This document shows positions 1 through 64,000 of a stretch of 64,000 nucleotides of DNA, piece after piece. The stretch lies in the IMG/VR virus record IMGVR_UViG_3300031344_000003, positions 38,815 through 102,814 of that record; one strand, written 5' to 3'. The DNA comes from a virus. Its lineage: Duplodnaviria; Heunggongvirae; Uroviricota; Caudoviricetes. Made by a program: the position numbers and the translations under genes. The notes under the pieces are model-generated. The model was not told the DNA's origin, made no database searches, and was given only the letters and a program-made list of their open reading frames with translations. The first letter of the stretch is position 1. The number at the start of each line of letters is the position of its first letter.

Positions 1-1344
1 CACGAGCACACACCCTACGATTGGGGTCACCCGCTGATCAATGAGACACTGAAAGAAACGCGAGGATTGTTGGTTTTTCAGGAATCTGTGATGGCTCTCG
101 TCAACAAGGTCGCCGGCTTTCCCATGGCCGAGACCGACGAAGTGCGCCGTGCCATCATGAAGCGCAGCATCTCGGGAGGTGAGGCCGCCAAGAAGAAGGT
201 GAAGGAGCTCGAGGACAGCATTGTCTCCGGCGCGGTCAAGAACGGCGTGCCTGAAGCGACAGCTCGCAAGATGTACGAGACGATATGTTTCATGAGCGGC
301 TATGGGTTCAATCGCGCCCACGCGTGTGGGTATAGCATTGTCTCGTACTGGTGCGCGTGGATGCTGACCCACCACGAGGAACAGTGGCTGTGCGCCTACC
401 TCGAGGCGATGTCGACGACCCCCGACAAGCGCGCCAAGGCCTTCGGCGAGGTCAAGGCCCTGGGCTACCAGATCGTGCCCATCGACATCAACCACGCGCA
501 GTTGGGGTGGACGGTGCTGCCCGGCAAGAAGCTGATGCCGTCGATGACGTCGGTCAAGGGGGTGGGTGACTCCGCCGTCGAGGAGATCATGTCGCAGCGT
601 CCCTATGAGTCGATCGAGCAGATGCTGTGGAACGACGACGGTTCGTGGCGCCCCAGCAAGTTCAACCGTCGCGCCCTCGAGGCGCTGATCAAGGTACAGG
701 CGCTCGACAGCGTGGGCTGTATCGGCCCCGACAAGGTCTTCAAGTCGTACCACCACATGCACGAGACGCTGATGGGTGAGTACGTTGAGACGGTGACCCG
801 CAAGCGCAAGGGTGTCGAGGAGACCGTCGAGATCACCCGCGAGCACGCCGCGCTGATCAAGCGGTCGAACAAGGGCGATCCCCACGAGGGCCGCAAGAAC
901 TTCTTCGAGCTGGCGCGGCGCCTGGCCGACACCCACGGTGACGAGTGGACGCGGAAGCAGCTCGCCGAGTTCAAGGCCGACTACTTCGGCACCGTCGACG
1001 TGATGACGATGTTTGACCCCAAGTACTTTGAGGCCTTCACCCGTAACGGTGTCGGGCCCATCGAAGACCTCGAGGTGGGCTCGACGGCGCTGTGTTGGTT
1101 GGTCACCACGCTGTCGGCACCAAAAAAGGGTGGGTCACCTGTCGCCGGCGTGATGAAGAAGACGAAGAATGGCAAGGCCTACCTGCAGGCCTTCGTCACC
1201 GGGCAGGTCGGCAAGCCCCTGCGGCTCAACGTGTGGGGCAAGAAGGAGCTGCTCGAACCTTATGTCCTCTATGCGGGTGAGGTGGAACGCAATGAGTTCG
1301 GCTTTTCAACTGCGGCCTTCAAGTTGAGGCTCATCGCCGGGTGA
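1..1344 (+). CDS. dnaE: DNA polymerase III alpha subunit (DnaE-type), C-terminal part; 5' end lies outside the window
   Basis: Frame 1 is open from nt 1. The translation LLVFQESVMALVNKVAGF...AGYGFNRAHACGYSIVSYWCAWMLTHH matches conserved DnaE C-terminal motifs (VMQIAQ.LAGY, FAGYGFNKSH-like). Confidence 0.8.
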   Translation, partial: HEHTPYDWGHPLINETLKETRGLLVFQESVMALVNKVAGFPMAETDEVRRAIMKRSISGGEAAKKKVKELEDSIVSGAVKNGVPEATARKMYETICFMSGYGFNRAHACGYSIVSYWCAWMLTHHEEQWLCAYLEAMSTTPDKRAKAFGEVKALGYQIVPIDINHAQLGWTVLPGKKLMPSMTSVKGVGDSAVEEIMSQRPYESIEQMLWNDDGSWRPSKFNRRALEALIKVQALDSVGCIGPDKVFKSYHHMHETLMGEYVETVTRKRKGVEETVEITREHAALIKRSNKGDPHEGRKNFFELARRLADTHGDEWTRKQLAEFKADYFGTVDVMTMFDPKYFEAFTRNGVGPIEDLEVGSTALCWLVTTLSAPKKGGSPVAGVMKKTKNGKAYLQAFVTGQVGKPLRLNVWGKKELLEPYVLYAGEVERNEFGFSTAAFKLRLIAG

Positions 1345-1371
1345 TGCGGGTGAATAATTAGGGTCAATTCC

Positions 1372-1869
1372 ATGGACTTTCTCGACATGTTCCACGTACC
1401 CGACACCGAAGAAGGCAAGCGCGACATCAAGTGGATCGAGAAGGCCCACATTGTCATGTGGCTCCTCAAGGACATGTCGTGGGTCAACCATTGGCGTTGG
1501 GTGGGCATGGCGGCGATCCTGCCGACGTTGGGGTTGGCCATCAAGATCGCCTACGACAGTCGCCATTCGATGGCCGACTTTGTCCACGATGTCGCGGTGT
1601 GTTGTTGGATCAGCGCCAACATCACCTGGATGCTGGGTGAGTTCTTTGTCAACGACGAAACCCGGCCCATCGCCAAGGTGTTCTTTTACCTCGGCGCCGT
1701 AGTAATATTGAGCTACTACGCCTACGCAGGCTCCAAGAGGTTGCTCCATGCTCATCGCCTTCGACACCAAGTTCCACAAGCCCAAGAGTCCCTCGGGGGA
1801 CGAAGTGACGCTGGCGCTCGGCCCGGGGACAGCGATGCTGACGCTGCGCTCGGACAAGTTCAACGTTGA
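1372..1869 (+). CDS. hypothetical membrane protein
   Basis: ORF with several hydrophobic segments. The C-terminal 40 aa look like read-through into the next gene's region. Confidence 0.35.
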   Translation: MDFLDMFHVPDTEEGKRDIKWIEKAHIVMWLLKDMSWVNHWRWVGMAAILPTLGLAIKIAYDSRHSMADFVHDVAVCCWISANITWMLGEFFVNDETRPIAKVFFYLGAVVILSYYAYAGSKRLLHAHRLRHQVPQAQESLGGRSDAGARPGDSDADAALGQVQR

Positions 1870-2449
1870 GCATAGGCCCGGCGCGCCGACCGAAGTGGGA
1901 CTGGCCCGCTACATGACGAAGGACGAGCTGCGAGAGCTGGCCTTGGCAGCGTCGAAGGCGGCCGATGAACTCGAGGCGCGTCAATCGCCCATCACCGTCG
2001 TGGGATCACAGGTGCCTGCCAACGTGACGTTGGCACAGCACAACATTGACTACGTCAACAATCCCGGCATACAGGCCGGAGCGGCGAGCACCCTGCCACC
2101 CGGCGTGACGTTCGTGGTGCGGGACCCGGGCAAAGGTGGGCTGATGGGTGGCTTCACCGAGCGCGAGCTGACGATGTTGTCGTACTTGATGGCGTGGCTC
2201 GTCAAGTCGCCGGCGTCCGCCGGGCGGTTGGTTTCCGTCGCTACTGGAACACAAGATGACTCTACGTTGCTTCCGCTCCTCAAGGAGCTACAGGAGCTGA
2301 TCACTACCACGGCGATCGAGCGCAATTTTGCATCCGATCGTGTCACACTGCGCGCCGCGGCGCTGACGTGGTTGGGCAACCCACACGCTCGCAAGCATGT
2401 CATTGGGAGGTTGCTATTGACGGCACTCGACGCAGGGGAGGTGGGCTGA
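1835..2449 (+). CDS. hypothetical protein (start uncertain, 1748-1913)
   Basis: Long ORF in a different frame from 1372..1869. The first ATG that avoids a large overlap is at 1835. Confidence 0.35.
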   Translation: MLTLRSDKFNVEHRPGAPTEVGLARYMTKDELRELALAASKAADELEARQSPITVVGSQVPANVTLAQHNIDYVNNPGIQAGAASTLPPGVTFVVRDPGKGGLMGGFTERELTMLSYLMAWLVKSPASAGRLVSVATGTQDDSTLLPLLKELQELITTTAIERNFASDRVTLRAAALTWLGNPHARKHVIGRLLLTALDAGEVG

Positions 2450-2527
2450 TGTGGCTCGCCGTCCTGATCGTGGTCGCGGTGTTTAGCATCGGCTTCATCC
2501 TTGGTCAAGCTCTGGAGAGGCGGTGAT
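2450..2527 (+). CDS. possible 25-aa transmembrane micro-protein (MWLAVLIVVAVFSIGFILGQALERR)
   Basis: ATGA overlap with the upstream stop and TGATTCATG coupling to the downstream gene. Single hydrophobic helix. Not in the ORF track (<60 aa). Confidence 0.2.
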
Positions 2528-2529
2528 TC

Positions 2530-3477
2530 ATGTCACTGTGCGGAGGTTGTGGATCTACGTTTGACCCATGGTCATTGAGTGGAAAAGGTAGATTTGTAAG
2601 TCGATGGTGTCGATGTTGTGTTGATGGCACTAAACGTCGTCAAGTGTTTGATTGTTTAGGTTGTCATCAACACATTGATCGTTGGGTTGAAGGTCTTTAT
2701 ACCTCACCAACTTTTTGTAATAAGTCATGTAGAATGAAGTATGAATATGCTAACAATATTAGGCGTAATTTTCTTAATGATAAAACAACGTGGGAATGGT
2801 GGGTCAGTAAATACGGCGAAGAAGAAGCACTTCGTAGAAAAGAGCATCATCGCGACGCAACATCACTAGCTACGTCGGGAGAAAATAATCCGATGTATGG
2901 GCGTCATGATCATGTACACGGTTTGAAACGTTTTGCCAAAGAAAAGACTGGTAAAACACTTGAAGAAGTGCATGGCGTTGATCTAGCAAGGAAAATGCGC
3001 GAGAACAAGTCATTACATGCGCGTGGGTCAAATAATCCTGCGTATGGCAAGGTGTATACGAAAGGTGGAAAGAGCATTAAGGGTTACTACAAAGACAAGT
3101 TTTTTCGTAGTCTACTCGAGTATTCATTCATGAAACATCTTGAGAGTGAGGGGTTATCGCTTAACATTGATGTTGATTATGAGTGCTTCATTGTTCCATA
3201 TGTGTTCAATGGTGCTGATCGGACATATCGCGTTGATTTTTACGTGCCAAGTCGTCATGCAGTGTATGAAGTCAAACCTGCTTATGCTATGAAAGGTGTG
3301 ACGCCCATCAATGAAGCAAAATGGAGTGCAGCACGTGTATACTTCAACCAACGCGGCATACAATTTTATGTAATGTCTGAGTTAGATTTTCCAAAGATCA
3401 TGTTTGATATCGCGAGACAAGACAGCGATGTGACATGGAAAGAAGAGACGTTCAAGTATTTCAAGAGGTCAAAATGA
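2530..3477 (+). CDS. putative homing-endonuclease-like protein: Cys-rich HNH-like N-terminus, NUMOD3-like repeats, C-terminal PD-(D/E)xK-like motif
   Basis: N-terminal CGGCG..CRCC..CLGCHQH..CNKSC. Repeats ENNPMYGRHDHVHG and SNNPAYGKVYTKGG resemble NUMOD3 (N.MYGK.HSEE). C-terminal RVDFYVPSRHAVYEVKP fits D...EVK. Sits in a low-GC island. Confidence 0.45.
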   Translation: MSLCGGCGSTFDPWSLSGKGRFVSRWCRCCVDGTKRRQVFDCLGCHQHIDRWVEGLYTSPTFCNKSCRMKYEYANNIRRNFLNDKTTWEWWVSKYGEEEALRRKEHHRDATSLATSGENNPMYGRHDHVHGLKRFAKEKTGKTLEEVHGVDLARKMRENKSLHARGSNNPAYGKVYTKGGKSIKGYYKDKFFRSLLEYSFMKHLESEGLSLNIDVDYECFIVPYVFNGADRTYRVDFYVPSRHAVYEVKPAYAMKGVTPINEAKWSAARVYFNQRGIQFYVMSELDFPKIMFDIARQDSDVTWKEETFKYFKRSK

Positions 3478-4196
3478 TGCAACGAGTTATCATGTTTGTT
3501 GGGCCAGATCGTTGTGGCAAAACGCAAATTGCTCAAGCTCTTGCAAAAAAGATGGGTGCGATGTACTTCAAAGCATCGTGGGAACATGCCGCATATCAAC
3601 AAAGCATAGGTCTTCGTCAAGGTCGAGATTTAGATCGGGGTGCAGTCGGTGCTAATCTTGATTTAGTGCGCCATCAAGTGCGCGAAATTGCTCGACAAGA
3701 TGATATTGGATTTTGGGTTGCTGAGACAAAAGATAGTGATGGTAAACTCACTCGACAGACTCTTGAACCCAAGGCATTTACGAAAAAAGATCGATTTTTG
3801 AATGAATTACGGTTTGCCGATCCGCGTACATTTGATTTTGTGAAACAATTAGGAGAACAACTTGGAACAAGCGTTGTGTTTGATCGTGCATACCCTTGTG
3901 AAAGTGCGTATTCAACCGTAATGTGCCGTGAAACCGATCAATCAGCGCTTGAACAAATTGATCGTTGGTGGTCATCTCTTAATACTTTGATTATTGTGTG
4001 TCGTCGATCTAACTACAGTGGCATTACAGACGATCTTGATTCTTCAATCAATGGTGACGTACTTCAAAAACTTGATGACGCATACATGGAATTTACCACG
4101 TGGACGCGGTGCTTCTTCAAAGAACTCAACGTCGACGATGAAGACCTCGACCGCGAAGTCAATGAGATCCTGCAGTTCATCGGATGGGAGAAGTGA
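3474..4196 (+). CDS. P-loop nucleoside/nucleotide kinase (possible dNMP kinase)
   Basis: Walker A IMFVGPDRCGKTQIA close to the N-terminus. ATGA overlap with the upstream gene. Also low-GC. Confidence 0.5.
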   Translation: MMQRVIMFVGPDRCGKTQIAQALAKKMGAMYFKASWEHAAYQQSIGLRQGRDLDRGAVGANLDLVRHQVREIARQDDIGFWVAETKDSDGKLTRQTLEPKAFTKKDRFLNELRFADPRTFDFVKQLGEQLGTSVVFDRAYPCESAYSTVMCRETDQSALEQIDRWWSSLNTLIIVCRRSNYSGITDDLDSSINGDVLQKLDDAYMEFTTWTRCFFKELNVDDEDLDREVNEILQFIGWEK

Positions 4197-4204
4197 GGTG
4201 ATCC

Positions 4205-4390
4205 ATGTGGCTCTATGACAGCGTGGCGAACGTGTGGCACATGTGGGCAATTGCCAGCCCAACGATCGGCACCAAGGCATGGTGCGGCTTCGCTCTAACG
4301 GCAGATTGCACCCCCACGGGCGGCACCACCGGCATCCGCTGCGTATCGTGCAGTTACCTCTTCACCAAGTCGAGGCCCCAACGTGCCTAA
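4205..4390 (+). CDS. small hypothetical protein (61 aa, Trp-rich)
   Basis: ATG 8 nt after a GAGGTGA RBS. Confidence 0.25.
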   Translation: MWLYDSVANVWHMWAIASPTIGTKAWCGFALTADCTPTGGTTGIRCVSCSYLFTKSRPQRA

Positions 4391-4877
4391 TACCTGTCAC
4401 TTCTGCGCCAAGCCAACGAAGCCGGGTCACAACTACTGTGATTGGGACTGTCACGTCGCTGATGCCAAGCGCATTGGGGGCAAGGTCAAGTGTCCCAACG
4501 GTCTGCGCATCGCCTGCATCAAGCACAACGGCGACATGCTGGAACACGAGCACGGTGACCACCCGGACTACAAGTTTCCCGTCACCGTCGAGTACCACGG
4601 CACCGACTTCGAGCGCGCCGAGGTGCAGCTGGCGATCTATGGCAAGCTACTCACGCCTGCTGAATTGCTGCGCTCCCGTGATCAGGTGCACGCGCTGATC
4701 TACACCGACGGAACCATCGCGGTGACAATGTACGAATGTTGTTACGCGACGTGGTTCATCAATCAATCAAGCGTTTCCCGTGTGGTGGGTAACCTGTGGG
4801 AGCGCGGTGAGTGGGCGTTATCTGCGGCTTCACGCACGAAGATCAGTGACTTGTACAATGGCTCGCGTGGGCACTAG
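4383..4877 (+). CDS. hypothetical protein with N-terminal Cys/His zinc-binding cluster (GTG start)
   Basis: CHFC..C.WDCH...CPNG..C motif. No conflicting ORF. Confidence 0.4.
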   Translation: MPNTCHFCAKPTKPGHNYCDWDCHVADAKRIGGKVKCPNGLRIACIKHNGDMLEHEHGDHPDYKFPVTVEYHGTDFERAEVQLAIYGKLLTPAELLRSRDQVHALIYTDGTIAVTMYECCYATWFINQSSVSRVVGNLWERGEWALSAASRTKISDLYNGSRGH

Positions 4878-4886
4878 AATCAGCAC

Positions 4887-5438
4887 ATGAAACTCTACTG
4901 GCTTGATCTAGAAACCACGGGTCTCGATCCCTCAAGCACCGAGATTCTTGAAGTGGCGGTCGCCGAGGCTGACTTGCTCAACCCCTTCGACGTCAAGCAC
5001 ATCTATCACGCGGTGTTGCCGCTCCTCACGCACGTCGAGCAGCTTAACCCGTTCATTGTCAACATGCACACCCAGAACGGGTTGTTGGCCGAGTGTCAGG
5101 GTCCGAATACCAAGTCGCTAGCGCAGGTTGACAAGGAACTGGCTGCGTTGATTGCGTGGGTCGACGACAAGGACGAGCGTGCCACACTGGCCGGGTCGAG
5201 CATTCACTTCGACCACTCGTACATCAAGGTGTACATGCCGCTGACCAACAAGAATCTGTCATACCGTCACTATGACGTGTCAGCACTGAAGTTGTTCTGC
5301 CAATCGATGGGCATGCCCAAGTTCAAGAAGGCCGAAGCGCACCGTGCCAAGGACGACATCATCGAGAGCGTTGACCACGCCAAGGCCTGCAAGGAGTGGC
5401 TGACGGCGAACTTGAGCTATGCGCCGGTGATGAAGTGA
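4887..5438 (+). CDS. orn: oligoribonuclease (DEDDh 3'-5' exoribonuclease)
   Basis: LYWLDLETTGLDP..ILEVA, HFDHSYIKVYMP, YRHYDVSALKL and AHRAKDDIIESV match Orn almost motif for motif. Confidence 0.85.
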   Translation: MKLYWLDLETTGLDPSSTEILEVAVAEADLLNPFDVKHIYHAVLPLLTHVEQLNPFIVNMHTQNGLLAECQGPNTKSLAQVDKELAALIAWVDDKDERATLAGSSIHFDHSYIKVYMPLTNKNLSYRHYDVSALKLFCQSMGMPKFKKAEAHRAKDDIIESVDHAKACKEWLTANLSYAPVMK

Positions 5439-5662
5439 AGCTCGGCCTCATCTTCGTTGGGTTGTTGGCGCTGTGCGGGTGTTCGCAGACCGCACAGGTC
5501 CTGTCGAAGGATGGAACTAAGGTCGCGGCGGTGTGTGAGGGTGGTAACTGGGTGCTGTGCATGACCACAACGTGCCCCAACGGTTACGACGTTGTCAGCA
5601 TTGACATGCGAAACAGTGAACGCGCGCCACAGGACGCCAACGCGATCGTCAGGTGCAAGTGA
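5435..5662 (+). CDS. small lipoprotein (GTG start)
   Basis: N-terminus VKLGLIFVGLLALCGCSQ is a signal peptide with a lipobox-like LxGC. Confidence 0.45.
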   Translation: MKLGLIFVGLLALCGCSQTAQVLSKDGTKVAAVCEGGNWVLCMTTTCPNGYDVVSIDMRNSERAPQDANAIVRCK

Positions 5663-5669
5663 GTGTTGA

Positions 5670-6761
5670 TCAGTCAGCCAGTCTTGACAGGTGCTCGTAC
5701 ACCAGCTCATCGATGATCTGCCTGGCCTCGTCAATGGGATCCCACGTCTGCGTGTGATCAAAGCCCAGCTTCTTGACCTTCAACTTGCCGTCGGGGTCAC
5801 GGGTGACCTTGGCATCCTGGCCTGGGTTGAACCGCGTGTTGGTGGTGGGCCCGGGACCGTAGGCCTTGCCCTTGTAGCGGGTGTGGACGGGACGGTTGTT
5901 CTTGCGGCCGTAGATGCGGTAGGTGTCCTTCGACGCGCCGGGGGTACGGACGCTGTTGGCCGGGTCAGCCTTGGGTTTCTTGGCCCAATCGGGCTGTTCT
6001 GCCTTGGGACGGTCATATGTACCAGCGCTGGGTGGCTTGGCCCAATAAGGTTGTTCTGCCTTGGGCGGGGGTGGGCGACCGGGTCGAGGTTTTTCGACAT
6101 AGCCCTTCTTGCGCTTGTCATTGATCTGTGCCTGCGCCACGTGGACCGCCATGCCGTTTGCACTGTAATCCTCGGTAGTGGTTTGACCCGCTGAACCGAT
6201 GCGGCCCCATCGCTTGGTGAGTTTATTACCACTAACGCTGATCTCCCAGAACTTGCTCGATGAACCACCCACGAATTCGAAGTAGCGAGGCTCTCTGAAC
6301 CCGCTCTTTCGTTGCTCCTCCTGCGCTTTCTTCGCCGAGGCCTGGTCATTGTATGTTCCACCGGCCGATGCTGGTGGGGGTGGCTGCTTTTTCCACCATG
6401 CATCGCGCTCGTCGCGTTTGCTGGAATTCCATCCGTCTTGTGGCGGGGGAGGTGCTGCCTTGGGTGGTGCCGCATGGGCCTTCGCCGCCTTGGGATCTTC
6501 ATAACCCTTGAATTCGGCGCCGAACCTGAACTTGTTGGTGGGGTTGAGCAGCCGATCCTTGGCATTGTTGATGTCGACCATCTTGCCGTGGGCGTTGGGA
6601 TCGCCTGCGTTGCGGTCGGGGTGGTGCTGGAGGGCCAACTTCTTCCATGCCGCCTTGATCTGATCCTCCGACGCACCCTTGGGCACCCCGAGGATATCAT
6701 AGGCGTTGAGCAGGGCCTCTTGGATCAGGCGCCTGACCTCGTGGATGTTGAGCCTCATCAC
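5670..6761 (-). CDS. J-domain (DnaJ-like) plus WGR-domain protein with a Pro/Lys-rich repeat region
   Basis: YDILGVPKGASEDQIKAAWKKLALQHHPDRN (HPD motif). KFWEISVSGNKLTKRWGRIGSAGQ fits a WGR domain. Repeats AEQPYWAKPP / AEQPDWAKKP. Confidence 0.7.
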   Translation of the reverse strand: MMRLNIHEVRRLIQEALLNAYDILGVPKGASEDQIKAAWKKLALQHHPDRNAGDPNAHGKMVDINNAKDRLLNPTNKFRFGAEFKGYEDPKAAKAHAAPPKAAPPPPQDGWNSSKRDERDAWWKKQPPPPASAGGTYNDQASAKKAQEEQRKSGFREPRYFEFVGGSSSKFWEISVSGNKLTKRWGRIGSAGQTTTEDYSANGMAVHVAQAQINDKRKKGYVEKPRPGRPPPPKAEQPYWAKPPSAGTYDRPKAEQPDWAKKPKADPANSVRTPGASKDTYRIYGRKNNRPVHTRYKGKAYGPGPTTNTRFNPGQDAKVTRDPDGKLKVKKLGFDHTQTWDPIDEARQIIDELVYEHLSRLAD

Positions 6762-6799
6762 CGTAAATAGGGGTGTAGATGGGCGTGTGCGGGAGTAAA

Positions 6800-8122
6800 A
6801 TGAAGAGCATGAAGCGACTACTGGTGACGACGCAGTTGAGCAACTTTGTCGACGGTAAAGCAGATCTCGCTTGCGATAGCGGGTGGCAAATGTGCATCAA
6901 CCGCATCCGCGAGATGCTACGATTGAACCCCAACCTCTACGTCGACATCATGGGACCCAATGAGGATCAGTTGGTGCAGCACCCCGCCGACGTCAATCCT
7001 GATCTGGTTGCGATGTACGGCGAGATCGACGTGCCACGATTGCGGTACATTGAGCACCCAATCGTCACCAGCGCGCTGATCACCCGCTATGACTTCAAGT
7101 GGTCGGAGATCGCCGACTCAATGGGCCTCGAGGAACACAAGGCTGATGTCACCCAGCGCTATGACGCCGTCTATGTGAATGATCCCATGCAGCTCCGCGC
7201 CTTCAAGGCCATGTTCCACGTCGTCGGGGGCTACCAACCCAAGTTCTTCGTGCACTCACACTTCGTCGACGTCCCCGAGGTCCCCAAGTTCCCAGCCGAA
7301 GCGTCGCTGTGGCTGGGCCAGTGCGAGGCCACGCTGAAGGCTGACTACAACTTCTGGCAGTGCGAGTCGGCGATGAACCAGTTCTTCGACAGCATGGGCA
7401 AGTGGTTCGTGCAGGACGTGGTCGACGACGTGCGGGCTAAATCGCAAGCGTCTGATGACGGGTATTCGATTGCGGAGATCACTTCGCCCATATGCCAAGC
7501 TAATCTACGGTTTACGGACGCTGAGTGGCGTGCCAAGACTAATGGTAAGGTGGTACTGTTCTTTCCCAATCGCATTAGCCAGAGTTCAAGTGATTACACG
7601 CGTGGTTGGTGGTTCACACATGAGTTCATGCCCAAACTTCGACAACGTCGCCAAGACTATGTCGTGGTGTGCGGTAATCCTAACATGAAGCTGTCGAATG
7701 ATGAACTCGTTCAATTATGTGGGCCTCATGGTTATGTTAAGCTGCACGATCACACGTTCAATCGTGATGAGTATAAGTACGTTGCGTCACACAGTGACAT
7801 TGTCGTAGCGCTGTATGATGCCAAGAGTGACGCGTACGGTGGGACGGCCTCTCGAGAATGCATTGAATTGGGGTGTGTACCATGCTGGCCTTCTTGCAAT
7901 GAATATTTGAGCCTTGCTCGAGAAGCAAGAGTTGAACACCTATTGGCCAAGTCTGACTTGTCTGATTTAGTAGACGTCGCAGACAATCTCATTGGTCTTG
8001 CGGGTTCATCATCTTTGCCATTGAAACAGTACAATGAACGATTGCGTGAAGTTGTACGTAGGCGCTGTTCGTTTGAACAGACTGTTCCCACAATGATGAA
8101 AAAGATGGGTCTACTATGCTAA
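6800..8122 (+). CDS. putative glycosyltransferase (GT-B-like; weak similarity to the T4 beta-glucosyltransferase UDP-binding motif)
   Basis: C-terminal YDAKSDAYGGTASRECIELGCVPCWP resembles GT-B E..G..EA..G.P and T4 BGT IYGGSFRSGQRE. Start set at MKSMKRLL after a GGGAG RBS. GC drops sharply after about 7440, so the gene looks chimeric. Confidence 0.35.
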   Translation: MKSMKRLLVTTQLSNFVDGKADLACDSGWQMCINRIREMLRLNPNLYVDIMGPNEDQLVQHPADVNPDLVAMYGEIDVPRLRYIEHPIVTSALITRYDFKWSEIADSMGLEEHKADVTQRYDAVYVNDPMQLRAFKAMFHVVGGYQPKFFVHSHFVDVPEVPKFPAEASLWLGQCEATLKADYNFWQCESAMNQFFDSMGKWFVQDVVDDVRAKSQASDDGYSIAEITSPICQANLRFTDAEWRAKTNGKVVLFFPNRISQSSSDYTRGWWFTHEFMPKLRQRRQDYVVVCGNPNMKLSNDELVQLCGPHGYVKLHDHTFNRDEYKYVASHSDIVVALYDAKSDAYGGTASRECIELGCVPCWPSCNEYLSLAREARVEHLLAKSDLSDLVDVADNLIGLAGSSSLPLKQYNERLREVVRRRCSFEQTVPTMMKKMGLLC

Positions 8123-9141
8123 TTGAAGTTCTCGAAACATGGATCAAGACGCCTCGATACAAGAATCGTGGTAAACGACGATTGTTAGCGATTGTTGCGT
8201 GTGATGCGTGCGGCAAACGTGAACAGCTACCATACATCAACGGAATGTGGGAGACTCGAAAACGCGTCTGTTCACCTGAGTGTGATACAAAACTACGATC
8301 TCGTGGTGGTGCGCTTTATGCAAGTATCACGGCGACGAACGTAGAGCGATATGGCGCAAAGTACGCATCAGCGACTGATTTAGGAAAGCACAAACAGGAA
8401 GAGACAAATCTTAGAAAGTATGGATATAAGGCATCCTCACAATCACCTGAAGTTGAAGCTAAACGACTTAACACGTGTCTTTCTATGTATGGCGGACCTG
8501 CAGCAACAAGTGACGCGAACGTCAGAGCGAAAGTCAAGTTGACGTGTGATACCAAGTTTGGTGGTGGTGTGTTGCTCGATGATGATATTCGAGAGCAATT
8601 CAACGCAACTATGGTAGAACGACATGGTGCACCGTGGGCAGCACAATCAGCAATCATTCTCGCTAAACAACATCAGACCAACATTGAACGTTATGGAGTT
8701 GCGTTTCCATTCCACACAGATGAAGCGAAGTCAAGAGCACACTCACCCCAAGCGCTACTCAAACGCCATGAGACCATGAAGCGTAATGGCACATACAGGA
8801 CTTCAAAGCCTGAAGACCGTCTCTATCAAGTTCTGTGTGAGATGTTTGATATAGACGACGTCGACCGCCAGACGCTCGTATACAAGTGGCCAATTGACTT
8901 CTACGCCAAGAGCATTGACACCTACGTACAGTACGACAGTTATTGGCATGGCGTCGGACGCGCAATCATTGAGGTCGCTGAACACAAGGTGCCTCGAGAC
9001 GTCTCGATTCACAAGAAGATGCTGACTGACATCGCTCAGGATGCGTACTTCGCCGAACGTGGCATGCGGCTCATTCGTGTGCAGAGCCTGACGCCTGAAC
9101 AGATTACCCCCGCGGCCATGCGTCGCATGGGCCTGCTGTGA
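8116..9141 (+). CDS. putative homing-endonuclease-like protein: Cys4 zinc ribbon, tandem ERYG repeats, C-terminal DUF559/Vsr-like motif
   Basis: CDACGKR...CSPEC. Repeats NVERYGAKYAS / LRKYGYKAS / MVERHGAPWA / NIERYGVAF. C-terminal PIDFYAKSIDTYVQYDSYWHG is like the DUF559 .DF...IE.DG..WH. In a low-GC segment. Confidence 0.4.
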   Translation: MLIEVLETWIKTPRYKNRGKRRLLAIVACDACGKREQLPYINGMWETRKRVCSPECDTKLRSRGGALYASITATNVERYGAKYASATDLGKHKQEETNLRKYGYKASSQSPEVEAKRLNTCLSMYGGPAATSDANVRAKVKLTCDTKFGGGVLLDDDIREQFNATMVERHGAPWAAQSAIILAKQHQTNIERYGVAFPFHTDEAKSRAHSPQALLKRHETMKRNGTYRTSKPEDRLYQVLCEMFDIDDVDRQTLVYKWPIDFYAKSIDTYVQYDSYWHGVGRAIIEVAEHKVPRDVSIHKKMLTDIAQDAYFAERGMRLIRVQSLTPEQITPAAMRRMGLL

Positions 9142-9142
9142 C

Positions 9143-9469
9143 ATGAAACCCGGTGACCTCATCGAGTGGGCGTACAAGTCGGACGGCAAAGTCGTTCACC
9201 CCCATGAAGAATTGTGGTCATCGATCGAGAAACGCTACGTGCCCATCGGCGGCCTACACCTGTTCGTCAGCAATGTTGACGGCACCCTGACATGGCTGCC
9301 TCTGGGTGAGAATTGTAAGGGGTTGCTCCACGCGCGCGAGGCTGATACGATGGCCAGGTCGGGCCGGTCGTTCGCGACGAGCGGTTGCTCCACGCGCGCG
9401 AGGCTGATACCGACCTGTACGGCGAGTGGTGCGACGACGAAGTCGGTTGCTCCACGCGCGCGAGGCTGA
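9143..9469 (+). CDS. small MKPGDLIEW-family protein, paralog 1; 3' end runs into the repeat array
   Basis: The first 70 aa are conserved with 14071 and 14328 (VPIGG(I/L)HL, DG.LTWL, KGLLhAaEaD). ATG 1 nt after the upstream stop. The tail after GLLHAREAD is translated repeat/spacer sequence. Confidence 0.5.
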   Translation: MKPGDLIEWAYKSDGKVVHPHEELWSSIEKRYVPIGGLHLFVSNVDGTLTWLPLGENCKGLLHAREADTMARSGRSFATSGCSTRARLIPTCTASGATTKSVAPRARG

Positions 9470-9472
9470 TAC
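9321..9472 (+). CRISPR. CRISPR-like mini-array: 3 identical 28-bp direct repeats (GGTTGCTCCACGCGCGCGAGGCTGATAC) at 9321-9348, 9383-9410, 9445-9472 with two unique 34-bp spacers
   Basis: Read directly from the sequence. Period 62 bp, repeats identical, spacers of equal length and unrelated. No cas genes in the window. Repeat 1 also encodes the conserved C-terminus of the 9143 ORF. Confidence 0.35.
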
Positions 9473-9510
9473 GGTAGGCGTGCCGAGACGTCGCCGATTG
9501 TACCCACGCC

Positions 9511-9547
9511 TGTACCACACCTGAACACTGATCTCTCATGTGGTACA
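9511..9547 (+). other. stem-loop (9-bp stem TGTACCACA/TGTGGTACA, 19-nt loop) between the array and the next gene
   Basis: Perfect inverted repeat seen directly in the sequence. No T-tract follows, so a terminator is uncertain. Confidence 0.3.
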
Positions 9548-9556
9548 GTCTAACCC

Positions 9557-10513
9557 ATGACCGAACGGGTATTGATCACGGGCGCGGCGGGTTTCATCGG
9601 CTCAAACCTGGTCACCCGGTGCCTGGCCGAAGGGTGGGTCGTCCGCGGCGTCGACGACATGAGCAGTGGCCACCGAGAACTGCTGCACCCCGCCTTTAAT
9701 ACTGGTAGCCTGTTGATCGGCGACTTTGCCGCTGATTTCGTCCTCAACTCGATCAGGGCACAGGCCTTCGACGTCGTCATTCACCTGGCGGCGACGCCCC
9801 GCGTCAGCTATTCCGTCGAACACCCGCTGGAAACGCACGACAACAACGTCACCAAGACGCTGAAGTTGCTCGACGCCTGCACGGGCAACGTCAAACGCTT
9901 CGTCTTCGCCAGCTCCAGTGCCGTCTATGGTGGCGCGCTGGAGCTGCCCACTCCCGAGACGGCACCCAAGGAACCCAAGTCGCCCTATGCACTCCAGAAG
10001 TCGATCATTGAGGACTACCTGAAGTTGTACAGCAACCTCTACGGCCTCGACAGCGCTTGCCTGCGGTTCTTCAACGTCTTCGGCCCGGGCCAGTTGGGTA
10101 GCAATCCCTATGCGACGGCGATCGCGGCGTGGCTGACAGCGATCAAGCGCGGCGAGCCCATGCGCAGCGACGGTGACGGCTTTCAAAGCCGCGACATGTG
10201 CTACGTCGACAACGTCACTGATGCCTGTGCCAAGGCGGTGCAGAGCAAGGTACCCCTGATGGGAGCGTGTTACAACGTGGCCTGCGGCGACAATGTCTCC
10301 AACAACGACATCTTGGCGGTGTTGCGGGCCCATTACCCAGAGGCGACCGTCGTCAATGCGCCGGCTCGACGGGGCGACGTGATGCACACCATGGCCGACG
10401 TGTCGAAGGCCCAGCAACAGTTGGGCTACGTGCCGCTGGTCAAGTTCTGGCCGGGCCTCATCAAGACGATGATGTGGTACGAGCGTGAGTGGGAACAGAT
10501 CAGGAGCCTGTGA
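9557..10513 (+). CDS. NAD-dependent sugar epimerase/dehydratase (extended SDR)
   Basis: LITGAAGFIGSNL Rossmann motif, SSSAVYG, YALQK (YxxxK). Confidence 0.85.
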   Translation: MTERVLITGAAGFIGSNLVTRCLAEGWVVRGVDDMSSGHRELLHPAFNTGSLLIGDFAADFVLNSIRAQAFDVVIHLAATPRVSYSVEHPLETHDNNVTKTLKLLDACTGNVKRFVFASSSAVYGGALELPTPETAPKEPKSPYALQKSIIEDYLKLYSNLYGLDSACLRFFNVFGPGQLGSNPYATAIAAWLTAIKRGEPMRSDGDGFQSRDMCYVDNVTDACAKAVQSKVPLMGACYNVACGDNVSNNDILAVLRAHYPEATVVNAPARRGDVMHTMADVSKAQQQLGYVPLVKFWPGLIKTMMWYEREWEQIRSL

Positions 10514-10710
10514 TGAAGATCACCTTGACGGCCGATGAAGTGCGCGAGGCCTGCGCGATGTACGTCCGCAGCAAGTACGAAAATTTGCGGGGTGCAACTC
10601 TGGCGGTGCAACTGCACCGTCGTCAACTGACGCCGCAGGAGGAATTCGACGCCTCGCACGGCTACGTCAACGACATGACGGACCGCGTTGAAGCCGTGGT
10701 GGACGCATGA
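10513..10710 (+). CDS. hypothetical small protein
   Basis: tgATG overlap with the upstream stop. Begins MKITLTADEVREA. Confidence 0.35.
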   Translation: MKITLTADEVREACAMYVRSKYENLRGATLAVQLHRRQLTPQEEFDASHGYVNDMTDRVEAVVDA

Positions 10711-10940
10711 GCAATGTCAGGTCAGTCGCAGATTACCATGCAAATCACGCAATTGAAGCACTCAAAGTGCTCATTGAGTCAACGCCTGAAGGCGAGTTCG
10801 TAGATATCCCACAAACACGTCAACAGCTCGAACAGATGCGTCAAAAATTGATCGGCATCGAACACATGAAGGATAGCGTCGCATACATCGATTATCAACT
10901 TGAACAGGGTGATTTGGGAAGGGTACGATTCGCAACATGA
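10707..10940 (+). CDS. hypothetical small protein (low-GC segment)
   Basis: ATGA coupling on both sides. Confidence 0.4.
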   Translation: MSNVRSVADYHANHAIEALKVLIESTPEGEFVDIPQTRQQLEQMRQKLIGIEHMKDSVAYIDYQLEQGDLGRVRFAT

Positions 10941-11692
10941 TTACTAACACCGTCTCTGACATGCGACTGGAGCTGGCACGTCACCTCGCTGACCAGCGCT
11001 TCACCAGCGTCAACCGTGAGGCGTCAATGACGTCGCTGGTCGGCGCCAAGACGATCGAACTGTGTGGTGTCAACTTCATCGCCGACCAAGAAGTGCTGTT
11101 CGGCAAGCTGAACCACGATTACCTCAAGCGTGAGGAACAGTGGTACCAGTCAATGTCGTGCAGCGTTGATGACTTTCCGGGTGGCGCCCCCGCGGTGTGG
11201 GAGGCAATCGCCTCGAGGGATGGACTGGTCAACTCAAACTACGGCTACCTCATCCGTCACTCCGACAATGGTTATCAGTTCGACCACGTCGTTAACGAGT
11301 TACGAAGGAACCCGGAGTCCCGCCGAGCGGTGATGATCTACACCCGGCCGTCGATGTGGGTCGACTACAATAAGGGTGGGCGCTCTGACTTCGTCTGCAC
11401 CAACACGGTGCAGTACCTGATCCGCGACGGTTCGGTGAGTGCTGTGGTGAATATGCGCTCACAAGATTCACACATCGGATATAAGAACGATCGCGAATGG
11501 CAGCGATTGACGCTCAACGCCGTCGCTGATGCGGTGGGAGTACCAGCGGGCGTGCTGATGTGGCAGGTGGGGTCGCTCCATGTCTACCAACGTGACTTCT
11601 ACCTCGTCGATCACTTCATCAAGACGCGTGAAGTCAACATCACCAAGGCGCAGTACCGTGAACTGTATCCCACGTCGCCGTATAATGAGTGA
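10937..11692 (+). CDS. T4 gp42-type deoxynucleotide (dCMP/dUMP) hydroxymethylase, ThyA superfamily
   Basis: RRAVMIYTRPSMWVDYNKGGRSDFVCTNTVQYLIRDG...VVNMRSQDS...VGSLHVYQRDFYLVDHF is near-identical in motif order to T4 gp42 (RRGIMIYTRPSMQFDYNKDGMSDFMCTNTVQYLIRD...VVNMRSND...VGSLHVYSRHFYLVDHW). Confidence 0.8.
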   Translation: MITNTVSDMRLELARHLADQRFTSVNREASMTSLVGAKTIELCGVNFIADQEVLFGKLNHDYLKREEQWYQSMSCSVDDFPGGAPAVWEAIASRDGLVNSNYGYLIRHSDNGYQFDHVVNELRRNPESRRAVMIYTRPSMWVDYNKGGRSDFVCTNTVQYLIRDGSVSAVVNMRSQDSHIGYKNDREWQRLTLNAVADAVGVPAGVLMWQVGSLHVYQRDFYLVDHFIKTREVNITKAQYRELYPTSPYNE

Positions 11693-11708
11693 AGGAGCAA
11701 CACCGAAA

Positions 11709-12275
11709 ATGACATGCATCGTTGGCGTCGCGAAGGGCAACACGGTCTGGTTGGGCGGCGATAGTGCCGCGACGGGCGGGAACATGAATCGCACCATCAT
11801 CAAGGATCCCAAGGTCTTCGTCCGCGGCGAGCTAGCCTTCGGCGTCTGCGGCCTACCTAAGGTGATGGACGCCGTGGCCCATGGCATCGAAATGCCCCAG
11901 CAACAAGGTGATACAAGCGATCGGACCTTTCTGGTCAATGAGCTGGTGCCGGCCCTCCGCGCGGGGCTCAAGCGCCTTGATTGTACCGCCAAAGACCCGC
12001 AATTCGGCACCGTCTTCATGGGAGGCATGTTGATCGGCTACCGAGGTGTCATCTATGAGTTGCAGGGCAATTTTCAACTGTGTACCTGCGCTGAAGGCTT
12101 TGCCTCGGTCGGCTCGGGCTCGCCCTTCGCCAAGGGCGCCCTCCATGCGTCGAATGGCAAGGGCAGTCCCCGCAAGCGGATCCTCAACGCCCTCGAGTGC
12201 GCGACAAAGGGCAATGCGGGCGTCGCCCCACCCTTTGTCATCGTCAGTGTCAAGCAGAAAAGGAAGTGGCTGTAA
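11709..12275 (+). CDS. HslV-like / proteasome beta-type Ntn hydrolase (paralog 1)
   Basis: Begins MTCIVGVAKGNTVWLGGDSAATGGN (Thr1 after Met removal). FGVCG and GSGSPFAKGAL resemble HslV GFAGG and GSGGPYA. AGGAG RBS. Confidence 0.7.
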   Translation: MTCIVGVAKGNTVWLGGDSAATGGNMNRTIIKDPKVFVRGELAFGVCGLPKVMDAVAHGIEMPQQQGDTSDRTFLVNELVPALRAGLKRLDCTAKDPQFGTVFMGGMLIGYRGVIYELQGNFQLCTCAEGFASVGSGSPFAKGALHASNGKGSPRKRILNALECATKGNAGVAPPFVIVSVKQKRKWL

Positions 12276-12277
12276 GC

Positions 12278-12859
12278 ATGACCTGCGTCGTTGGGTTGGA
12301 AGATCACGGCATCATCTACGTCGGTGCGGACAGTGCGGGCATCGACTCTCACTCGTTGAGCATCGTCGGCCGCGCCGACGAGAAGGTCTTCGTCACCGAT
12401 GACGGCGACTTCATCATGGGCTTTGCGGGCTCTTTCCGCATCGGTCAGCTGCTGCGCTATGCCCTCGTCACCCCTGATCAACCGGGCCGCATGGATGACA
12501 TGGCCTACATGGTCACCGACTTCATCGACGCCGTGCGCGCAATGCAGCACGACAAAGGCGCGCGAGAGAAGAAGGACGAACTTGAACAGCACGAGGCCTC
12601 GTTCATCGTCGGGTATCGAGGTCACCTCTATGTCATCGAGAGCGACTACCAGGTGGGTCGACCCATCGACAACTATGCCGCGATCGGTTGTGGAGCTGAC
12701 ATGGCCTTGGGTGCCATGTACGCGACCAAGAAGCTGAAGATGAAGCCTGAAGAGCGATTGATGTTGGCGCTGCAGGCGGCCGCAGAGTTTAGCGCCGGCG
12801 TCAGGCCACCCTTTCACATCCTGAAGCTCGAACCTCCTGTTGTTGACGAGGCAAAGTAG
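12278..12859 (+). CDS. HslV-like / proteasome beta-type Ntn hydrolase (paralog 2)
   Basis: MTCVVGLEDHGIIYVGADSAG...FIMGFAGS...AIGCGADMALGAMYA. Sits 3 nt after paralog 1. Confidence 0.7.
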   Translation: MTCVVGLEDHGIIYVGADSAGIDSHSLSIVGRADEKVFVTDDGDFIMGFAGSFRIGQLLRYALVTPDQPGRMDDMAYMVTDFIDAVRAMQHDKGAREKKDELEQHEASFIVGYRGHLYVIESDYQVGRPIDNYAAIGCGADMALGAMYATKKLKMKPEERLMLALQAAAEFSAGVRPPFHILKLEPPVVDEAK

Positions 12860-12868
12860 GAGAACACC

Positions 12869-13183
12869 ATGGGCGCACACCTGATCAATGGTGAGTTTCA
12901 AAGCGACAAATATCCGACGTGTCCCCGGGGAAAGGTGCCATTGAGCGTCAAGGATCCGACGGCACAAGACCTGCTGTGGGAGTACGCGCAGCGTCGCCGC
13001 GCAGTTGATGCCGAGTTTGCTGACGATCTGGAGACGGCGCTGCGCGCGTGTGGTTATGAGCCCAGGGGCATCACTAGGATTTCAAAGTCCGATGCCGAAT
13101 ACTTGCGAGGCGAGCCTTCACCACTGAAAATTCTGATCCCAAATTCTATTGAAGAAGACGACCCGCCTGAAAGTGAGGAGTGA
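12869..13183 (+). CDS. hypothetical protein
   Basis: AGGAG RBS. Acidic C-terminus. Confidence 0.4.
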   Translation: MGAHLINGEFQSDKYPTCPRGKVPLSVKDPTAQDLLWEYAQRRRAVDAEFADDLETALRACGYEPRGITRISKSDAEYLRGEPSPLKILIPNSIEEDDPPESEE

Positions 13184-13185
13184 AC

Positions 13186-13488
13186 ATGACATCGAGAGAC
13201 TTCTGCTACTGGCTCCAGGGCTTCTTGGAGCTCCGCGATGCAGGTTACTCGGGTACGAACATCTCGCTGACCCACGAACAGCTCGACTGCATCAAGCGTC
13301 ACCTGGCGATGGTGTTCAAGCACGAGATTGACCCGAGCATGGGTGATGAGGCTCACCGTGACGAGCTGCAGGACATCCACGACGACGATGCGACTGCCAA
13401 GCAACCCATTAGACCCAAACGCGTGAACGTCTCCGTCCTCGACCAGCGCGGTCCCACGTTCGATCCCAACGTCAGGTTGATGTGCTGA
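13186..13488 (+). CDS. hypothetical protein
   Basis: GGAG RBS 5 nt before ATG 13186. Confidence 0.4.
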   Translation: MTSRDFCYWLQGFLELRDAGYSGTNISLTHEQLDCIKRHLAMVFKHEIDPSMGDEAHRDELQDIHDDDATAKQPIRPKRVNVSVLDQRGPTFDPNVRLMC

Positions 13489-13489
13489 G

Positions 13490-14074
13490 ATGGCCGACAC
13501 CAACGCCTCTCTGATCGTCTTCTGTGGGCCCATGATGTCGGGCAAGACGTCGAAGCTGTTGATGGCCCTCGAGCGCCTCAAGTACCAGCACAAGCGCGTT
13601 GCCGTCTTCAAGCCCTCGCTCGACGTCAGGTACAGCGCCAGCGAAATCGTCAGCCACTTGGGTTGGCGGCACCCGGCGACGACGGTGCAAGGCGGCGCCG
13701 ACATCCTCGAGGCACTGGCTGAGGCCGACGTGGCACCTGATGCGATTGCCGTCGACGAGGCCTTCATGATCCCGGGTGTCGCAGGGGTGTTGACGTGGTT
13801 GTACCGCACCGGCGTCGACGTCGTCGTCTCCACGCTCGACATTTCGGCGACGGGCAAGCCCTTTCCCGAGGTCGAGAAGTTGTTGCCGTGGGCCACGCAC
13901 ATCGAGAAGTGCTCGGCCGTCTGCACCCAGTGTGGCCGTGACGCCTTCTACACCCACAAGAAGCAGGTGTCGACCGACGATGAGATTGAAGTCGGTGGTG
14001 CCGAGATGTACGAGCCGCGTTGTAGCCGCCATCACGTCGCGATCGATCTGCGGCCCAAGCTCAATGAGCCATGA
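13490..14074 (+). CDS. tdk: thymidine kinase (TK1 family)
   Basis: LIVFCGPMMSGKTSKLL, VAVFKPSLDVRY, C-terminal zinc motif CTQCG...EPRCSRHH. Confidence 0.85.
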   Translation: MADTNASLIVFCGPMMSGKTSKLLMALERLKYQHKRVAVFKPSLDVRYSASEIVSHLGWRHPATTVQGGADILEALAEADVAPDAIAVDEAFMIPGVAGVLTWLYRTGVDVVVSTLDISATGKPFPEVEKLLPWATHIEKCSAVCTQCGRDAFYTHKKQVSTDDEIEVGGAEMYEPRCSRHHVAIDLRPKLNEP

Positions 14075-14331
14075 AACCCGGCGATCTCATCGCGCGGGTG
14101 TACGAATCTGACGGCGTTACAGCACTTCGTAGAGAAGAATTGTTATCATCGGTGACGGGCGATTACGTGCCCATTGGGGGCATTCACCTGTTGATCAGCT
14201 ATGTCGATGGAATATTGACATGGTTGCCTTTGGGTGCAAACTGCAACGAGTTGTTTAGTGCGGACGAGAACGACACCGAAGCCGGCATTGCAGGCGACGA
14301 CGTCATCTACGTACACGTGAGCCTGACATGA
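14071..14331 (+). CDS. small MKPGDLI-family protein, paralog 2
   Basis: ATGA overlap with tdk. Protein conserved with 9143 and 14328. Confidence 0.5.
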   Translation: MKPGDLIARVYESDGVTALRREELLSSVTGDYVPIGGIHLLISYVDGILTWLPLGANCNELFSADENDTEAGIAGDDVIYVHVSLT

Positions 14332-14618
14332 AGCCAGGCGACCTCATCGAGTGGGCGTATAGGGTTGATAATTGTGTCGTTGTTCACAGTGAATATTTGT
14401 GGTCATCGGTGTTCAATCGTTTTGTGCCCATTGGGGGCATCCACCTGCTGATCGGACGCGCCGATGGGATATTGACGTGGCTGTCTCTACGTGCAGCTCA
14501 CAAGGGCTTGTTGCGAGCCGCCGAGCGCGATGTGCTGTGCCTAAGGGCGGAACGTCCTGCCGGCAAGGGTTGTTACGCACGTGTCTTCGGGCGCGGTGCG
14601 GTGAGGCCGACGGTGTAA
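14328..14618 (+). CDS. small MKPGDLIEW-family protein, paralog 3
   Basis: ATGA overlap. Conserved at protein level with synonymous DNA divergence from paralog 1. A degenerate copy of its 3' segment recurs about 64 bp downstream (14501 vs 14565). Confidence 0.5.
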   Translation: MKPGDLIEWAYRVDNCVVVHSEYLWSSVFNRFVPIGGIHLLIGRADGILTWLSLRAAHKGLLRAAERDVLCLRAERPAGKGCYARVFGRGAVRPTV

Positions 14619-14647
14619 TCGATGATCCACCGTGGTATGATCAGTAG

Positions 14648-15787
14648 GTGATACCCATTCGCCGCCCATTCACAATGAAACTGCCCGCTGAAGTGTTGAC
14701 CCTATCGAGCCTCTTCAATCAGGTGGGTCATGAGCTCTACGTGGTCGGCGGTGCCGTTCGCGATGCGGTGTTGGGGCAATCACCCAAGGACTTTGACGTG
14801 GCGACGGGGGCGACACCAGACCAAGTGGTGAAGCTGCTGAAGACACTGCCTGGCGGGTGCAAGATCAATGCCGTCGGCAAGTCATTCGGCGTCGTCAAGG
14901 TGCAGTTCTACGCCGCGCGCAATGAACTCGAGATCGCCACGTTCCGCCAGGACGTGGGTGCAGGGCGAAGGCCTGAAAGCGTCGTCTTTACCACGATCGA
15001 CGAGGACGTCAAGCGCCGTGATTTAACGATCAACGCGCTGTTCTTCGACATCGAACGCAGCGAACTCGTCGATCTGGTGGGCGGGTTGGCTGACCTCGAC
15101 GCCAAGCTCGTCAGGACGGTGGGCGACCCATTCGCACGCTTTGCCGAAGATCGCCTCCGCATCCTGCGCGCCGTCAGGTTCGCCTGCAAGTTGGGCTTTG
15201 ACATCGAAGGGATGACTGCGCAGGCGATCAAGCACGACCCCAACCTTCACGGCGTGTCGCCTGAGCGCATTCACGACGAGTTCACTCGTGCCGTGGCGAC
15301 GGCGAAACACGTGCCGGCACTGATGCAGCACCTGAACTACTTTGACCTGTGGCCTCACGTGCTGCCGGGCCTCAACGTGTCGTACCAGTTGGCCGAAGGC
15401 ATCACCTCACGCGTGCCTGAGGTCGCACTAGCAGTGCTGCTCGATCACCAGCGACCGTGTGGCATCGACGAGCGTTTGGCCGCGCTGAAGTACAGCGCTC
15501 ACGAGATCTCGCGGACGACGTTCCTGTTGAGGTACCGCGACCTCGAGGTGTCGAGTGCCTTCAAGCTGCGCAAGGCCTTCTTGGCGTGCTCGATGAGCGC
15601 TGAGGTGCTGCAGGACTACTATCGCCTGCGGGGCCTGCCCGTCACTGCGTTGGTCAGGGCCTTCAACGACTACCTGCGCGCGGCGCCCGTCAAGGGCGGC
15701 GACGTGATGAAGGATGGTTTTGCTAAGCAGGCGCTTGGCGCTGAGATTGAACGACGTGAGACCGAGATTTTCAAGGGGTTGCTATGA
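14648..15787 (+). CDS. cca: tRNA nucleotidyltransferase (CCA-adding enzyme) / poly(A) polymerase family
   Basis: LYVVGGAVRD..LG, DFDV and RRDLTINALF are head-domain motifs of the class II CCA-adding family. Confidence 0.8.
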   Translation: MIPIRRPFTMKLPAEVLTLSSLFNQVGHELYVVGGAVRDAVLGQSPKDFDVATGATPDQVVKLLKTLPGGCKINAVGKSFGVVKVQFYAARNELEIATFRQDVGAGRRPESVVFTTIDEDVKRRDLTINALFFDIERSELVDLVGGLADLDAKLVRTVGDPFARFAEDRLRILRAVRFACKLGFDIEGMTAQAIKHDPNLHGVSPERIHDEFTRAVATAKHVPALMQHLNYFDLWPHVLPGLNVSYQLAEGITSRVPEVALAVLLDHQRPCGIDERLAALKYSAHEISRTTFLLRYRDLEVSSAFKLRKAFLACSMSAEVLQDYYRLRGLPVTALVRAFNDYLRAAPVKGGDVMKDGFAKQALGAEIERRETEIFKGLL

Positions 15788-16344
15788 AGAAGACATTCGA
15801 GGAAGCATGGGCCGAGAAGGAGAAACAGGGCTACCAGTACGGCGCCGACGCCCTGGAGCAGGTTCGCATGGGATGGGAGCTGCACGAAGGTGCTGATGAG
15901 CCCAAGGTCGGTCGATCACCTTGGCCTACGCGGTGGATGAATGTCGCTCGCTTGCTAGCCAGTGAGTGTTCTTATGACCCAAGACTGAAGGTCTGTGCAA
16001 TCATGGTGCCCGAGGACAATACGGGAATCATGGCTTTTGGGTACAATGGGAATGCGAAGGGCATGCCCAATGAAGTCGAGTCACTTGTTCCCGGCCAATC
16101 AGGTGCGATTCACGCTGAACAAAATTGCCTCATTAAGGCACCATTCCACTTTCCACTCAAGAAACACATGTACATCACCCACAGTTCATGCAGGGCCTGT
16201 GCCAAGCTCCTGATCAACGCCAACGTGTCGCGCGTGGTCTATGGAGAGCTGTACCGCGACGCGTCGGGCCTCGACCTGCTGCGAGCAGCGGGAATAGAGG
16301 TTTACTCCGAGGCAGAAGCCGTGGCCCTTACGGCACGGGCGTGA
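15784..16344 (+). CDS. dCMP deaminase (zinc-dependent cytidine/deoxycytidylate deaminase)
   Basis: HAEQNCL (HAE) and SSCRACAKLL (PC..C). Confidence 0.85.
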   Translation: MKKTFEEAWAEKEKQGYQYGADALEQVRMGWELHEGADEPKVGRSPWPTRWMNVARLLASECSYDPRLKVCAIMVPEDNTGIMAFGYNGNAKGMPNEVESLVPGQSGAIHAEQNCLIKAPFHFPLKKHMYITHSSCRACAKLLINANVSRVVYGELYRDASGLDLLRAAGIEVYSEAEAVALTARA

Positions 16345-16357
16345 TACTTATGCCAAA

Positions 16358-16669
16358 GTGATGAAGAAGCTACAGGAAGTCGACGTCATTCGCATCATGC
16401 GCGAGGAATGGTCAGCGAAGGTCAAGACCCTTGCCGAGGAGGTTGACGTCGTCATGAACTCCAAGGTGAAGGATGGTAGCACGGTGGGGGTGCTCTCGCC
16501 GGGATTAAAGATAAAACATAAACAAAGTGGGATTTTGTACACCGTCATGTCCGTCGGCCCACGTGATGTGCTGATCAGGCCGCCCGATGGAGACCCAAAT
16601 GGATCAATTAGTGACACTGCGATGCTCGTCGATGCTGCTGAGCTAGAGCAGTCCTACAAGCTTGACTGA
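16358..16669 (+). CDS. hypothetical protein
   Basis: ORF only. Confidence 0.35.
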   Translation: MMKKLQEVDVIRIMREEWSAKVKTLAEEVDVVMNSKVKDGSTVGVLSPGLKIKHKQSGILYTVMSVGPRDVLIRPPDGDPNGSISDTAMLVDAAELEQSYKLD

Positions 16670-17417
16670 AATTGGGAGATCAATACGAATGGCACAGCAC
16701 GATAAAGAAGACCAGTTGACCGATCTCCTCAAGGGCGTCGACATCAAGGGCATCGTCAATGGCGCGTTGCAGAAGGGTGGTGCTGTCGCTGCCCCCATCG
16801 ACGAGGCCTACGTGGCGCAGCCCAAGCCCTACTCGCAGGTGACGGAGTTCGTGTCCCAGAAGACGAAGGACGCCCACACGTCGCTGTACCAGAAGTACGT
16901 CGAGACGTTGAACCGGGTGTCTGCTGAACTCGACACTGCTTCGAAGTCGGAAGCCAACAGCAACCACTCCGACTTCAGGAGCCTGAAGCTTGATGAGACG
17001 CGGTTGCTGAACGCGGTTTGGCTACATGAACTTTACTTCGCCAACTGCTTTGACGTTCATAGTGAGTGCTACATGAATTCCATGGCGTACATCCGCCTGG
17101 AACGTGACTTCGGCACCTTTGAGGACGCACAGCAGGACATGATGGCATGTGCGCTGGCCTGCGGTGAGGGCTGGATGATCACCGCCTACAACATGTTCCT
17201 CAAACGCTACGTCAACGTCATGGTCACCGACAACAGCCACGACGTGATGTTGGGGCTGTACCCGATCATCGTCATCGACATGCATGCTCACGCGTACTTC
17301 AAGGACTACCTGACTGACAAGAAGAGCTACCTCGTAGCGATGATGCGCCAGCTCAACTGGAACGTCATCGAAGAGCGGTTCACCAAGGCTGAATCGATTG
17401 CCGAGGTGGTCAAGTGA
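16662..17417 (+). CDS. Fe/Mn superoxide dismutase-like protein
   Basis: AVWLHELYF (like WNHTFYW), DFGTFEDAQ, GEGWMITAY and IDMHAHAYFKDYLTDKKSYLVAMMRQLNWNVIEERF parallel SOD DVWEHAYYL...NWENV. Metal-ligand His/Asp positions look retained. Confidence 0.6.
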   Translation: MTEIGRSIRMAQHDKEDQLTDLLKGVDIKGIVNGALQKGGAVAAPIDEAYVAQPKPYSQVTEFVSQKTKDAHTSLYQKYVETLNRVSAELDTASKSEANSNHSDFRSLKLDETRLLNAVWLHELYFANCFDVHSECYMNSMAYIRLERDFGTFEDAQQDMMACALACGEGWMITAYNMFLKRYVNVMVTDNSHDVMLGLYPIIVIDMHAHAYFKDYLTDKKSYLVAMMRQLNWNVIEERFTKAESIAEVVK

Positions 17418-18067
17418 AACTCCGCGTCGGCGACCTCAAGCGCATCCTTGTCGAGGCCCAGCGTGGCCAACTGACGACCTATCACCGCATCCTGTTGACC
17501 GAGGAGGGCGATTCGGCTGCCCACACCGAAGGTGGTAGCGGTGAGTCGCTCGACAATCAGGTCGACAAGTACCTGATGCAGTACGAGAACGACTCCAAGA
17601 AGACCGACGGTGAAGTCCCCGGGGGTACGGTGGGCCAGATGGAGTCGGCTGACTGGCGCGACATCTGCCGTGGCATTCTGAATGAGGCAGGCGATGATGA
17701 CGCCGCCGACAAGCCCGCCAAGCCTGACCCCGATGCCGATGGCACCGAGGACGCCGGCGCGCCCGCCAAGCTCGGTGTTGACAGCCTCGACGTCGAGAAG
17801 TTCGCCAGCAACGTCGTCCGCCTGATCGAGAACTACGACAGCCTGCTCGAGGTGCGCAATACCCTGATGCGCCGCGCCAAGGCATTCTTGGCCAAGACCT
17901 ACGATGATGAGGTCTGCAAGACCTACGACGACGTGCTGCGCGATGACCACGGCATGGAGCCCGGTGCCAACAAGGGCGAGCTCAACGCCGACAAGTACCC
18001 AGCGCCCGCCGCCGACCGTGCCAGTGGCAGCGCCGAAGCGGGCCCCGGAGGGGGAGGCGCTCCGTGA
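17414..18067 (+). CDS. acidic protein with T4 internal-protein-type capsid-targeting N-terminus
   Basis: N-terminus MKLRVGDLKRILVEA fits the (K/R)-rich ... (L/I)xE-A pattern shared with T4 IP CTS (MKTYQEFIAEA). Confidence 0.45.
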   Translation: MKLRVGDLKRILVEAQRGQLTTYHRILLTEEGDSAAHTEGGSGESLDNQVDKYLMQYENDSKKTDGEVPGGTVGQMESADWRDICRGILNEAGDDDAADKPAKPDPDADGTEDAGAPAKLGVDSLDVEKFASNVVRLIENYDSLLEVRNTLMRRAKAFLAKTYDDEVCKTYDDVLRDDHGMEPGANKGELNADKYPAPAADRASGSAEAGPGGGGAP

Positions 18068-18450
18068 AGAGAAACGGCGTCCTCAGGAGAAAGAACATAC
18101 ACGTCAAGCTGACCCGGGAGACGCACACTGCCTTCAAGATGCGCCTGTTGGAGCACGACGTGCCGATGCAGCGTGCCTTTGAGGCCTTCGCCGAGGCCGT
18201 CGCCGACGGTTGGCAACCTGCAATCAACATCGTCATCCGCGAAGTCCGCCGGAAGTTGAAAGACGAGTTGTTGTCGGTGGGCATCAAGCCGATCGACCTG
18301 AAGCGCAAGTTGAAGGCGCCTGGTCCTGTCAGTGAACTCGACGCAGACACGTTGTATGATTTGATCAGCGACGACGAGGATGATTCGGAATCGCCCAATG
18401 ACGATGAAGAACCACCCATGACGCAAGGACATCACCATGAAGCTGCTTGA
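18064..18450 (+). CDS. hypothetical protein (GTG start, basic N-terminus, acidic C-terminus)
   Basis: GTGA overlap with the upstream gene. Confidence 0.35.
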   Translation: MKRNGVLRRKNIHVKLTRETHTAFKMRLLEHDVPMQRAFEAFAEAVADGWQPAINIVIREVRRKLKDELLSVGIKPIDLKRKLKAPGPVSELDADTLYDLISDDEDDSESPNDDEEPPMTQGHHHEAA

Positions 18451-18712
18451 TAAGGCCTTCAACAAGGCGCTGATGTTGGCTCCACCCATCGTGGAGTTAG
18501 TCAATGCCCTCAAGTCATGCGTGGACACGCTGCATGAACTAGCGCAGCACACGGCATCGCTGATTCGTACCCAGACTTATCACCAGCGCGTTCTCGAACA
18601 CCTGCACGCTCAACAGCAGCAGATCATCGGTCGCATGATGGAACACAAGCTCGACACCACGCTGCCCGCACTCGGCGACGGCGTCATTGACGACAAGAAC
18701 AAGCCCAATTGA
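18437..18712 (+). CDS. hypothetical protein
   Basis: ORF only. Confidence 0.35.
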   Translation: MKLLDKAFNKALMLAPPIVELVNALKSCVDTLHELAQHTASLIRTQTYHQRVLEHLHAQQQQIIGRMMEHKLDTTLPALGDGVIDDKNKPN

Positions 18713-18804
18713 ATTCACGAGGAGAACACCATGGTCGACAAGAAGAAGTCATCGCCTGACAAGGGCACCCAGGGTCACGTCATCCCGGGGACGGATCCGA
18801 TTCT

Positions 18805-19209
18805 ATGAGCCTCTCTGTCTTCGGCGTCGTCCTCAACTTTCTCAAGGCACACTGGGGCGCGATCGCGCTGGTCGGCCTCGTGGCGGTGGGTTATGGCTGG
18901 TTCCACCACCAGAATGCGCTCAACGTCGCTGCACTTGCACAGCTCAACACCGCCCACCAAGTCGAGATCACCGCAATCAACAAGGCCCGTGCCGACGAGG
19001 AAGCACAGCACGCGCAGGAGCAGCAGGCCCTGCAGGCGTCGCTGGCTCAGGCCCAACAACAGTTTGAGCAGGCCACCGCTGCACTGGCAGTGAAGCAGGC
19101 CGCCGAACAAACGAAGATCGCCAAGCAGTACGCCAATGATCCCGTTGGGCTAGCGACGCTGTTGAGCGCCAAGTTCGGTTTCGCCGTGCAACCCCCGGCG
19201 GGCCAGTGA
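18805..19209 (+). CDS. N-terminally anchored coiled-coil membrane protein (i-spanin-like?)
   Basis: TM helix ALVGLVAVGYGWF followed by a Q/A-rich coiled coil. Confidence 0.35.
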   Translation: MSLSVFGVVLNFLKAHWGAIALVGLVAVGYGWFHHQNALNVAALAQLNTAHQVEITAINKARADEEAQHAQEQQALQASLAQAQQQFEQATAALAVKQAAEQTKIAKQYANDPVGLATLLSAKFGFAVQPPAGQ

Positions 19210-19778
19210 GGTCGCTCATGAATTCACCTCGCATCATCGCCACGGTGACAGTCGTCGCCCTGATCGCTGCAACGTCGGTGCCCGCTTGGGCCGACGACGC
19301 CGTGCTCGCAGCGAACCATGCAGCATCGGATGCAGCCTCCAACGCAGCTAGCGCTCGGGTCACCGTAGCGCTCACTGCCCCTGCACCGGTGGTCACCACG
19401 CCGCCCCCAGTAATTACGCCGCTCAAGCTTGGGCAGGTAGCTCCGTACCCGGGTGTGCTATTTTCTCCCAGCGCTGTAGGCCAGATCATTGCCCAGCAGG
19501 ACACGGCGATGGCCACGTTGCAGTTGTCGGTGCAGCACCAGGCGACGATCGACGCAGATCAACAGAAGTTTGCCCTTGATGCCGCGGCGACGACGTGCAC
19601 CACTGACAAGAGCATCTTTAGCGCGCAATTGACCGACGCACAGAAGCAGAACTTGATCCTGCAGGACGAGCTGAAACGTGAGTCATCGGGCCCAGGCGCG
19701 GGCACGTGGATCGGTCTCGGCGTCGTCGGTGGCATCGTCTTGACGGTAGTGACCGCGTTTGCCGTGGGTAAGCTCTGA
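19206..19778 (+). CDS. secreted/membrane protein (signal peptide and C-terminal TM)
   Basis: IIATVTVVALIAATSVPAWA signal peptide. C-terminal GLGVVGGIVLTVVTAFAV. Confidence 0.4.
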   Translation: MRSLMNSPRIIATVTVVALIAATSVPAWADDAVLAANHAASDAASNAASARVTVALTAPAPVVTTPPPVITPLKLGQVAPYPGVLFSPSAVGQIIAQQDTAMATLQLSVQHQATIDADQQKFALDAAATTCTTDKSIFSAQLTDAQKQNLILQDELKRESSGPGAGTWIGLGVVGGIVLTVVTAFAVGKL

Positions 19779-19812
19779 CCAGCGACCTATTTACGTTGGT
19801 GAGGTCGTGCTC

Positions 19813-20184
19813 ATGGCAAACTTGTGGATCAAGGATCAGAACGGCGATCCCAGCGTCATTGTGACACTGGTCGCGGTGTCGTTTGTGGCGGTGACAGTGG
19901 GCTACGTGATGTCGCTGTTCGATCGCATCGGCACCGTGTCAATCAGGCCCTTCGACGTCGCGGCGTGTGGTGCTTATTTCGGGAGCGTGATGGCCGCCTT
20001 CGTGGGCCACCATTGGGTGACGACCAAGTACGTCAATGGTCAAGTCGTCACCGATGATTCGTCGGCGACCGTCACCACGACCCAATCAGGCAGCGGTAAC
20101 ACCGTCACCGCGACGACTGATGCAACGTCGACGACCACGACGATGCCAGTGGTGCCAGGAACGAACCCCGGGGTCACGACATGA
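19813..20184 (+). CDS. membrane protein with Thr-rich tail (holin-like?)
   Basis: GGTGAGG RBS. TM VIVTLVAVSFVAVTVGYVM. Confidence 0.4.
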   Translation: MANLWIKDQNGDPSVIVTLVAVSFVAVTVGYVMSLFDRIGTVSIRPFDVAACGAYFGSVMAAFVGHHWVTTKYVNGQVVTDDSSATVTTTQSGSGNTVTATTDATSTTTTMPVVPGTNPGVTT

Positions 20185-21401
20185 CGACCATTGTCACCGA
20201 CGATGCCCTCCGCGAGATGGTGCGCGAGGCGCTCTCCAACACGGGCTGGAGCAATGAGGACGCGGGCACTGCCAACGTCAACCCCGTCGTCGATCCGTCG
20301 AAGGCCGTCACCGACCCCGTCAACCCCAACTTCACGCCCCAGACCAAGACCGAGTTCGGCGTGGCGATCAATCAGCTAGTCAGGAACCTACCCGACACCG
20401 AGATGCCCGACCTGTATGGCGTCGTCAAGAAGACGCTAGACCAGCGGACTGAAAAAGAAGAGGAACAAGCGATGGACAAGAAGGCAGTGCAAGGCGGTTC
20501 TCAAGAAGCGATCGATGACGCGAAGAAGAAGCAAGCTGAGGCGGTGATCCGCAAGGCCGTCCGCAAGGCGCTGGCTGAGGCACCCCTGCCCCCGGTCAAG
20601 AAGATCCCGATCGGTGTCCACGGCAAGGAATTCAACGATCGGGTCGAGAAGACGAAGGCCGGCCTCAAGAAGTCGTTGGGCACCGCGGCGGCTGAACTCG
20701 ATAAGCCTGATCAAGAAGAACTTGATGCTGTTGCCGATGGCGGTAATGCACCTAAAGGGCGCAACAAGGCATACAAGCCCGGCGCGTTGGGGGGCATGCA
20801 GGACGTCGGCGGTCAGTCGTTTGAGGCCATTGCCAAGGAAGTGGGCATGTCGGTCGCCGGTGCCAAGCAGCTCGTCGACAAGTCACTGGAGAAGTTGAAG
20901 TGGCTGCACCGCCTGCCCGAAGACGACCGTGACATCCTGATCCTCACCACCGCCAACGACTACATCAAGACGCTGGCGCAATCGGGCGAGCTGACGGCGC
21001 CCGACATTCAACTGATGAAGGATCACCCGACGATCGTCACCGAGCTCGACGGTTTCCGCGAGTACCTGCACGACGTCATCACCAAGGCACGCAAGCCCGG
21101 CAAGAAAATCAACGCCTTCGGCGAGGGGACGGAGGCCGACGAGGTCAACCAGCTCAACGAGTCCGCCAAACGCTTGGTCACCACGTTGACCGAGGTCATC
21201 GGCAACCACGCCGTGGTGCAGGCCGACATGCGAGGCCCCTACATCGTCATCGAGGGCCGCGAAGCCCGCCCGCGTGATCCCAACAAGACGCAGTACGCCG
21301 CGGGCACCAAGGTGCGAGTGCACCAGCGGGCCAGCAAGGGCGTGTCATTGGTGGAGATGCCCAACGGGGAACAGTGGACATTGAAGGGCATGAAGGGCTA
21401 A
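20181..21401 (+). CDS. CTS-bearing protein with a sigma-70 region-4-like HTH
   Basis: N-terminus MTTIVTDDALREMVREA (LRE / VRE-A). Internal SFEAIAKEVGMSVAGAKQLVDKSLEKLKWL resembles sigma region 4.2. Confidence 0.45.
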   Translation: MTTIVTDDALREMVREALSNTGWSNEDAGTANVNPVVDPSKAVTDPVNPNFTPQTKTEFGVAINQLVRNLPDTEMPDLYGVVKKTLDQRTEKEEEQAMDKKAVQGGSQEAIDDAKKKQAEAVIRKAVRKALAEAPLPPVKKIPIGVHGKEFNDRVEKTKAGLKKSLGTAAAELDKPDQEELDAVADGGNAPKGRNKAYKPGALGGMQDVGGQSFEAIAKEVGMSVAGAKQLVDKSLEKLKWLHRLPEDDRDILILTTANDYIKTLAQSGELTAPDIQLMKDHPTIVTELDGFREYLHDVITKARKPGKKINAFGEGTEADEVNQLNESAKRLVTTLTEVIGNHAVVQADMRGPYIVIEGREARPRDPNKTQYAAGTKVRVHQRASKGVSLVEMPNGEQWTLKGMKG

Positions 21402-21407
21402 ACGTCG

Positions 21408-22187
21408 ATGGACGGCATCACCACATACGTGCCCAAGACGCAGGTCGTCGCCGCGGTACAATACGAGGTGCGCCTGATGCAGCCTCGCGCCAACATCGAG
21501 GTCGCCAAGCAACTGTGCTATGAAGCGGCAGCGAAAGGCGCCAAGCTCATCGTGCTGCCCGAGCTGTGCATCGGTGGGGCGGTGCTGAGGTCGACCGACG
21601 AGGCTTTCAAGGTATGCCAAGAGGCCGACGGGTGGCAGACGCAGGCCTTCGTGCCCATTGCCCAACGATTCAACGCCCACATTGTCTTCGGCTACACCCA
21701 GTGGTGTGAGGGCAAGTTCTACAACTCGGCGGCGATGGTAGGACCGACAGGGTTGGTGGGTAACTGGCAGAAGCACAATCTTTTCGGCGGGGATAATTTG
21801 TGGGCGCAGCCAAGCGAACAAACACCACCCATCGTGCTGACCCCCGCGGGGCGCGTCGGTGTGCTGATCTGCCGTGACATCAGCAATCGCATGCGCGAGA
21901 GCTACGTCTTTCACCAACCCGGCCAGCGTTTCTACAAGCCCGGTCAGGTCGACGTCATTGCGTGCCCGGTCAATTGGGGCAGCGCCTTCTCATATCCCGC
22001 CAGTGAGTGGGTCGAGTTGGTCGAGCAGACGCGTGCCAACGTCATCGTCAGCAATCGGGTGGGCGAGGAACGCGACATGAGTTACAAGGGAGGCTCGGCG
22101 ATCATTGACCGTGACCGCCGCATCTGGACCAATGGCTCCAGTTTCACAGAAGCTGCCGTCGTGGGCGGCGTGGTGGTGTTGGGATAA
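21408..22187 (+). CDS. carbon-nitrogen hydrolase (nitrilase superfamily)
   Basis: Glu-Lys-Cys triad context: LIVLPELC, QKHNLFG, GVLICRD. Confidence 0.7.
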   Translation: MDGITTYVPKTQVVAAVQYEVRLMQPRANIEVAKQLCYEAAAKGAKLIVLPELCIGGAVLRSTDEAFKVCQEADGWQTQAFVPIAQRFNAHIVFGYTQWCEGKFYNSAAMVGPTGLVGNWQKHNLFGGDNLWAQPSEQTPPIVLTPAGRVGVLICRDISNRMRESYVFHQPGQRFYKPGQVDVIACPVNWGSAFSYPASEWVELVEQTRANVIVSNRVGEERDMSYKGGSAIIDRDRRIWTNGSSFTEAAVVGGVVVLG

Positions 22188-22243
22188 TGTCTGGCGCCTG
22201 AGCGGGTTGATTAAGCCCAGTCAGGCCGTCAATTGATCACCGC

Positions 22244-22702
22244 TTACCGAATGTGGACTTCTAGCCCCTGAGGGCCTTGGTGTTCTTGTGAGTGCTGACG
22301 ATCCTGCTCTTGGCGCTCTTTGTCCTGTCGCTCTTTGTTCTGTTGCTCTTGCCTCTGTTGCTCCTGAAAATTACGGTCTTGTTGGTCACGTTCTTCGTGC
22401 TTGCGCGCCTCTTCTTGTTTCTGCTTGTCTTCTTGCACACGCTGCTGGCGAAGGCGCTCTGCCTGATTCGCTTGTTCCTGACGTTGCAGCGCTTGCTGAG
22501 CGCTGTTCTGTCGCTGTTGTTCCTGCTGAATCTGAAACTGACGATCGCGCTCGGTGTTGTCAACAACAACGGGCGGGGCTGCGGGCACGAACACCTGTTG
22601 TGGCGCCGGCACGGGTTCTGGCGTGGACTGAACGGGTGCTTGGCAACCGATTGCCACCGTCGACGCGGCGAGTAGTGAGAATAGAATTGACTTGAATTGC
22701 AT
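22244..22702 (-). CDS. lipoprotein with Q/E/R-rich low-complexity body
   Basis: MQFKSILFSLLAASTVAIGCQAP signal peptide plus lipobox. Low-GC region. Chosen over the plus-strand ORFs here, which lack features. Confidence 0.45.
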   Translation of the reverse strand: MQFKSILFSLLAASTVAIGCQAPVQSTPEPVPAPQQVFVPAAPPVVVDNTERDRQFQIQQEQQRQNSAQQALQRQEQANQAERLRQQRVQEDKQKQEEARKHEERDQQDRNFQEQQRQEQQNKERQDKERQEQDRQHSQEHQGPQGLEVHIR

Positions 22703-22833
22703 GGTATTTCTCCATCGAATACTTAACTAAGTCAGTGCAATTGTTGTCCACTAATTCGCGATGAATTCTCAATCCGAGCATGTTGAAAGTTCGCGGAATC
22801 CTGACAGCGTACCACCCACGACCTACTTAGATC

Positions 22834-23244
22834 ATGAGCCAGCTGTCTCGCCTTCACGAGAACTTCATTGCCCAGTCCGAGCGACCCATGGACTTCGGTC
22901 GGTTACCCATCACTGCGCAGCAGGCCCAGTCCCCCGTGGTGCCCATGGATCGGTGGCAGGCGATCGACGGTGCCCTGCACAAGACGTACCGCTTTCGGGA
23001 ATCCGAGCACCGCAACGAGTTCATCGTCTCGTGGTTGGCCTACGAGCACCAGACGCAGCACCACGCCCGTTTGACCCTCGACGAGGGTGAGGTCAGCCTC
23101 CGCCTCCAGACCCGCGACACCCAGCGCATCACTGAACTCGATAAGGAAGCGGCTCGCTATGCCGACGTGTTGTACAAGGACCTCGTCTCGCGCCCAACTA
23201 CGGTGACGTCGTCGGGTGATGACCAAGACGCTGACACGTTGTAG
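22834..23244 (+). CDS. pterin-4a-carbinolamine dehydratase (PCD/DCoH)-like protein
   Basis: DRWQAIDGALHKTYRF...F..SW...EHQTQHHARLTL follows the PCD W...L.R.F.F...[EA]..HHP pattern. Confidence 0.55.
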   Translation: MSQLSRLHENFIAQSERPMDFGRLPITAQQAQSPVVPMDRWQAIDGALHKTYRFRESEHRNEFIVSWLAYEHQTQHHARLTLDEGEVSLRLQTRDTQRITELDKEAARYADVLYKDLVSRPTTVTSSGDDQDADTL

Positions 23245-23253
23245 GATCGTGCT

Positions 23254-23673
23254 ATGGAGCTCAAGGCACAGTCACCCACGCTGATGATGAGCGAGGCCCT
23301 GAAGGGTCGCCTGACCGACGATGACGGGGTCGTGGGTGAGGATACACCACCCGTCCTTGCGGTGACCGTCGTTGCCGTCATCAAGGTGGGTGACAAGCAG
23401 ACGGCGATCGTGGGCCTGCTGAGGAGCGCGCTGTTCGACACGGACACGCCAGAGCTGGAGTTCAAGGTGCAGCTCTCCGATGCCCTCGACTTCGTCGCCG
23501 CCAAGTCGTTGTTGTTTCAAGGCTTTGAGCTGCACCACGGCGCCACCTGCGCCGTCGCTGTTGAAGGCCCCTTCATCGTCAAGGGTGCCCGGATCGATGA
23601 CATCAACGTTGTTGAACAATTGTGCGTGCTGTGTTTGGGCCTCGAACGCACGATTCGCACCGTGACCGCCTAG
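23254..23673 (+). CDS. hypothetical protein
   Basis: ORF only. Confidence 0.4.
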   Translation: MELKAQSPTLMMSEALKGRLTDDDGVVGEDTPPVLAVTVVAVIKVGDKQTAIVGLLRSALFDTDTPELEFKVQLSDALDFVAAKSLLFQGFELHHGATCAVAVEGPFIVKGARIDDINVVEQLCVLCLGLERTIRTVTA

Positions 23674-23682
23674 TTATTTGCC

Positions 23683-24753
23683 ATGAGTGGCATGGTACCT
23701 CGCACGGGTGAAGAGACGCTGATCGACATGTCGACGACGGAAGATGACTGCATGGACAGCATGGACCTACAATCAATTGTCGATCGAAACATGGACATTG
23801 CCGTCCGGGACAATGGTTACACCGAGCTTGCCAGCATGTCTCCCGAAAACGCTGCCATTGACTTGTGTACCTATTCACAAGAACTTGAAAACTTTGACAT
23901 CGACGACGTTGCAGCTTGTGTTAGTGTCTGGCGAGCGAGTCACAAGCAACTTGAGGATGCCAACCCGCCCATCGACATGTCGATGACGGAAGAGGATGAT
24001 ATAGACACCGAACGCTACGAAGCGACCGTCACCGTCGCTAAACCCGACGAGGCAGTGAAGAGCGCCAAGCAGTGGAACCTGCGGGCGACGCAAGCGACGG
24101 TGGGTCATTCACACGACGTCACCTTTGAAGGCAACTACGGCGACCTGATGAACTTTATGACGGCATATCTATCGATGTCGAGTGCCGACGCCGATACCTA
24201 CGTGGATCGGGTACCGGATCGACAACAGGAGAGCAGACAGATGACGAAACCGATGAACGAGACGATGGATGATGACATGGACGAAGGCTCTGCCGACGAT
24301 GAGAAGTCGCCACGTGGTGATGAGCACGAGTGGCTTGACTTGCCTGACGGCAAGGTCTCACGTGAAGACGACGACGATTTTGCCTCAGGTGGCGGTGCTC
24401 TCGCGCCTCACATGAGCGAGACGATGGATGACGACGACATGGACGAGGCCGGGCCGCCCCCGCCTCCGTCAACTGCGCCCCCGACGTCAACGCCGCCTCC
24501 GACGACCACGCCGCCGACCAAACCCTCGTCGACTCCACCACCGTCGAGCACGCCGTCGTCGACCCCACCTACGCCGACCCCTCCCATAAAGACTGAGTCG
24601 ACAGAGTTCGATCTGTTCATGGATCGCATTGTCATCGACGAGGCACGCGTCCGTAAGGTCGATCTCCCGGAGAACAACCCGATGCGGCGCCTGGCCAAGA
24701 ACTACCAAGAACGACCCATGGGCCGCACCCGGTTCGTCAAGCGGGGCACGTGA
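23683..24753 (+). CDS. acidic protein with internal repeats and a Pro/Thr/Ser-rich linker
   Basis: Repeats IDMSTTEDDCMD / IDMSMTEEDDID and ETMDDDMDE / ETMDDDDMDE. PPPPSTAPPTSTPPPTTTPP tract. Confidence 0.45.
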   Translation: MSGMVPRTGEETLIDMSTTEDDCMDSMDLQSIVDRNMDIAVRDNGYTELASMSPENAAIDLCTYSQELENFDIDDVAACVSVWRASHKQLEDANPPIDMSMTEEDDIDTERYEATVTVAKPDEAVKSAKQWNLRATQATVGHSHDVTFEGNYGDLMNFMTAYLSMSSADADTYVDRVPDRQQESRQMTKPMNETMDDDMDEGSADDEKSPRGDEHEWLDLPDGKVSREDDDDFASGGGALAPHMSETMDDDDMDEAGPPPPPSTAPPTSTPPPTTTPPTKPSSTPPPSSTPSSTPPTPTPPIKTESTEFDLFMDRIVIDEARVRKVDLPENNPMRRLAKNYQERPMGRTRFVKRGT

Positions 24754-25442
24754 TGACAAAGCACGTCAAGTTGACCGACGCCAAGTCGCTGTTCGCCTAC
24801 ATTGACAACGTCTTCGCCGAGGGCATCAAGAGCACCCTGCACCAGAAGGCGTTGGCCGAGAAGGACAAGCAGGGCACGGGCGGGGGTTCAACCAACGCCA
24901 ACGATGACCTGTTCGGTGCGGGCAGTGGTGGCGATGATCAGGGCGGCAGCGATCAAGGCACCGACGACCACACCGACAAACCCAGTTCATCGAAGACGAT
25001 GGACGACGAGAACAGCAAGCTGAAGGACGCCGACGTCGAGCCCAAGGACATCGTCGACAAGCTGAACTCGATCAGGAGCGGCAAGTCGTTCAAGGACAGC
25101 GCCGTCAAAGGGGCGATGGACGAGTGGATCAACAGCCTGTCGAAGACTGAGCGCGTTGCGCTGTTCGCCTTCGTCCGCGGCATCGCCCAGATCGTCACCG
25201 GTGAAGTGCCCGCCAAGCAGGCTGAGGAGCCCGGCAAGCACCCGGCCGACATCAAGATGGACAAGACCAACGAACCACACACTAAGGAAGTGCGTCCCAA
25301 TGTTATTAAGGGTGCTGGGGGCGACAAGCCCGCAGGCAGCAAGCACTCGGGCGCCACGAGCCCACAGAAAAAATCGCACGGCACCGATGAGGAGAACACC
25401 GACGCGCCGATCAGCGCACCAATTCAGGCGAAGCGGCGTTGA
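24750..25442 (+). CDS. Gly/Asp/Lys-rich disordered protein (possible head internal or scaffold-like)
   Basis: ATGA overlap. N-terminus ...LFAYIDNVFAEG is weakly CTS-like. Confidence 0.4.
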   Translation: MMTKHVKLTDAKSLFAYIDNVFAEGIKSTLHQKALAEKDKQGTGGGSTNANDDLFGAGSGGDDQGGSDQGTDDHTDKPSSSKTMDDENSKLKDADVEPKDIVDKLNSIRSGKSFKDSAVKGAMDEWINSLSKTERVALFAFVRGIAQIVTGEVPAKQAEEPGKHPADIKMDKTNEPHTKEVRPNVIKGAGGDKPAGSKHSGATSPQKKSHGTDEENTDAPISAPIQAKRR

Positions 25443-25473
25443 CCACACAACGTGGATGGTATAAGATTAGCGC

Positions 25474-25788
25474 ATGACTGACCCGCAATTCGTCGACATC
25501 CGCTACATCCCGCTGCCCATGGGCGGCACCCTCGAAGTCAAGGTGACGCAGCCGTTTCTCGATCGCCTGCGCGCCCACTTTGGGCTACTGGCACAACAAC
25601 CCGTGGATGATGATCAGATCAGGATGTACTTATACGGTGCAATGGACACGGCCGTCACCAAGGCCGAAGCTGAGGTCAACAAGGATGTCGTCGAACCCAA
25701 GCGAAGCAAGAAGAAGGCAAAGCGAGTCAAGGCGCCTGCTAAGGACGCTGGTAAACCTCGTGGTCGAAAGACGCGTAAGGGAAGCTGA
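25474..25788 (+). CDS. hypothetical protein with basic C-terminal tail
   Basis: ORF. KRSKKKAKRVKAPAKDAGKPRGRKTRKG. Confidence 0.4.
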   Translation: MTDPQFVDIRYIPLPMGGTLEVKVTQPFLDRLRAHFGLLAQQPVDDDQIRMYLYGAMDTAVTKAEAEVNKDVVEPKRSKKKAKRVKAPAKDAGKPRGRKTRKGS

Positions 25789-25789
25789 C

Positions 25790-25987
25790 GTGTCAGACGG
25801 CTCGCGGGTGCCCCACGGCTCCAGCAAGCACGTCAAAGATCTGGAGACGCGGATCAGGTCGCTGACCACGTGGCGAGACCGACAGAAGCGTGGGTCGGAA
25901 GCGCGTGCCAACTATAGTCGCCTCATTCAACGCCTGAAGGGTGAACTTGCCAGCGCTAAACGCGCGTCGGCGAAGAAGGACGACTGA
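25790..25987 (+). CDS. small basic protein (GTG start)
   Basis: Fills the gap between flanking genes. Low confidence. Confidence 0.2.
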   Translation: MSDGSRVPHGSSKHVKDLETRIRSLTTWRDRQKRGSEARANYSRLIQRLKGELASAKRASAKKDD

Positions 25988-25989
25988 AC

Positions 25990-27258
25990 GTGGGAGGTGC
26001 GAGCGGGCATCTTCGACATTTGCACGACAACCTCGACCTGACGTTCGGGGAGTTGAAGGATGTGTTGTCGTCGGCGGCCGATGGCAAGCTCGAGCGCACC
26101 AGTGAAAAACTCGACGGGATCAACCTAGTCTTCACGTGGGCGGGTGATCAACTGAAAGTAGCCCGCTCGGGCGGTGACATCAAGAGCGGCGGCATGGACG
26201 CTGTAGGTCTGGCGACCAAGTTTCAGGGGCGCGGCAACCTGGCCGACGCCTTCAACGGTGCCTTCAAGGTGCTCCGCGACGCGGTGGGCTCGCTGAGCGA
26301 CGCCGTCCGAGCCAAGGTCTTCAACGACGGCCGCACCTGGTACTCGATTGAGGTCATCTACTCCAAGAATCCCAACGTCATCAACTATGACGCCAACTAC
26401 GTTGTCTTCCACGCCAGTCCCGTCTTCCACGTCTCACGCGCCGGCGAGGTCAAGAAGCTCGACTCTGCTCCCGGCGTGGCCTTGTTGGAGAAGCACGTCG
26501 ACAACATGCAGCGTGCCCTGACGCAGCGTAGTTGGCAGGTCAGGGGCCCGGCTCTGGTTCGCCTCAAGAAGCTGAGCGACGGCAACGCCGTCAAACGTGC
26601 CTTCACCATGATCGGTCAGGCACAGTCGATCGCCGGAGTGGGTGACGATGATACCCTCGGCGATTACCTCGCGGCGCGGATGACTGATGAAGTCGCGGGG
26701 CTCGACCTGCCACCCAAGGTCGCCAAAGCGGTGACGGCTCGGGCGGTGGGCAACCCGGGCGCACCGTCGTTGCTCAACCTGAAGAAGCTCGTCTCGCCCG
26801 ACCAATATGCCGCCGTCAATCACTTTGTCAAGGCATCGCCGGGCCTGCTGAAGAAGTTCATTGAGCCCATCGAGCGTGCCGTCCATGAGTTTGCGATTGA
26901 GGCCCTGCGTGGCATGCACTCCACGCTCATCGGCAACAACGACGCCGAGGTGCAGCGCCTGCGGGGTGAGGTCGCCCGGGCCGTCAAGGCGATTGAAGCC
27001 AGCGGCGACGCCACGGCGATGGACGTGTTGCAGAAGCAGATGACGAAGTTGGGTAGCATCGAGAATGTCAGCAGCGCGATGGAGGGCGTTGTCTTCACGT
27101 GGAAGGGCAACTCATATAAGTTCACGGGTGGGTTTGCGCCTGCCAACCAGATCCTCGGCCTGTTCAAGTACGGGCGCAAGGGCGTAAAGATCCCCGTTCA
27201 AGAGGCCTATTTAAGGCACGCGGTCGCTCGGTTGGTCGCCAATGGGAGACACAGATGA
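25990..27258 (+). CDS. RNA-ligase-like nucleotidyltransferase (Rnl2 / PF09414-like motifs)
   Basis: Motif I EKLDGIN (cf. Rnl2 EKIHGTN). SIEVIY / NYVVFHA (III/IIIa-like). EGVVFTWKGNSYKF (cf. EGYVLK...KCKNSKF). A roughly 200-aa insertion precedes motif IV, so the call is tentative. Confidence 0.4.
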   Translation: MGGASGHLRHLHDNLDLTFGELKDVLSSAADGKLERTSEKLDGINLVFTWAGDQLKVARSGGDIKSGGMDAVGLATKFQGRGNLADAFNGAFKVLRDAVGSLSDAVRAKVFNDGRTWYSIEVIYSKNPNVINYDANYVVFHASPVFHVSRAGEVKKLDSAPGVALLEKHVDNMQRALTQRSWQVRGPALVRLKKLSDGNAVKRAFTMIGQAQSIAGVGDDDTLGDYLAARMTDEVAGLDLPPKVAKAVTARAVGNPGAPSLLNLKKLVSPDQYAAVNHFVKASPGLLKKFIEPIERAVHEFAIEALRGMHSTLIGNNDAEVQRLRGEVARAVKAIEASGDATAMDVLQKQMTKLGSIENVSSAMEGVVFTWKGNSYKFTGGFAPANQILGLFKYGRKGVKIPVQEAYLRHAVARLVANGRHR

Positions 27259-28064
27259 GGGTTAGGTTGGGCTTGTTGAGAGAGCAGATACGCGCCATTC
27301 TGACGGAGTCGCCCGCCTCAAACGCATTTGAGAAGCACGTTGCATCAGCCGTAAAGGCCGCCCTTTCTGGGACAGGTGCCAAGATTGAACACGCTGGCTC
27401 TTCTGAGTACTCTGACATCCGCATTGACATCCCGGGCATTGGGTCATCATTCCTCGAAGTGAAGCTGACGTCAGGTGACAACCTTGGCAACCCACGCCTG
27501 CAATACGATGGTAATCAGTGGATCGTTGCCGGCGACAGTGGTTCGCCGCTGGCAGCCTATGCAGTAGAGTTCATGAATGAGTCACCCGAAGCGCAGGCCT
27601 TCATCAATGACCTCAAGGCGTTCCTGAAGACTGACACCGTCAGGTTACAAGGCAAGAAGCCCGGGTCGGTAACGTTGCCGCAGATCAAGGCGTTCTTAGC
27701 CAAACGACCCAACAAGAACATCGCTGAGCTTGACAGCGTCGATGCCGCCGCGTTGGCCACACAGCACTATGCCGTCGCCAAGAAGGAACCTGCTCACTAC
27801 GTACAGGCAGGCGACGACTTCTACCTCATGGGTAGTGCAGATCCATTGGACTTGAACCTGGTCAACGATGGGCAGATCCCCGTCCTCAGGGGCATGGGTC
27901 GGCTGGCGGTTCGCATTGCCGATCGCAGCGCGCGCTATGAGGTACAAGTGTCAGTGAAGATGTGGAAGCACGATCCGAGCCCATTCTCGGCCATGCTGCC
28001 GACCTCTAAGGTCAATCCCTTCACTGCACTGGCTAAGTCACTGAAGGCCCGCAAGCGCGGCTAA
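27255..28064 (+). CDS. CTS-bearing protein with PD-(D/E)xK-like motif
   Basis: N-terminus MRVRLGLLREQIRAILTES. IRIDIPGIGSSFLEVKL fits D-x(n)-E-x-K. Confidence 0.4.
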   Translation: MRVRLGLLREQIRAILTESPASNAFEKHVASAVKAALSGTGAKIEHAGSSEYSDIRIDIPGIGSSFLEVKLTSGDNLGNPRLQYDGNQWIVAGDSGSPLAAYAVEFMNESPEAQAFINDLKAFLKTDTVRLQGKKPGSVTLPQIKAFLAKRPNKNIAELDSVDAAALATQHYAVAKKEPAHYVQAGDDFYLMGSADPLDLNLVNDGQIPVLRGMGRLAVRIADRSARYEVQVSVKMWKHDPSPFSAMLPTSKVNPFTALAKSLKARKRG

Positions 28065-28114
28065 GATCTGTACTTCACCGCACTATGTGGTAGACTGCTC
28101 TCGGAGGTGCAATC

Positions 28115-28930
28115 ATGCACTATCGAGACACCGTTTGGTACACCAGCGCGGTCATGGACTTGAATGCTGAGATTGAGGACCTTGAGGCCCAAAAGTCGCA
28201 GCTAGCCGGCATCAAGTCCAACCTGCGCACGAAGACACAAAAAAACGTCCTGTTGAGCGTCAAGAATCGCCTGAAGAAGAGGCATAAGTGGGCTCACAAG
28301 CTGGAGATGGGTGACCTATCGTACTTCAAGGCATACGAGCTAATCAGGATACTGGCGGAGCTTGAAGGTCGGTTGTGGTCACCTGCCGAATGCGCCACGT
28401 TGGGAGAACCGCGCGCATTGCACGAGGGCCCGGGCGAGAAGGCGATCAAGATGCGGTTGGGTCTAACGCTATCATCGTCTACTGGCAGAGACCTGCCCAA
28501 TGGCGAGATCAAGTGGCTCGACAATGGTAAAGGCTCATTACAGGCGATGCAGGTGTCGCTGTGCGGTCAGAAAGCATGGGGCGCCTTCATCTTTGAACAG
28601 GCGGAAGCGGGCCTGTTCAGGGGTCTTGACCCCACTGTCAGGCAGGCGCTCAAGGACGGTGAAGTGCCCAAAAGGATGATCGACGTGCTACCTCTCAACG
28701 TTCACCGTGAGCTATGCATGGCAGTCTTGCCGGCAAAGGTGCTGGCGGGTTACGGTGACATCTACTGTGCCTTCAATTTCGGTTACATCGTAGTGCCTGC
28801 CGATGACCTCAATGCCTGGCGTTTAACAGGCATCTCCAAGGGCCGACCACGCTATGCACTGAACATTGACTATGTCGTCATTAAGTTGCTGATCTCATCG
28901 TCCGAGCAGCAACTTGACGTAGTGGCGTAG
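28115..28930 (+). CDS. hypothetical protein
   Basis: ORF with GGAGG RBS. Confidence 0.4.
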   Translation: MHYRDTVWYTSAVMDLNAEIEDLEAQKSQLAGIKSNLRTKTQKNVLLSVKNRLKKRHKWAHKLEMGDLSYFKAYELIRILAELEGRLWSPAECATLGEPRALHEGPGEKAIKMRLGLTLSSSTGRDLPNGEIKWLDNGKGSLQAMQVSLCGQKAWGAFIFEQAEAGLFRGLDPTVRQALKDGEVPKRMIDVLPLNVHRELCMAVLPAKVLAGYGDIYCAFNFGYIVVPADDLNAWRLTGISKGRPRYALNIDYVVIKLLISSSEQQLDVVA

Positions 28931-29527
28931 CAGCGCCTCGGCGCGGGGCTTGCGAGCCCTGTCGGTCGTCTTGATGTCCTTGGGCGGGTCTTTCGCTCGG
29001 GCCGACAATACGTTCCACACTAGGTCGCGGTCGATGGCTTTGGGCAGGTGCTTGGTGAAGTTGGCCTTGTCACCCGCTCCGAGCCATTGCCGCATCTGGG
29101 TGCCCGACACGTTGACGGTCTGTGACCGCTCGATGGGCCGGAGTTTAATCTGCCCGTGGGCGAGAAGGTTGCCTGCATACTTGCTCAAGGTGGCGTAGTT
29201 GGCCTTCAGGTCGTCGGGGTCGGAGTAGATGTTGAAGGTGTCAGTGGAACCTGCTGTGTCGGCATCGCCCAATTCTTTGTAGACGTGGCCGATGGGTGAG
29301 CCACCGTAGGTGACGGTGACGTTGGCGGGTAGACTGGGCTCGATCGTCTCGTCCCACAGCTTCTTCATGTCGGCGCCGACGATGGGCACCTCACCCGGCC
29401 GCGCCCGATCGCTCAACGACACGTAGAGGTGCACTTCATCGTTGTTGCGCGCGGCGATGTTGACAAGGGCACTATGGCCAGCCTGCCAGGGCTTGAATGA
29501 TCCCGCGATGATGCCGATCTTTGCCAA
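28895..29527 (-). CDS. nucleotidyltransferase of the HxGH cytidylyl/adenylyltransferase family (NMNAT-like)
   Basis: N-terminus IGIIAGSFKPWQAGHSALV matches GxFxPxHxGH. Divergently arranged with the Nudix gene. Confidence 0.55.
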   Translation of the reverse strand: MAKIGIIAGSFKPWQAGHSALVNIAARNNDEVHLYVSLSDRARPGEVPIVGADMKKLWDETIEPSLPANVTVTYGGSPIGHVYKELGDADTAGSTDTFNIYSDPDDLKANYATLSKYAGNLLAHGQIKLRPIERSQTVNVSGTQMRQWLGAGDKANFTKHLPKAIDRDLVWNVLSARAKDPPKDIKTTDRARKPRAEALLRHYVKLLLGR

Positions 29528-29564
29528 GTGATAGTGTGCTCCTGTCCGTTATAAGGTAAGTACC

Positions 29565-30020
29565 ATGGACGACAAGAACAAGGTTCGCCGGAAGGCGACT
29601 TCATGTGGCGGTCTACCGTGGCGAGTTCACCTGGGTCGAGTGCAGGTGCTGTTAGTCAAGCAATTTTCACACAGTGACAACTGGGGCGTGCCTAAGGGTC
29701 ACCTCAAACCCGGTGAATCGCTGGAGGACTGCGCACGGCGAGAAATTCGTGAGGAGACTGGCATCGACGTTGGGCTGACCGAGCGCCTGCCTGACATCAC
29801 GACGGTGCACCGTGGTGAGGAAAAGACGGTGGTGCTGTGGCTAGCGCTGCCCACTGCCGACGTTGAACCCTATCACGACAACCCCGACAGTGAAGTCGCC
29901 GATGCGCGTTGGTTCAACATCGATGCACTGCCCATGATTCACAACTACCAGCGCACCATTGTCAAACACGGCATCGAGGCGATCAAAGTTGATCTCAACA
30001 GCTACGTGCCATCGCCGTGA
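29565..30020 (+). CDS. NUDIX hydrolase
   Basis: Nudix box GVPKGHLKPGESLEDCARREIREETGI. Confidence 0.75.
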   Translation: MDDKNKVRRKATSCGGLPWRVHLGRVQVLLVKQFSHSDNWGVPKGHLKPGESLEDCARREIREETGIDVGLTERLPDITTVHRGEEKTVVLWLALPTADVEPYHDNPDSEVADARWFNIDALPMIHNYQRTIVKHGIEAIKVDLNSYVPSP

Positions 30021-30259
30021 ACCTCGTTGACCTAAAACCCGGCAGCGTGTTTTACTGCCCACACGGTGCCACGATGTGGAGTAAATCTGCGGGGACCGGC
30101 GCATCAAAGGCGTTGGGTAGACTAAACACCCGCGAGCTGTGTTTAGTGGTGGCCTTGACCAAGGAGTCTGTGCTGATCGTGACGTCAGCACCGCGCGCGG
30201 TGTGGATCGACAAGATCAGTCAACACGGTGACAACGATCGCATCCGCAAGCTGTGGTGA
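30017..30259 (+). CDS. hypothetical small protein
   Basis: ATGA overlap. Confidence 0.3.
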   Translation: MNLVDLKPGSVFYCPHGATMWSKSAGTGASKALGRLNTRELCLVVALTKESVLIVTSAPRAVWIDKISQHGDNDRIRKLW

Positions 30260-30299
30260 TGTGCCTGTAACTTTGGTGTGCGTGGCATACTTATCAGCG

Positions 30300-31340
30300 A
30301 TGGCGTCCGACAAACTGCTACGTGAGTTCATCAGTGAGGTGGTGCTGCTCACTGAGGAGGGCGAAGGTGGGGGTGAATACGCTGACTTATCAATGGCAGA
30401 TGCTACGGGCAGTCCCTACGGCATGTCGTTCGGCTCCAACGACGACCTCTACAACACCTTCGTCAAACCCTTCACCGACGTGGTGGGCGTGGCCGCGGGC
30501 AAGACCAAGGCCCTGTCACAGAAGGGTCAAACCCTGGTACGCGTTGCCTTCGAGGCCGTGGCCACGACGCTGGTGCCCATCCTCCGCGACTCCTACGGCG
30601 AGATCTTCGAGAAGGAGAAAGAGGAACTCGACAAGATTCGTCGTGACTACCACGACGTCTTTCAGGCCACTTGGGATGCCTTCGAAGACCACGATGCGTT
30701 GCTGGCCGCATTCCTCCATGCGCCGGCGTCGTTCATCACGTCGCGATTGGCCAAGCAATCACCCAAGGTCGTCATCAAGATGATCAGCGTGCTGACGGGC
30801 GGCACCCTCGACACGTGGCTCGATAAGGTGAAGAACGCCTTCGGTGTCGAGGGTGGCCCATCAGGTGCCAACAAGCCGGTGCACGGTGGTGACAGTGGGC
30901 CCATGGAGAGCACCCTGCATGAGGATGGGGGTAACCACCCACCCATTGAGCAGGTGCTGACCAGCGACAAGGTGAGGGCCCGTGTCGCCGATGCGCCGGT
31001 GACCAAGAAGTTGCAGCAACGTGGGACGGAGATCACGCGCGGCACCCTGGAGAAGGTCTACAAGCAGGCCAAGGGGGTGTTGGGTGCCAAGTCGCTGGAG
31101 CAATTGCAACAGTTGGTGCATAGACCGCTCAAGGGCCTCGACAAGATGAAGGGCGTCCCACAACAGGAGCGTCAGGCGGCGGAACAGCAGATCTTGGCGG
31201 CGGCGAAAAAGTCGATGCGTGAATTCTACACGAAAAACCTCGAGGGTCAGGTGAAGCAGGCGCTCGACCAGGGAGTGCCCGACGACTCGCCTTATATCAG
31301 TGACTACCGGCGCGTCATCAGCAAAATCAAAGCACTGTGA
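30300..31340 (+). CDS. CTS-bearing protein (346 aa)
   Basis: N-terminus MASDKLLREFISEVV parallels 43602 (VASDRDLLRQLIREVL). Confidence 0.45.
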   Translation: MASDKLLREFISEVVLLTEEGEGGGEYADLSMADATGSPYGMSFGSNDDLYNTFVKPFTDVVGVAAGKTKALSQKGQTLVRVAFEAVATTLVPILRDSYGEIFEKEKEELDKIRRDYHDVFQATWDAFEDHDALLAAFLHAPASFITSRLAKQSPKVVIKMISVLTGGTLDTWLDKVKNAFGVEGGPSGANKPVHGGDSGPMESTLHEDGGNHPPIEQVLTSDKVRARVADAPVTKKLQQRGTEITRGTLEKVYKQAKGVLGAKSLEQLQQLVHRPLKGLDKMKGVPQQERQAAEQQILAAAKKSMREFYTKNLEGQVKQALDQGVPDDSPYISDYRRVISKIKAL

Positions 31341-31370
31341 TCGGTGTAGGATTACCTGAGGAGCACTCAC

Positions 31371-31691
31371 ATGGGCAATTGGACGATCGTGATCAAGGGC
31401 GTGGGCTGTCATCACAACATGGACTACCTGGGCGACGCCGACCGCATGGCCGCCGAGTTCGTCAAGGCGCTGCGCAATGCGGGTCACAGCGTCTCGCACG
31501 CGGCAATCACCCACGGTGGTGAGACCGACCTGTCACAGCCCACTGTCTACATCGACAATCAATCGACCAACAAGGGACCGCGGTGTGACAAGGAACTGCA
31601 CCACACTGATGGTACAAAGCCCGAGCACTGTCGGTTGGTCGTGGCCCATGAGGGCGTCTGTCTCCCGCCGGTGAAGTGGGAGACGCTCTGA
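31371..31691 (+). CDS. hypothetical Cys/His-rich protein
   Basis: GGAGCA RBS. A 7-bp inverted repeat lies in the gene's 3' end. Confidence 0.4.
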   Translation: MGNWTIVIKGVGCHHNMDYLGDADRMAAEFVKALRNAGHSVSHAAITHGGETDLSQPTVYIDNQSTNKGPRCDKELHHTDGTKPEHCRLVVAHEGVCLPPVKWETL

Positions 31692-31729
31692 TAGAGTGAC
31701 CAAGTGTGCGGTGACGGTATAGAGTGACC
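31691..31729 (+). promoter_or_regulatory. direct repeat ATAGAGTGACC x2 (31691-31701, 31719-31729) immediately upstream of ATG 31732
   Basis: Seen directly in the sequence. Related TAGAGTG(TTG) motifs precede genes at 48635 and 63445, and GATAGAGTAG at about 37552. Confidence 0.3.
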
Positions 31730-31731
31730 GC

Positions 31732-32013
31732 ATGGCAAAGACAGCACCCGCAAAAGCAGTCGCAGAGATGATGCCCGACGAGATCACCGCCTTGCGCGCC
31801 GTGGTCAACGACTTCATGGGCCAAGTGAGTTCGATCGACAACGAGATTGAGACCCTGAAGGGGGATCGCAAAGAAGTCATCGAGTCCTTCAAAGACAAGC
31901 TCGATATGAAGACGTTGCAGACTGCGCTGAAGGTCATCAAGCTCCAGAACAGCATTGCGCACAAGGATGCCTATGACTTGTTCATGGAAGTCCTCGGCGA
32001 TCCGGCCCAATGA
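31732..32013 (+). CDS. hypothetical protein
   Basis: ORF only. Confidence 0.4.
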   Translation: MAKTAPAKAVAEMMPDEITALRAVVNDFMGQVSSIDNEIETLKGDRKEVIESFKDKLDMKTLQTALKVIKLQNSIAHKDAYDLFMEVLGDPAQ

Positions 32014-32222
32014 ACCGCGGCACCGCCTGCAATGACTGCATCAGGTGTGCAGAGATCAAGGTCGCCGCACGTGGGGTGCGCGCCACTCTTCTTGAACCTG
32101 AGTTGAATCGCATGTTCCTGTGTCCGACGTGTGGCAACAAGCGGTGTCCCAAGGCAACCTACCACGACAACAAGTGCACCGGCTCCAATGCGCCCGGACA
32201 GGAAGGCAGCGACTACAAATGA
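32010..32222 (+). CDS. small Cys-rich zinc-ribbon protein
   Basis: CNDCIRC...CPTCGNKRC. ATGA coupled on both sides. Confidence 0.35.
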   Translation: MNRGTACNDCIRCAEIKVAARGVRATLLEPELNRMFLCPTCGNKRCPKATYHDNKCTGSNAPGQEGSDYK

Positions 32223-33754
32223 GTGCCGATATTGAGTGGGATAAATCGGTGATCTTGAACGCTGACAATGAACATCTCCTTGCTTTGCCAGTCATGTCGT
32301 TCATCAAGGGATTGGTCGAGCGGTACGGCGCTAGCGTTGACACGTGTCTCGATGCCCGCAAGCACCGCAGCATCGTTGACTGCGACTTCGCTCGTTCACC
32401 CGAGGAGCTCGACTCATCATGGCGTGCGGCACCCCCACCTGCCGACCTCATCGATCGCCGCGTCGAGATCACCGGGCCGCCCACCCGCAAGGGCGTCATC
32501 AATGCTCTCAATTCGGGCGCTGACGTCTTCATGGCCGACTTTGAGGACTCATGCTCACCGACGTGGGACAACCTGATCAGTGGTCAGGTCAATCTCTTCA
32601 ATGCCGTTCGTCGCACCATTACCTACGACGATCCTACGACGGGCAAACACTACTCGCTCAATGACAAGCCAGCGGTGTTGATGGTCAGGCCCCGGGGCTG
32701 GCACCTCAAGGAGAAGCACGTCAGGCTCGATGGCAAGCCCGTGCCTGCGGCCCTGGTCGACTTCGGTCTCTATGTCTTCAACAATGCACACGAACTGTTG
32801 TCACGTGGGTCAGGCCCGTATCTGTACCTGCCCAAGATGGAGAGTCACCACGAGGCGAAGCTGTGGGACGATGTCTGTTCCTACGCAGAGCAGGTACTCA
32901 ACCTGCCCATGGGCGCCATTCGCACGACGTGCCTGATCGAGACGCTGCCTGCCGCCTTCTGTATGGACCGCATCATCTACGCCCTCCGCGACCGCATCGT
33001 GGGCCTCAACTGCGGGCGCTGGGACTACATCTTCTCCTTCATCAAGAAGCGCCACGATGACCCGAGCGCGGTGTTACCCGATCGCTCGCTGTTGACGATG
33101 GACAAGGCATTCCTCAACGCCTACGATGAGCTGTTGGTGCAGACGTGCCACAAGCGCGGCATCCACGCGATGGGCGGCATGGCGGCGCAGATCCCGATCA
33201 AGGGCAATGCCGAGGCCAATGACGTCGCCATGGAGAAGGTACACACCGACAAGTTGCGTGAAGCAGCGATGGGCCACGACGGCACTTGGGTCGCCCACCC
33301 GGGTCTGATCCAGATCGCTCGTGAGGCCTTCAAGGACTGCGGGCCCAATCAGATCGATCGGCCACGCACCAATCGACCCATCACTCGCGACGAGCTGTTG
33401 TTGGTGCCGTCAGGTCCCTGCACCGAGGAAGGCCTGCGCCACAACATCAGGGTTGGCATCCAATACCTCGAGGCGTGGTTGAGCGGCAATGGCTGCGTGC
33501 CCCTGTACAACCTGATGGAGGACGCGGCGACGGCCGAGATCTCACGTGCCCAAATATGGCAGCAACTACACCACGGTGCGATCGTCGGCGGGCGCCCACT
33601 GACCTACGTCAGGTTGGCGGACATCATCAGCCAAGAAACAATGCCACTGGTGGGCGCGCGGATCGACGATGCGATCAGGTTGTTCATGAAGGTTGCATGC
33701 GACCCGCACGAGTTCACCGACTTTCTGACGCTGCCCGCCTACGACATGCTGTAA
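32219..33754 (+). CDS. aceB: malate synthase A
   Basis: EITGPPTRKGVINALNSGADVFMADFEDS..PTWDNLISGQVNL, GRWDYIFSFIKK and other signature blocks. Confidence 0.9.
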   Translation: MSADIEWDKSVILNADNEHLLALPVMSFIKGLVERYGASVDTCLDARKHRSIVDCDFARSPEELDSSWRAAPPPADLIDRRVEITGPPTRKGVINALNSGADVFMADFEDSCSPTWDNLISGQVNLFNAVRRTITYDDPTTGKHYSLNDKPAVLMVRPRGWHLKEKHVRLDGKPVPAALVDFGLYVFNNAHELLSRGSGPYLYLPKMESHHEAKLWDDVCSYAEQVLNLPMGAIRTTCLIETLPAAFCMDRIIYALRDRIVGLNCGRWDYIFSFIKKRHDDPSAVLPDRSLLTMDKAFLNAYDELLVQTCHKRGIHAMGGMAAQIPIKGNAEANDVAMEKVHTDKLREAAMGHDGTWVAHPGLIQIAREAFKDCGPNQIDRPRTNRPITRDELLLVPSGPCTEEGLRHNIRVGIQYLEAWLSGNGCVPLYNLMEDAATAEISRAQIWQQLHHGAIVGGRPLTYVRLADIISQETMPLVGARIDDAIRLFMKVACDPHEFTDFLTLPAYDML

Positions 33755-33769
33755 ACAGAGAGGTGCGAC

Positions 33770-35152
33770 ATGGATGACATCAAACGACCCTACACTCCCG
33801 CTGACGTCAAGCGCCTGCAGGGCCGCACCCGAATCGTACACTCGCTGGCCGAGAATGGTGCCGGTCGATTACGTGCTATGATGGTGAACCAATCCGTGCG
33901 GGCGTTGGGAGCGCAGACTGGCAACCAAGCGGTGCAGATGGTCAAGGCAGGATTGAAAGCCATATATGCGTCAGGTTGGCAAGTTGCCGCCGACGCCAAC
34001 ACGTCAGGCCAGACCTACCCAGATCAGTCACTGTACCCCGTCGACAGCGTGCCCACCCTGGTCAGGCGCATCAACAATGCACTGCTCCGTGCCGAGCAGA
34101 TCGATGCGATGGAAGAGGCAGATGGCCAACGCAGCGAGAATCATCGTCACTGGTTAGCGCCCATCGTTGCAGATGCTGAGGCAGGCTTTGGCGGTCACCT
34201 CAACACCTATGAACTTGTCAAGGCGTTGATCGAGGCCGGTGCGGCAGGCATTCACCTCGAGGATCAGCTGTCGAGCGCGAAAAAATGCGGGCATTTAAAT
34301 GGGAAAGTGCTCATCCCGACGTCTCAAGCGATCAACAACCTCGTCGCCGCCCGCCTCGCTGCCGACGTGCTCGAGGTGCCGACGGTCATCATTGCTCGCA
34401 CCGATGCACTGAGTGCGCAATTGATAACCAGTGATATTGACGAACGAGATCGCCAGTTCGTTGCACCAACTAGTCGCACTTCGGAAGGTTTCTACCACCT
34501 GACGGGCGATCCCATGCAGCGGACGATCGCTCGTGGCCTCGCCTATGCGCCCTACGCCGACCTGCTGTGGTTCGAGACGTCAACGCCCGATTTGGCGCAA
34601 GCCAAGCAATTCGCTGAGGCGATCCACGCACAGTTCCCGGGCAAGCAGTTGGCCTTCAATTGTTCGCCGTCGTTCAAGTGGCGCAAGCACCTGACGGACG
34701 ATCAGATCGCCTCGTTTCAGGATGACCTACACGCGATGGGTTATGTCTTCCTCTTTGTAACCCTCGCGGGTTGGCACGCCAATGCCAGCAGCGTCTTCGA
34801 ACTGGCGCTCGATTATCACCAGCGTGGCATGGGTGCCTACGTCAAGTTGCAGGATCGGGAATTCACGCTCGAACAAGCGGGCTACACCGCCGTCAAGCAC
34901 CAGCGCGAAGCCGGCACCTCATACTTCGACGCGATCGTTAGTGTCATCACCGGCGGTACTTCGTCGACGTTAGCGATGAAGGGCTCGACTGAGGCCGAGC
35001 AGTTCTCTGAACATGCAACCCCGTACGGGGTAGGATTACCCTATGGCGAAGAAGTCGAAGAAGAAGCGGGAAAAGACGGTGGTGTGCACGGATGTCGGGC
35101 AAGCGAAGTTCGCGCCCCAGCAGACGTACGCCCTGACGCTGACCCGGTTTGA
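33770..35152 (+). CDS. aceA: isocitrate lyase (C-terminal extent uncertain)
   Basis: [11 protein letters not shown] signature, IARTDA, GFGG. The last 50 aa are atypical and overlap ORF 35043. Confidence 0.85.
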
Positions 35153-35561
35153 GGTCCTCCACCTACGCGACCTGTTTAGCATCACGTTGCCCACCGACGT
35201 CAAGCAGACGGTGAGCCAGGGATTGGCCGCCGTCGAGGATCGAGAGATCGTCGAAGCCAAGCTGTGGCGCAAGGTCGCCACCTTGTGTCAAGCGGCGGCA
35301 GTGCCGACTGACGATGCGGCCCCTGACTTCGTCTGCGCGGCGTCGCAGGCACCCCCGGTCGGCGTCTTCAGGCTGGCGCACGATCCGCAGGAGGGTCAGG
35401 AGAATCAGTCACCAACCGGGAGCGTGTTGGATAACATCGTGACCGGTGATGAGAACGTTGATGATCCGGGTGACGACGACCCGTTCATGGGCGCCACGCC
35501 GTCATGGCCCACCGGTGAACCGATCGGACAACGTACACCAAAGAAGGCGAAGCAGCCGTGA
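35043..35561 (+). CDS. hypothetical protein overlapping the isocitrate lyase 3' end by about 110 nt
   Basis: ORF begins [11 protein letters not shown]. The large overlap could instead mean a frameshift in aceA. Confidence 0.25.
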
Positions 35562-36076
35562 CCGCCTACAAGATCGGCCAGCTGATCTATGTGGTTCTTC
35601 GTGGCCAGAACACGGTGTACCCGATGATGATCACCGAGGTCATCAGCAAGCAGACGATGGAAGGTGACAGCATCACCTACATGGTCGCCGGGGGTTCAGG
35701 TACGGGCGCGCAGGTACTGCCGATCGACAAGGTAGACGGTGAGATCTTCACGTCGGCGGCCGAAGTCAAGCGGATGTTACTCGAGCGGGCGACCAACGGC
35801 ATCAACCAGCTGGTCAACAACGCCGTCACTAAGGCGAAGGAGTGGTACCCGACTGCAACAGAAGCGACGACTGAGGGGTGGAAGTCCAATACTGAACCTC
35901 CTCACAAGAGCATCCATGCGCCTGGGCCGCAGATCAAGGCGCGAGGTGCCAAGTCGACCAAGGCGCGCGAAGAAGTGCCGCCCGTGACTGAAGAATTACC
36001 CGTCGATGGTGATGGCGTCACAGTGCAGATGCCCGACGGCACTGTCGCCCGCGTCAAGCTACCCGCCTCGATGTGA
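35558..36076 (+). CDS. hypothetical protein
   Basis: ATGA-type coupling. Confidence 0.4.
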   Translation: MTAYKIGQLIYVVLRGQNTVYPMMITEVISKQTMEGDSITYMVAGGSGTGAQVLPIDKVDGEIFTSAAEVKRMLLERATNGINQLVNNAVTKAKEWYPTATEATTEGWKSNTEPPHKSIHAPGPQIKARGAKSTKAREEVPPVTEELPVDGDGVTVQMPDGTVARVKLPASM

Positions 36077-36097
36077 TGGGAGCCGATAGTTAGCTAC

Positions 36098-36418
36098 ATG
36101 AAGACGACAGTGGGCAAGTTGAAGCAGTTCATCACAGAAGCGATGGACATTCCGCAGTTCAAGTCGATCAAGGGGTTGTCACGCTTTGTACACAACAAAC
36201 ATGCACACGGTACCGTGGTGACTCGGGAAGCGATCGCCTTCACCAATCCTCCTCCCGAAGCAGTCAGGTTCACCGTCGGCGCTGGTTATTTGGTCGGTTG
36301 GAACACTGATGACCCACGACAACGTAACATTGATTGGGAGCTCCACATCAATGAGCCGGGTGGGTTTACCGATGGACCACCTTGGGAATACAAGTGGGTG
36401 AAAGTGGGGACGGGATGA
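36098..36418 (+). CDS. small CTS-bearing protein
   Basis: N-terminus MKTTVGKLKQFITEA is strikingly like T4 IPIII MKTYQEFIAEA. Confidence 0.45.
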   Translation: MKTTVGKLKQFITEAMDIPQFKSIKGLSRFVHNKHAHGTVVTREAIAFTNPPPEAVRFTVGAGYLVGWNTDDPRQRNIDWELHINEPGGFTDGPPWEYKWVKVGTG

Positions 36419-36678
36419 AGACGACAGTCGGCAAGCTTCGTAACCTCTGTGCTGAGGCGGTCTCGGCGCACCCCGACTACTTGAAAAAGGAAGCGCTGCG
36501 TGAGGCCCTCCAACAAATCATCACCACGTCGGTAGCATCAGGTGATGTAGCGACCCAAGAAAGGCTCGATGGCCTCTTCGGCGACCTATCGATGGCACTG
36601 AACGCCTTGAAAGGCGTTCCCTTTGACGTGTGGGTGAAGATGGCGACGAAAGCGACGAAGGTGAGGAAGTCCCGTTGA
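36415..36678 (+). CDS. small CTS-bearing protein (tandem paralog of 36098)
   Basis: N-terminus MKTTVGKLRNLCAEA. The first roughly 20 nt are identical to 36098. Confidence 0.45.
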   Translation: MKTTVGKLRNLCAEAVSAHPDYLKKEALREALQQIITTSVASGDVATQERLDGLFGDLSMALNALKGVPFDVWVKMATKATKVRKSR

Positions 36679-37061
36679 GTGATAACACGACGCCGGCGAC
36701 GACGCTCTTCTACGTGTGGTTGACGACCTTCGACACCAGCTATGTCGATCAACTGTGCCTCAAGCTGATCAAACGTGGCTTTGTGGTGGGGGCGATGGGC
36801 CGCAAGTTGTTCACTGAACACGAAGATAATGCCGTCAGCGTCGTTGCGTTGTCGATCCACCGTCATCCGGTGAGTGAAGAAGAGAAACGAGACTACACCG
36901 CGACGGGTATCCACGCCGAGATCACCGACGTGTTGCGGACACTGAAGGCCAAGTGGGCCAGCATGGTGGTGTCAGTCACCGCAGGCTGCACGTGGAACAT
37001 CGGTAATGTTCGGGTGACTGCCGCCGAACGCGCCGTCGAATTGACCAAGAAGTTGAACTGA
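36630..37061 (+). CDS. hypothetical protein (start uncertain; a TTG at 36675 would give TTGA coupling)
   Basis: ORF only. Confidence 0.3.
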   Translation: MGEDGDESDEGEEVPLSDNTTPATTLFYVWLTTFDTSYVDQLCLKLIKRGFVVGAMGRKLFTEHEDNAVSVVALSIHRHPVSEEEKRDYTATGIHAEITDVLRTLKAKWASMVVSVTAGCTWNIGNVRVTAAERAVELTKKLN

Positions 37062-37063
37062 AC

Positions 37064-37480
37064 ATGCGTGACGCGGGTTGGCTGGTGCTGGCGATCGTGG
37101 GTTGGGGTTGTTGGCCCGTCACCCAGGCGCTGGCGACTCGCTACATGCACCCGTTGTCAGTGCAGTTGACCAACGTTTGCATCTGTGGCGCGCTGGCGCC
37201 CATCCTCTACGTGTGGATGCGATCGAACGCTCAAGTGGGCAGCTTCAACGTGCCCGGGGTGTTGTGGACGCTGGCGTCGACAGTGCTAGCGGGCATGGCG
37301 GGCCTCGGCTTTCTGTTCGCCACCAAGCAACGACCCGCCAGTGAAGTGCTGTCGTACACTCAAGTCTACCCGGCCCTATCATTCATCATGTGTTGGGTGA
37401 CACTGGGCGAGACGTTCACACTGGTGAAGGTCATCGGCGCGGTGCTGTTGGTCGCCGGTTGCGTCGTCATGAACCAGTGA
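37064..37480 (+). CDS. small 4-TM membrane protein (EamA/SMR-like transporter fold)
   Basis: Four hydrophobic helices in 138 aa. Confidence 0.45.
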   Translation: MRDAGWLVLAIVGWGCWPVTQALATRYMHPLSVQLTNVCICGALAPILYVWMRSNAQVGSFNVPGVLWTLASTVLAGMAGLGFLFATKQRPASEVLSYTQVYPALSFIMCWVTLGETFTLVKVIGAVLLVAGCVVMNQ

Positions 37481-37567
37481 GGGTGCAAAAGTGCGGTGGT
37501 GTGAGGTAGGATGGTCACATGGCATTATTGTTCACCAGCTGCCGACGGTGTGATAGAGTAGTACTCG

Positions 37568-37750
37568 ATGGCCACCAAGCTGCTCTTCACCCAGGTATAT
37601 CACGGATTCGAGGCCTTTGCCGACTACTTTCGTGACGTGCACGAAGCAGTCGATGCCGACTTCAACCCGGCGATGAAGGACATCCCGGGCGAGTTTCAAG
37701 GCAAGGTCACCGTCACAATCACCTACGAACCTGAGGACGACAACACATGA
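37568..37750 (+). CDS. hypothetical small protein
   Basis: Preceded by GATAGAGTAG. Confidence 0.3.
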   Translation: MATKLLFTQVYHGFEAFADYFRDVHEAVDADFNPAMKDIPGEFQGKVTVTITYEPEDDNT

Positions 37751-38316
37751 GCGCGAAGCTGTCAACGGAGAAACTGAAGGAATTGATCGGCACCTGGCTG
37801 GCGACCGATGCGGCCCGACATGACCTGAAGCACCACTCCGACCTCGACAATCCCGACGAGATGACGGTGGATTGGGCCAATGGCGACGTTGAAGTGACGC
37901 GGCTACAATACGTGTGCCGACTGTACGGTGCACCACTCGACTCAACGTTGGTGCAGCTCGAGGAGTTCATCTGGCACATGTGGTGCGATGGTTCGCAGTG
38001 GAAGCGCTGTGAGAAGCGCCAGTTGAAGGACGAGGCCGAGGACACCTTCACACAGGTGGAGTACATCGGCGAGTGGAAAAAGGGTCTGCCTGGCAACCAG
38101 CAGGCACGTCGCACTGTCGAATCGTTCCCGTGCGACCTGATGGGCGAGCACAACCCGGAGCTGGTCACCAAGTTCTTCAATGACCTGAAAGCGGCACAGA
38201 AGTGCATCTATCGCACGTTCGTGCCCAACAACCAGCTCGCCGACAACTACCGTCTCGAAGTGATCACCACACCCGATGACACTGAAGTCGTGGGCTGGTG
38301 GGTGACGGTGGACTGA
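37747..38316 (+). CDS. hypothetical protein
   Basis: ATGA overlap. Confidence 0.4.
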   Translation: MSAKLSTEKLKELIGTWLATDAARHDLKHHSDLDNPDEMTVDWANGDVEVTRLQYVCRLYGAPLDSTLVQLEEFIWHMWCDGSQWKRCEKRQLKDEAEDTFTQVEYIGEWKKGLPGNQQARRTVESFPCDLMGEHNPELVTKFFNDLKAAQKCIYRTFVPNNQLADNYRLEVITTPDDTEVVGWWVTVD

Positions 38317-38317
38317 C

Positions 38318-38533
38318 ATGAGTAAGCAACGCTTTGAAGAACAGGTCGGCATTGAGCTGACGCGCTGTGGCAAGGTGATGCCGCTCGGTGGCAACCTGTC
38401 ACTGCGTGGTGCTGCAGGCGCGACCGAGACGCGGTTGGGTTATGAGTGCAGCAAGTGCTTCCGTCGAGTTGCCGTCGTCAATTGCTGGCCTCCACCGGGC
38501 AACACTATCTACTTGAACGATGAGGAGCCGTGA
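38318..38533 (+). CDS. small zinc-ribbon-like protein
   Basis: C..GK...C.KC pairs. Confidence 0.3.
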   Translation: MSKQRFEEQVGIELTRCGKVMPLGGNLSLRGAAGATETRLGYECSKCFRRVAVVNCWPPPGNTIYLNDEEP

Positions 38534-38862
38534 TGACCGATCGCTTCACCTGGGACTCCGACGGCGTCCTCAACTATGCCTTCACCGGCGCGGCACTTGA
38601 CGAACAATGGTCACGTGAATTGTCACAGATGCATCACTTGTCGTACGATGAGGGCGGTGCCGTCAAGTTCCTGAAGGCGCGCCTGGGCAGGCAGAAGTTC
38701 TGTTGGCAGGGGTCATCTGTTCGCAATTGGGTCTGGGAGGGCGACGATTGGCGTGCCTTCGCCTCGACCCGCGGCGTCTCGTTCGAGGTACGCACGGGCT
38801 CGACGGTTGAACAGGCCTTCGCTGCGTGGCAGGACTTCAAGCGAAAGGTGGGACTAACATGA
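38530..38862 (+). CDS. hypothetical protein
   Basis: ATGA overlap. Confidence 0.4.
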   Translation: MMTDRFTWDSDGVLNYAFTGAALDEQWSRELSQMHHLSYDEGGAVKFLKARLGRQKFCWQGSSVRNWVWEGDDWRAFASTRGVSFEVRTGSTVEQAFAAWQDFKRKVGLT

Positions 38863-39110
38863 TTCACTATAGGTCAGGTGACGTACCCATGGTCGGCGAT
38901 CGGGTGATGATTTCGCCCGAGTCGCCACGCGTTCGAACAGGACGAAGGGCAGCAAAGAGCGAAGGCACCGTAACACAATTGGGTTGTGACTTGTGTGATC
39001 CGATGCCAGACTTAGTCTTCGTCGATTGGGACGATGAGATTGGGTCGACAATGCCGACAAGCGACACCATGTTGAGTGATCTGATTCTAGTGAAGAGAGG
39101 TTCAACATGA
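38859..39110 (+). CDS. hypothetical small protein (GDRV / SH3-like N-terminal motif)
   Basis: ATGA overlap at 38859. N-terminus MIHYRSGDVPMVGDRVMI. Confidence 0.3.
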   Translation: MIHYRSGDVPMVGDRVMISPESPRVRTGRRAAKSEGTVTQLGCDLCDPMPDLVFVDWDDEIGSTMPTSDTMLSDLILVKRGST

Positions 39111-39943
39111 GCATCCTCGTTCTCGACGGCGCAAATTTGCTACACCGCGCCCGCAGTGGCTTTCAATTGGGTGACTTCGCAACCGTCTACAACTTCTTCC
39201 GCCAGCTACGCCCGTTGGTCGACCAATTCAAACCTACGAGGGTCTATATGACACTCGAGGGGGCACCCAAGCGGCAACTGGCGCTGCTCCCGGAGTACAA
39301 GGCCCACCGCATCATCGACGTCACCACTGACGAGGGTGCCAAGAAGCAGGCGTCACTCGTCGACTTTCGCCGGCAGTCTGCGCTGATCGTTGAGCTGGTG
39401 TCCGCACACTTTCCCATCAGCGTCATCCGTCATCCCGATTTTGAGGGGGACGACGTGATCATGTCTATCGTGAACCGTTCGTCGTCAAGTGCTGAGTTCA
39501 TCATTGTGTCGACCGACAGCGACTTCACACAGATGTTGCAGAATGGCGTCGGCAACGTGCGCCTCTACAACCCGGTGACCAAGAAGTTCGTCGAGGCACC
39601 CGTCGATTATTCTTACGTGCTGTGGAAAGCACTACGAGGCGATGGCTGTGACAACATCCCGGCACTGGTCACTGAAGCGAAGGCACTGGAGCTGGTTCAT
39701 GATCCTGAGTCGCTTGAGGGAATGCGCCTGATGCCGGCCTTCGCCGAACAGTTCGAGCGCAACTATAAGCTCATCGCCTTGTGCACGTTGACGGATGCCG
39801 AGGCGATGCAGACGCAGTCGTCTGCGCCCACCCGCGACTGGGACGCGGTGAAGGCCAAGTTTGATGAGTGGGCCTTCAAGTCGCTGACCAAGGACGGCAC
39901 CTGGGACAAATTTGTGGCGACGTTTGAACCCCTGTGGGGGTGA
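39107..39943 (+). CDS. rnh: 5'-3' exonuclease / flap endonuclease (T4 RNase H-like)
   Basis: ILVLDGANLLHRA, EGDDVI, STDSDFTQ, RGDGCDNIPAL match FEN / Pol I 5' exo motifs. Confidence 0.8.
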   Translation: MSILVLDGANLLHRARSGFQLGDFATVYNFFRQLRPLVDQFKPTRVYMTLEGAPKRQLALLPEYKAHRIIDVTTDEGAKKQASLVDFRRQSALIVELVSAHFPISVIRHPDFEGDDVIMSIVNRSSSSAEFIIVSTDSDFTQMLQNGVGNVRLYNPVTKKFVEAPVDYSYVLWKALRGDGCDNIPALVTEAKALELVHDPESLEGMRLMPAFAEQFERNYKLIALCTLTDAEAMQTQSSAPTRDWDAVKAKFDEWAFKSLTKDGTWDKFVATFEPLWG

Positions 39944-39976
39944 CGTCGAGCCCACCTACCCTCAACGGAGTGGACG

Positions 39977-40192
39977 ATGCGACAGTGGCAGCGTGCGATC
40001 GGCTGGTTATGGGCAGCGCCGTTGACGGCGTGTGGCCTGCTCTACGTCAACCTCTTCACCCTGTTGGGTTGGTACCGGCGCCAACAGAAGGTCATCGTCG
40101 ACACCCTCTGGGTTGATACTTATGAGGATGCGATTAAAACTCGGTACGTTGAAACGACTCATCAGGGAGGCTTCGATGGCATCTGCTGTTGA
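39977..40192 (+). pseudogene. truncated paralog fragment of the 40538 gene (N-terminal 35 aa conserved, then diverges and overlaps the next gene)
   Basis: WLWAAPLTACGLLYVNLFTLLGWYRR vs YVWAAPLTLLGLIYVNLFTLLGWYRH. The underlying 72-bp DNA repeat is about 85% identical. Confidence 0.3.
40009..40080. repeat. about 72-bp dispersed direct repeat; second copy at 40579-40650
   Basis: tgggcagcgccgttgacgg...ctacgtcaacctcttcaccctgttgggttggtaccgg vs tgggcagcaccgttgacgc...ctacgtcaacctcttcaccttgttgggctggtaccgg. Confidence 0.6.
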
Positions 40193-40481
40193 TCTGTTGT
40201 CACAATGGGCAAAGAGATACGATTTCGAACCTTCTTCGGGAAAAGAGTGTGAACGCTATCTCGAAGACATGGCAGAAACAGAAATTCCCAAAGTTTGTTT
40301 TTATGACAACAATAGCACAGTTCATGAACCACCGATTGCTTGGGTTGCAGCTGATGATCGGATCATGATCGTCAGCGACGGAAGTGGTCCCACGGGCGTA
40401 TTCTGTCGCGAAGTTTCGAAAGACGAACTTGAAGCGGCACTTCAACCTGACGCGGCGCCAACTGACATCACTCCGGAGTGA
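40122..40481 (+). CDS. small CTS-bearing protein
   Basis: N-terminus MRMRLKLGTLKRLIREAS. Confidence 0.45.
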   Translation: MRMRLKLGTLKRLIREASMASAVDLLSQWAKRYDFEPSSGKECERYLEDMAETEIPKVCFYDNNSTVHEPPIAWVAADDRIMIVSDGSGPTGVFCREVSKDELEAALQPDAAPTDITPE

Positions 40482-40537
40482 TGGACACGTTTACTTCTGA
40501 CCTCTGACGCGCTCGGCGGGCCTACATATCGCAGGAG

Positions 40538-41032
40538 GTGTGTCCCATGTCCAAGGTCACGCAAGTAGCGGGCTACGTTTGGGCAGCACCGTTGACGCTG
40601 CTCGGTCTCATCTACGTCAACCTCTTCACCTTGTTGGGCTGGTACCGGCACCTGGGCACCTTCGGCGATGCACTGGCTTGGGAACCCAAACCGCACTGTT
40701 TGCCGCCGTGGTTGGCACGCCACTGGCACCTACGAGCGGGCCAATCACTGGGTAACGTCGCTGTCCTCAATGTCAACCTCGCCACCCACACGGGTCAATT
40801 GGCACTGCACCACGAGCAGGACTGCATCAGGCAGGCGATGACGTTGGGCCCGCTGTACCCGGTCGCCTATGCCGTAGTGTGGGCAGCGATGAAGGCGGCG
40901 TGCCCGCGGTCGAACCCCCACTTCTCGCACCCGTTCGCCGTCGAGGCACGTCGAGCCGCGGGTCAGCTCATTGACGTTGAGGGTGCCTACGAGAAGCTAC
41001 GGGCACACCATCACCCCGCGAAAGGCGACTGA
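40538..41032 (+). CDS. hypothetical membrane-associated protein
   Basis: Hydrophobic N-terminal helix shared with the 39977 fragment. Confidence 0.4.
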   Translation: MCPMSKVTQVAGYVWAAPLTLLGLIYVNLFTLLGWYRHLGTFGDALAWEPKPHCLPPWLARHWHLRAGQSLGNVAVLNVNLATHTGQLALHHEQDCIRQAMTLGPLYPVAYAVVWAAMKAACPRSNPHFSHPFAVEARRAAGQLIDVEGAYEKLRAHHHPAKGD

Positions 41033-41079
41033 TCGGCCTATTTCGGCCTGAGGTCTTCAGACTGAGGGTATTTAGCGGC

Positions 41080-41331
41080 ATGGCCCGCATTGCCCTGACA
41101 CCTGACCGCCTCAAGCACATCATCAAGGAAGAGCTCGCACAGGCCCCCGTCGCAGGCGCGGGCATCGGCAAGCTACTGAGCGATCTCGTCGGCACCTTCG
41201 AGGCCAAGCTGAGCCAACAGTACCCGGGTGACGTCGTCAAGCGCGAGGCCGCTGATCTCAAGACGCAGATCGAGGCGTTGCTCCGTGCCGCGGTGACCAA
41301 GGTCAAAACCGCACAGGGGAAGGCGTCGTGA
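41080..41331 (+). CDS. small CTS-bearing protein
   Basis: N-terminus MARIALTPDRLKHIIKEEL. Confidence 0.4.
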   Translation: MARIALTPDRLKHIIKEELAQAPVAGAGIGKLLSDLVGTFEAKLSQQYPGDVVKREAADLKTQIEALLRAAVTKVKTAQGKAS

Positions 41332-41918
41332 GGACGTCAGCTGCAGGCATACAATTTATAACGCATGAAGAAGGCGTCGTGCTCCACACTTACAATGATG
41401 TCGGTGGGAAAGCAACGATCGGAATTGGCCACCTGCTCGGCCCGGGTGAGTCGTATCCCAACGGCATCACCCTTGCACAGGCACAGGCCATGCTCGCGAA
41501 CGACCTTGCCCGGTTCGAGGCCGCCATCAGCGGCGGCGTCAAGGTGACGATCACCCAACACATGTTCGACGCGCTCGCCAGCTTTACGTACAACCTGGGC
41601 ACCGGCGCACTCGCCTCCTCTACACTCCTCAAGCTCCTCAACAAGGGTGACTTCGCCGGTGCGGCCGCCCAATTTCCGGCCTGGGACAAGGTCGACGGCG
41701 TGCCCAATGCCGAGATCCTCGGCCGGCGCAAGCGTGAAGCTGCACTGTTCTTGACCCCCGATGCGGCCCACGTCGCTCCCCCGCCCGCGCCGCCTGTTCC
41801 CACCCCTCCCGTGCCGCCGAGTATTCCTGCGGTCCCCGTGGCGCCTCCACCCGCGCCCACCAATGCATTCGCCGACTTCTTTGCGATGATCTTGAGACTG
41901 TTCACCGGAGGCAAGTGA
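41328..41918 (+). CDS. GH24 phage lysozyme (endolysin) with Pro-rich C-terminal extension
   Basis: EGVVLHTYNDVGGKATIGIGH fits the T4 lysozyme catalytic region (E...D...T). C-terminal PPPAPPVPTPPVPP. Confidence 0.8.
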   Translation: MRTSAAGIQFITHEEGVVLHTYNDVGGKATIGIGHLLGPGESYPNGITLAQAQAMLANDLARFEAAISGGVKVTITQHMFDALASFTYNLGTGALASSTLLKLLNKGDFAGAAAQFPAWDKVDGVPNAEILGRRKREAALFLTPDAAHVAPPPAPPVPTPPVPPSIPAVPVAPPPAPTNAFADFFAMILRLFTGGK

Positions 41919-42778
41919 TGACGCAGACATACCGCAAGACGTGGCGACCTGATAGCACCCAACCACTGCCCGCAGGCCAAGCCGCATTCCACGACCTGCC
42001 ACTCGGGGCGGCTAACCTCGCCTCGGTGCTGGCGGCGGGCGCTGCTGTGCCCAATCAGATCGTGGAACAGGGTGGCATCCTCGACCTCAGGCCCCTGTGC
42101 CCACCAATTGACAACCAGTACCAAGTGTCCGACTGCGTTGCCGATGCCACGTGTTCGGCGTTGGAGTTCTGTCAGATCCGCAATGGCCTGCCCTTCGTCA
42201 AGCTGTCACGCCTGTTCATGTACTACAACGCTCGATTGCAGACGCAGGACACCGCCAACGATGCAGGCACCTACATCAGGTTGGCCTTTAGCACTCTCGC
42301 GTCGCTGGGCACCTGTCCTGAGTCCACGTGGGCCTATGACACCTCAATGATCTTCACCCGCCCGTCGTGGGAGAGCTACCGCGAGGCGTATCCCAACAAG
42401 GTCACCAACTTCTACTCGATCAGCCAGCTGTTGATCGCGGCGAACAACATCATCAATCCCAATTCGTTGACGGCCTCCATCAAGCAAGCACTGCAGGCGA
42501 TCCACCCGGTCGTCTTCGGCATGACCGTTGATGAAGGTTACGACAACACGGGTCGCGACGGCATGGTGGCGATGCCGGCATCGAAGCGCATCAGTCCCGG
42601 TGGCCACGCACAGATGATCTGTGGCTACAACGACAACCTACAGCGATGGATCGTCAAGAACAGCTGGGGCACTGGTTGGGGCGACGGGGGATACTGCTAC
42701 GTGCCCTATGCCTACTTGGGTGCGTCCGGCGTCGACGACATCTGGGTGCCGACGCTGGCACCGGGCCAGCGGGCGTGA
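41915..42778 (+). CDS. papain-like (C1) cysteine peptidase
   Basis: Q..SDCVADATCSALEF (Gln-Cys), GGHAQMICGY (His), NSWGTGWGDGGY (Asn-Ser-Trp). Confidence 0.65.
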   Translation: MMTQTYRKTWRPDSTQPLPAGQAAFHDLPLGAANLASVLAAGAAVPNQIVEQGGILDLRPLCPPIDNQYQVSDCVADATCSALEFCQIRNGLPFVKLSRLFMYYNARLQTQDTANDAGTYIRLAFSTLASLGTCPESTWAYDTSMIFTRPSWESYREAYPNKVTNFYSISQLLIAANNIINPNSLTASIKQALQAIHPVVFGMTVDEGYDNTGRDGMVAMPASKRISPGGHAQMICGYNDNLQRWIVKNSWGTGWGDGGYCYVPYAYLGASGVDDIWVPTLAPGQRA

Positions 42779-43110
42779 CACACCTGCTGCGCACCTTCAT
42801 CCACGAGGCATTGCTCCACGAGCTGCGCCGTGACCACAAGTTCATCACCCACCTGCGGACTTCTGGGTTGGGCGAGCCCGGGTCGAAGGAAGGCTTTGAA
42901 GCGCGACGACTGGCGGATGATTGGCTGCGCGACGTGGAATTAGAGCTGGGTCGGCCCCTGCGACCCGCTATCAAGGCAGGCGTCCGCAAGTTCGTCGAGC
43001 GGCGGTGGGCAGGCCTCCGCGCACGTTTCAAGGGCGATGAACAGGCGGCGCAACAAACGCTTTCCAACTTGCTCAATACCAAGTACGTTGACCTGAGGAC
43101 GGGAGACTAA
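42775..43110 (+). CDS. small CTS-bearing protein (GTG start, GTGA overlap)
   Basis: N-terminus VTHLLRTFIHEALL. Confidence 0.35.
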   Translation: MTHLLRTFIHEALLHELRRDHKFITHLRTSGLGEPGSKEGFEARRLADDWLRDVELELGRPLRPAIKAGVRKFVERRWAGLRARFKGDEQAAQQTLSNLLNTKYVDLRTGD

Positions 43111-43111
43111 G

Positions 43112-43612
43112 ATGGGCATCAAGATCTTGCGACACTACACTAGCAGTGCACGGCCTCTCATACAGATCGCGGCGTGGGCAGCCGTCGCCGGCACGGTGAC
43201 GCTGGCACTGGCCACGTGCACGTCGTGTCACAGCACCGGGGTGCTCATCGTGCCCACCAACCCGCCGACCATCACCGATCAATCGGCATGTGCACAGGCG
43301 TGTGGCAACCTCGTGGCACTGGGTTGCGTGGAAGGCACGCCCATCGACACTCACCAGACGTGTAAGGTCGACGCCGACTGCTTGGGAGTGACAGGCGTCC
43401 ACGATGAATATCAGACGTGCTCCGTCGCCTTCACCTGCATGGTCACCTGCGTCAACTTCTGCACCGCGACGGAGAACACCGGCGTGTGGCTCGACCCCAC
43501 GTGTGCGGCCAAGATCACTTCGTGTGACCAACTGAGCACCTGTCCGGGCCCACAGACGGCGGGCACCAGCTGCACCGGCCCGGGCTGCAAGGTGGCGCCG
43601 AGTGGCAAGTGA
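43112..43612 (+). CDS. Cys-rich secreted lipoprotein
   Basis: Signal peptide with LALATC lipobox. 18 Cys in the mature part. Confidence 0.5.
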   Translation: MGIKILRHYTSSARPLIQIAAWAAVAGTVTLALATCTSCHSTGVLIVPTNPPTITDQSACAQACGNLVALGCVEGTPIDTHQTCKVDADCLGVTGVHDEYQTCSVAFTCMVTCVNFCTATENTGVWLDPTCAAKITSCDQLSTCPGPQTAGTSCTGPGCKVAPSGK

Positions 43613-44174
43613 CCGTGACCTGTTGCGGCAATTGATCCGCGAAGTTCTCACCGACTTCAACACCAAGACGCTCGGCAAGGACGGCGTTGCGGGCAACGTC
43701 TTCAACACGGGCCTGACGACGGGCGGTGCGGGTGTGTTGAAGCAGAACGGCAACATCCTCGATGATGAGGATGCCGACGAACAGCACGACGAACAGAGCA
43801 CACAGCGGGCGGCGTGCTGTTTAATCGTGGGCCACGATGGGACAGTGCTGTGCGTGTCACGGAAGGATGATCCCACCGCTTGGGGCATGCCGGGAGGGAA
43901 GGTTGATCCCGGCGAAGACGACGAGACTGCTGCGGGTCGAGAGTTGACGGAAGAAGTGGGCCTGACAGCGACGGCGCTGCACCCGGTCTTCACTATGCGC
44001 GACAGGCAGGGGTTCACAACGACAACATTTGCCTGTGAAGTTGACGGCCAGATCAACACCAGCGAATCGGGCGTCATCAGGTGGGTGCACCCGAGCCTGT
44101 TGTGCAATGATGCCCACTCGCCGTTCGCTGCGTATAATCGGGCCCTGTTTGCCGAGCTGGGAGTGAAAACTTGA
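43602..44174 (+). CDS. NUDIX hydrolase with CTS-type N-terminus (GTG start)
   Basis: N-terminus VASDRDLLRQLIREVL. Nudix box GGKVDPGEDDETAAGRELTEEVGL. AGGTGG RBS. Confidence 0.6.
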   Translation: MASDRDLLRQLIREVLTDFNTKTLGKDGVAGNVFNTGLTTGGAGVLKQNGNILDDEDADEQHDEQSTQRAACCLIVGHDGTVLCVSRKDDPTAWGMPGGKVDPGEDDETAAGRELTEEVGLTATALHPVFTMRDRQGFTTTTFACEVDGQINTSESGVIRWVHPSLLCNDAHSPFAAYNRALFAELGVKT

Positions 44175-44216
44175 ACTGACTTGGGGTAGGATCAGATCTA
44201 AGAGGGTCGTCGCTCC

Positions 44217-44975
44217 ATGAAGTCGATTGTACTGGCAACGTCACTGGCGCTGATCACGGTGGGTTGTGGTGGCACTGCTTCTCCGGGTGGGAGCGCAGCG
44301 CTGTGCGTTCACGACGTCAACCGAGCAACTCCCAACGGTTGGTTGTTGAAGTCGCCTGTCGTGCGCTTCGACTTCTGGGGTTCGTACTGGCAACAATTGC
44401 AACCCGCCGACGTGGGCAGCGACGAGGCACCCACCGTCGACGGTGCACAGGATGAGCTGAACACTTGGGATAGGCTGCTCAACCAGGGACCCATCAACGT
44501 GTTGCAGAGGCTGACCGAGTACGGCATCGGTGCACCCATTATGTCTGACGTCATGGTCATCGACAACGTCAACGTCGTCAACTCCTTCGTCGATGCCACC
44601 GTCGGCGATGAACTCAATGCCGAGATCCAACGTGGCGACATCGCTGCACCCTCCGTTGACGGCGAGACGCTGTACGTCGTGGTGTTGCCGCCCAACGTGC
44701 TGTCGGCATACATGATCGCACAAGGCGCCGGCGGTTACCATTCCTGGGCCACCTACGGCACCACCAAGTATGCCTTCGCCATCGTCAAATTCCGTGATGA
44801 CATAGCCCTTTCACACGAGATCTATGAGGCGGTGACTGATCCGGGCGACGGCTCGGGTTACATTGAACGCAACAGCGGGAAAGAAATCGGTGACTTCTGC
44901 GAGCAATCGAGCGAGATCATCAATGGCTACAACGTCCAGAAGGTGTGGTCACAGGCCGCGTGTCAGTGTGAATGA
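44217..44975 (+). CDS. lipoprotein, function unknown
   Basis: MKSIVLATSLALITVGCGG signal peptide plus lipobox. Confidence 0.5.
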   Translation: MKSIVLATSLALITVGCGGTASPGGSAALCVHDVNRATPNGWLLKSPVVRFDFWGSYWQQLQPADVGSDEAPTVDGAQDELNTWDRLLNQGPINVLQRLTEYGIGAPIMSDVMVIDNVNVVNSFVDATVGDELNAEIQRGDIAAPSVDGETLYVVVLPPNVLSAYMIAQGAGGYHSWATYGTTKYAFAIVKFRDDIALSHEIYEAVTDPGDGSGYIERNSGKEIGDFCEQSSEIINGYNVQKVWSQAACQCE

Positions 44976-45190
44976 GGAGAAATGTGATGAGCGTCAAAGA
45001 AGACTACAGTACTGAACACATGTTGCAACAGGCGGAAGATGACGGCATCGCGGTGACGAGTGTCACTGACCGTCACATGTTCATCTTCACCAAGCGCCAC
45101 GTTGAAGGCCTATTGAAGACGATGGCCGACTCGGGCAACGATAAGTGTATGGTCTTCGTCAAGCGCCCCGTCGCTGGCAACGGCAACTGA
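44972..45190 (+). CDS. hypothetical small protein
   Basis: ATGA overlap. Confidence 0.35.
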   Translation: MRRNVMSVKEDYSTEHMLQQAEDDGIAVTSVTDRHMFIFTKRHVEGLLKTMADSGNDKCMVFVKRPVAGNGN

Positions 45191-45191
45191 C

Positions 45192-45662
45192 GTGAACATC
45201 TTCGTCGTCGATGAAGATCCAATTCTGGCCGCGCGCGACCTGTGCAACAAACACGTGGTCAAAATGTTGCTGGAGAGCGCTCAACTGCTAGTCACCGCTT
45301 TCCCACCCGGGACTACGCGCTACAAGCACACGCACGTCAATCACCCGTGTGCCAAGTGGGTGCGCGCATCATTGTCGAACTATGAGTGGCTGTTGAAGCA
45401 CGCTTGTGAGCTCTGCAATGAATACACGCGGCGTTACGGCAAAGTTCACAAGACCGAGGAAGTGATCGCTTCGCTCGAAGAAGCTCCCACGCTCGATGAT
45501 GTCGGGTTGACGTCCTTCGTGCAGGCAATGCCCGACAAGTACAAGGGACCCAATGCAGTCGCGGCATACCGCGCCTATTACGTCGGTGACAAGGCACGCT
45601 TTGCCAAGTGGGCACCTCGTGCTGTGCCTCCTACGTGGTGGCCTCATGAGGAGACACCGTGA
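45192..45662 (+). CDS. denV: pyrimidine-dimer DNA glycosylase (T4 endonuclease V / DenV family)
   Basis: N-terminus MNIFVVDEDPILAARDLCNKHVVKMLLES parallels DenV [20 protein letters not shown]. C-terminal PPTWW parallels DenV RPTWY. Confidence 0.55.
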   Translation: MNIFVVDEDPILAARDLCNKHVVKMLLESAQLLVTAFPPGTTRYKHTHVNHPCAKWVRASLSNYEWLLKHACELCNEYTRRYGKVHKTEEVIASLEEAPTLDDVGLTSFVQAMPDKYKGPNAVAAYRAYYVGDKARFAKWAPRAVPPTWWPHEETP

Positions 45663-45841
45663 AAAATACGGGCTTCTTTCTCCGCTTTCTTCGTGGGTTC
45701 ACGTGCAAACACGAGTGGGGCAACGTCGTCGAAATCGTTCACGACGAAGGTGACCTCATTCGCGACTGGCTCGGTTCGAGCTACACCAGACACACGTACA
45801 TCTGCAATCAGTGTGGCAAGGAAAAGACATGGACACGTTGA
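45659..45841 (+). CDS. small zinc-finger protein (GTG start)
   Basis: CKHEWG...CNQCGKE. Confidence 0.3.
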   Translation: MKNTGFFLRFLRGFTCKHEWGNVVEIVHDEGDLIRDWLGSSYTRHTYICNQCGKEKTWTR

Positions 45842-46893
45842 CGAAAGAGCCTGGTTTCACCCGTTCACTGCGGGAAGAGTTGGTGCAGGTGTCGCCCGAC
45901 TTTCAGGTTCGGGTGCACCGGCCGGGGGCGTTGTCCGACGCTGAGTTGATGGCACTGACGATGCGGCACGATGCTGACCCGGCGATGTATCACCCGGAGC
46001 CCGTTAATGCCAGTGGAGTATCGATCCTGGGCGACGTCACCCCTGCCGACGAGGCGATGGGCATGAGCGCGATCAAACGCGGTGAAGTTGCCATGGTGGT
46101 ACTGGCGGGCCGGGCCCCCAAGTTGCTTGCCAAGATCCCGGGCGTTGACACCAGCATGCTGGCGTGGAAGCTGATGCAGGGCGGCGACATGCCCGTGTGG
46201 ATCATGGTGGCGCCTGACCAATTGGCGCCGGCGGAGCACCACATCAAGCAATTGGTGCTGTCACCCAACCTCAGGGGCACCCTCTTCACGCAGTTCGAGG
46301 GGTACCGCCTGACACCCGACAATAGGATGGCATGGGTGGCACCGGGGGTGCCCGACTTGGGCCCGTTGGGCAACGGTGACCTGGGCCCGGCACTGCACGA
46401 GGCAGGCATCCTCGCCGAACACCCCAACGTCAAGTGGGTCTTCATCTGCAACGTCGACAACGTCATGGCGTCGCCGCACGAGGGCCTCATCGGCCTTCAC
46501 ATCAGGCACCGGGCACCCATCACCTGTGAGGTCGTCGACCTGCACCCGGACGATCGGGGCGGCGTGCTGGCTCGCGTCGAGGGTTATCGTCAGCTCGCCG
46601 AGGATTGGCGGTTACCGTCAGGTTTTGCGAAGCCGGGCATGTTCTATAGCACTAACACCATGCTCGTCAACGTCGAGGTGTTGCAGACCCACTTTGCATG
46701 GCGCTGGCACCGCATCCGGCGGGAAGTGGGCAATCGACTGGTGGTGCAGCACGAGCGCTTGCTCCAGCAGTACACCGAGGAATTCGGTGCCGTCTACGTG
46801 CGGGTACCGAGGGACATGCGGTACGTGTCGGCCAAGACGACGGCGGGTCTCGAAGAAGCGGGTAAGGCAATCCTACGAACGAGGCACCCATGA
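45829..46893 (+). CDS. UDP-sugar pyrophosphorylase (UDPGP / UTP-glucose-1-phosphate uridylyltransferase family)
   Basis: PLGNGDLGPALHEAG, VKWVFICNVDNVMA and related blocks. AAGGA RBS before ATG 45829. Confidence 0.55.
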   Translation: MDTLTKEPGFTRSLREELVQVSPDFQVRVHRPGALSDAELMALTMRHDADPAMYHPEPVNASGVSILGDVTPADEAMGMSAIKRGEVAMVVLAGRAPKLLAKIPGVDTSMLAWKLMQGGDMPVWIMVAPDQLAPAEHHIKQLVLSPNLRGTLFTQFEGYRLTPDNRMAWVAPGVPDLGPLGNGDLGPALHEAGILAEHPNVKWVFICNVDNVMASPHEGLIGLHIRHRAPITCEVVDLHPDDRGGVLARVEGYRQLAEDWRLPSGFAKPGMFYSTNTMLVNVEVLQTHFAWRWHRIRREVGNRLVVQHERLLQQYTEEFGAVYVRVPRDMRYVSAKTTAGLEEAGKAILRTRHP

Positions 46894-47246
46894 TCCTCTC
46901 ACTCGTCGCTGTCGTGGCGGCATCGGCATTCGGTTCTGTCGTCATCATCACCAAGTCGGCGCTGGCATTCGCCAACGTCTTCGACAAGCGCGAGCGTGAA
47001 GACGACAGTGGCGTGAAGCTGTACCCATTCGAGCACGTGGTCAATGGAAAAACTCGCTGTGTAGTGTGTGGTTACTACGCTAGTAATGCCACTAGTGGCA
47101 ATCCTGCATTGGGACCAGGGGCACCGCGTGCGTGCGAGGATGATACTTGCAGTGCTCGGTGGGATGACATCGCTCACCTTCACATGACGTGTCGTTCGTG
47201 CCGCAGCGCGTGGTTGATGAGGACGGCACCGGCTGACCTCACGTGA
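46890..47246 (+). CDS. hypothetical membrane-anchored Cys-rich protein
   Basis: N-terminal TM. CVVCG...C..C pairs. Confidence 0.4.
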   Translation: MILSLVAVVAASAFGSVVIITKSALAFANVFDKREREDDSGVKLYPFEHVVNGKTRCVVCGYYASNATSGNPALGPGAPRACEDDTCSARWDDIAHLHMTCRSCRSAWLMRTAPADLT

Positions 47247-47662
47247 GGATACCACCCGTTTCACCCTACGGCCTCATTCAGGAGACGCTGTGGCCCGACG
47301 AATGGTTGATCCTCGTCACCGGCACCATGCTCAATTGCACCACGCGCAAGCAGGTTGAACGGGTGCTGCCCGACTTTCGTTGTCGGTGGCCCACCCCTCA
47401 GGTCTTTGTCACCGCCTCATACGACGACGTCTTTGAGTTGATCAAGCCACTGGGTTTCGGCAACAGGCGCACGGGCAACCTGTTGAAGATGACGCGTGCC
47501 TACCTGATGACCGACTGGCACCACGCCCGTGAACTGCCCGGCGTCGGCGAGTACGGTGCACGCAGTTGGGAGATCTTCTGCTTGGGCGTGTTGGGCACGA
47601 CGCCACCGAAGGATCATGCCTTGCTACAGTATTGGGACTGGGCGGTGACCTTACCGAGCTGA
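47243..47662 (+). CDS. HhH-GPD superfamily DNA glycosylase-like protein
   Basis: LILVTGTMLNCTTRKQVERVLPDF plus helix-hairpin-helix ELPGVGEYGARSWEIFCLG. Confidence 0.45.
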   Translation: MRIPPVSPYGLIQETLWPDEWLILVTGTMLNCTTRKQVERVLPDFRCRWPTPQVFVTASYDDVFELIKPLGFGNRRTGNLLKMTRAYLMTDWHHARELPGVGEYGARSWEIFCLGVLGTTPPKDHALLQYWDWAVTLPS

Positions 47663-48526
47663 CAACGGGCCGATGATCTTGTTGTGCTCGAGGAAGCCAC
47701 GAATGGTGTCGTGGCAGGTGAACAGCGAGATGTCAGGCACGTTCCTCTTGAAGCTGTCGGCGGTGCCGATGAGGTCGCCTGCAGCATTGAAGGCCGGGCC
47801 ACCCGAGTTGCCGAAGAAGACGGCCGCTGACACCTGCACGTAGTCGTGAGGTTTACCTTCATTGTTGGTGTACTCTGACAGGTGCCCCGACACGTAACCG
47901 TGGGTGTATGTCCACCACATGCCCGCCGGCATGCCGATGATGTGAACCTCGTCGCCAGGTGAAGGTGTGGTCGACATCAGGTGAGCAATGGGATGATCAC
48001 CAGGATCCTTGACGCGGATCAACGCTAGGTCATTGTACATGTCGACGGCGATGCACGCGCTGTCATGGTACGTTTGTTGTGAGTCGGCGATGTCGCCGCG
48101 CGTTGAGTATATCACGGGTTGACCCACCGGCGTCCACTCCGTCAACTGAGGAGGCGGTGCCGTCGTCACTCCGTTGATCTGGTCGATCATTTGTTTCAGG
48201 ATCGCCGTCGCGTCGAGCGGTGGCTTAGCGTCGGCGGGCTTGCCGATGTCATCAATGCAGTGTTCGGCCGTCAGGATGACGTTGGCACTGACCCACACGC
48301 CGGTGCAGTAGGAGTGCAGCTTGGCACCGCGCCCTGCGTTGATCGGCTCGATGACGTTGCCCTCACTGTCGGCGTAGTGTACCAGGGCGACGGTCTCATA
48401 CTCCAGTTGGGCGATCATCTCGGCATGTGTCAATGGAGGTGGTGTAGCAATGGTGATGTAGTGGTAGGCATGTGTACAGCAAGCGGGTAGAAAGGCAATG
48501 CCCAACCAGGCCAACAACTTCTTCAT
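47651..48526 (-). CDS. secreted trypsin-like (S1) serine protease, lipoprotein
   Basis: Signal plus LPACC lipobox. Catalytic triad contexts LTAEHC, DLALIRV, GNSGGP. Confidence 0.75.
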   Translation of the reverse strand: MKKLLAWLGIAFLPACCTHAYHYITIATPPPLTHAEMIAQLEYETVALVHYADSEGNVIEPINAGRGAKLHSYCTGVWVSANVILTAEHCIDDIGKPADAKPPLDATAILKQMIDQINGVTTAPPPQLTEWTPVGQPVIYSTRGDIADSQQTYHDSACIAVDMYNDLALIRVKDPGDHPIAHLMSTTPSPGDEVHIIGMPAGMWWTYTHGYVSGHLSEYTNNEGKPHDYVQVSAAVFFGNSGGPAFNAAGDLIGTADSFKRNVPDISLFTCHDTIRGFLEHNKIIGPLSAR

Positions 48527-48634
48527 TCACTGCACCTCTGATCTATACTATGGCGTCTCGTGCGCACCTACACCACATTGTCACCGGGATGTAACACAAT
48601 GAACGGGGAGCGTGTACGGGTGTGATGTCATACA

Positions 48635-48645
48635 GTAGAGTGTTG
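48635..48645 (+). promoter_or_regulatory. GTAGAGTGTTG motif 15 nt upstream of ATG 48660, in the divergent intergenic region
   Basis: Shares the 10-mer TAGAGTGTTG with 63445-63455 and TAGAGTG with 31691/31719. Confidence 0.25.
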
Positions 48646-48659
48646 AATGGAGCACTACA

Positions 48660-49514
48660 ATGCCAGAGGGACCTGAACTTCGAAAAAGTCGCGATGACCT
48701 ACAATTCTTGGTCGGTCGCTACATCACCCGCGTTGAGGCGGTGGGCGGACGCTATGCGAAGGTGCCGCCCGTTGGTCTCAACGACTTCACTGGCTCAAGC
48801 AAATGTGCCGAGTGCCTCTACCTGAAGGAGTACGGTCGCATCGAGGAAGTCGAGGTCAAGGGCAAGTTCATGTGGTGGAGCATTCGAGCGGCGTGGTCGC
48901 TGTGGTGCACCTACGGCATGACGGGCAGGTGGAGCACCACCCGAGACGATAAGCACTGTGCTGTGGTGCTGACCCACCGTGGTGCTGCAGGCGACGAGGC
49001 CTGCGTCTACTTCAATGATCCACGGCACTTCGGCACCCTGAAGTTCGTCTATGACCGTGACGGCGACAAGACGCAGGCCAAGCTCGACGCGCTGGGTCCC
49101 GACATGTTGGGCTCACCGCCGGCCCCTGAACAATTCATCGCCCGGCTGGGCAAGAAACCCAATCGCACCCTGGCCGAGGCGCTGATGGACCAATCTGTCG
49201 TCTCGGGAGTGGGCAATTACGTCAAGGCCGAGGGCCTCTACATGGCCGCACTATCGCCACACCGCACCGTCGCCGAGTGTTCGGTCGCCGAACTGATGCA
49301 CTTGGGCACGCGGTTGACCCAGGTCATGATGGAATCGTACACGTCTGGTGGCGCGACGATCAGCACCTACCGCACCGTCGACGGCACCAAAGGTGGGGCG
49401 CAGCGACGCTTTGCGGTGTATGGTAATATGACGGACCCGATGGGTCACCCGGTGATCAAAGAGGCGACCAAGGACGGGCGCACTACCCACTGGTGCCCGG
49501 CGATCCAAAAGTGA
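48660..49514 (+). CDS. Fpg/Nei-family DNA glycosylase
   Basis: N-terminus MPEGPEL (Pro2/Glu3). GVGNYVKAEGLYMAALSP. C-terminal zinc finger ...HWCPAIQK. Confidence 0.7.
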   Translation: MPEGPELRKSRDDLQFLVGRYITRVEAVGGRYAKVPPVGLNDFTGSSKCAECLYLKEYGRIEEVEVKGKFMWWSIRAAWSLWCTYGMTGRWSTTRDDKHCAVVLTHRGAAGDEACVYFNDPRHFGTLKFVYDRDGDKTQAKLDALGPDMLGSPPAPEQFIARLGKKPNRTLAEALMDQSVVSGVGNYVKAEGLYMAALSPHRTVAECSVAELMHLGTRLTQVMMESYTSGGATISTYRTVDGTKGGAQRRFAVYGNMTDPMGHPVIKEATKDGRTTHWCPAIQK

Positions 49515-49523
49515 ACCCCAACC

Positions 49524-49760
49524 ATGCATGACAACATCATCTCCTTCATCAGATCACTGTCACAGGGTCGTTGCTCGTGCTACCAGATCGGTGGCAGCCT
49601 GAGCATCGGCACCTATGACCCATTGACGGGTGCTGAGACGCCGTTCAAGTCAACGCCCGGGACGACGATCAAGTGCCAGCGTTGCAAGGCGAGGGCGATG
49701 CTCGAGGCCGATGGCATTGAGTACGAAAAGGTCGATCACTTGCCGGTGTACACGACGTGA
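49524..49760 (+). CDS. hypothetical small protein
   Basis: ORF only. Confidence 0.3.
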   Translation: MHDNIISFIRSLSQGRCSCYQIGGSLSIGTYDPLTGAETPFKSTPGTTIKCQRCKARAMLEADGIEYEKVDHLPVYTT

Positions 49761-49776
49761 GAGAAAGAACTACACC

Positions 49777-50568
49777 ATGACCAAGCCCAACAAGACCGAG
49801 ATCATCTTCGTCGTCGACCGCAGTGGATCGATGAGCAACATTGCCGTGGCCATGAGCGCCGGCTTTGACGAGTTCATCAACAAACAGAAGTCAGTGCCGG
49901 GGGAGTGCCTGGTGACGGCCACACAGTTCGACGACAAGTATGAAGTGTTGTACACCGCGAAGCCGCTGGTCGAAGTGCCGGCCTACGTGCTGGTGCCTGG
50001 CGGCATGACGGCGCTGTACGACGCCATTGCACAGACGATCACCGCGACGGGCACGCGCCTCAATCTGATGCCCGAGACCGAACGTCCGAGCCAAGTCCTC
50101 TTCGTCATCATCACTGACGGCGGCGAGAACTCATCACGAGAATTTGCAGGCGAAGCGGGTCGACAACGCGTGCACAGCATGATCACTCACCAGCGCGCCA
50201 AGTACAGCTGGGAATTCGTGTTCTTGGGCACCAACCAGGACGCCATTGCCACGGGCACCTCGCTCGGCGTCAGTGCGACCAACTCTGTCACCTACGTCTG
50301 TTCGTTGACGGGCAGTCAGAACTTGATGCGTGGGTTGTCGGCAAACGTGGGTGCATACCGCCAGTCGAATCAGGCGACGATGGACAACCTCTACAATCAA
50401 GCGTCGTACGATTCGCTGATGACTGACGATGCGGTTGAACCGCAACCCACCTTGTGGACGGGCCCGATGATAATTCCCGGCGGTGCGGTGCCCAACATCA
50501 CCTGTGCGCCGACGATCCTACCGGGCACCACAATTGGCACTGTCACCGTCAATCCGCCTAAGCGTTGA
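49777..50568 (+). CDS. von Willebrand factor A (vWA) domain protein
   Basis: MIDAS motif VVDRSGSM. TALYDAI. FVIITDGGEN. Confidence 0.65.
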   Translation: MTKPNKTEIIFVVDRSGSMSNIAVAMSAGFDEFINKQKSVPGECLVTATQFDDKYEVLYTAKPLVEVPAYVLVPGGMTALYDAIAQTITATGTRLNLMPETERPSQVLFVIITDGGENSSREFAGEAGRQRVHSMITHQRAKYSWEFVFLGTNQDAIATGTSLGVSATNSVTYVCSLTGSQNLMRGLSANVGAYRQSNQATMDNLYNQASYDSLMTDDAVEPQPTLWTGPMIIPGGAVPNITCAPTILPGTTIGTVTVNPPKR

Positions 50569-50602
50569 GTGGCGGTGTAAAACGCCCGGTTGTGGGCTTA
50601 CA

Positions 50603-50824
50603 ATGGAGTTCATGACCAAGGAAGAGTTTCTCGAGCACGTGAGAGACGCCATCGACAATGTCAACTCGCCCGGTGGTGAGTATGCTGCCTTCATTGTTGA
50701 AGGGGAGCAAAATGCTCGCAACATGGCACAGCACGATCCCGTGCTCGGCCAGAAGGTCACCCGCGTCGTCGAGGCCATGAAAGACCTCGGCACCTACCTC
50801 AAACACCGCGGCGAATCTCAATAA
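50603..50824 (+). CDS. hypothetical small protein
   Basis: ORF only. Confidence 0.3.
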   Translation: MEFMTKEEFLEHVRDAIDNVNSPGGEYAAFIVEGEQNARNMAQHDPVLGQKVTRVVEAMKDLGTYLKHRGESQ

Positions 50825-50835
50825 CACGTCTCGTC

Positions 50836-51036
50836 ATGGAGGATGCACTCACAGTACGAGCGTGCCTCAACTTGCTGCGTGCAGGTCACAAGCGCCTCGT
50901 CAGGAACACCCTCCGAAATAAGGGTACCGTCGTGCTTGAAGCCTGTGGTACCCGTTTGATCACCCCCGAAGAAGCGACGACGTTATTCATGTTACAGCGC
51001 ACTCCCTGGTACGTGAGAGTGTGGTGGGTCAAGTAA
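50836..51036 (+). CDS. hypothetical small protein
   Basis: ORF only. Confidence 0.25.
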   Translation: MEDALTVRACLNLLRAGHKRLVRNTLRNKGTVVLEACGTRLITPEEATTLFMLQRTPWYVRVWWVK

Positions 51037-51051
51037 CCATTCAAGAGAGGA

Positions 51052-52014
51052 TTGTCCATGTTGAACCGTAGTTTTACGATCGTGGCACTGTTGGGCACGT
51101 TGGCCTTCAATGCAGGCTGTTCGAGCCAAGACGTGCCGCCTGCACACAAGGGGCGCATGTTCGAGAAGACGGGCATGTTGAAGTTCTACACCGGAGGCAA
51201 GGGGTTTGATGGGCCAGTGTTGGGCCCGGGCACCTATTTCACCGGCGTGTATCCCGAAGTCAGGATCGTCGATTGCTCGACGCGGACGTTCAAGGAACCC
51301 ATGACGTCGATGACGAAGGACGGCGTCCAATTCGCGCTCGATGTCTACATCACCGTCAGTGCCAACTGCGACAATGATCAGGCCACCGAGATCCTGCTCA
51401 ATAAGCTGGCCCCCACGGGCAAAGTCGACGCACCGAACCCGGGTGCCGGTGCAGGTAACGGCGTTCCCGACGAGAAAGATCCCGTTGAGACTGATGCTGA
51501 CCGTGCCATCACTTCGAGGCAGGTGTACAGCACCTTCGTGCGCCCCGCGTTGGGCGAAGCGGTGCGGCAGGCGATCGCCAGCTACGACGCCAACGACATC
51601 AACTCCCACCGGGAAGAACTGTTCGGCCGCATCAAGACGAAGCTCGACTCTGACCTGAAGGGTTCACCATCGCTGGTCACCGTCGTCAACTTCAACCTGT
51701 CCAACTTCAAGCTGCCCGATGAGATGGCCAACGCCGCCGCCGACCGAGCGACACAACAGGTGCTCCGCGACAAGTCGGTCGCTGAACAGGAACGCATCAA
51801 GGTTGAGACGGCGACGGCACTGTTGCAGGTCGACAAGACCGCCGCCGAGGCACAAGCTGAAGCACGTAAGATCGATGTGGTCGGTGCTGCGCTGCACCGC
51901 AATCCCGAGTACTACGTCCGCGACGTCTATTACTACGCCGCGGAGCACGGAGGCAGCGTGATGCTACCGACGAATCCCAACGTCATCCTGTCGATGACGC
52001 CCGGACACAAGTAG
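51052..52014 (+). CDS. SPFH (band-7 / prohibitin-like) domain lipoprotein
   Basis: Signal plus FNAGC. SPFH core VQFALDVYITV ... SRQVYSTFVRPALGEAVRQAIASY. Confidence 0.65.
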   Translation: MSMLNRSFTIVALLGTLAFNAGCSSQDVPPAHKGRMFEKTGMLKFYTGGKGFDGPVLGPGTYFTGVYPEVRIVDCSTRTFKEPMTSMTKDGVQFALDVYITVSANCDNDQATEILLNKLAPTGKVDAPNPGAGAGNGVPDEKDPVETDADRAITSRQVYSTFVRPALGEAVRQAIASYDANDINSHREELFGRIKTKLDSDLKGSPSLVTVVNFNLSNFKLPDEMANAAADRATQQVLRDKSVAEQERIKVETATALLQVDKTAAEAQAEARKIDVVGAALHRNPEYYVRDVYYYAAEHGGSVMLPTNPNVILSMTPGHK

Positions 52015-52022
52015 AGAACGCC

Positions 52023-52301
52023 ATGGTCGTCGCCGATGTCATTGCGCTGTTCGTCGTCCTGGGCCTGTTCGGCCTGGGCGGCAAGACGATCTTCTCGGCG
52101 TGGAATTCGTTGCGCGAGCGCCATAAGGAGAAGGTCGTTGACCACGACCGCATGCGGAATGAACTACGTGCTGCTCTCAATTCGCGTGACTACAAGCAGC
52201 TCGAGGACTTTCTCATCGTCTGGGACGCCGACATCAATAGCGTCACCCGAGACGTCATCAGACAACGCATCAACGAACTGATCAGCGAGCACGGGCTATG
52301 A
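52023..52301 (+). CDS. small membrane protein (possible SPFH partner)
   Basis: N-terminal TM. Immediately downstream of the SPFH gene. Confidence 0.35.
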   Translation: MVVADVIALFVVLGLFGLGGKTIFSAWNSLRERHKEKVVDHDRMRNELRAALNSRDYKQLEDFLIVWDADINSVTRDVIRQRINELISEHGL

Positions 52302-52477
52302 GCACCAAGCTCCCCGACGTGGCGTCCGTCTTCCTGCAGCTCGACGCCGCGCTGTGCCTACTGTCGCGCGCCAAGGGTGAGAAGCCGCCGGCACAGTACT
52401 TCGACCAACGCTCAAAGCACGTCTGTCGACTGACGCTCGACGGTCACACTTATCAGTTAGTCATTACCGAAGTCTAG
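52298..52477 (+). CDS. hypothetical 59-aa protein
   Basis: ATGA overlap. Not in the ORF track. Confidence 0.2.
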   Translation: MSTKLPDVASVFLQLDAALCLLSRAKGEKPPAQYFDQRSKHVCRLTLDGHTYQLVITEV

Positions 52478-52485
52478 GAGAGAAC

Positions 52486-52710
52486 ATGATTGATTCGCTA
52501 GGAACACGATGGGTAAAGTGCGTGCGTGCAAGCAACACGCAGGGGCAGCTCCACGTCGGGAACATCTACCATGTGCGCGGTGAGATCGGTGCCTACACCT
52601 ACTTCGATGGAATGCAGGACGGATTTCTCACGCGGCGGTTCGTCGACTGCGATCCACCACCGGCACGAGGTTCGACCTTAAAGTCGAGGAGGGCTCGTGC
52701 CCGACGCTAG
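52486..52710 (+). CDS. hypothetical small protein
   Basis: ORF only. Confidence 0.3.
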   Translation: MIDSLGTRWVKCVRASNTQGQLHVGNIYHVRGEIGAYTYFDGMQDGFLTRRFVDCDPPPARGSTLKSRRARARR

Positions 52711-52933
52711 GGAAGTGCGCGCACCCGATTGCGAAGGTTGGTGGCTACGGGGCAAGGGTGGCTTCAATGTCAAGCTGTTCTTCGTCCAGGGCTTCGACGA
52801 CGGCACGCCTCTCAGCATTTGGGATGAAGACATTGAAGATTTCATCCCGGTGACCAAGTACGTCAAACCCCTAGTACGTTGGTGGGGGCCCATCGTCCAC
52901 ACGTTGAGCGATGAAAAGTTGAGCTCTACATAG
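52697..52933 (+). CDS. hypothetical small protein
   Basis: ORF only. Confidence 0.3.
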   Translation: MPDAREVRAPDCEGWWLRGKGGFNVKLFFVQGFDDGTPLSIWDEDIEDFIPVTKYVKPLVRWWGPIVHTLSDEKLSST

Positions 52934-53329
52934 GGGTGCAAATGAAGTGTTTGATCTACATCGTCGGAACAATGAACATTCTGATCTGGGGGTGGTGAAG
53001 TGCGAAGATCAGCGTTGGTTTTGCACCATCAATGGGGTCAACATTGGGTCGACGTCATCGCTGCGATGCTAGGATTGCCCGTAGAGCTGATGTTCATCGC
53101 AATGAGCGTCTACATCATGTTGCCAGTGGCGAGAGAATGATATGAGGAGCAAACTTACGGCGCCACAGTGTACTGACCCCAACTGCAAGTACAACATACG
53201 TGGCATTCGCCACACGTGTGGACAGTGCAGCTTTTTGTCCGAAGTGAAGTGTGCTTGCTATGAGAAGAACGTGAAACGGGGTCTCAAGGCACATGTTGAC
53301 AATGAGTGACGTGAATGATAGGTTAAGAC

Positions 53330-54094
53330 ATGTGCACCCTCATCGTCCTCAGTGAAGCGATCGATGGTTACCCACTCGTCGTCGCCGCCAATCGCGATGA
53401 GCACTATGATCGGCCTTCGCTGCCGCCTGCAATCACCGGTGATGTCATCTGCCCGCGTGATCTCCACAAGGGTGGCACGTGGCTGGGCGTGGCTCGTGGT
53501 GGCTGGTTCGCCGGGTTGACCAACCAAGTCGACGCCCACCAACCGCACCTGCTGGCGTCACGAGGCCACGTCGTTGATGCTTGCCTCAAGGCCGGCAATC
53601 ACCTGGCCGTGGCCCAATACCTGCAGGGGCTTGATCGTGGCGTCTACAACAACTTCAACCTGGTCTTTGGCAGGCCCGGCGCCATTTTTTTGTGCCGTGT
53701 CTGGGGGCTGCACGCGCTGGAGATGCTCGTGGTGCCTGCAGGAACCAGCGTCTTCACCAATGATTGTTGGGACGGGCAGTTTCAGGCCAAGGCCGAGCGC
53801 GCCCGCGAATTGACCACCCACCTCGCCGGCGCAGTACCGATCCACGACGTCAAGAACGCGTTGTTCGCAGTGCTGTCAGACCACCAACACGGTGACGATC
53901 CTCGTCAATCGATGTGCATCCATGCCGACGGTTGGGGCACTCGTAGCACCTCGATCATCACAGTGTCCAATGAGGGGGCCGTGGAGTACTACTATTCAGA
54001 TGGTGCACCGTGTAGGAGTCCCGGTGTTGCATGTGTGGGCGTTCTATCGATTGATGACGAACTCATCACTGACGCAGACCTGAAGAAACCCTGA
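53330..54094 (+). CDS. NRDE/TANGO2 (DUF833) family protein
   Basis: Starts MCTLIVL and contains the VVAANRDEHYDRP NRDE motif. Confidence 0.6.
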   Translation: MCTLIVLSEAIDGYPLVVAANRDEHYDRPSLPPAITGDVICPRDLHKGGTWLGVARGGWFAGLTNQVDAHQPHLLASRGHVVDACLKAGNHLAVAQYLQGLDRGVYNNFNLVFGRPGAIFLCRVWGLHALEMLVVPAGTSVFTNDCWDGQFQAKAERARELTTHLAGAVPIHDVKNALFAVLSDHQHGDDPRQSMCIHADGWGTRSTSIITVSNEGAVEYYYSDGAPCRSPGVACVGVLSIDDELITDADLKKP

Positions 54095-54268
54095 TGCAGG
54101 ACAACTACTCAATCCACTCGCGGCCCATCACTCACAAGGTCGAGAAGGACGTCGTCATGACGTTGACCAGGGCACAAGCCGACATCCAACGCTTCAAAGA
54201 ACGCTTGGGTTCCAACGTGCTCATCACTCTGACGATCACTGCACACCTACCCACGAGGCCCGTGCTCA

Positions 54269-54952
54269 ATGAAGACAACGCAACAGAGTGACGTCATCGA
54301 ACAAGCCAGCGATCGCCGACACCTGAAGGGTTATGGCAAGAACTTCAAACCATTGGTCGCCGCCGGCTCGTGGGTGATCAGCGGATTCCGTTACGGCAGG
54401 TCGAAGTGTGCCTGTTGTGGGCGACCCATTCACCACGTATTGCAGTTGACCAACGAGAGCCACGACGATTCGATCAAGGTGGGCAAGTTCGACGCGAGCG
54501 GACAGTCATTTTCGAAGACGATCGACATCGGCATTGTCTGCGGGCCCAAGGTCTTCACCGAATCATGCGTCGGCTTCTACGATGACCCTACACGTGAGTG
54601 GGAGCGCCAGATCAAGACGTGGCGCGACTTCATCACCTACACCATTCTCTGCGTCAAGAACGCTGACACTTGGGCGCGGGTACCTGAAGAGATCAGAGGA
54701 GCCATTGACCTCTACCTTGAGAAGGGATACAAGGTTGACTTGCAGCACAGCGGTAAATGGTGTCTCATCAAGGATTGCAAGAAGCGCTATCTCAAGATCA
54801 AGCGCTCGCCCGGGGTGATGCCGCAGGTGCAAGTGCTTCTCATGTATGCGCGCTCGTTGATCAGCGTTGCAAAGCGTCAGGGACTGATCCCACTCAACTG
54901 GAGACTCGGTGACGACATGAACCTGATCAAGGACATCGAGGTGTGCACGTGA
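54269..54952 (+). CDS. hypothetical protein
   Basis: ORF. N-terminus MKTTQQSDVIEQA is weakly CTS-like. Confidence 0.4.
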   Translation: MKTTQQSDVIEQASDRRHLKGYGKNFKPLVAAGSWVISGFRYGRSKCACCGRPIHHVLQLTNESHDDSIKVGKFDASGQSFSKTIDIGIVCGPKVFTESCVGFYDDPTREWERQIKTWRDFITYTILCVKNADTWARVPEEIRGAIDLYLEKGYKVDLQHSGKWCLIKDCKKRYLKIKRSPGVMPQVQVLLMYARSLISVAKRQGLIPLNWRLGDDMNLIKDIEVCT

Positions 54953-55038
54953 GTGCCTCGCGCTCGTGGACTGACCTATTGTTTACCGACAAGGCACCAT
55001 CACCACCATCACCACCATCAACTAGGAAGACAGCTCAC

Positions 55039-56310
55039 ATGGCAGACGACAGTGATTCTAAGTTGATGCACGAATCGACGTCCCTCTATGATGAAGTCAG
55101 GCGTGCCCTGGGCGTCAACCACGTCAAACGAGCCTTTGCGTTGGGCACCGAACTGTTCGGTGCGGCGACTCCATTCCTCGACAAGCCCACGTGGTGGAAT
55201 GCGGCCAAGTCTGTCTTTGCCATGGGCAAAGTGATGGTCGAAGACGTCGAAGTGTACAGCGACGACTACTTCGGGGGTGACGAGTGGACCGAACCCTACA
55301 ATCCTGACTTCAACCAGACGTTGCTCCACGTGCTGCAAAAGTTCCCGTATGAGCGCATCAAGACGGCCGAGGACAACACCTTTGTCAGGTTGGTCACCCT
55401 GCCCAATGGAATCAGGGTGGGATGGACATACACGGGCAAGATGCAGATGGTCGACCACATCTACGTCAAGACCGATCAAGTTGACATGGCGCGCGACTTC
55501 ATCAAGAAGTTGTTGTGGGCTCAATTTGAGGGCAAGTCGCTCGTCATGCGGAAGAATAACCGGGTGATGATGACCGGTGATGAAGCGCGTGTCATCTTTG
55601 AGGTCGACAATGCCTTCGAATCGAAGTTGTCACAGCGCGCGACCGACTACGCCGAGTACCTCAAGAAGCCACTGACGGCAGGGGTGCCGCGGTCGGTGAT
55701 GTTCTATGGCCCACCAGGCACCGGCAAGTCGACGCTGGCGCGGACGATCGTGGAGCTGATGAACCTCAGGTCATTCCGCATCAGGATCGCTGACCTTGGC
55801 GGGCTCGATAACTCCACGTTGTTCGAGGCCATCAACATCTTCGAACCCGACGCCGTCATCCTTGACGACTTTGATCGGGCTAACGGCCAAGCGCAGTTGC
55901 TCGAGACGCTGGAGTTTTTTCAACAGCGCGTCAAGCTGGTCATTGTCACCGTCAACAATAGGATGGAACTTGATGAGGCACTGCTGCGACCGGGACGCAT
56001 TGATGAACTGGTCCTCATTGACAAGATGGACAATGAGGTCGTCAAGCACGTGTTGGGCGACTACGTCGACGGTTTCGACGTGGTGAAGGATTGGCCCATC
56101 GCATTCATTGCAGAATATGTTGTCCGTCGCACCTACCTCTCGGCAGAAGAGGCGGCAACGTCTGTCAAGGAATTGACAGAACGCGTCAATCGTCTCGCAT
56201 GTTATCGTGATGAGAATGACGTGCAGCGGATGGTAAAGTTGATGACCGCGAAGAACAAGAAGGCCAAGCGCAAGACGTTGAATGAGAATGGAGGTAGTGG
56301 CCCTTTTTGA
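55039..56310 (+). CDS. classical-clade AAA+ ATPase (start could be GTG 54943)
   Basis: Walker A FYGPPGTGKSTLA. Walker B ILDDFD. Second region of homology LLRPGRIDE. Confidence 0.75.
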   Translation: MADDSDSKLMHESTSLYDEVRRALGVNHVKRAFALGTELFGAATPFLDKPTWWNAAKSVFAMGKVMVEDVEVYSDDYFGGDEWTEPYNPDFNQTLLHVLQKFPYERIKTAEDNTFVRLVTLPNGIRVGWTYTGKMQMVDHIYVKTDQVDMARDFIKKLLWAQFEGKSLVMRKNNRVMMTGDEARVIFEVDNAFESKLSQRATDYAEYLKKPLTAGVPRSVMFYGPPGTGKSTLARTIVELMNLRSFRIRIADLGGLDNSTLFEAINIFEPDAVILDDFDRANGQAQLLETLEFFQQRVKLVIVTVNNRMELDEALLRPGRIDELVLIDKMDNEVVKHVLGDYVDGFDVVKDWPIAFIAEYVVRRTYLSAEEAATSVKELTERVNRLACYRDENDVQRMVKLMTAKNKKAKRKTLNENGGSGPF

Positions 56311-56354
56311 CGCGCGGCGGGAGGCCGGTACCTGAGTCACACGAACCGCTGGTA

Positions 56355-56576
56355 ATGTCTTTTGATGACGCCGCAGACAACGCACTCAAAGGAGACCTTT
56401 CCGAGGCTGATAAAGATGCCATACGCCAGACACGTCAAAGGCTAAAAGAAGCCGGTTACCATCTCGACCTTAGTGAGCGCGGCTACGGCAAGGTGCCTGC
56501 ACGTCCACACACCAAGCGACTACGTAAAGTCCGTATGAAGGTCAAGCGTCTATTGTCACGGACGACTGATAAGTAG
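56355..56576 (+). CDS. hypothetical small basic protein
   Basis: ORF only. Confidence 0.25.
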   Translation: MSFDDAADNALKGDLSEADKDAIRQTRQRLKEAGYHLDLSERGYGKVPARPHTKRLRKVRMKVKRLLSRTTDK

Positions 56577-56704
56577 TACTATGCAGTCATGGCTCACTTT
56601 CGACACCCCACCCCTGTAAATCACCATTGTGCCTACGCTCACCACGTGTCAGTGCGGTGTCATTGGGATTCAGGCACCCATTAGTCAGAGGTTGCAGGCT
56701 ACTT

Positions 56705-56962
56705 ATGATCTTGATGGCTACACGCAATCCCGGATTCCCTGACCGTACCGAAAAATACACGGAGTTTCAACTCTATGTGGGTCGCGGTAACGTTGTAGTT
56801 GACTTTACTGAGTGCAAGTTGAGGCGATACGCCGCGGCGGCAATCGACCCACAGCAGAAATTGACGCTGTGTGCCATGATCGACGACTACCTCGCTGGTC
56901 ACATTGCCATCGCGTGGAAGCGCGGCGTGCCGATCTGGCTGAAGGTGACCAAGAACGCCTGA
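56705..56962 (+). CDS. hypothetical small protein upstream of groEL (no GroES similarity seen)
   Basis: ORF only. Confidence 0.3.
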   Translation: MILMATRNPGFPDRTEKYTEFQLYVGRGNVVVDFTECKLRRYAAAAIDPQQKLTLCAMIDDYLAGHIAIAWKRGVPIWLKVTKNA

Positions 56963-56999
56963 TTGAACAATCGGCCTAATCAGGTGTATGATTGAGGCC

Positions 57000-58649
57000 A
57001 TGAACGACAATACCACGCACGTCATCTTTGCCGCGGACGCTCGTAAGCAACTGTGGGCCGGCATGAAGATTGCTGCCGATGCCGTCACCACGACGTTGGG
57101 CCCTAAAGGTCGCACCGTCATCATCCAGCGCGCTAACCAATCCCCTCTGGTGACGAAGGACGGGATCACCGTCGCCAAGTCGATCAAGTTGAAAGATCCC
57201 GTCAAGCGGATGGGCGCCGAACTGATCCTCGAAGCTGCCAATCAGACCAATGAGGTCGCCGGTGACGGCACCACGACGGCCACGTGCCTGACGGCCGCGC
57301 TCGTCGCCGAAGGTTTGAAGCTGGTCGAAGGCGGCTTTAGCCCACTCGAGCTGTGCAAGGGCATTGAGGCAGCGACCGGGTTGGTGCTCGCCGCCCTCAA
57401 ACAACAGGCGGTGCAGGTGTCAACCAGTGCTGCGGTCGCCCAAGTCGGTACCATCAGTGCCAACGGTGATGCACAGATCGGCAAGTTGATCGCCGATGCC
57501 ATGGAACACGTGGGCCGCGACGGCATCATCACCGTCGAGGACGCCAAGGGCATGGCCACGTCAATGTCAATCGCTGATGGCATGCAGTTTGAACGCGGCT
57601 ACATTAGCCCCTACTTCGTCACCGATGCAGAACGGATGCGGGCGACGTACGATGATGCCTTTGTCCTCGTCACTGACAAGAAGATCAGCAGCCTCAAGGA
57701 ACTGATCCCACTGCTCGAGCGAGTGGTGCGGTTACAGAAGGGCCTGCTGATCATCGCTGAAGATGTCGACGGTGATGCACTGACGGGCCTCGTCCTCAAC
57801 CGCGTCAAGTCAGGCCTGCCCGTTGTCGCCATCAAGGCACCCGGTTACGGCCTGCACCGACAAGAGCTACTGCACGACATCTGCGTCATGACGGGTGCAA
57901 CCCTCGTCTCCAGTGCCAACGGCCTGACACTCGACAAGGTCACTGACGCCAACTTGGGACGTGTCAAGCGCTTCAACACCGACGCGAAGTCGACGACGCT
58001 CGTCGGGACGGGTGCTCAAAAGACGCACATTGACACCCACGTGGTTGAACTGCGCAAGCAGCTCGAGGACATCACTCTGGGGCAGGATGAGGTGACCAAG
58101 CTGAAGGTTCGCATTGCCAAGTTGGCCTCGGGCGTCGCCGTCATCCGCGTCGGCGGCGCGACCGAAGTCGAGATGACAGAGCGGCGCTTCCGCGTCGAGG
58201 ATGCATTGAACGCGACGAAAGCGGCCGTCGAAGAGGGCATTGTGCCCGGTGGCGGCATGGCCTTCTACCACGCCGTCCATGCAGTGAAGAGTACGACGGT
58301 CGATGAAGCCACCGGCGCCCACGATGAGCAGGCAGGCATGGGTGTCGTCTATCGGGCGTGCCTCGCGCCGCTCAAGCGCATCATTGAGAATGCAGGTGCC
58401 AGCTCTCCCGTGGTGCTGGCGGAATTGGCGCGCAGGGATGCCGCGGCACCGCTCATCAATGACAACATGGGTTACAACGCGGCGACGGGTGAATACGTCG
58501 ACCTCGTCACTGCCGGCGTCGTCGATCCTGTCAAGGTGGCACGGACTGCACTGAAGAACGCAGCATCAGTTGCTGTCACCTTCCTCAGCCTCGACGCCGT
58601 GGTGTATGATGAACAGGTCACCAAGGAGCAACACGCTGATGAACAGTGA
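57000..58649 (+). CDS. groEL: chaperonin GroEL (Cpn60)
   Basis: TTTLGPKGR, DGITVAKSI, VAGDGTTTAT and a full-length colinear match. Confidence 0.9.
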   Translation: MNDNTTHVIFAADARKQLWAGMKIAADAVTTTLGPKGRTVIIQRANQSPLVTKDGITVAKSIKLKDPVKRMGAELILEAANQTNEVAGDGTTTATCLTAALVAEGLKLVEGGFSPLELCKGIEAATGLVLAALKQQAVQVSTSAAVAQVGTISANGDAQIGKLIADAMEHVGRDGIITVEDAKGMATSMSIADGMQFERGYISPYFVTDAERMRATYDDAFVLVTDKKISSLKELIPLLERVVRLQKGLLIIAEDVDGDALTGLVLNRVKSGLPVVAIKAPGYGLHRQELLHDICVMTGATLVSSANGLTLDKVTDANLGRVKRFNTDAKSTTLVGTGAQKTHIDTHVVELRKQLEDITLGQDEVTKLKVRIAKLASGVAVIRVGGATEVEMTERRFRVEDALNATKAAVEEGIVPGGGMAFYHAVHAVKSTTVDEATGAHDEQAGMGVVYRACLAPLKRIIENAGASSPVVLAELARRDAAAPLINDNMGYNAATGEYVDLVTAGVVDPVKVARTALKNAASVAVTFLSLDAVVYDEQVTKEQHADEQ

Positions 58650-58989
58650 TACTCGCACTCAACAATTGTTAGCAATTGACATCGCCGACGCGGCGCTGCA
58701 CGCCTACGAAAAGAGGCGAGTGGCGTGGGGCACTGCATTGGGTGGCGTCATTAGCGTGGCGATGATGACGGTACTCGGGGTGCTGGTGGGTGCCAGTGGT
58801 TACTTCATTGCCGGCCTCATCGTCACTACACAGGTATTCCGCACTCTGTGGTTGGGGTACAAGGCGTTTCGCGCGGGCCAGGAGTGTGATCGGTTGCAAT
58901 GTGAAGCGGCCTTCGCGAAGGTCGGCATACCGTTCAATCACGTGGATGCTGATGTCGATGATCTCTTAGGCGAACAACCTCCCCAATAA
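58639..58989 (+). CDS. two-TM membrane protein
   Basis: gATGAa overlap with the groEL stop. Confidence 0.4.
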   Translation: MNSDTRTQQLLAIDIADAALHAYEKRRVAWGTALGGVISVAMMTVLGVLVGASGYFIAGLIVTTQVFRTLWLGYKAFRAGQECDRLQCEAAFAKVGIPFNHVDADVDDLLGEQPPQ

Positions 58990-58998
58990 GTATGACAT

Positions 58999-59223
58999 GT
59001 GCAGCCCGGTGAATTGGTCGTCAAGCGCGTCAGGTGGAGCGTGGACGCCGAGTGCATGGGGTTTGTCGTCGCCCACGCCGCCGGTGATGTCGATGAGTGT
59101 TTGGTGATGTGGACGATGGGTGACCAACGCATCATGTTCAAGTGGCACCTGACCGACGCGTTGATGGCGGTCGACACGTCTAACGTTGCCGAAGTGAGGG
59201 GCAGATGCGACCTCGGTTCTTGA
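58999..59223 (+). CDS. small PGD(L)-motif protein family member
   Basis: N-terminus MQPGELVV. Confidence 0.3.
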   Translation: MQPGELVVKRVRWSVDAECMGFVVAHAAGDVDECLVMWTMGDQRIMFKWHLTDALMAVDTSNVAEVRGRCDLGS

Positions 59224-59429
59224 CGGGTGACCTGATCTTGCATACCGGGTGGGATCGTCTGTCGTGGTGTCGGACGATTGCCATGGTCGTCTCCGTGATG
59301 CCGGCTAATGACGTGCCTGACGCACAGATCAGAGGCATTGAAGCACAACCATGGATCTACTACGTGCTCGACGTCAATACCAACATCATCAACGGTCCAC
59401 TAACGTCATCGGAGATGGACAGTGCTTAG
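59205..59429 (+). CDS. small PGD(L)-motif protein family member
   Basis: N-terminus MRPRFLTGDLILHTG. Confidence 0.3.
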   Translation: MRPRFLTGDLILHTGWDRLSWCRTIAMVVSVMPANDVPDAQIRGIEAQPWIYYVLDVNTNIINGPLTSSEMDSA

Positions 59430-59781
59430 GTCGTGGCGACCCGGTGATTTAGCGATCGTCTGTGGCAATAGCCTCATCAGTCGACTCAACAGCAATGTGG
59501 CACAGTGGACATTCGGTCACAAGCTTGTCATCATCGTCGGCGGAGTCAACAGGTGGGTTAGTTCTTCTGACGATGAAGATGTCGTGCAATGTTACATCGT
59601 CATGGTGTCTCACACAGACTACGGTGCACACGCTCCAGGTGGCAATCTCAATCCCATCACATGGCCCCACGTCGTGCCGCTAGTCAGTGGCTTGTACTCG
59701 GTACCGAGCGACAGGCTGCTCGATCTGACGGAGTTCAGTGAACCAGGCCGCCTGTTTGGCACCCAGAGGCTGCGAGATTAA
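59422..59781 (+). CDS. small PGD(L)-motif protein family member
   Basis: N-terminus MLRSWRPGDLAIV. Confidence 0.35.
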   Translation: MLRSWRPGDLAIVCGNSLISRLNSNVAQWTFGHKLVIIVGGVNRWVSSSDDEDVVQCYIVMVSHTDYGAHAPGGNLNPITWPHVVPLVSGLYSVPSDRLLDLTEFSEPGRLFGTQRLRD

Positions 59782-59787
59782 TTGTCG

Positions 59788-60051
59788 TCACCTAGGTGTA
59801 AGCAACTGCCAGTTATACTTGAGGTTTTCAAGTGACGACGAGAAGATGAAGATCTTGTCGAGCGCTAAGACGTCGAACCTCACGCTCTCCCGTACACGAC
59901 CGATAAACATGACGGCCATCACCAGCCCGGTGAATCCTGGGTAAATAACATCACCGTGGTCGCCCCTGTACCAGTGCGATTCCCACGCCCGCATCGGATG
60001 TAGGGCGGCAATTAGGTCACCCGGTTGCAGCGTCAAAGGCCGCGGCGTCAC
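59788..60051 (-). CDS. small PGD(L)-motif protein family member
   Basis: N-terminus ...LQPGDLIAALHP. Confidence 0.35.
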   Translation of the reverse strand: MTPRPLTLQPGDLIAALHPMRAWESHWYRGDHGDVIYPGFTGLVMAVMFIGRVRESVRFDVLALDKIFIFSSSLENLKYNWQLLTPR

Positions 60052-60578
60052 TTGAGTCTGAAAGATCGCAACACATCACCGCACACCACACCGGCGCCCG
60101 ATCGTTCCGAATCGGCCTTGCAGGCGATGACATAACCCAGGTGCGTTGACGCTTGGCCAATGCCCACGATGCCGAAACCCAACTTGGCGTCGGTGACAAT
60201 GATCGTCATCGATGCCGGCGAGCCCCCGACGTCAATCATGTTACGTTTGATGAAGGAGGGTGTGCCTTGCACCAGTCGCGGCGCCTGCATCGCCACGTTC
60301 CCAGCGAACTGTTCAGGCGTCTCCTCTTCATCCATGCCCCGCGCGGTGACGATGACACCCGTGGGTGAACGGGTGCTCGGCCCGGGAGCGTGCGCACGGG
60401 TGGCCTCAGCATTGTCTTGATCGATGATCCAACCATCGGGGAACGTCATTGACCAATTTGCGTGATTGATGACGACGCGTGCAGGCGTAGCAGCGGCGCT
60501 TGCCGGGCTAGAGTGTTGGTGCGTACAGCAGGCAGTCGTGACGACCAGTAATGCTAGAGCACTCAATCGCTTCATCAT
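60048..60578 (-). CDS. lipoprotein, function unknown
   Basis: MMKRLSALALLVVTTACC signal plus lipobox. Confidence 0.5.
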   Translation of the reverse strand: MMKRLSALALLVVTTACCTHQHSSPASAAATPARVVINHANWSMTFPDGWIIDQDNAEATRAHAPGPSTRSPTGVIVTARGMDEEETPEQFAGNVAMQAPRLVQGTPSFIKRNMIDVGGSPASMTIIVTDAKLGFGIVGIGQASTHLGYVIACKADSERSGAGVVCGDVLRSFRLK

Positions 60579-60898
60579 GGCTCAACACTACATGGGGGGC
60601 GGACAATTGTCCAAAGGTTGTCGTATCCCTCCCAATCGAGCTCAAGTATCGTCATCTCACACCAACCATGACCTGACATCAACCCATTGACTAATTGCCC
60701 GATCGATGAACGCTCGTAGTAGGCGAGAGTGGCCTGTTCTTCGCTGGAGATGATGAACGCATGGTTGCCACTGACGTGGAAGACGATCATGTCCCCCGGG
60801 CGCACGGGCAACACCTTGCGGGCGAGGCCGTCCATCGCTCGGCGCAGTTCAGGGCGCACGGTGGAAGACTCGCCAGCGTTTTCCGCGCTCATCATCAA
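60575..60898 (-). CDS. small PGD-motif protein (start possibly at 60835)
   Basis: ...VRPGDMIVFHVSG. Confidence 0.35.
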   Translation of the reverse strand: MMMSAENAGESSTVRPELRRAMDGLARKVLPVRPGDMIVFHVSGNHAFIISSEEQATLAYYERSSIGQLVNGLMSGHGWCEMTILELDWEGYDNLWTIVRPPCSVEP

Positions 60899-61091
60899 AC
60901 AACACTAGCACCTTGACATATTCACCGATGATGACTGTCACCACGTTGTAGCGACCCTCAACACGTTTTTCAACATTGACAATGAAGGCCAATATGGGCT
61001 TGCCGGTCGTCGCGCGGAAATCAATGAGCAAGTGGCCCGGTAACAATGGAAGATCAGCGGCCATCTTTCGTAAGTAATCGTTCGAGTTCAC
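60849..61091 (-). CDS. hypothetical small protein
   Basis: ORF. Overlaps the alternative start of the downstream gene. Confidence 0.25.
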   Translation of the reverse strand: MNSNDYLRKMAADLPLLPGHLLIDFRATTGKPILAFIVNVEKRVEGRYNVVTVIIGEYVKVLVLFDDERGKRWRVFHRAP

Positions 61092-61453
61092 AGCGCAATG
61101 TCACGTTGATCGGGGGCCGTGGCCGTGGGTGCCGGGGGCGTGATTGTGGTCGCGGTCGGGGCGGCGTACGGTGCACACTTGCACACGACGTTGTTGTCGA
61201 TGATGTGGAGCGAAGTGTGGGGCGGACACGTGGCCACGTCGTGCTGTTCAGGTTCAACATTGACAATGACGTCAACGCACGCATTGCGCTCGTCCAGCCT
61301 TTCAACGCCGCGTCCCAACACGAACGTCAACCCAATTATAACCGTGGCGATGAAGGAAACGATCAGGCCATCAGTGACAGGTTTGAAAGACTTTGCCCAC
61401 ATGTTCAAGCTCCTCTTACAGCACGCACCATGAACGATTGCGATCATTGTCAT
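61088..61453 (-). CDS. hypothetical membrane protein
   Basis: TM LIVSFIATVIIGLTFVL. Confidence 0.3.
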   Translation of the reverse strand: MTMIAIVHGACCKRSLNMWAKSFKPVTDGLIVSFIATVIIGLTFVLGRGVERLDERNACVDVIVNVEPEQHDVATCPPHTSLHIIDNNVVCKCAPYAAPTATTITPPAPTATAPDQRDIAL

Positions 61454-61643
61454 CGAGGAGTAATTCGTGCACTCGTTCCTCGAACAATGCTAACACTGAC
61501 CAAGTCATCTCATTGATGAAACCTCGACGTTGTTGATGTTGACACGAGATGATCAAACCCACGGTATACATCGGTGTCAACCATGGATCACGGTTTAGAT
61601 CAATGCGCCTAGTCACGGTCTTAAGTAGTGAACCGGGCTGCAT
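61416..61643 (-). CDS. small PGxL-motif protein
   Basis: N-terminus MQPGSLLK. Confidence 0.25.
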   Translation of the reverse strand: MQPGSLLKTVTRRIDLNRDPWLTPMYTVGLIISCQHQQRRGFINEMTWSVLALFEERVHELLLDDNDRNRSWCVL

Positions 61644-61679
61644 CTGATCAGAGTGTAATCCACGTAGGAAGGATGTACT

Positions 61680-62048
61680 GTGATTGAGATGGAATTGATG
61701 TCTCAAGAGCGTACTTCAATCGTGCTTGAGGGCCATGTGACCCTGTCACGACCCAACTACACGACGCCGTTGTCGGCGATTGAATTGGCTCACATCAAGG
61801 CGGGCGAACCGCTGGCGATTGCCGCGGGGCGTAATCCCACCACCAACGGCATCACCTTCTTGCTGGCCTCAGGTGAACTCAGGGAGTTGGCTAATGCCAG
61901 CAGCCTAGGAATTCCTGATGGCGCTGTCAGGCCCACCGATCACGGTCAAACGCTCGCTGTAGACTGGTACGCCGGCGACTTTGAGATTGACGTGGGCTAT
62001 GCAATTGATCATAGTGCCATCATTGGCTTAGATTCTCAAGAGAGGTAA
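61680..62048 (+). CDS. hypothetical protein
   Basis: AGGAAGGA RBS. Confidence 0.4.
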   Translation: MIEMELMSQERTSIVLEGHVTLSRPNYTTPLSAIELAHIKAGEPLAIAAGRNPTTNGITFLLASGELRELANASSLGIPDGAVRPTDHGQTLAVDWYAGDFEIDVGYAIDHSAIIGLDSQER

Positions 62049-62057
62049 CAGAAGTAC

Positions 62058-62417
62058 ATGTTCAACGCATTCCTCGTCGCGTTAGCGCTGTTGGCACCGA
62101 CGTATCAACCCACGCAGCAGGCATTCAAAGCGGGTGACATTCAGCCTGATCACACTCGCACCTACGTGATGCCGGCGACCAAGCGTGGCTATTACTACTC
62201 GGTCAATGTCAGGGGCCTTTCCAAGGGCGGTGATGTCGACTGCTACTTGTTGACCAAGAACACCGAAGGCAAAGGTTTTGTCATCAAGTACACTGATGAG
62301 AGCACGGCCAACAAGTGCAGCTTTGGTTTCTACGCGTCGGGCAATGACACGTACAAGTTGTGGTTGGTCAACAACGGTACCAGCGATGATGCCTTTGATG
62401 TCACCGTCACTCAGTGA
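62058..62417 (+). CDS. secreted protein, function unknown
   Basis: Signal peptide MFNAFLVALALLAPTYQ. Confidence 0.45.
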   Translation: MFNAFLVALALLAPTYQPTQQAFKAGDIQPDHTRTYVMPATKRGYYYSVNVRGLSKGGDVDCYLLTKNTEGKGFVIKYTDESTANKCSFGFYASGNDTYKLWLVNNGTSDDAFDVTVTQ

Positions 62418-62435
62418 GCGCGCCTATCTATAGCA

Positions 62436-62702
62436 ATGAGGCTCACCCTACGTCGTCTACGACGATTGATACGAGAATTCGGTGTTGACGACACACTACG
62501 GAATGATGCTGGCTTCTTCATGGCAGGCGGCCTGAGTTCAGCGCACCGTGACCGTGAGAATACGTTGATGGATCCACCGCCCGGGTTGGGCAGTGACGCA
62601 GAAGAGACAGATGACGCAGAGAAGGATGGAGACATTGAAGACAAATCACAGTTCGCAGTCAGGGTTGACGACAAACGAGGCGGGCCGGGACGATCGGCTT
62701 GA
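62436..62702 (+). CDS. small CTS-bearing protein
   Basis: N-terminus MRLTLRRLRRLIREF. Confidence 0.45.
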   Translation: MRLTLRRLRRLIREFGVDDTLRNDAGFFMAGGLSSAHRDRENTLMDPPPGLGSDAEETDDAEKDGDIEDKSQFAVRVDDKRGGPGRSA

Positions 62703-62703
62703 A

Positions 62704-62898
62704 ATGCAGGGTAAGGTCGAAGAGTGCATGCCGGGCACGCTGTTCCGGGTGCGCTGCGACAACGGGCACCTCGTCCTGTGTACCTTGAGCGGCAAGTTGA
62801 GGCAGAACCGCATCAGAATACTGGCCGGTGACGCGGTGACGTGCGAGTGCAGTCCGTATGATGTCTCGAGGGGTCGCATCACCTGGAGACGTACGTAA
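62704..62898 (+). CDS. infA: translation initiation factor IF-1 (S1-like OB fold)
   Basis: EMQGKVEECMPGTLFRVRCDNGHLVLCTLSGKLRQNRIRILAGDAVTCECSPYDVSRGRITWR parallels E. coli [64 protein letters not shown]. Confidence 0.75.
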   Translation: MQGKVEECMPGTLFRVRCDNGHLVLCTLSGKLRQNRIRILAGDAVTCECSPYDVSRGRITWRRT

Positions 62899-62903
62899 TC
62901 ACC

Positions 62904-63095
62904 GTGAAGTGGTTGCTCTATGTCTTGATTTTCACTGGCGCAGGTGTGTTGGGTTCCACCTGCACTTGGTTAGCATCGCGTGGTCGTACGTTCGATGCGG
63001 GTGTATTGACGTGGATGACGGTATGCACCACGTGGTTCATCCTCACTGACCTGCAGCTCGAACGTGCTGACACAACCAATCACCGTGTGACGTAG
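62904..63095 (+). CDS. small membrane protein (GTG start)
   Basis: Two hydrophobic helices. Confidence 0.3.
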   Translation: MKWLLYVLIFTGAGVLGSTCTWLASRGRTFDAGVLTWMTVCTTWFILTDLQLERADTTNHRVT

Positions 63096-63146
63096 TAAGG
63101 CTAGGACGTTGTTGTACTACTGGTTGATCGAACGTAGTATGGCAGT

Positions 63147-63416
63147 ATGAAATACGTCATCACTGCCCTGGTCGCCATGACGCTCGTTGCCTGCGCTTCA
63201 GGTCCCGTCTTCAATGAGGGTGCCGATCATGAAGAAGGCGCCGACATCCCGTGCCAGACACCCGGACAACCCCGTGCACAATTGGGTTGGCATGCATGTC
63301 GCCGTGGGCCCGTTGCCTGTTGCCCCGACGGTTATTCGTGCTCGGCCGACGATTTCGTGCCGCGTGCTGACGGCGCCTGTCGTTGGTGGGCCCCCACGGC
63401 GACGTCCCAATATTAA
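63147..63416 (+). CDS. Cys-rich lipoprotein
   Basis: MKYVITALVAMTLVACASG signal plus lipobox. Confidence 0.5.
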   Translation: MKYVITALVAMTLVACASGPVFNEGADHEEGADIPCQTPGQPRAQLGWHACRRGPVACCPDGYSCSADDFVPRADGACRWWAPTATSQY

Positions 63417-63444
63417 GGGAGAACGCGGTTGAGCCGCGACCTAA

Positions 63445-63455
63445 TTAGAGTGTTG
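63445..63455 (+). promoter_or_regulatory. TTAGAGTGTTG motif 15 nt upstream of ATG 63470
   Basis: Same 10-mer as at 48636. Confidence 0.25.
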
Positions 63456-63469
63456 GGTAGGACGAGCAC

Positions 63470-63853
63470 ATGAAGACAACACTACGTCGCTTGAAGCAGG
63501 TCATCCGAGAAGCCGCGGGTGAAGAGCACCTCAAGTCTTACGAGAACGTCACAGTGGGTGACTGGTACAAGGAACGTCCTGAACCTCGCTTTCGTGGTGC
63601 ACAGCCCGAAGCAGCCGACGTCGCACAGTTGGTCGACCTGTATTGGCGTGACTTTGGTGGCACTCACGGCAAGTTGTTGATGGCGACGCGACGTTTTCCC
63701 AGCGGGCACAGCACCAACAGCAGGTACGACGTGTGGATGGAGAAGTTTGAGGGCCCGGCGACGCCCGAAGAGGTCACCCAAGCGAAGGCACACGGTGATG
63801 CCAAACAGCGTCACATGGCTCGCACGATCGACACCTCACGCGAGGGCACCTGA
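63470..63853 (+). CDS. CTS-bearing protein
   Basis: N-terminus MKTTLRRLKQVIREA. Confidence 0.5.
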   Translation: MKTTLRRLKQVIREAAGEEHLKSYENVTVGDWYKERPEPRFRGAQPEAADVAQLVDLYWRDFGGTHGKLLMATRRFPSGHSTNSRYDVWMEKFEGPATPEEVTQAKAHGDAKQRHMARTIDTSREGT

Positions 63854-64000
63854 TGGGCGGGTTGATGCCTTACATCAGGCTCATCAACAGGAACAACCTG
63901 CGCGGTGACTATGGGTCAGAACTGACGGATCACTTCGACGCAAGGCTCACGCACCTCAATTGCATTCGGGGTGACATGCGGCGCTTTGAACGAGACTGTC
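63853..64000 (+). CDS. hypothetical protein, 3' end outside the window
   Basis: ATGA-type overlap. Open to the window end. Confidence 0.3.
   Translation, partial: MGGLMPYIRLINRNNLRGDYGSELTDHFDARLTHLNCIRGDMRRFERDC

Follow-up and report, generated by a model that had tools for sequence, protein, structure and literature searches.

A malate synthase–isocitrate lyase cassette with a read-through tail in an uncultivated huge phage

Genes of the locus

The stretch of DNA analysed here, a 64-kb window, comes from an uncultivated huge phage of about 359 kb, in which an aceB–aceA locus sits within a one-strand, tightly packed and co-directional gene array. As an earlier, preliminary description had it, genes for malate synthase (MS) and isocitrate lyase (ICL) lie back to back. 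They share one strand, and these two, a Cys-rich mini-gene upstream and the open reading frame downstream, here called ORF-D, are found where it placed them, as listed below.

31732–32013, plus strand: G93, a 93-aa phage backbone gene and the upstream boundary of the cassette (tblastn homologues)
32010–32222, plus strand: Cys-rich mini-gene, 70 aa, zinc-ribbon-like (CxxCxxC ... CPxCGNKRCPxAxxHxxxC; open reading frame)
32219–33754, plus strand: malate synthase A (aceB type), 511 aa (TIGR01344, Pfam and PDB matches)
33770–35152, plus strand: isocitrate lyase, whole reading frame, 460 aa (NF011645, TIGR01346, PF00463)
33770–35005, plus strand: canonical ICL core (aceA type), residues 1–412, ending in ...STEAEQF (HMM and PDB alignment)
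35006–35152, plus strand: C-terminal extension of ICL, 48 codons and TGA, reading through the ribosome-binding site and start of ORF-D
35030–35045, plus strand: Shine–Dalgarno-like GTAGGAT (35030–35036) and ATG of ORF-D (35043–35045), within ICL tail codons V-G-L-P-Y-G
35043–35561, plus strand: ORF-D, 172 aa, a conserved phage backbone gene (homologues, alignment A2)
35558–36076, plus strand: N172, backbone gene that follows ORF-D and overlaps its stop by GTGA (tblastn)

The MS is assigned to malate synthase A by TIGR01344 (malate_syn_A, 670.9 bits against a cut-off of 594.5), with residues 25–511 aligned to positions 6–510 of the 511-position model, and by the Pfam matches MS_TIM-barrel (E=8.8e-103) and MS_C (E=1.1e-30; PF01274 and PF20659); it falls far below the cut-off of the malate synthase G models. 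It matches PDB 3cux (E=1.3e-160) and E. coli AceB (3cuz, E=6.2e-154), and its R157, E241, D269 and D435 align with chain positions 165, 249, 277 and 446 of 3cuz (UniProt numbering plus 1). We take R166, E250, D278 and D447 of E. coli AceB to be the catalytic Arg, the Glu and Asp ligands of Mg2+ and the Asp that acts as catalytic base, and by this alignment the phage protein keeps all four. Pfam does not recognize the N-terminal MS_N domain (PF20656) in the window MS, and of the four phage relatives closest to it, P0123, P0124 and P0183 likewise give no match. Because the TIGR01344 alignment still spans this region, the domain appears to have diverged rather than to have been deleted.

The ICL passes both of its family models, NF011645 (647.6 bits against 562, residues 2–413 covering positions 24–429 of 430) and TIGR01346 (529.6 bits against 275.9), and aligns over residues 4–412 with PDB 6lrp (E=1.9e-163). 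The prpB (methylisocitrate lyase) models reach only 96 and 81 bits against cut-offs of about 354, and other models of the PEP-mutase superfamily likewise stay far below their own cut-offs. The signature K171-K172-C173-G174-H175, which carries the catalytic Cys on the active-site loop, is invariant in 19 of 19 sequences (alignment A1). In M. tuberculosis ICL1, Mg2+ and substrate are bound by S91/G92/W93, D108, D153/E155, H180/E182, R228, E285, N313/S315/S317 and T347; the phage counterparts, mapped by motif, are S68-G69-W70, D85, D135/E137, H162/E164, R210, E269, N297/S299/S301 and T331, all present and invariant in A1. At its N-terminus the protein is about 20 residues shorter than bacterial ICLs, and its AlphaFold model (pTM 0.75) has a confident core.

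HMM scores that chance could not produce and that exceed the NCBIfam equivalog cut-offs, end-to-end alignment to solved structures and intact catalytic motifs together support the identity and integrity of the two enzymes, as the earlier claim of full-length aceB and aceA homologues had anticipated; a loss of catalytic residues was looked for, and all catalytic motifs are kept in both. MS and ICL are thus full-length, complete and apparently functional enzymes, their activity being predicted from sequence.

The Cys-rich mini-gene is bound to its neighbors by 4-nt ATGA overlaps on both sides, its ATG with the stop of G93 and its stop with the MS start codon at 32219. Described earlier as coupled to the cassette, it is indeed real and abuts MS; the idea of a specific partner of MS was considered and dropped, as the gene is absent from four relatives that carry both MS and ICL (L011–L014) and its family is widespread in other contexts. 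A copy with 59% identity is present in another such relative, L095. The family comprises a very large set of small proteins (2,969 representative clusters at E<=1e-3) with invariant C10, C13, C38, C41, C46, H52 and C56, and the window protein matches no Pfam, NCBIfam or PHROG family, with noise only in Pfam at E<=1.

Insertion site, phage context and distribution

The genes on either side of the cassette belong to a conserved backbone. By tblastn, homologues of G93 (51–82% aa identity) lie directly upstream of MS/ICL in L008–L014 and L095, and directly upstream of ORF-D, with no ICL between, in the IMG/VR loci L016–L029. Homologues of N172 (25–60% aa identity) come after ORF-D in all related loci, and G93, ORF-D and N172 are contiguous in other huge phages. 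Synteny therefore shows the cassette to be inserted between the conserved backbone genes G93 and ORF-D. A role of ORF-D as an ICL-specific partner was also considered and rejected, since in other huge phages it lies beside G93 with no ICL there.

The window G93 has no Pfam match, with only noise at E<=1; a GapR_DNA-bd assignment traced to the weak record of a single homologue and was not reproduced. ORF-D has 29 homologues, all unnamed and none with a Pfam domain, and itself gives only noise in Pfam at E<=1. Its alignment (A2) holds 20 invariant columns and a core motif, KTFxLRLTxFELLHLRDLF...SQALA...APDFV...PPVGVF, followed by an acidic C-terminus; the AlphaFold model is poor (pLDDT 60.8, pTM 0.37). 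Searching IMG/VR by peptide pattern gave no ORF-D; distant homologues were recovered by local tblastn on loci fetched via ICL. N172 matches neither Pfam nor PHROGs, and MS, ICL, the Cys-rich protein, ORF-D and G93 are likewise without a PHROG family.

The relatives in which synteny is conserved are 324–357 kb in size, and they differ in what occupies the site: L008, L009, L010 and L097 carry ICL only, including relatives of 357 kb and 324 kb, and L011–L014 and L095 carry MS and ICL. In IMG/VR, 175 viral contigs encode ICL, and MS adjoins it in 43 of the 80 ICL loci retrieved. This distribution shows ICL to be the conserved element of the phage clade and MS to be present in a subset only; the branch-point enzyme is retained across the lineage, and malate synthase is optional. 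The nucleotide identity of the window to L095/L096, which have a tail-less ICL of 411 aa, is 83–95% over MS, drops to 52–71% over ICL and returns to 89% from the start of ORF-D. Such a profile shows recombinational allele replacement in the ICL slot of at least one relative, and the swapping of alleles argues for a function under selection.

Could the two genes be bacterial host DNA mis-assembled onto phage sequence, a chimera of the kind that the preliminary description had considered, or could the contig not be viral at all? Two observations lean that way: the closest named cellular homologues stand barely further from the window proteins than the phage ones do (ICL about 66% identical to Thermoleophilia/Gaiellaceae, MS about 59% to Polyangiaceae), and none of the ORFs scanned in the window, which covers 64 of about 359 kb, is a capsid, terminase or portal gene. 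Yet independent assemblies (JGI, ENA and Logan) reproduce the identical locus on 24 contigs or more, the longest of 359–361 kb, and in the 359-kb records it lies more than 90 kb from both ends; both junctions recur not only in these assemblies but also, with the same flanking genes, in diverged relatives, and IMG/VR places relatives that share the backbone on contigs of more than 200 kb. Moreover, MS and ICL resemble 38 other window genes in GC3 (within 1 sd) and codon usage (cosine to the window pool 0.94 and 0.93), and 4-nt gene overlaps tie the cassette to its neighbors. From the recurrence on at least 24 contigs and the matching codon usage, we conclude that the locus is neither host contamination nor a chimera; a host origin of this kind is extremely improbable. 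Phage backbone genes on both sides, an arrangement kept in diverged relatives and reproduction across assemblies are what marks a virus-encoded auxiliary metabolic gene.

With no capsid or terminase gene found among the scanned window ORFs, phage identity is drawn from the genes present and their architecture, from the size of the contig and from relatives classed as viral in IMG/VR. Its genes include a phage-type DnaE-like polymerase, homing/HNH endonucleases, a CCA-adding enzyme, thymidylate synthase, a 5′–3′ exonuclease and GroEL. Megablast and blastn searches of GenBank phages with the locus gave no match and hence no close cultured relative, and the nearest cellular homologues of ICL (Thermoleophilia) and MS (Polyangiaceae) point to contradictory hosts. 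A scan of 29–39 kb for sigma-70 promoters and intrinsic terminators returned counts at chance level and so gives no operon boundaries.

The isocitrate lyase tail and the start of ORF-D

The 3′ end of the ICL gene is unusual. Beyond F412 (the NF011645 model ends at residue 413) the protein continues for 48 residues, the atypical tail of roughly 50 aa that had been reported as overlapping the next reading frame. No stop codon follows EQF in the ICL frame until 35150–35152, and ORF-D, in frame +1 relative to ICL, overlaps the tail by 110 nt. The ICL stop is a TGA lying inside Phe-Glu codons of ORF-D (TT-TGA-G, i.e., TTT-GAG), and relatives with TTC-GAG there read further in the ICL frame; whether ORF-D spells this Phe TTT or TTC, a synonymous difference, thus decides where the ICL stop falls. 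Within a single ICL clade the tails measure anywhere from 0 to 91 aa, and P0013, P0017, P0039 and others have none. The base composition of the overlap follows the ORF-D frame, with a GC3 of 0.89 when read in that frame and 0.42 when read as ICL, as compared to 0.69 in the ICL core. AlphaFold predicts the tail to be disordered (pLDDT about 30, no secondary structure).

ORF-D, for its part, has the marks of an independently initiated gene. The GTAGGAT element, followed after 6–8 nt by ATG or GTG, is kept at six of the seven clade loci, and this conserved series of element, spacer and start codon accounts for a “VGSxH[GAV]” motif in the ICL tails. The conserved block of ORF-D begins upstream of the ICL stop and spans it, and the same ATG is used in L095, where no overlap exists. 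Gene callers err at this start, cutting ORF-D to 124 aa or omitting it.

A 110-nt overlap in adjacent frames naturally raises the suspicion of a frameshift, and the preliminary description had proposed one, or else a mis-called ICL boundary. Neither is supported. Contigs produced by different assemblers, at least 24 in all, encode the identical 460-aa protein down to its tail, so the tail is no single-assembly error, and the ICL frame meets no stop ahead of the separately starting ORF-D. A programmed (+1/−2) shift yielding an ICL–ORF-D fusion would have little to accomplish: ICL is already complete, in its own frame, at the canonical EQF, which leaves nothing for a shift to restore, and ORF-D, which has its own conserved Shine–Dalgarno element and start, stands alone beside G93 in other phages. 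The sole slippery heptamer, G GGA AAA in the ICL zero frame at 35068–35074, was tried as a −1 site and rejected: it leads into the −1 frame, which differs from that of ORF-D and reaches a stop after 22 codons, and it is absent from L008–L012; no slippery site that is conserved and leads into the ORF-D frame was found. A frameshift, whether programmed or from sequencing or assembly, is very improbable.

A more serious alternative is that the read-through has been selected, either because it couples or occludes ORF-D translation or because an acidic, disordered tail modulates the enzyme through oligomer contacts, the active-site lid or escape from host regulation. The C-terminus of ICL helps close the active site in solved bacterial structures (those from M. 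tuberculosis), and a 48-aa appendage could affect activity. Nearly all syntenic relatives extend past EQF at least to the ORF-D start codon (minimum 14 aa, in L014), an arrangement that persists across ICLs only 65–70% identical, and the residues that immediately follow EQF, F-[ST]-E-H, are conserved in a part of the tail that overlaps no other gene. Against this, length is free to vary, with a synonymous site of ORF-D fixing where the tail ends, composition tracks the ORF-D frame, and tail-less proteins exist both in the clade and in L095/L096; the tail is predicted to lack structure, and RNA folding around the ORF-D Shine–Dalgarno element in the window is insignificant (z = −0.5), offering no support for a structure-based coupling element. 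We regard selection for the tail as unlikely, and as improbable the broader proposal that the read-through is a selected device, linking ORF-D synthesis to ICL translation or altering regulation through an acidic tail, with the G93|ORF-D junction being a dedicated site at which huge phages swap glyoxylate-shunt alleles. The tail is most likely an incidental, overprinted extension. The ICL frame, lacking a stop after EQF, crosses the Shine–Dalgarno element and ATG of ORF-D and ends 110 nt into that gene at the TGA derived from TTT-GAG, with ORF-D presumably translated separately from its own start. This anatomy can be read directly; that the tail is a tolerated, disordered by-product is our interpretation of it. 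The annotation anomaly is explained in that the long tail is genuine and ORF-D is the gene that callers shorten or omit, and a genuine tail means that the locus should not be “corrected” as a frameshift.

Metabolic reading and comparison with known systems

Taken as a whole, the locus is very probably a huge-phage aceB–aceA auxiliary metabolic cassette with a tolerated read-through tail. Its role during infection we infer from the established biochemistry of both families. The phage ICL would compete with host isocitrate dehydrogenase, splitting isocitrate into succinate and glyoxylate, and the phage MS would condense glyoxylate with acetyl-CoA into malate. Such a shunt would skip the two CO2- and NADH-producing steps of the TCA cycle, keeping C2-derived carbon for biosynthesis and lowering NADH-driven oxidative stress. 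Alternatively, the enzymes may serve something other than the complete shunt, with ICL acting alone for glyoxylate or succinate, or as a 2-methylisocitrate lyase, and MS an optional add-on. The relatives of 357 kb and 324 kb, which have ICL but no MS, would fit this, as would the 76 of 98 huge phages that carry ICL alone in a published survey (bioRxiv 10.1101/2025.02.27.640493). In the window phage, however, both enzymes are present and adjacent, the ICL models pass where the prpB model stays at 96 bits against 354, and ICL-only phages can rely on host malate synthase. A role outside the shunt is thus unlikely, and the auxiliary cassette remains the reading we favor.

Phage aceBA cassettes are already published (2013, 2017 and 2025), and the shunt idea is not new; the locus opens no new biological question. 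aceA and aceB were found in Pacific Ocean viromes (Hurwitz et al., 2013, PMC4053976), and an aceBA operon was described in the 179-kb marine viral genome TARA_ERS478052_N000008 (Nishimura et al., 2017, PMC5332604). The latter resembles the present case in its adjacent aceB and aceA, its large uncultivated phage and its reading as reprogramming of host carbon metabolism, but belongs to a marine T4-like lineage, whereas the phage here is of about 359 kb with a DnaE-type polymerase. Marine-type MS and ICL pairs in IMG/VR are about 50% (MS) and 60% (ICL) identical to the window proteins and lack the ICL tail. The Kyanoviridae phage C48C1 (OQ984149.1) encodes a stand-alone ICL, labelled “hypothetical protein” in GenBank, that is 54.5% identical over 92% of the query; it differs in its virus family, its 156-kb genome and the absence of MS and of G93, ORF-D and N172 neighbors.

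The bacterial aceBA(K) operon (3cuz; ICL 6lrp, 1f61 and 1igw) shares gene order, enzyme families and catalytic residues at 50–66% identity. Compared to it, the phage ICL has an N-terminus about 20 aa shorter and a 48-aa C-terminal extension, and the N-terminal domain of the phage MS has diverged beyond Pfam recognition. In enterobacterial aceBAK, aceK (isocitrate dehydrogenase kinase/phosphatase) lies downstream of aceA, where the phage has ORF-D and N172; no match to aceK was found among the large window ORFs scanned. With regard to the tail, the locus resembles overprinting in other compact phage genomes, one frame (ORF-D) being selected and the other (the ICL tail) atypical in composition and variable in length, and its 110-nt overlap is much longer than the 4-nt ATGA/GTGA overlaps found elsewhere in the array.

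Close parallels are other huge phages (at least 200 kb): in 98 genomes the survey counts 98 ICL genes and 22 MS genes, the two lying side by side in 20, with MS carriers coming from marine, soil and plant-related habitats (bioRxiv 10.1101/2025.02.27.640493). The Huge Phage Genome Collection preprint has the same pattern of ICL only versus MS and ICL as the relatives here, and the text available from it does not include the G93|ORF-D insertion site, the ICL tail and overlap or the ICL allele replacement described above. To the published glyoxylate-shunt cases, the present locus adds a well-documented soil-type huge-phage example, in which the cassette is inserted at a defined point of a conserved backbone.

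The locus and its enzymes

The genes for malate synthase A (MS, aceB type) and isocitrate lyase (ICL, aceA type) lie in a long, densely packed and nearly all plus-strand gene array, in which the G93/Cys-rich ORF, Cys-rich ORF/MS and ORF-D/N172 junctions are 4-nt overlaps (ATGA or GTGA). The ORFs, their order and their overlaps were all recovered as in the preliminary description, whose coordinates and account of the locus were correct. Promoter and terminator scans across 29-39 kb returned counts at chance level.

Genes at the locus (the "cassette" is ICL with or without MS)
31732-32013, + strand: G93, 93 aa, upstream of the cassette
32010-32222, + strand: Cys-rich ORF, 70 aa
32219-33754, + strand: MS, 511 aa
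MS/ICL spacer: 15 nt, containing GAGAGG
33770-35152, + strand: ICL, 460 aa
35043-35561, + strand: ORF-D, 172 aa, frame +1 relative to ICL
35558-36076, + strand: N172, the gene after ORF-D

That both enzymes are full-length homologs, as proposed, and keep their catalytic residues is upheld by equivalog scores, structure alignments and invariant motifs. On TIGR01344, the malate synthase A equivalog (cut-off 594.5), MS reaches 670.9 bits with near-complete model coverage; ICL reaches 647.6 bits on NF011645 (cut-off 562) and falls far under the cut-offs of the methylisocitrate lyase and other PEP-mutase superfamily models. End-to-end alignments with solved structures were obtained for ICL (6lrp, E=1.9e-163) and for MS (3cux, E=1.3e-160; E. 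coli AceB 3cuz, E=6.2e-154), the last placing MS R157, E241, D269 and D435 on 3cuz chain positions 165, 249, 277 and 446, which correspond to E. coli R166, E250, D278 and D447. ICL retains SGW (68-70), D85, D135/E137, H162/E164 and KKCGH (171-175), together with R210, E269, N297/S299/S301 and T331, all invariant in a 19-sequence alignment. Compared with bacterial ICLs, the phage enzyme starts ~20 residues later, and its start cannot move upstream because an in-frame TAA, the MS stop, sits five codons before. Unlike in the bacterial enzymes, Pfam MS_N is not recognised in the window MS, nor in three of the four phage proteins closest to it.

In tblastn of the related loci on other contigs (designated by L numbers), L095 (573-785) alone shares with the window a Cys-rich gene beside MS. 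Its product has no family in Pfam, NCBIfam or PHROG, but it belongs to a very large uncharacterised family: at the 50% identity level, 2,969 representative clusters match with E<=1e-3, and 140 with E<=1e-10. These proteins either stand alone at ~70 aa or form the C-terminal domain of proteins up to ~314 aa, and share the invariant motif C..C ... CPxCGNKRCPxAxxHxxxC(T/S)xSNxxGQxGSxY.

The overlapping ICL tail and ORF-D

The canonical ICL end, ...STEAEQF, falls at F412 (nt 35005), and bacterial homologues terminate 0-10 residues past it, whereas the window frame stays open for 48 codons beyond F412. In frame +1, a TAG lies within GTAGGAT (35030-35036) and the ORF-D ATG follows seven nucleotides further, at 35043; this GTAGGAT and its ensuing ATG or GTG are kept in six of the seven clade loci, which accounts for the apparent VGSxH[GAV] motif that relatives show in their ICL tails. 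ORF-D has a conserved N-terminal block, (K/R)TFxLRLTxFELLHLRDLF, that starts upstream of the ICL stop, and ORF-D of L095, where nothing overlaps, has the same ATG start. The ICL stop is itself a TGA inside TTT-GAG (Phe-Glu) of ORF-D; in relatives with TTC-GAG or CTG-GAG the ICL reads further, and tail lengths in the clade are 0, 8-15, 24-69 and up to 91 residues. Read in the ORF-D frame, the 110-nt overlap has a GC of 0.50/0.42/0.89 at codon positions 1/2/3; read in the ICL frame, its GC3 is just 0.42, versus 0.69 in the ICL core. AlphaFold predicts a confident ICL core (pTM 0.75), with residues 416-460 at pLDDT ~30 and without secondary structure. From this we conclude that the ICL frame, having no stop before ORF-D, yields the tail as a tolerated by-product. 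The suspicion of a mis-called ICL boundary can be redirected: gene callers placed the ORF-D start at the TTG at 35187, leaving 124 aa, or left ORF-D out, so that ORF-D is miscalled and the ICL boundary is not.

Could the tail instead record a frameshift, as had been proposed? A sequencing or assembly error is excluded, the sequence being reproducible and no part of ICL missing, and a programmed shift producing an ICL-ORF-D fusion is supported by no conserved slippery site, the sole heptamer (G GGA AAA, 35068-35074) leading into a frame with a stop after 22 codons. A selected role, through a function of the proximal tail or through translational coupling, is possible, considering that in most clade members the read-through extends to the ORF-D start or beyond and that EQF is followed by a conserved F-[ST]-E-H; however, tail-less members exist, and folding around the ORF-D Shine-Dalgarno (SD) sequence found no RNA structure.

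Several relatives add detail to this junction. L014 has the stop of ICL and the start of ORF-D overlapping as ATGGTTGA, an arrangement that may resemble the ancestral state. L011 has lost ORF-D (8240-8330); the SD and ATG remain, followed by a 27-codon remnant, which a 24-aa ICL tail still crosses. A short palindrome, GTTCTCTGAAC, occupies window 35002-35012, the last ICL core and first tail codons; its counterpart in L008 and L009 is GTTCACTGAAC. The palindrome overlaps the conserved Q-F-(T/S)-E-H and could be a mere coding coincidence.

Insertion site and allele replacement

Syntenic ICLs on other large contigs are 64-71% identical to that of the window, all fall in one 29-member clade of a neighbour-joining tree, and share the neighbourhood NUDIX ... 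G93 - [MS] - ICL - ORF-D - N172 ... EamA ... 5'-3' exonuclease ... lysozyme.

Cassette content of the syntenic loci
ICL only: L008 (357 kb), L009 (324 kb), L010, L097
MS + ICL: L011 (63.6 kb), L012, L013, L014, L095/L096

ICL homologues are encoded on 175 viral contigs in IMG/VR, and MS adjoins ICL in 43 of the 80 loci retrieved (tblastn). In several ICL-bearing IMG/VR huge phages nothing separates G93, ORF-D and N172, and ICL is located after N172 (L020, L021, L026, L029) or elsewhere (L016, L018, L022). Since the three genes adjoin without the cassette, G93-ORF-D-N172 is part of the phage backbone; in the clade of the window, the cassette of ICL (±MS) occupies the G93/ORF-D junction. A Thg1-like tRNA-His guanylyltransferase lies ~4 kb downstream of ICL in L008 and L009, in neighbourhoods that also encode a rubrerythrin-like protein (L008) and a UvdE endonuclease (L009).

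The L095/L096 locus is a mosaic relative to the window: nucleotide identity is 83-95% over MS and the first ~45 nt of ICL, 52-71% over the remainder of ICL (L095 2352-3666, and L096, against window 33815-35035), and 89% from the ORF-D start, taking the first full 150-nt comparison window. Sharp identity jumps thus bound the divergent L095 segment on both sides; protein identity between L095 and the window is 92% for MS and 65% for ICL, and L095 ICL has a GC3 of 0.48 versus 0.59-0.82 for its neighbours. This combination indicates an ICL allele swap, recombination having replaced ICL alone in one of the two lineages, that of the window or that of L095/L096. The L095 ICL has its own stop and a ~75-nt AT-rich spacer. 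Such a replacement argues that ICL function is maintained by selection.

Phage context, physiology and precedents

Other genes in the window
DnaE-type polymerase fragment, matching phage DNA polymerase families
2530-3477 and 8116-9141: two homing/HNH-type endonuclease-like ORFs
9557-10513: nucleotide-sugar epimerase, host-like (PHROG E=1e-66)
14648-15787: CCA-adding tRNA nucleotidyltransferase
56988-58649: full-length GroEL-type chaperonin (PHROG E=6e-146)
Thymidylate synthase
NUDIX hydrolase
5'-3' exonuclease
AAA/clamp-loader-like ATPase
16662-17417: Fe/Mn superoxide dismutase C-terminal domain, host-like (E=4e-17)
37064-37480: small EamA-type transporter, host-like (E=2e-13)
45811-46893: UDP-glucose pyrophosphorylase-like, host-like (E=1e-9)
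53330-54094: TANGO2 family, host-like (E=3e-29)

As the 64-kb window contains no virion gene and the search for a close cultured phage found none, the basis of the phage assignment is the gene content and architecture, the size of the contigs and relatives classed as viral in IMG/VR. The exact 460-aa ICL occurs, with identical neighbours, on at least 24 contigs from JGI, ENA and Logan assemblies, the longest being 359-361 kb. This recurrence argues against a host-DNA origin of MS and ICL, as do their window-like GC3 (0.79 and 0.69 versus 0.73 ± 0.12 for 38 other window genes) and codon usage (cosine to the window pool 0.94 and 0.93; other long genes, mean 0.91). GC content is uniform along the window. 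A CCA-adding enzyme is encoded although the window has no tRNA genes.

Judging from the known enzymology of both families, ICL would draw isocitrate from isocitrate dehydrogenase to yield succinate and glyoxylate, and MS would combine glyoxylate with acetyl-CoA into malate, so that carbon would be conserved in an infected cell, NADH production lowered and C4 acids replenished; clade members with ICL only would presumably depend on host malate synthase. More speculatively, the superoxide-dismutase-like gene fits an oxidative-stress rationale.

Phage MS/ICL loci are already known as a kind, given that a 2013 study described aceA and aceB from ocean viromes (PMC4053976), a 2017 study an aceBA operon from a marine viral genome of 179 kb (PMC5332604), and a 2025 preprint lists 98 ICL genes and 22 MS genes (20 adjacent) among 98 huge phages, with marine, soil and plant-related habitats as the sources of the MS carriers (bioRxiv 10.1101/2025.02.27.640493); one GenBank phage, C48C1, also has an ICL, labelled hypothetical. 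Relative to these reports, the preprint as far as its available text goes, what appears to be additional here is a defined site of insertion, an account of why the tail overlaps ORF-D, and the exchange of an ICL allele by recombination; these are of annotation value and mild evolutionary interest rather than a surprise to the specialist.
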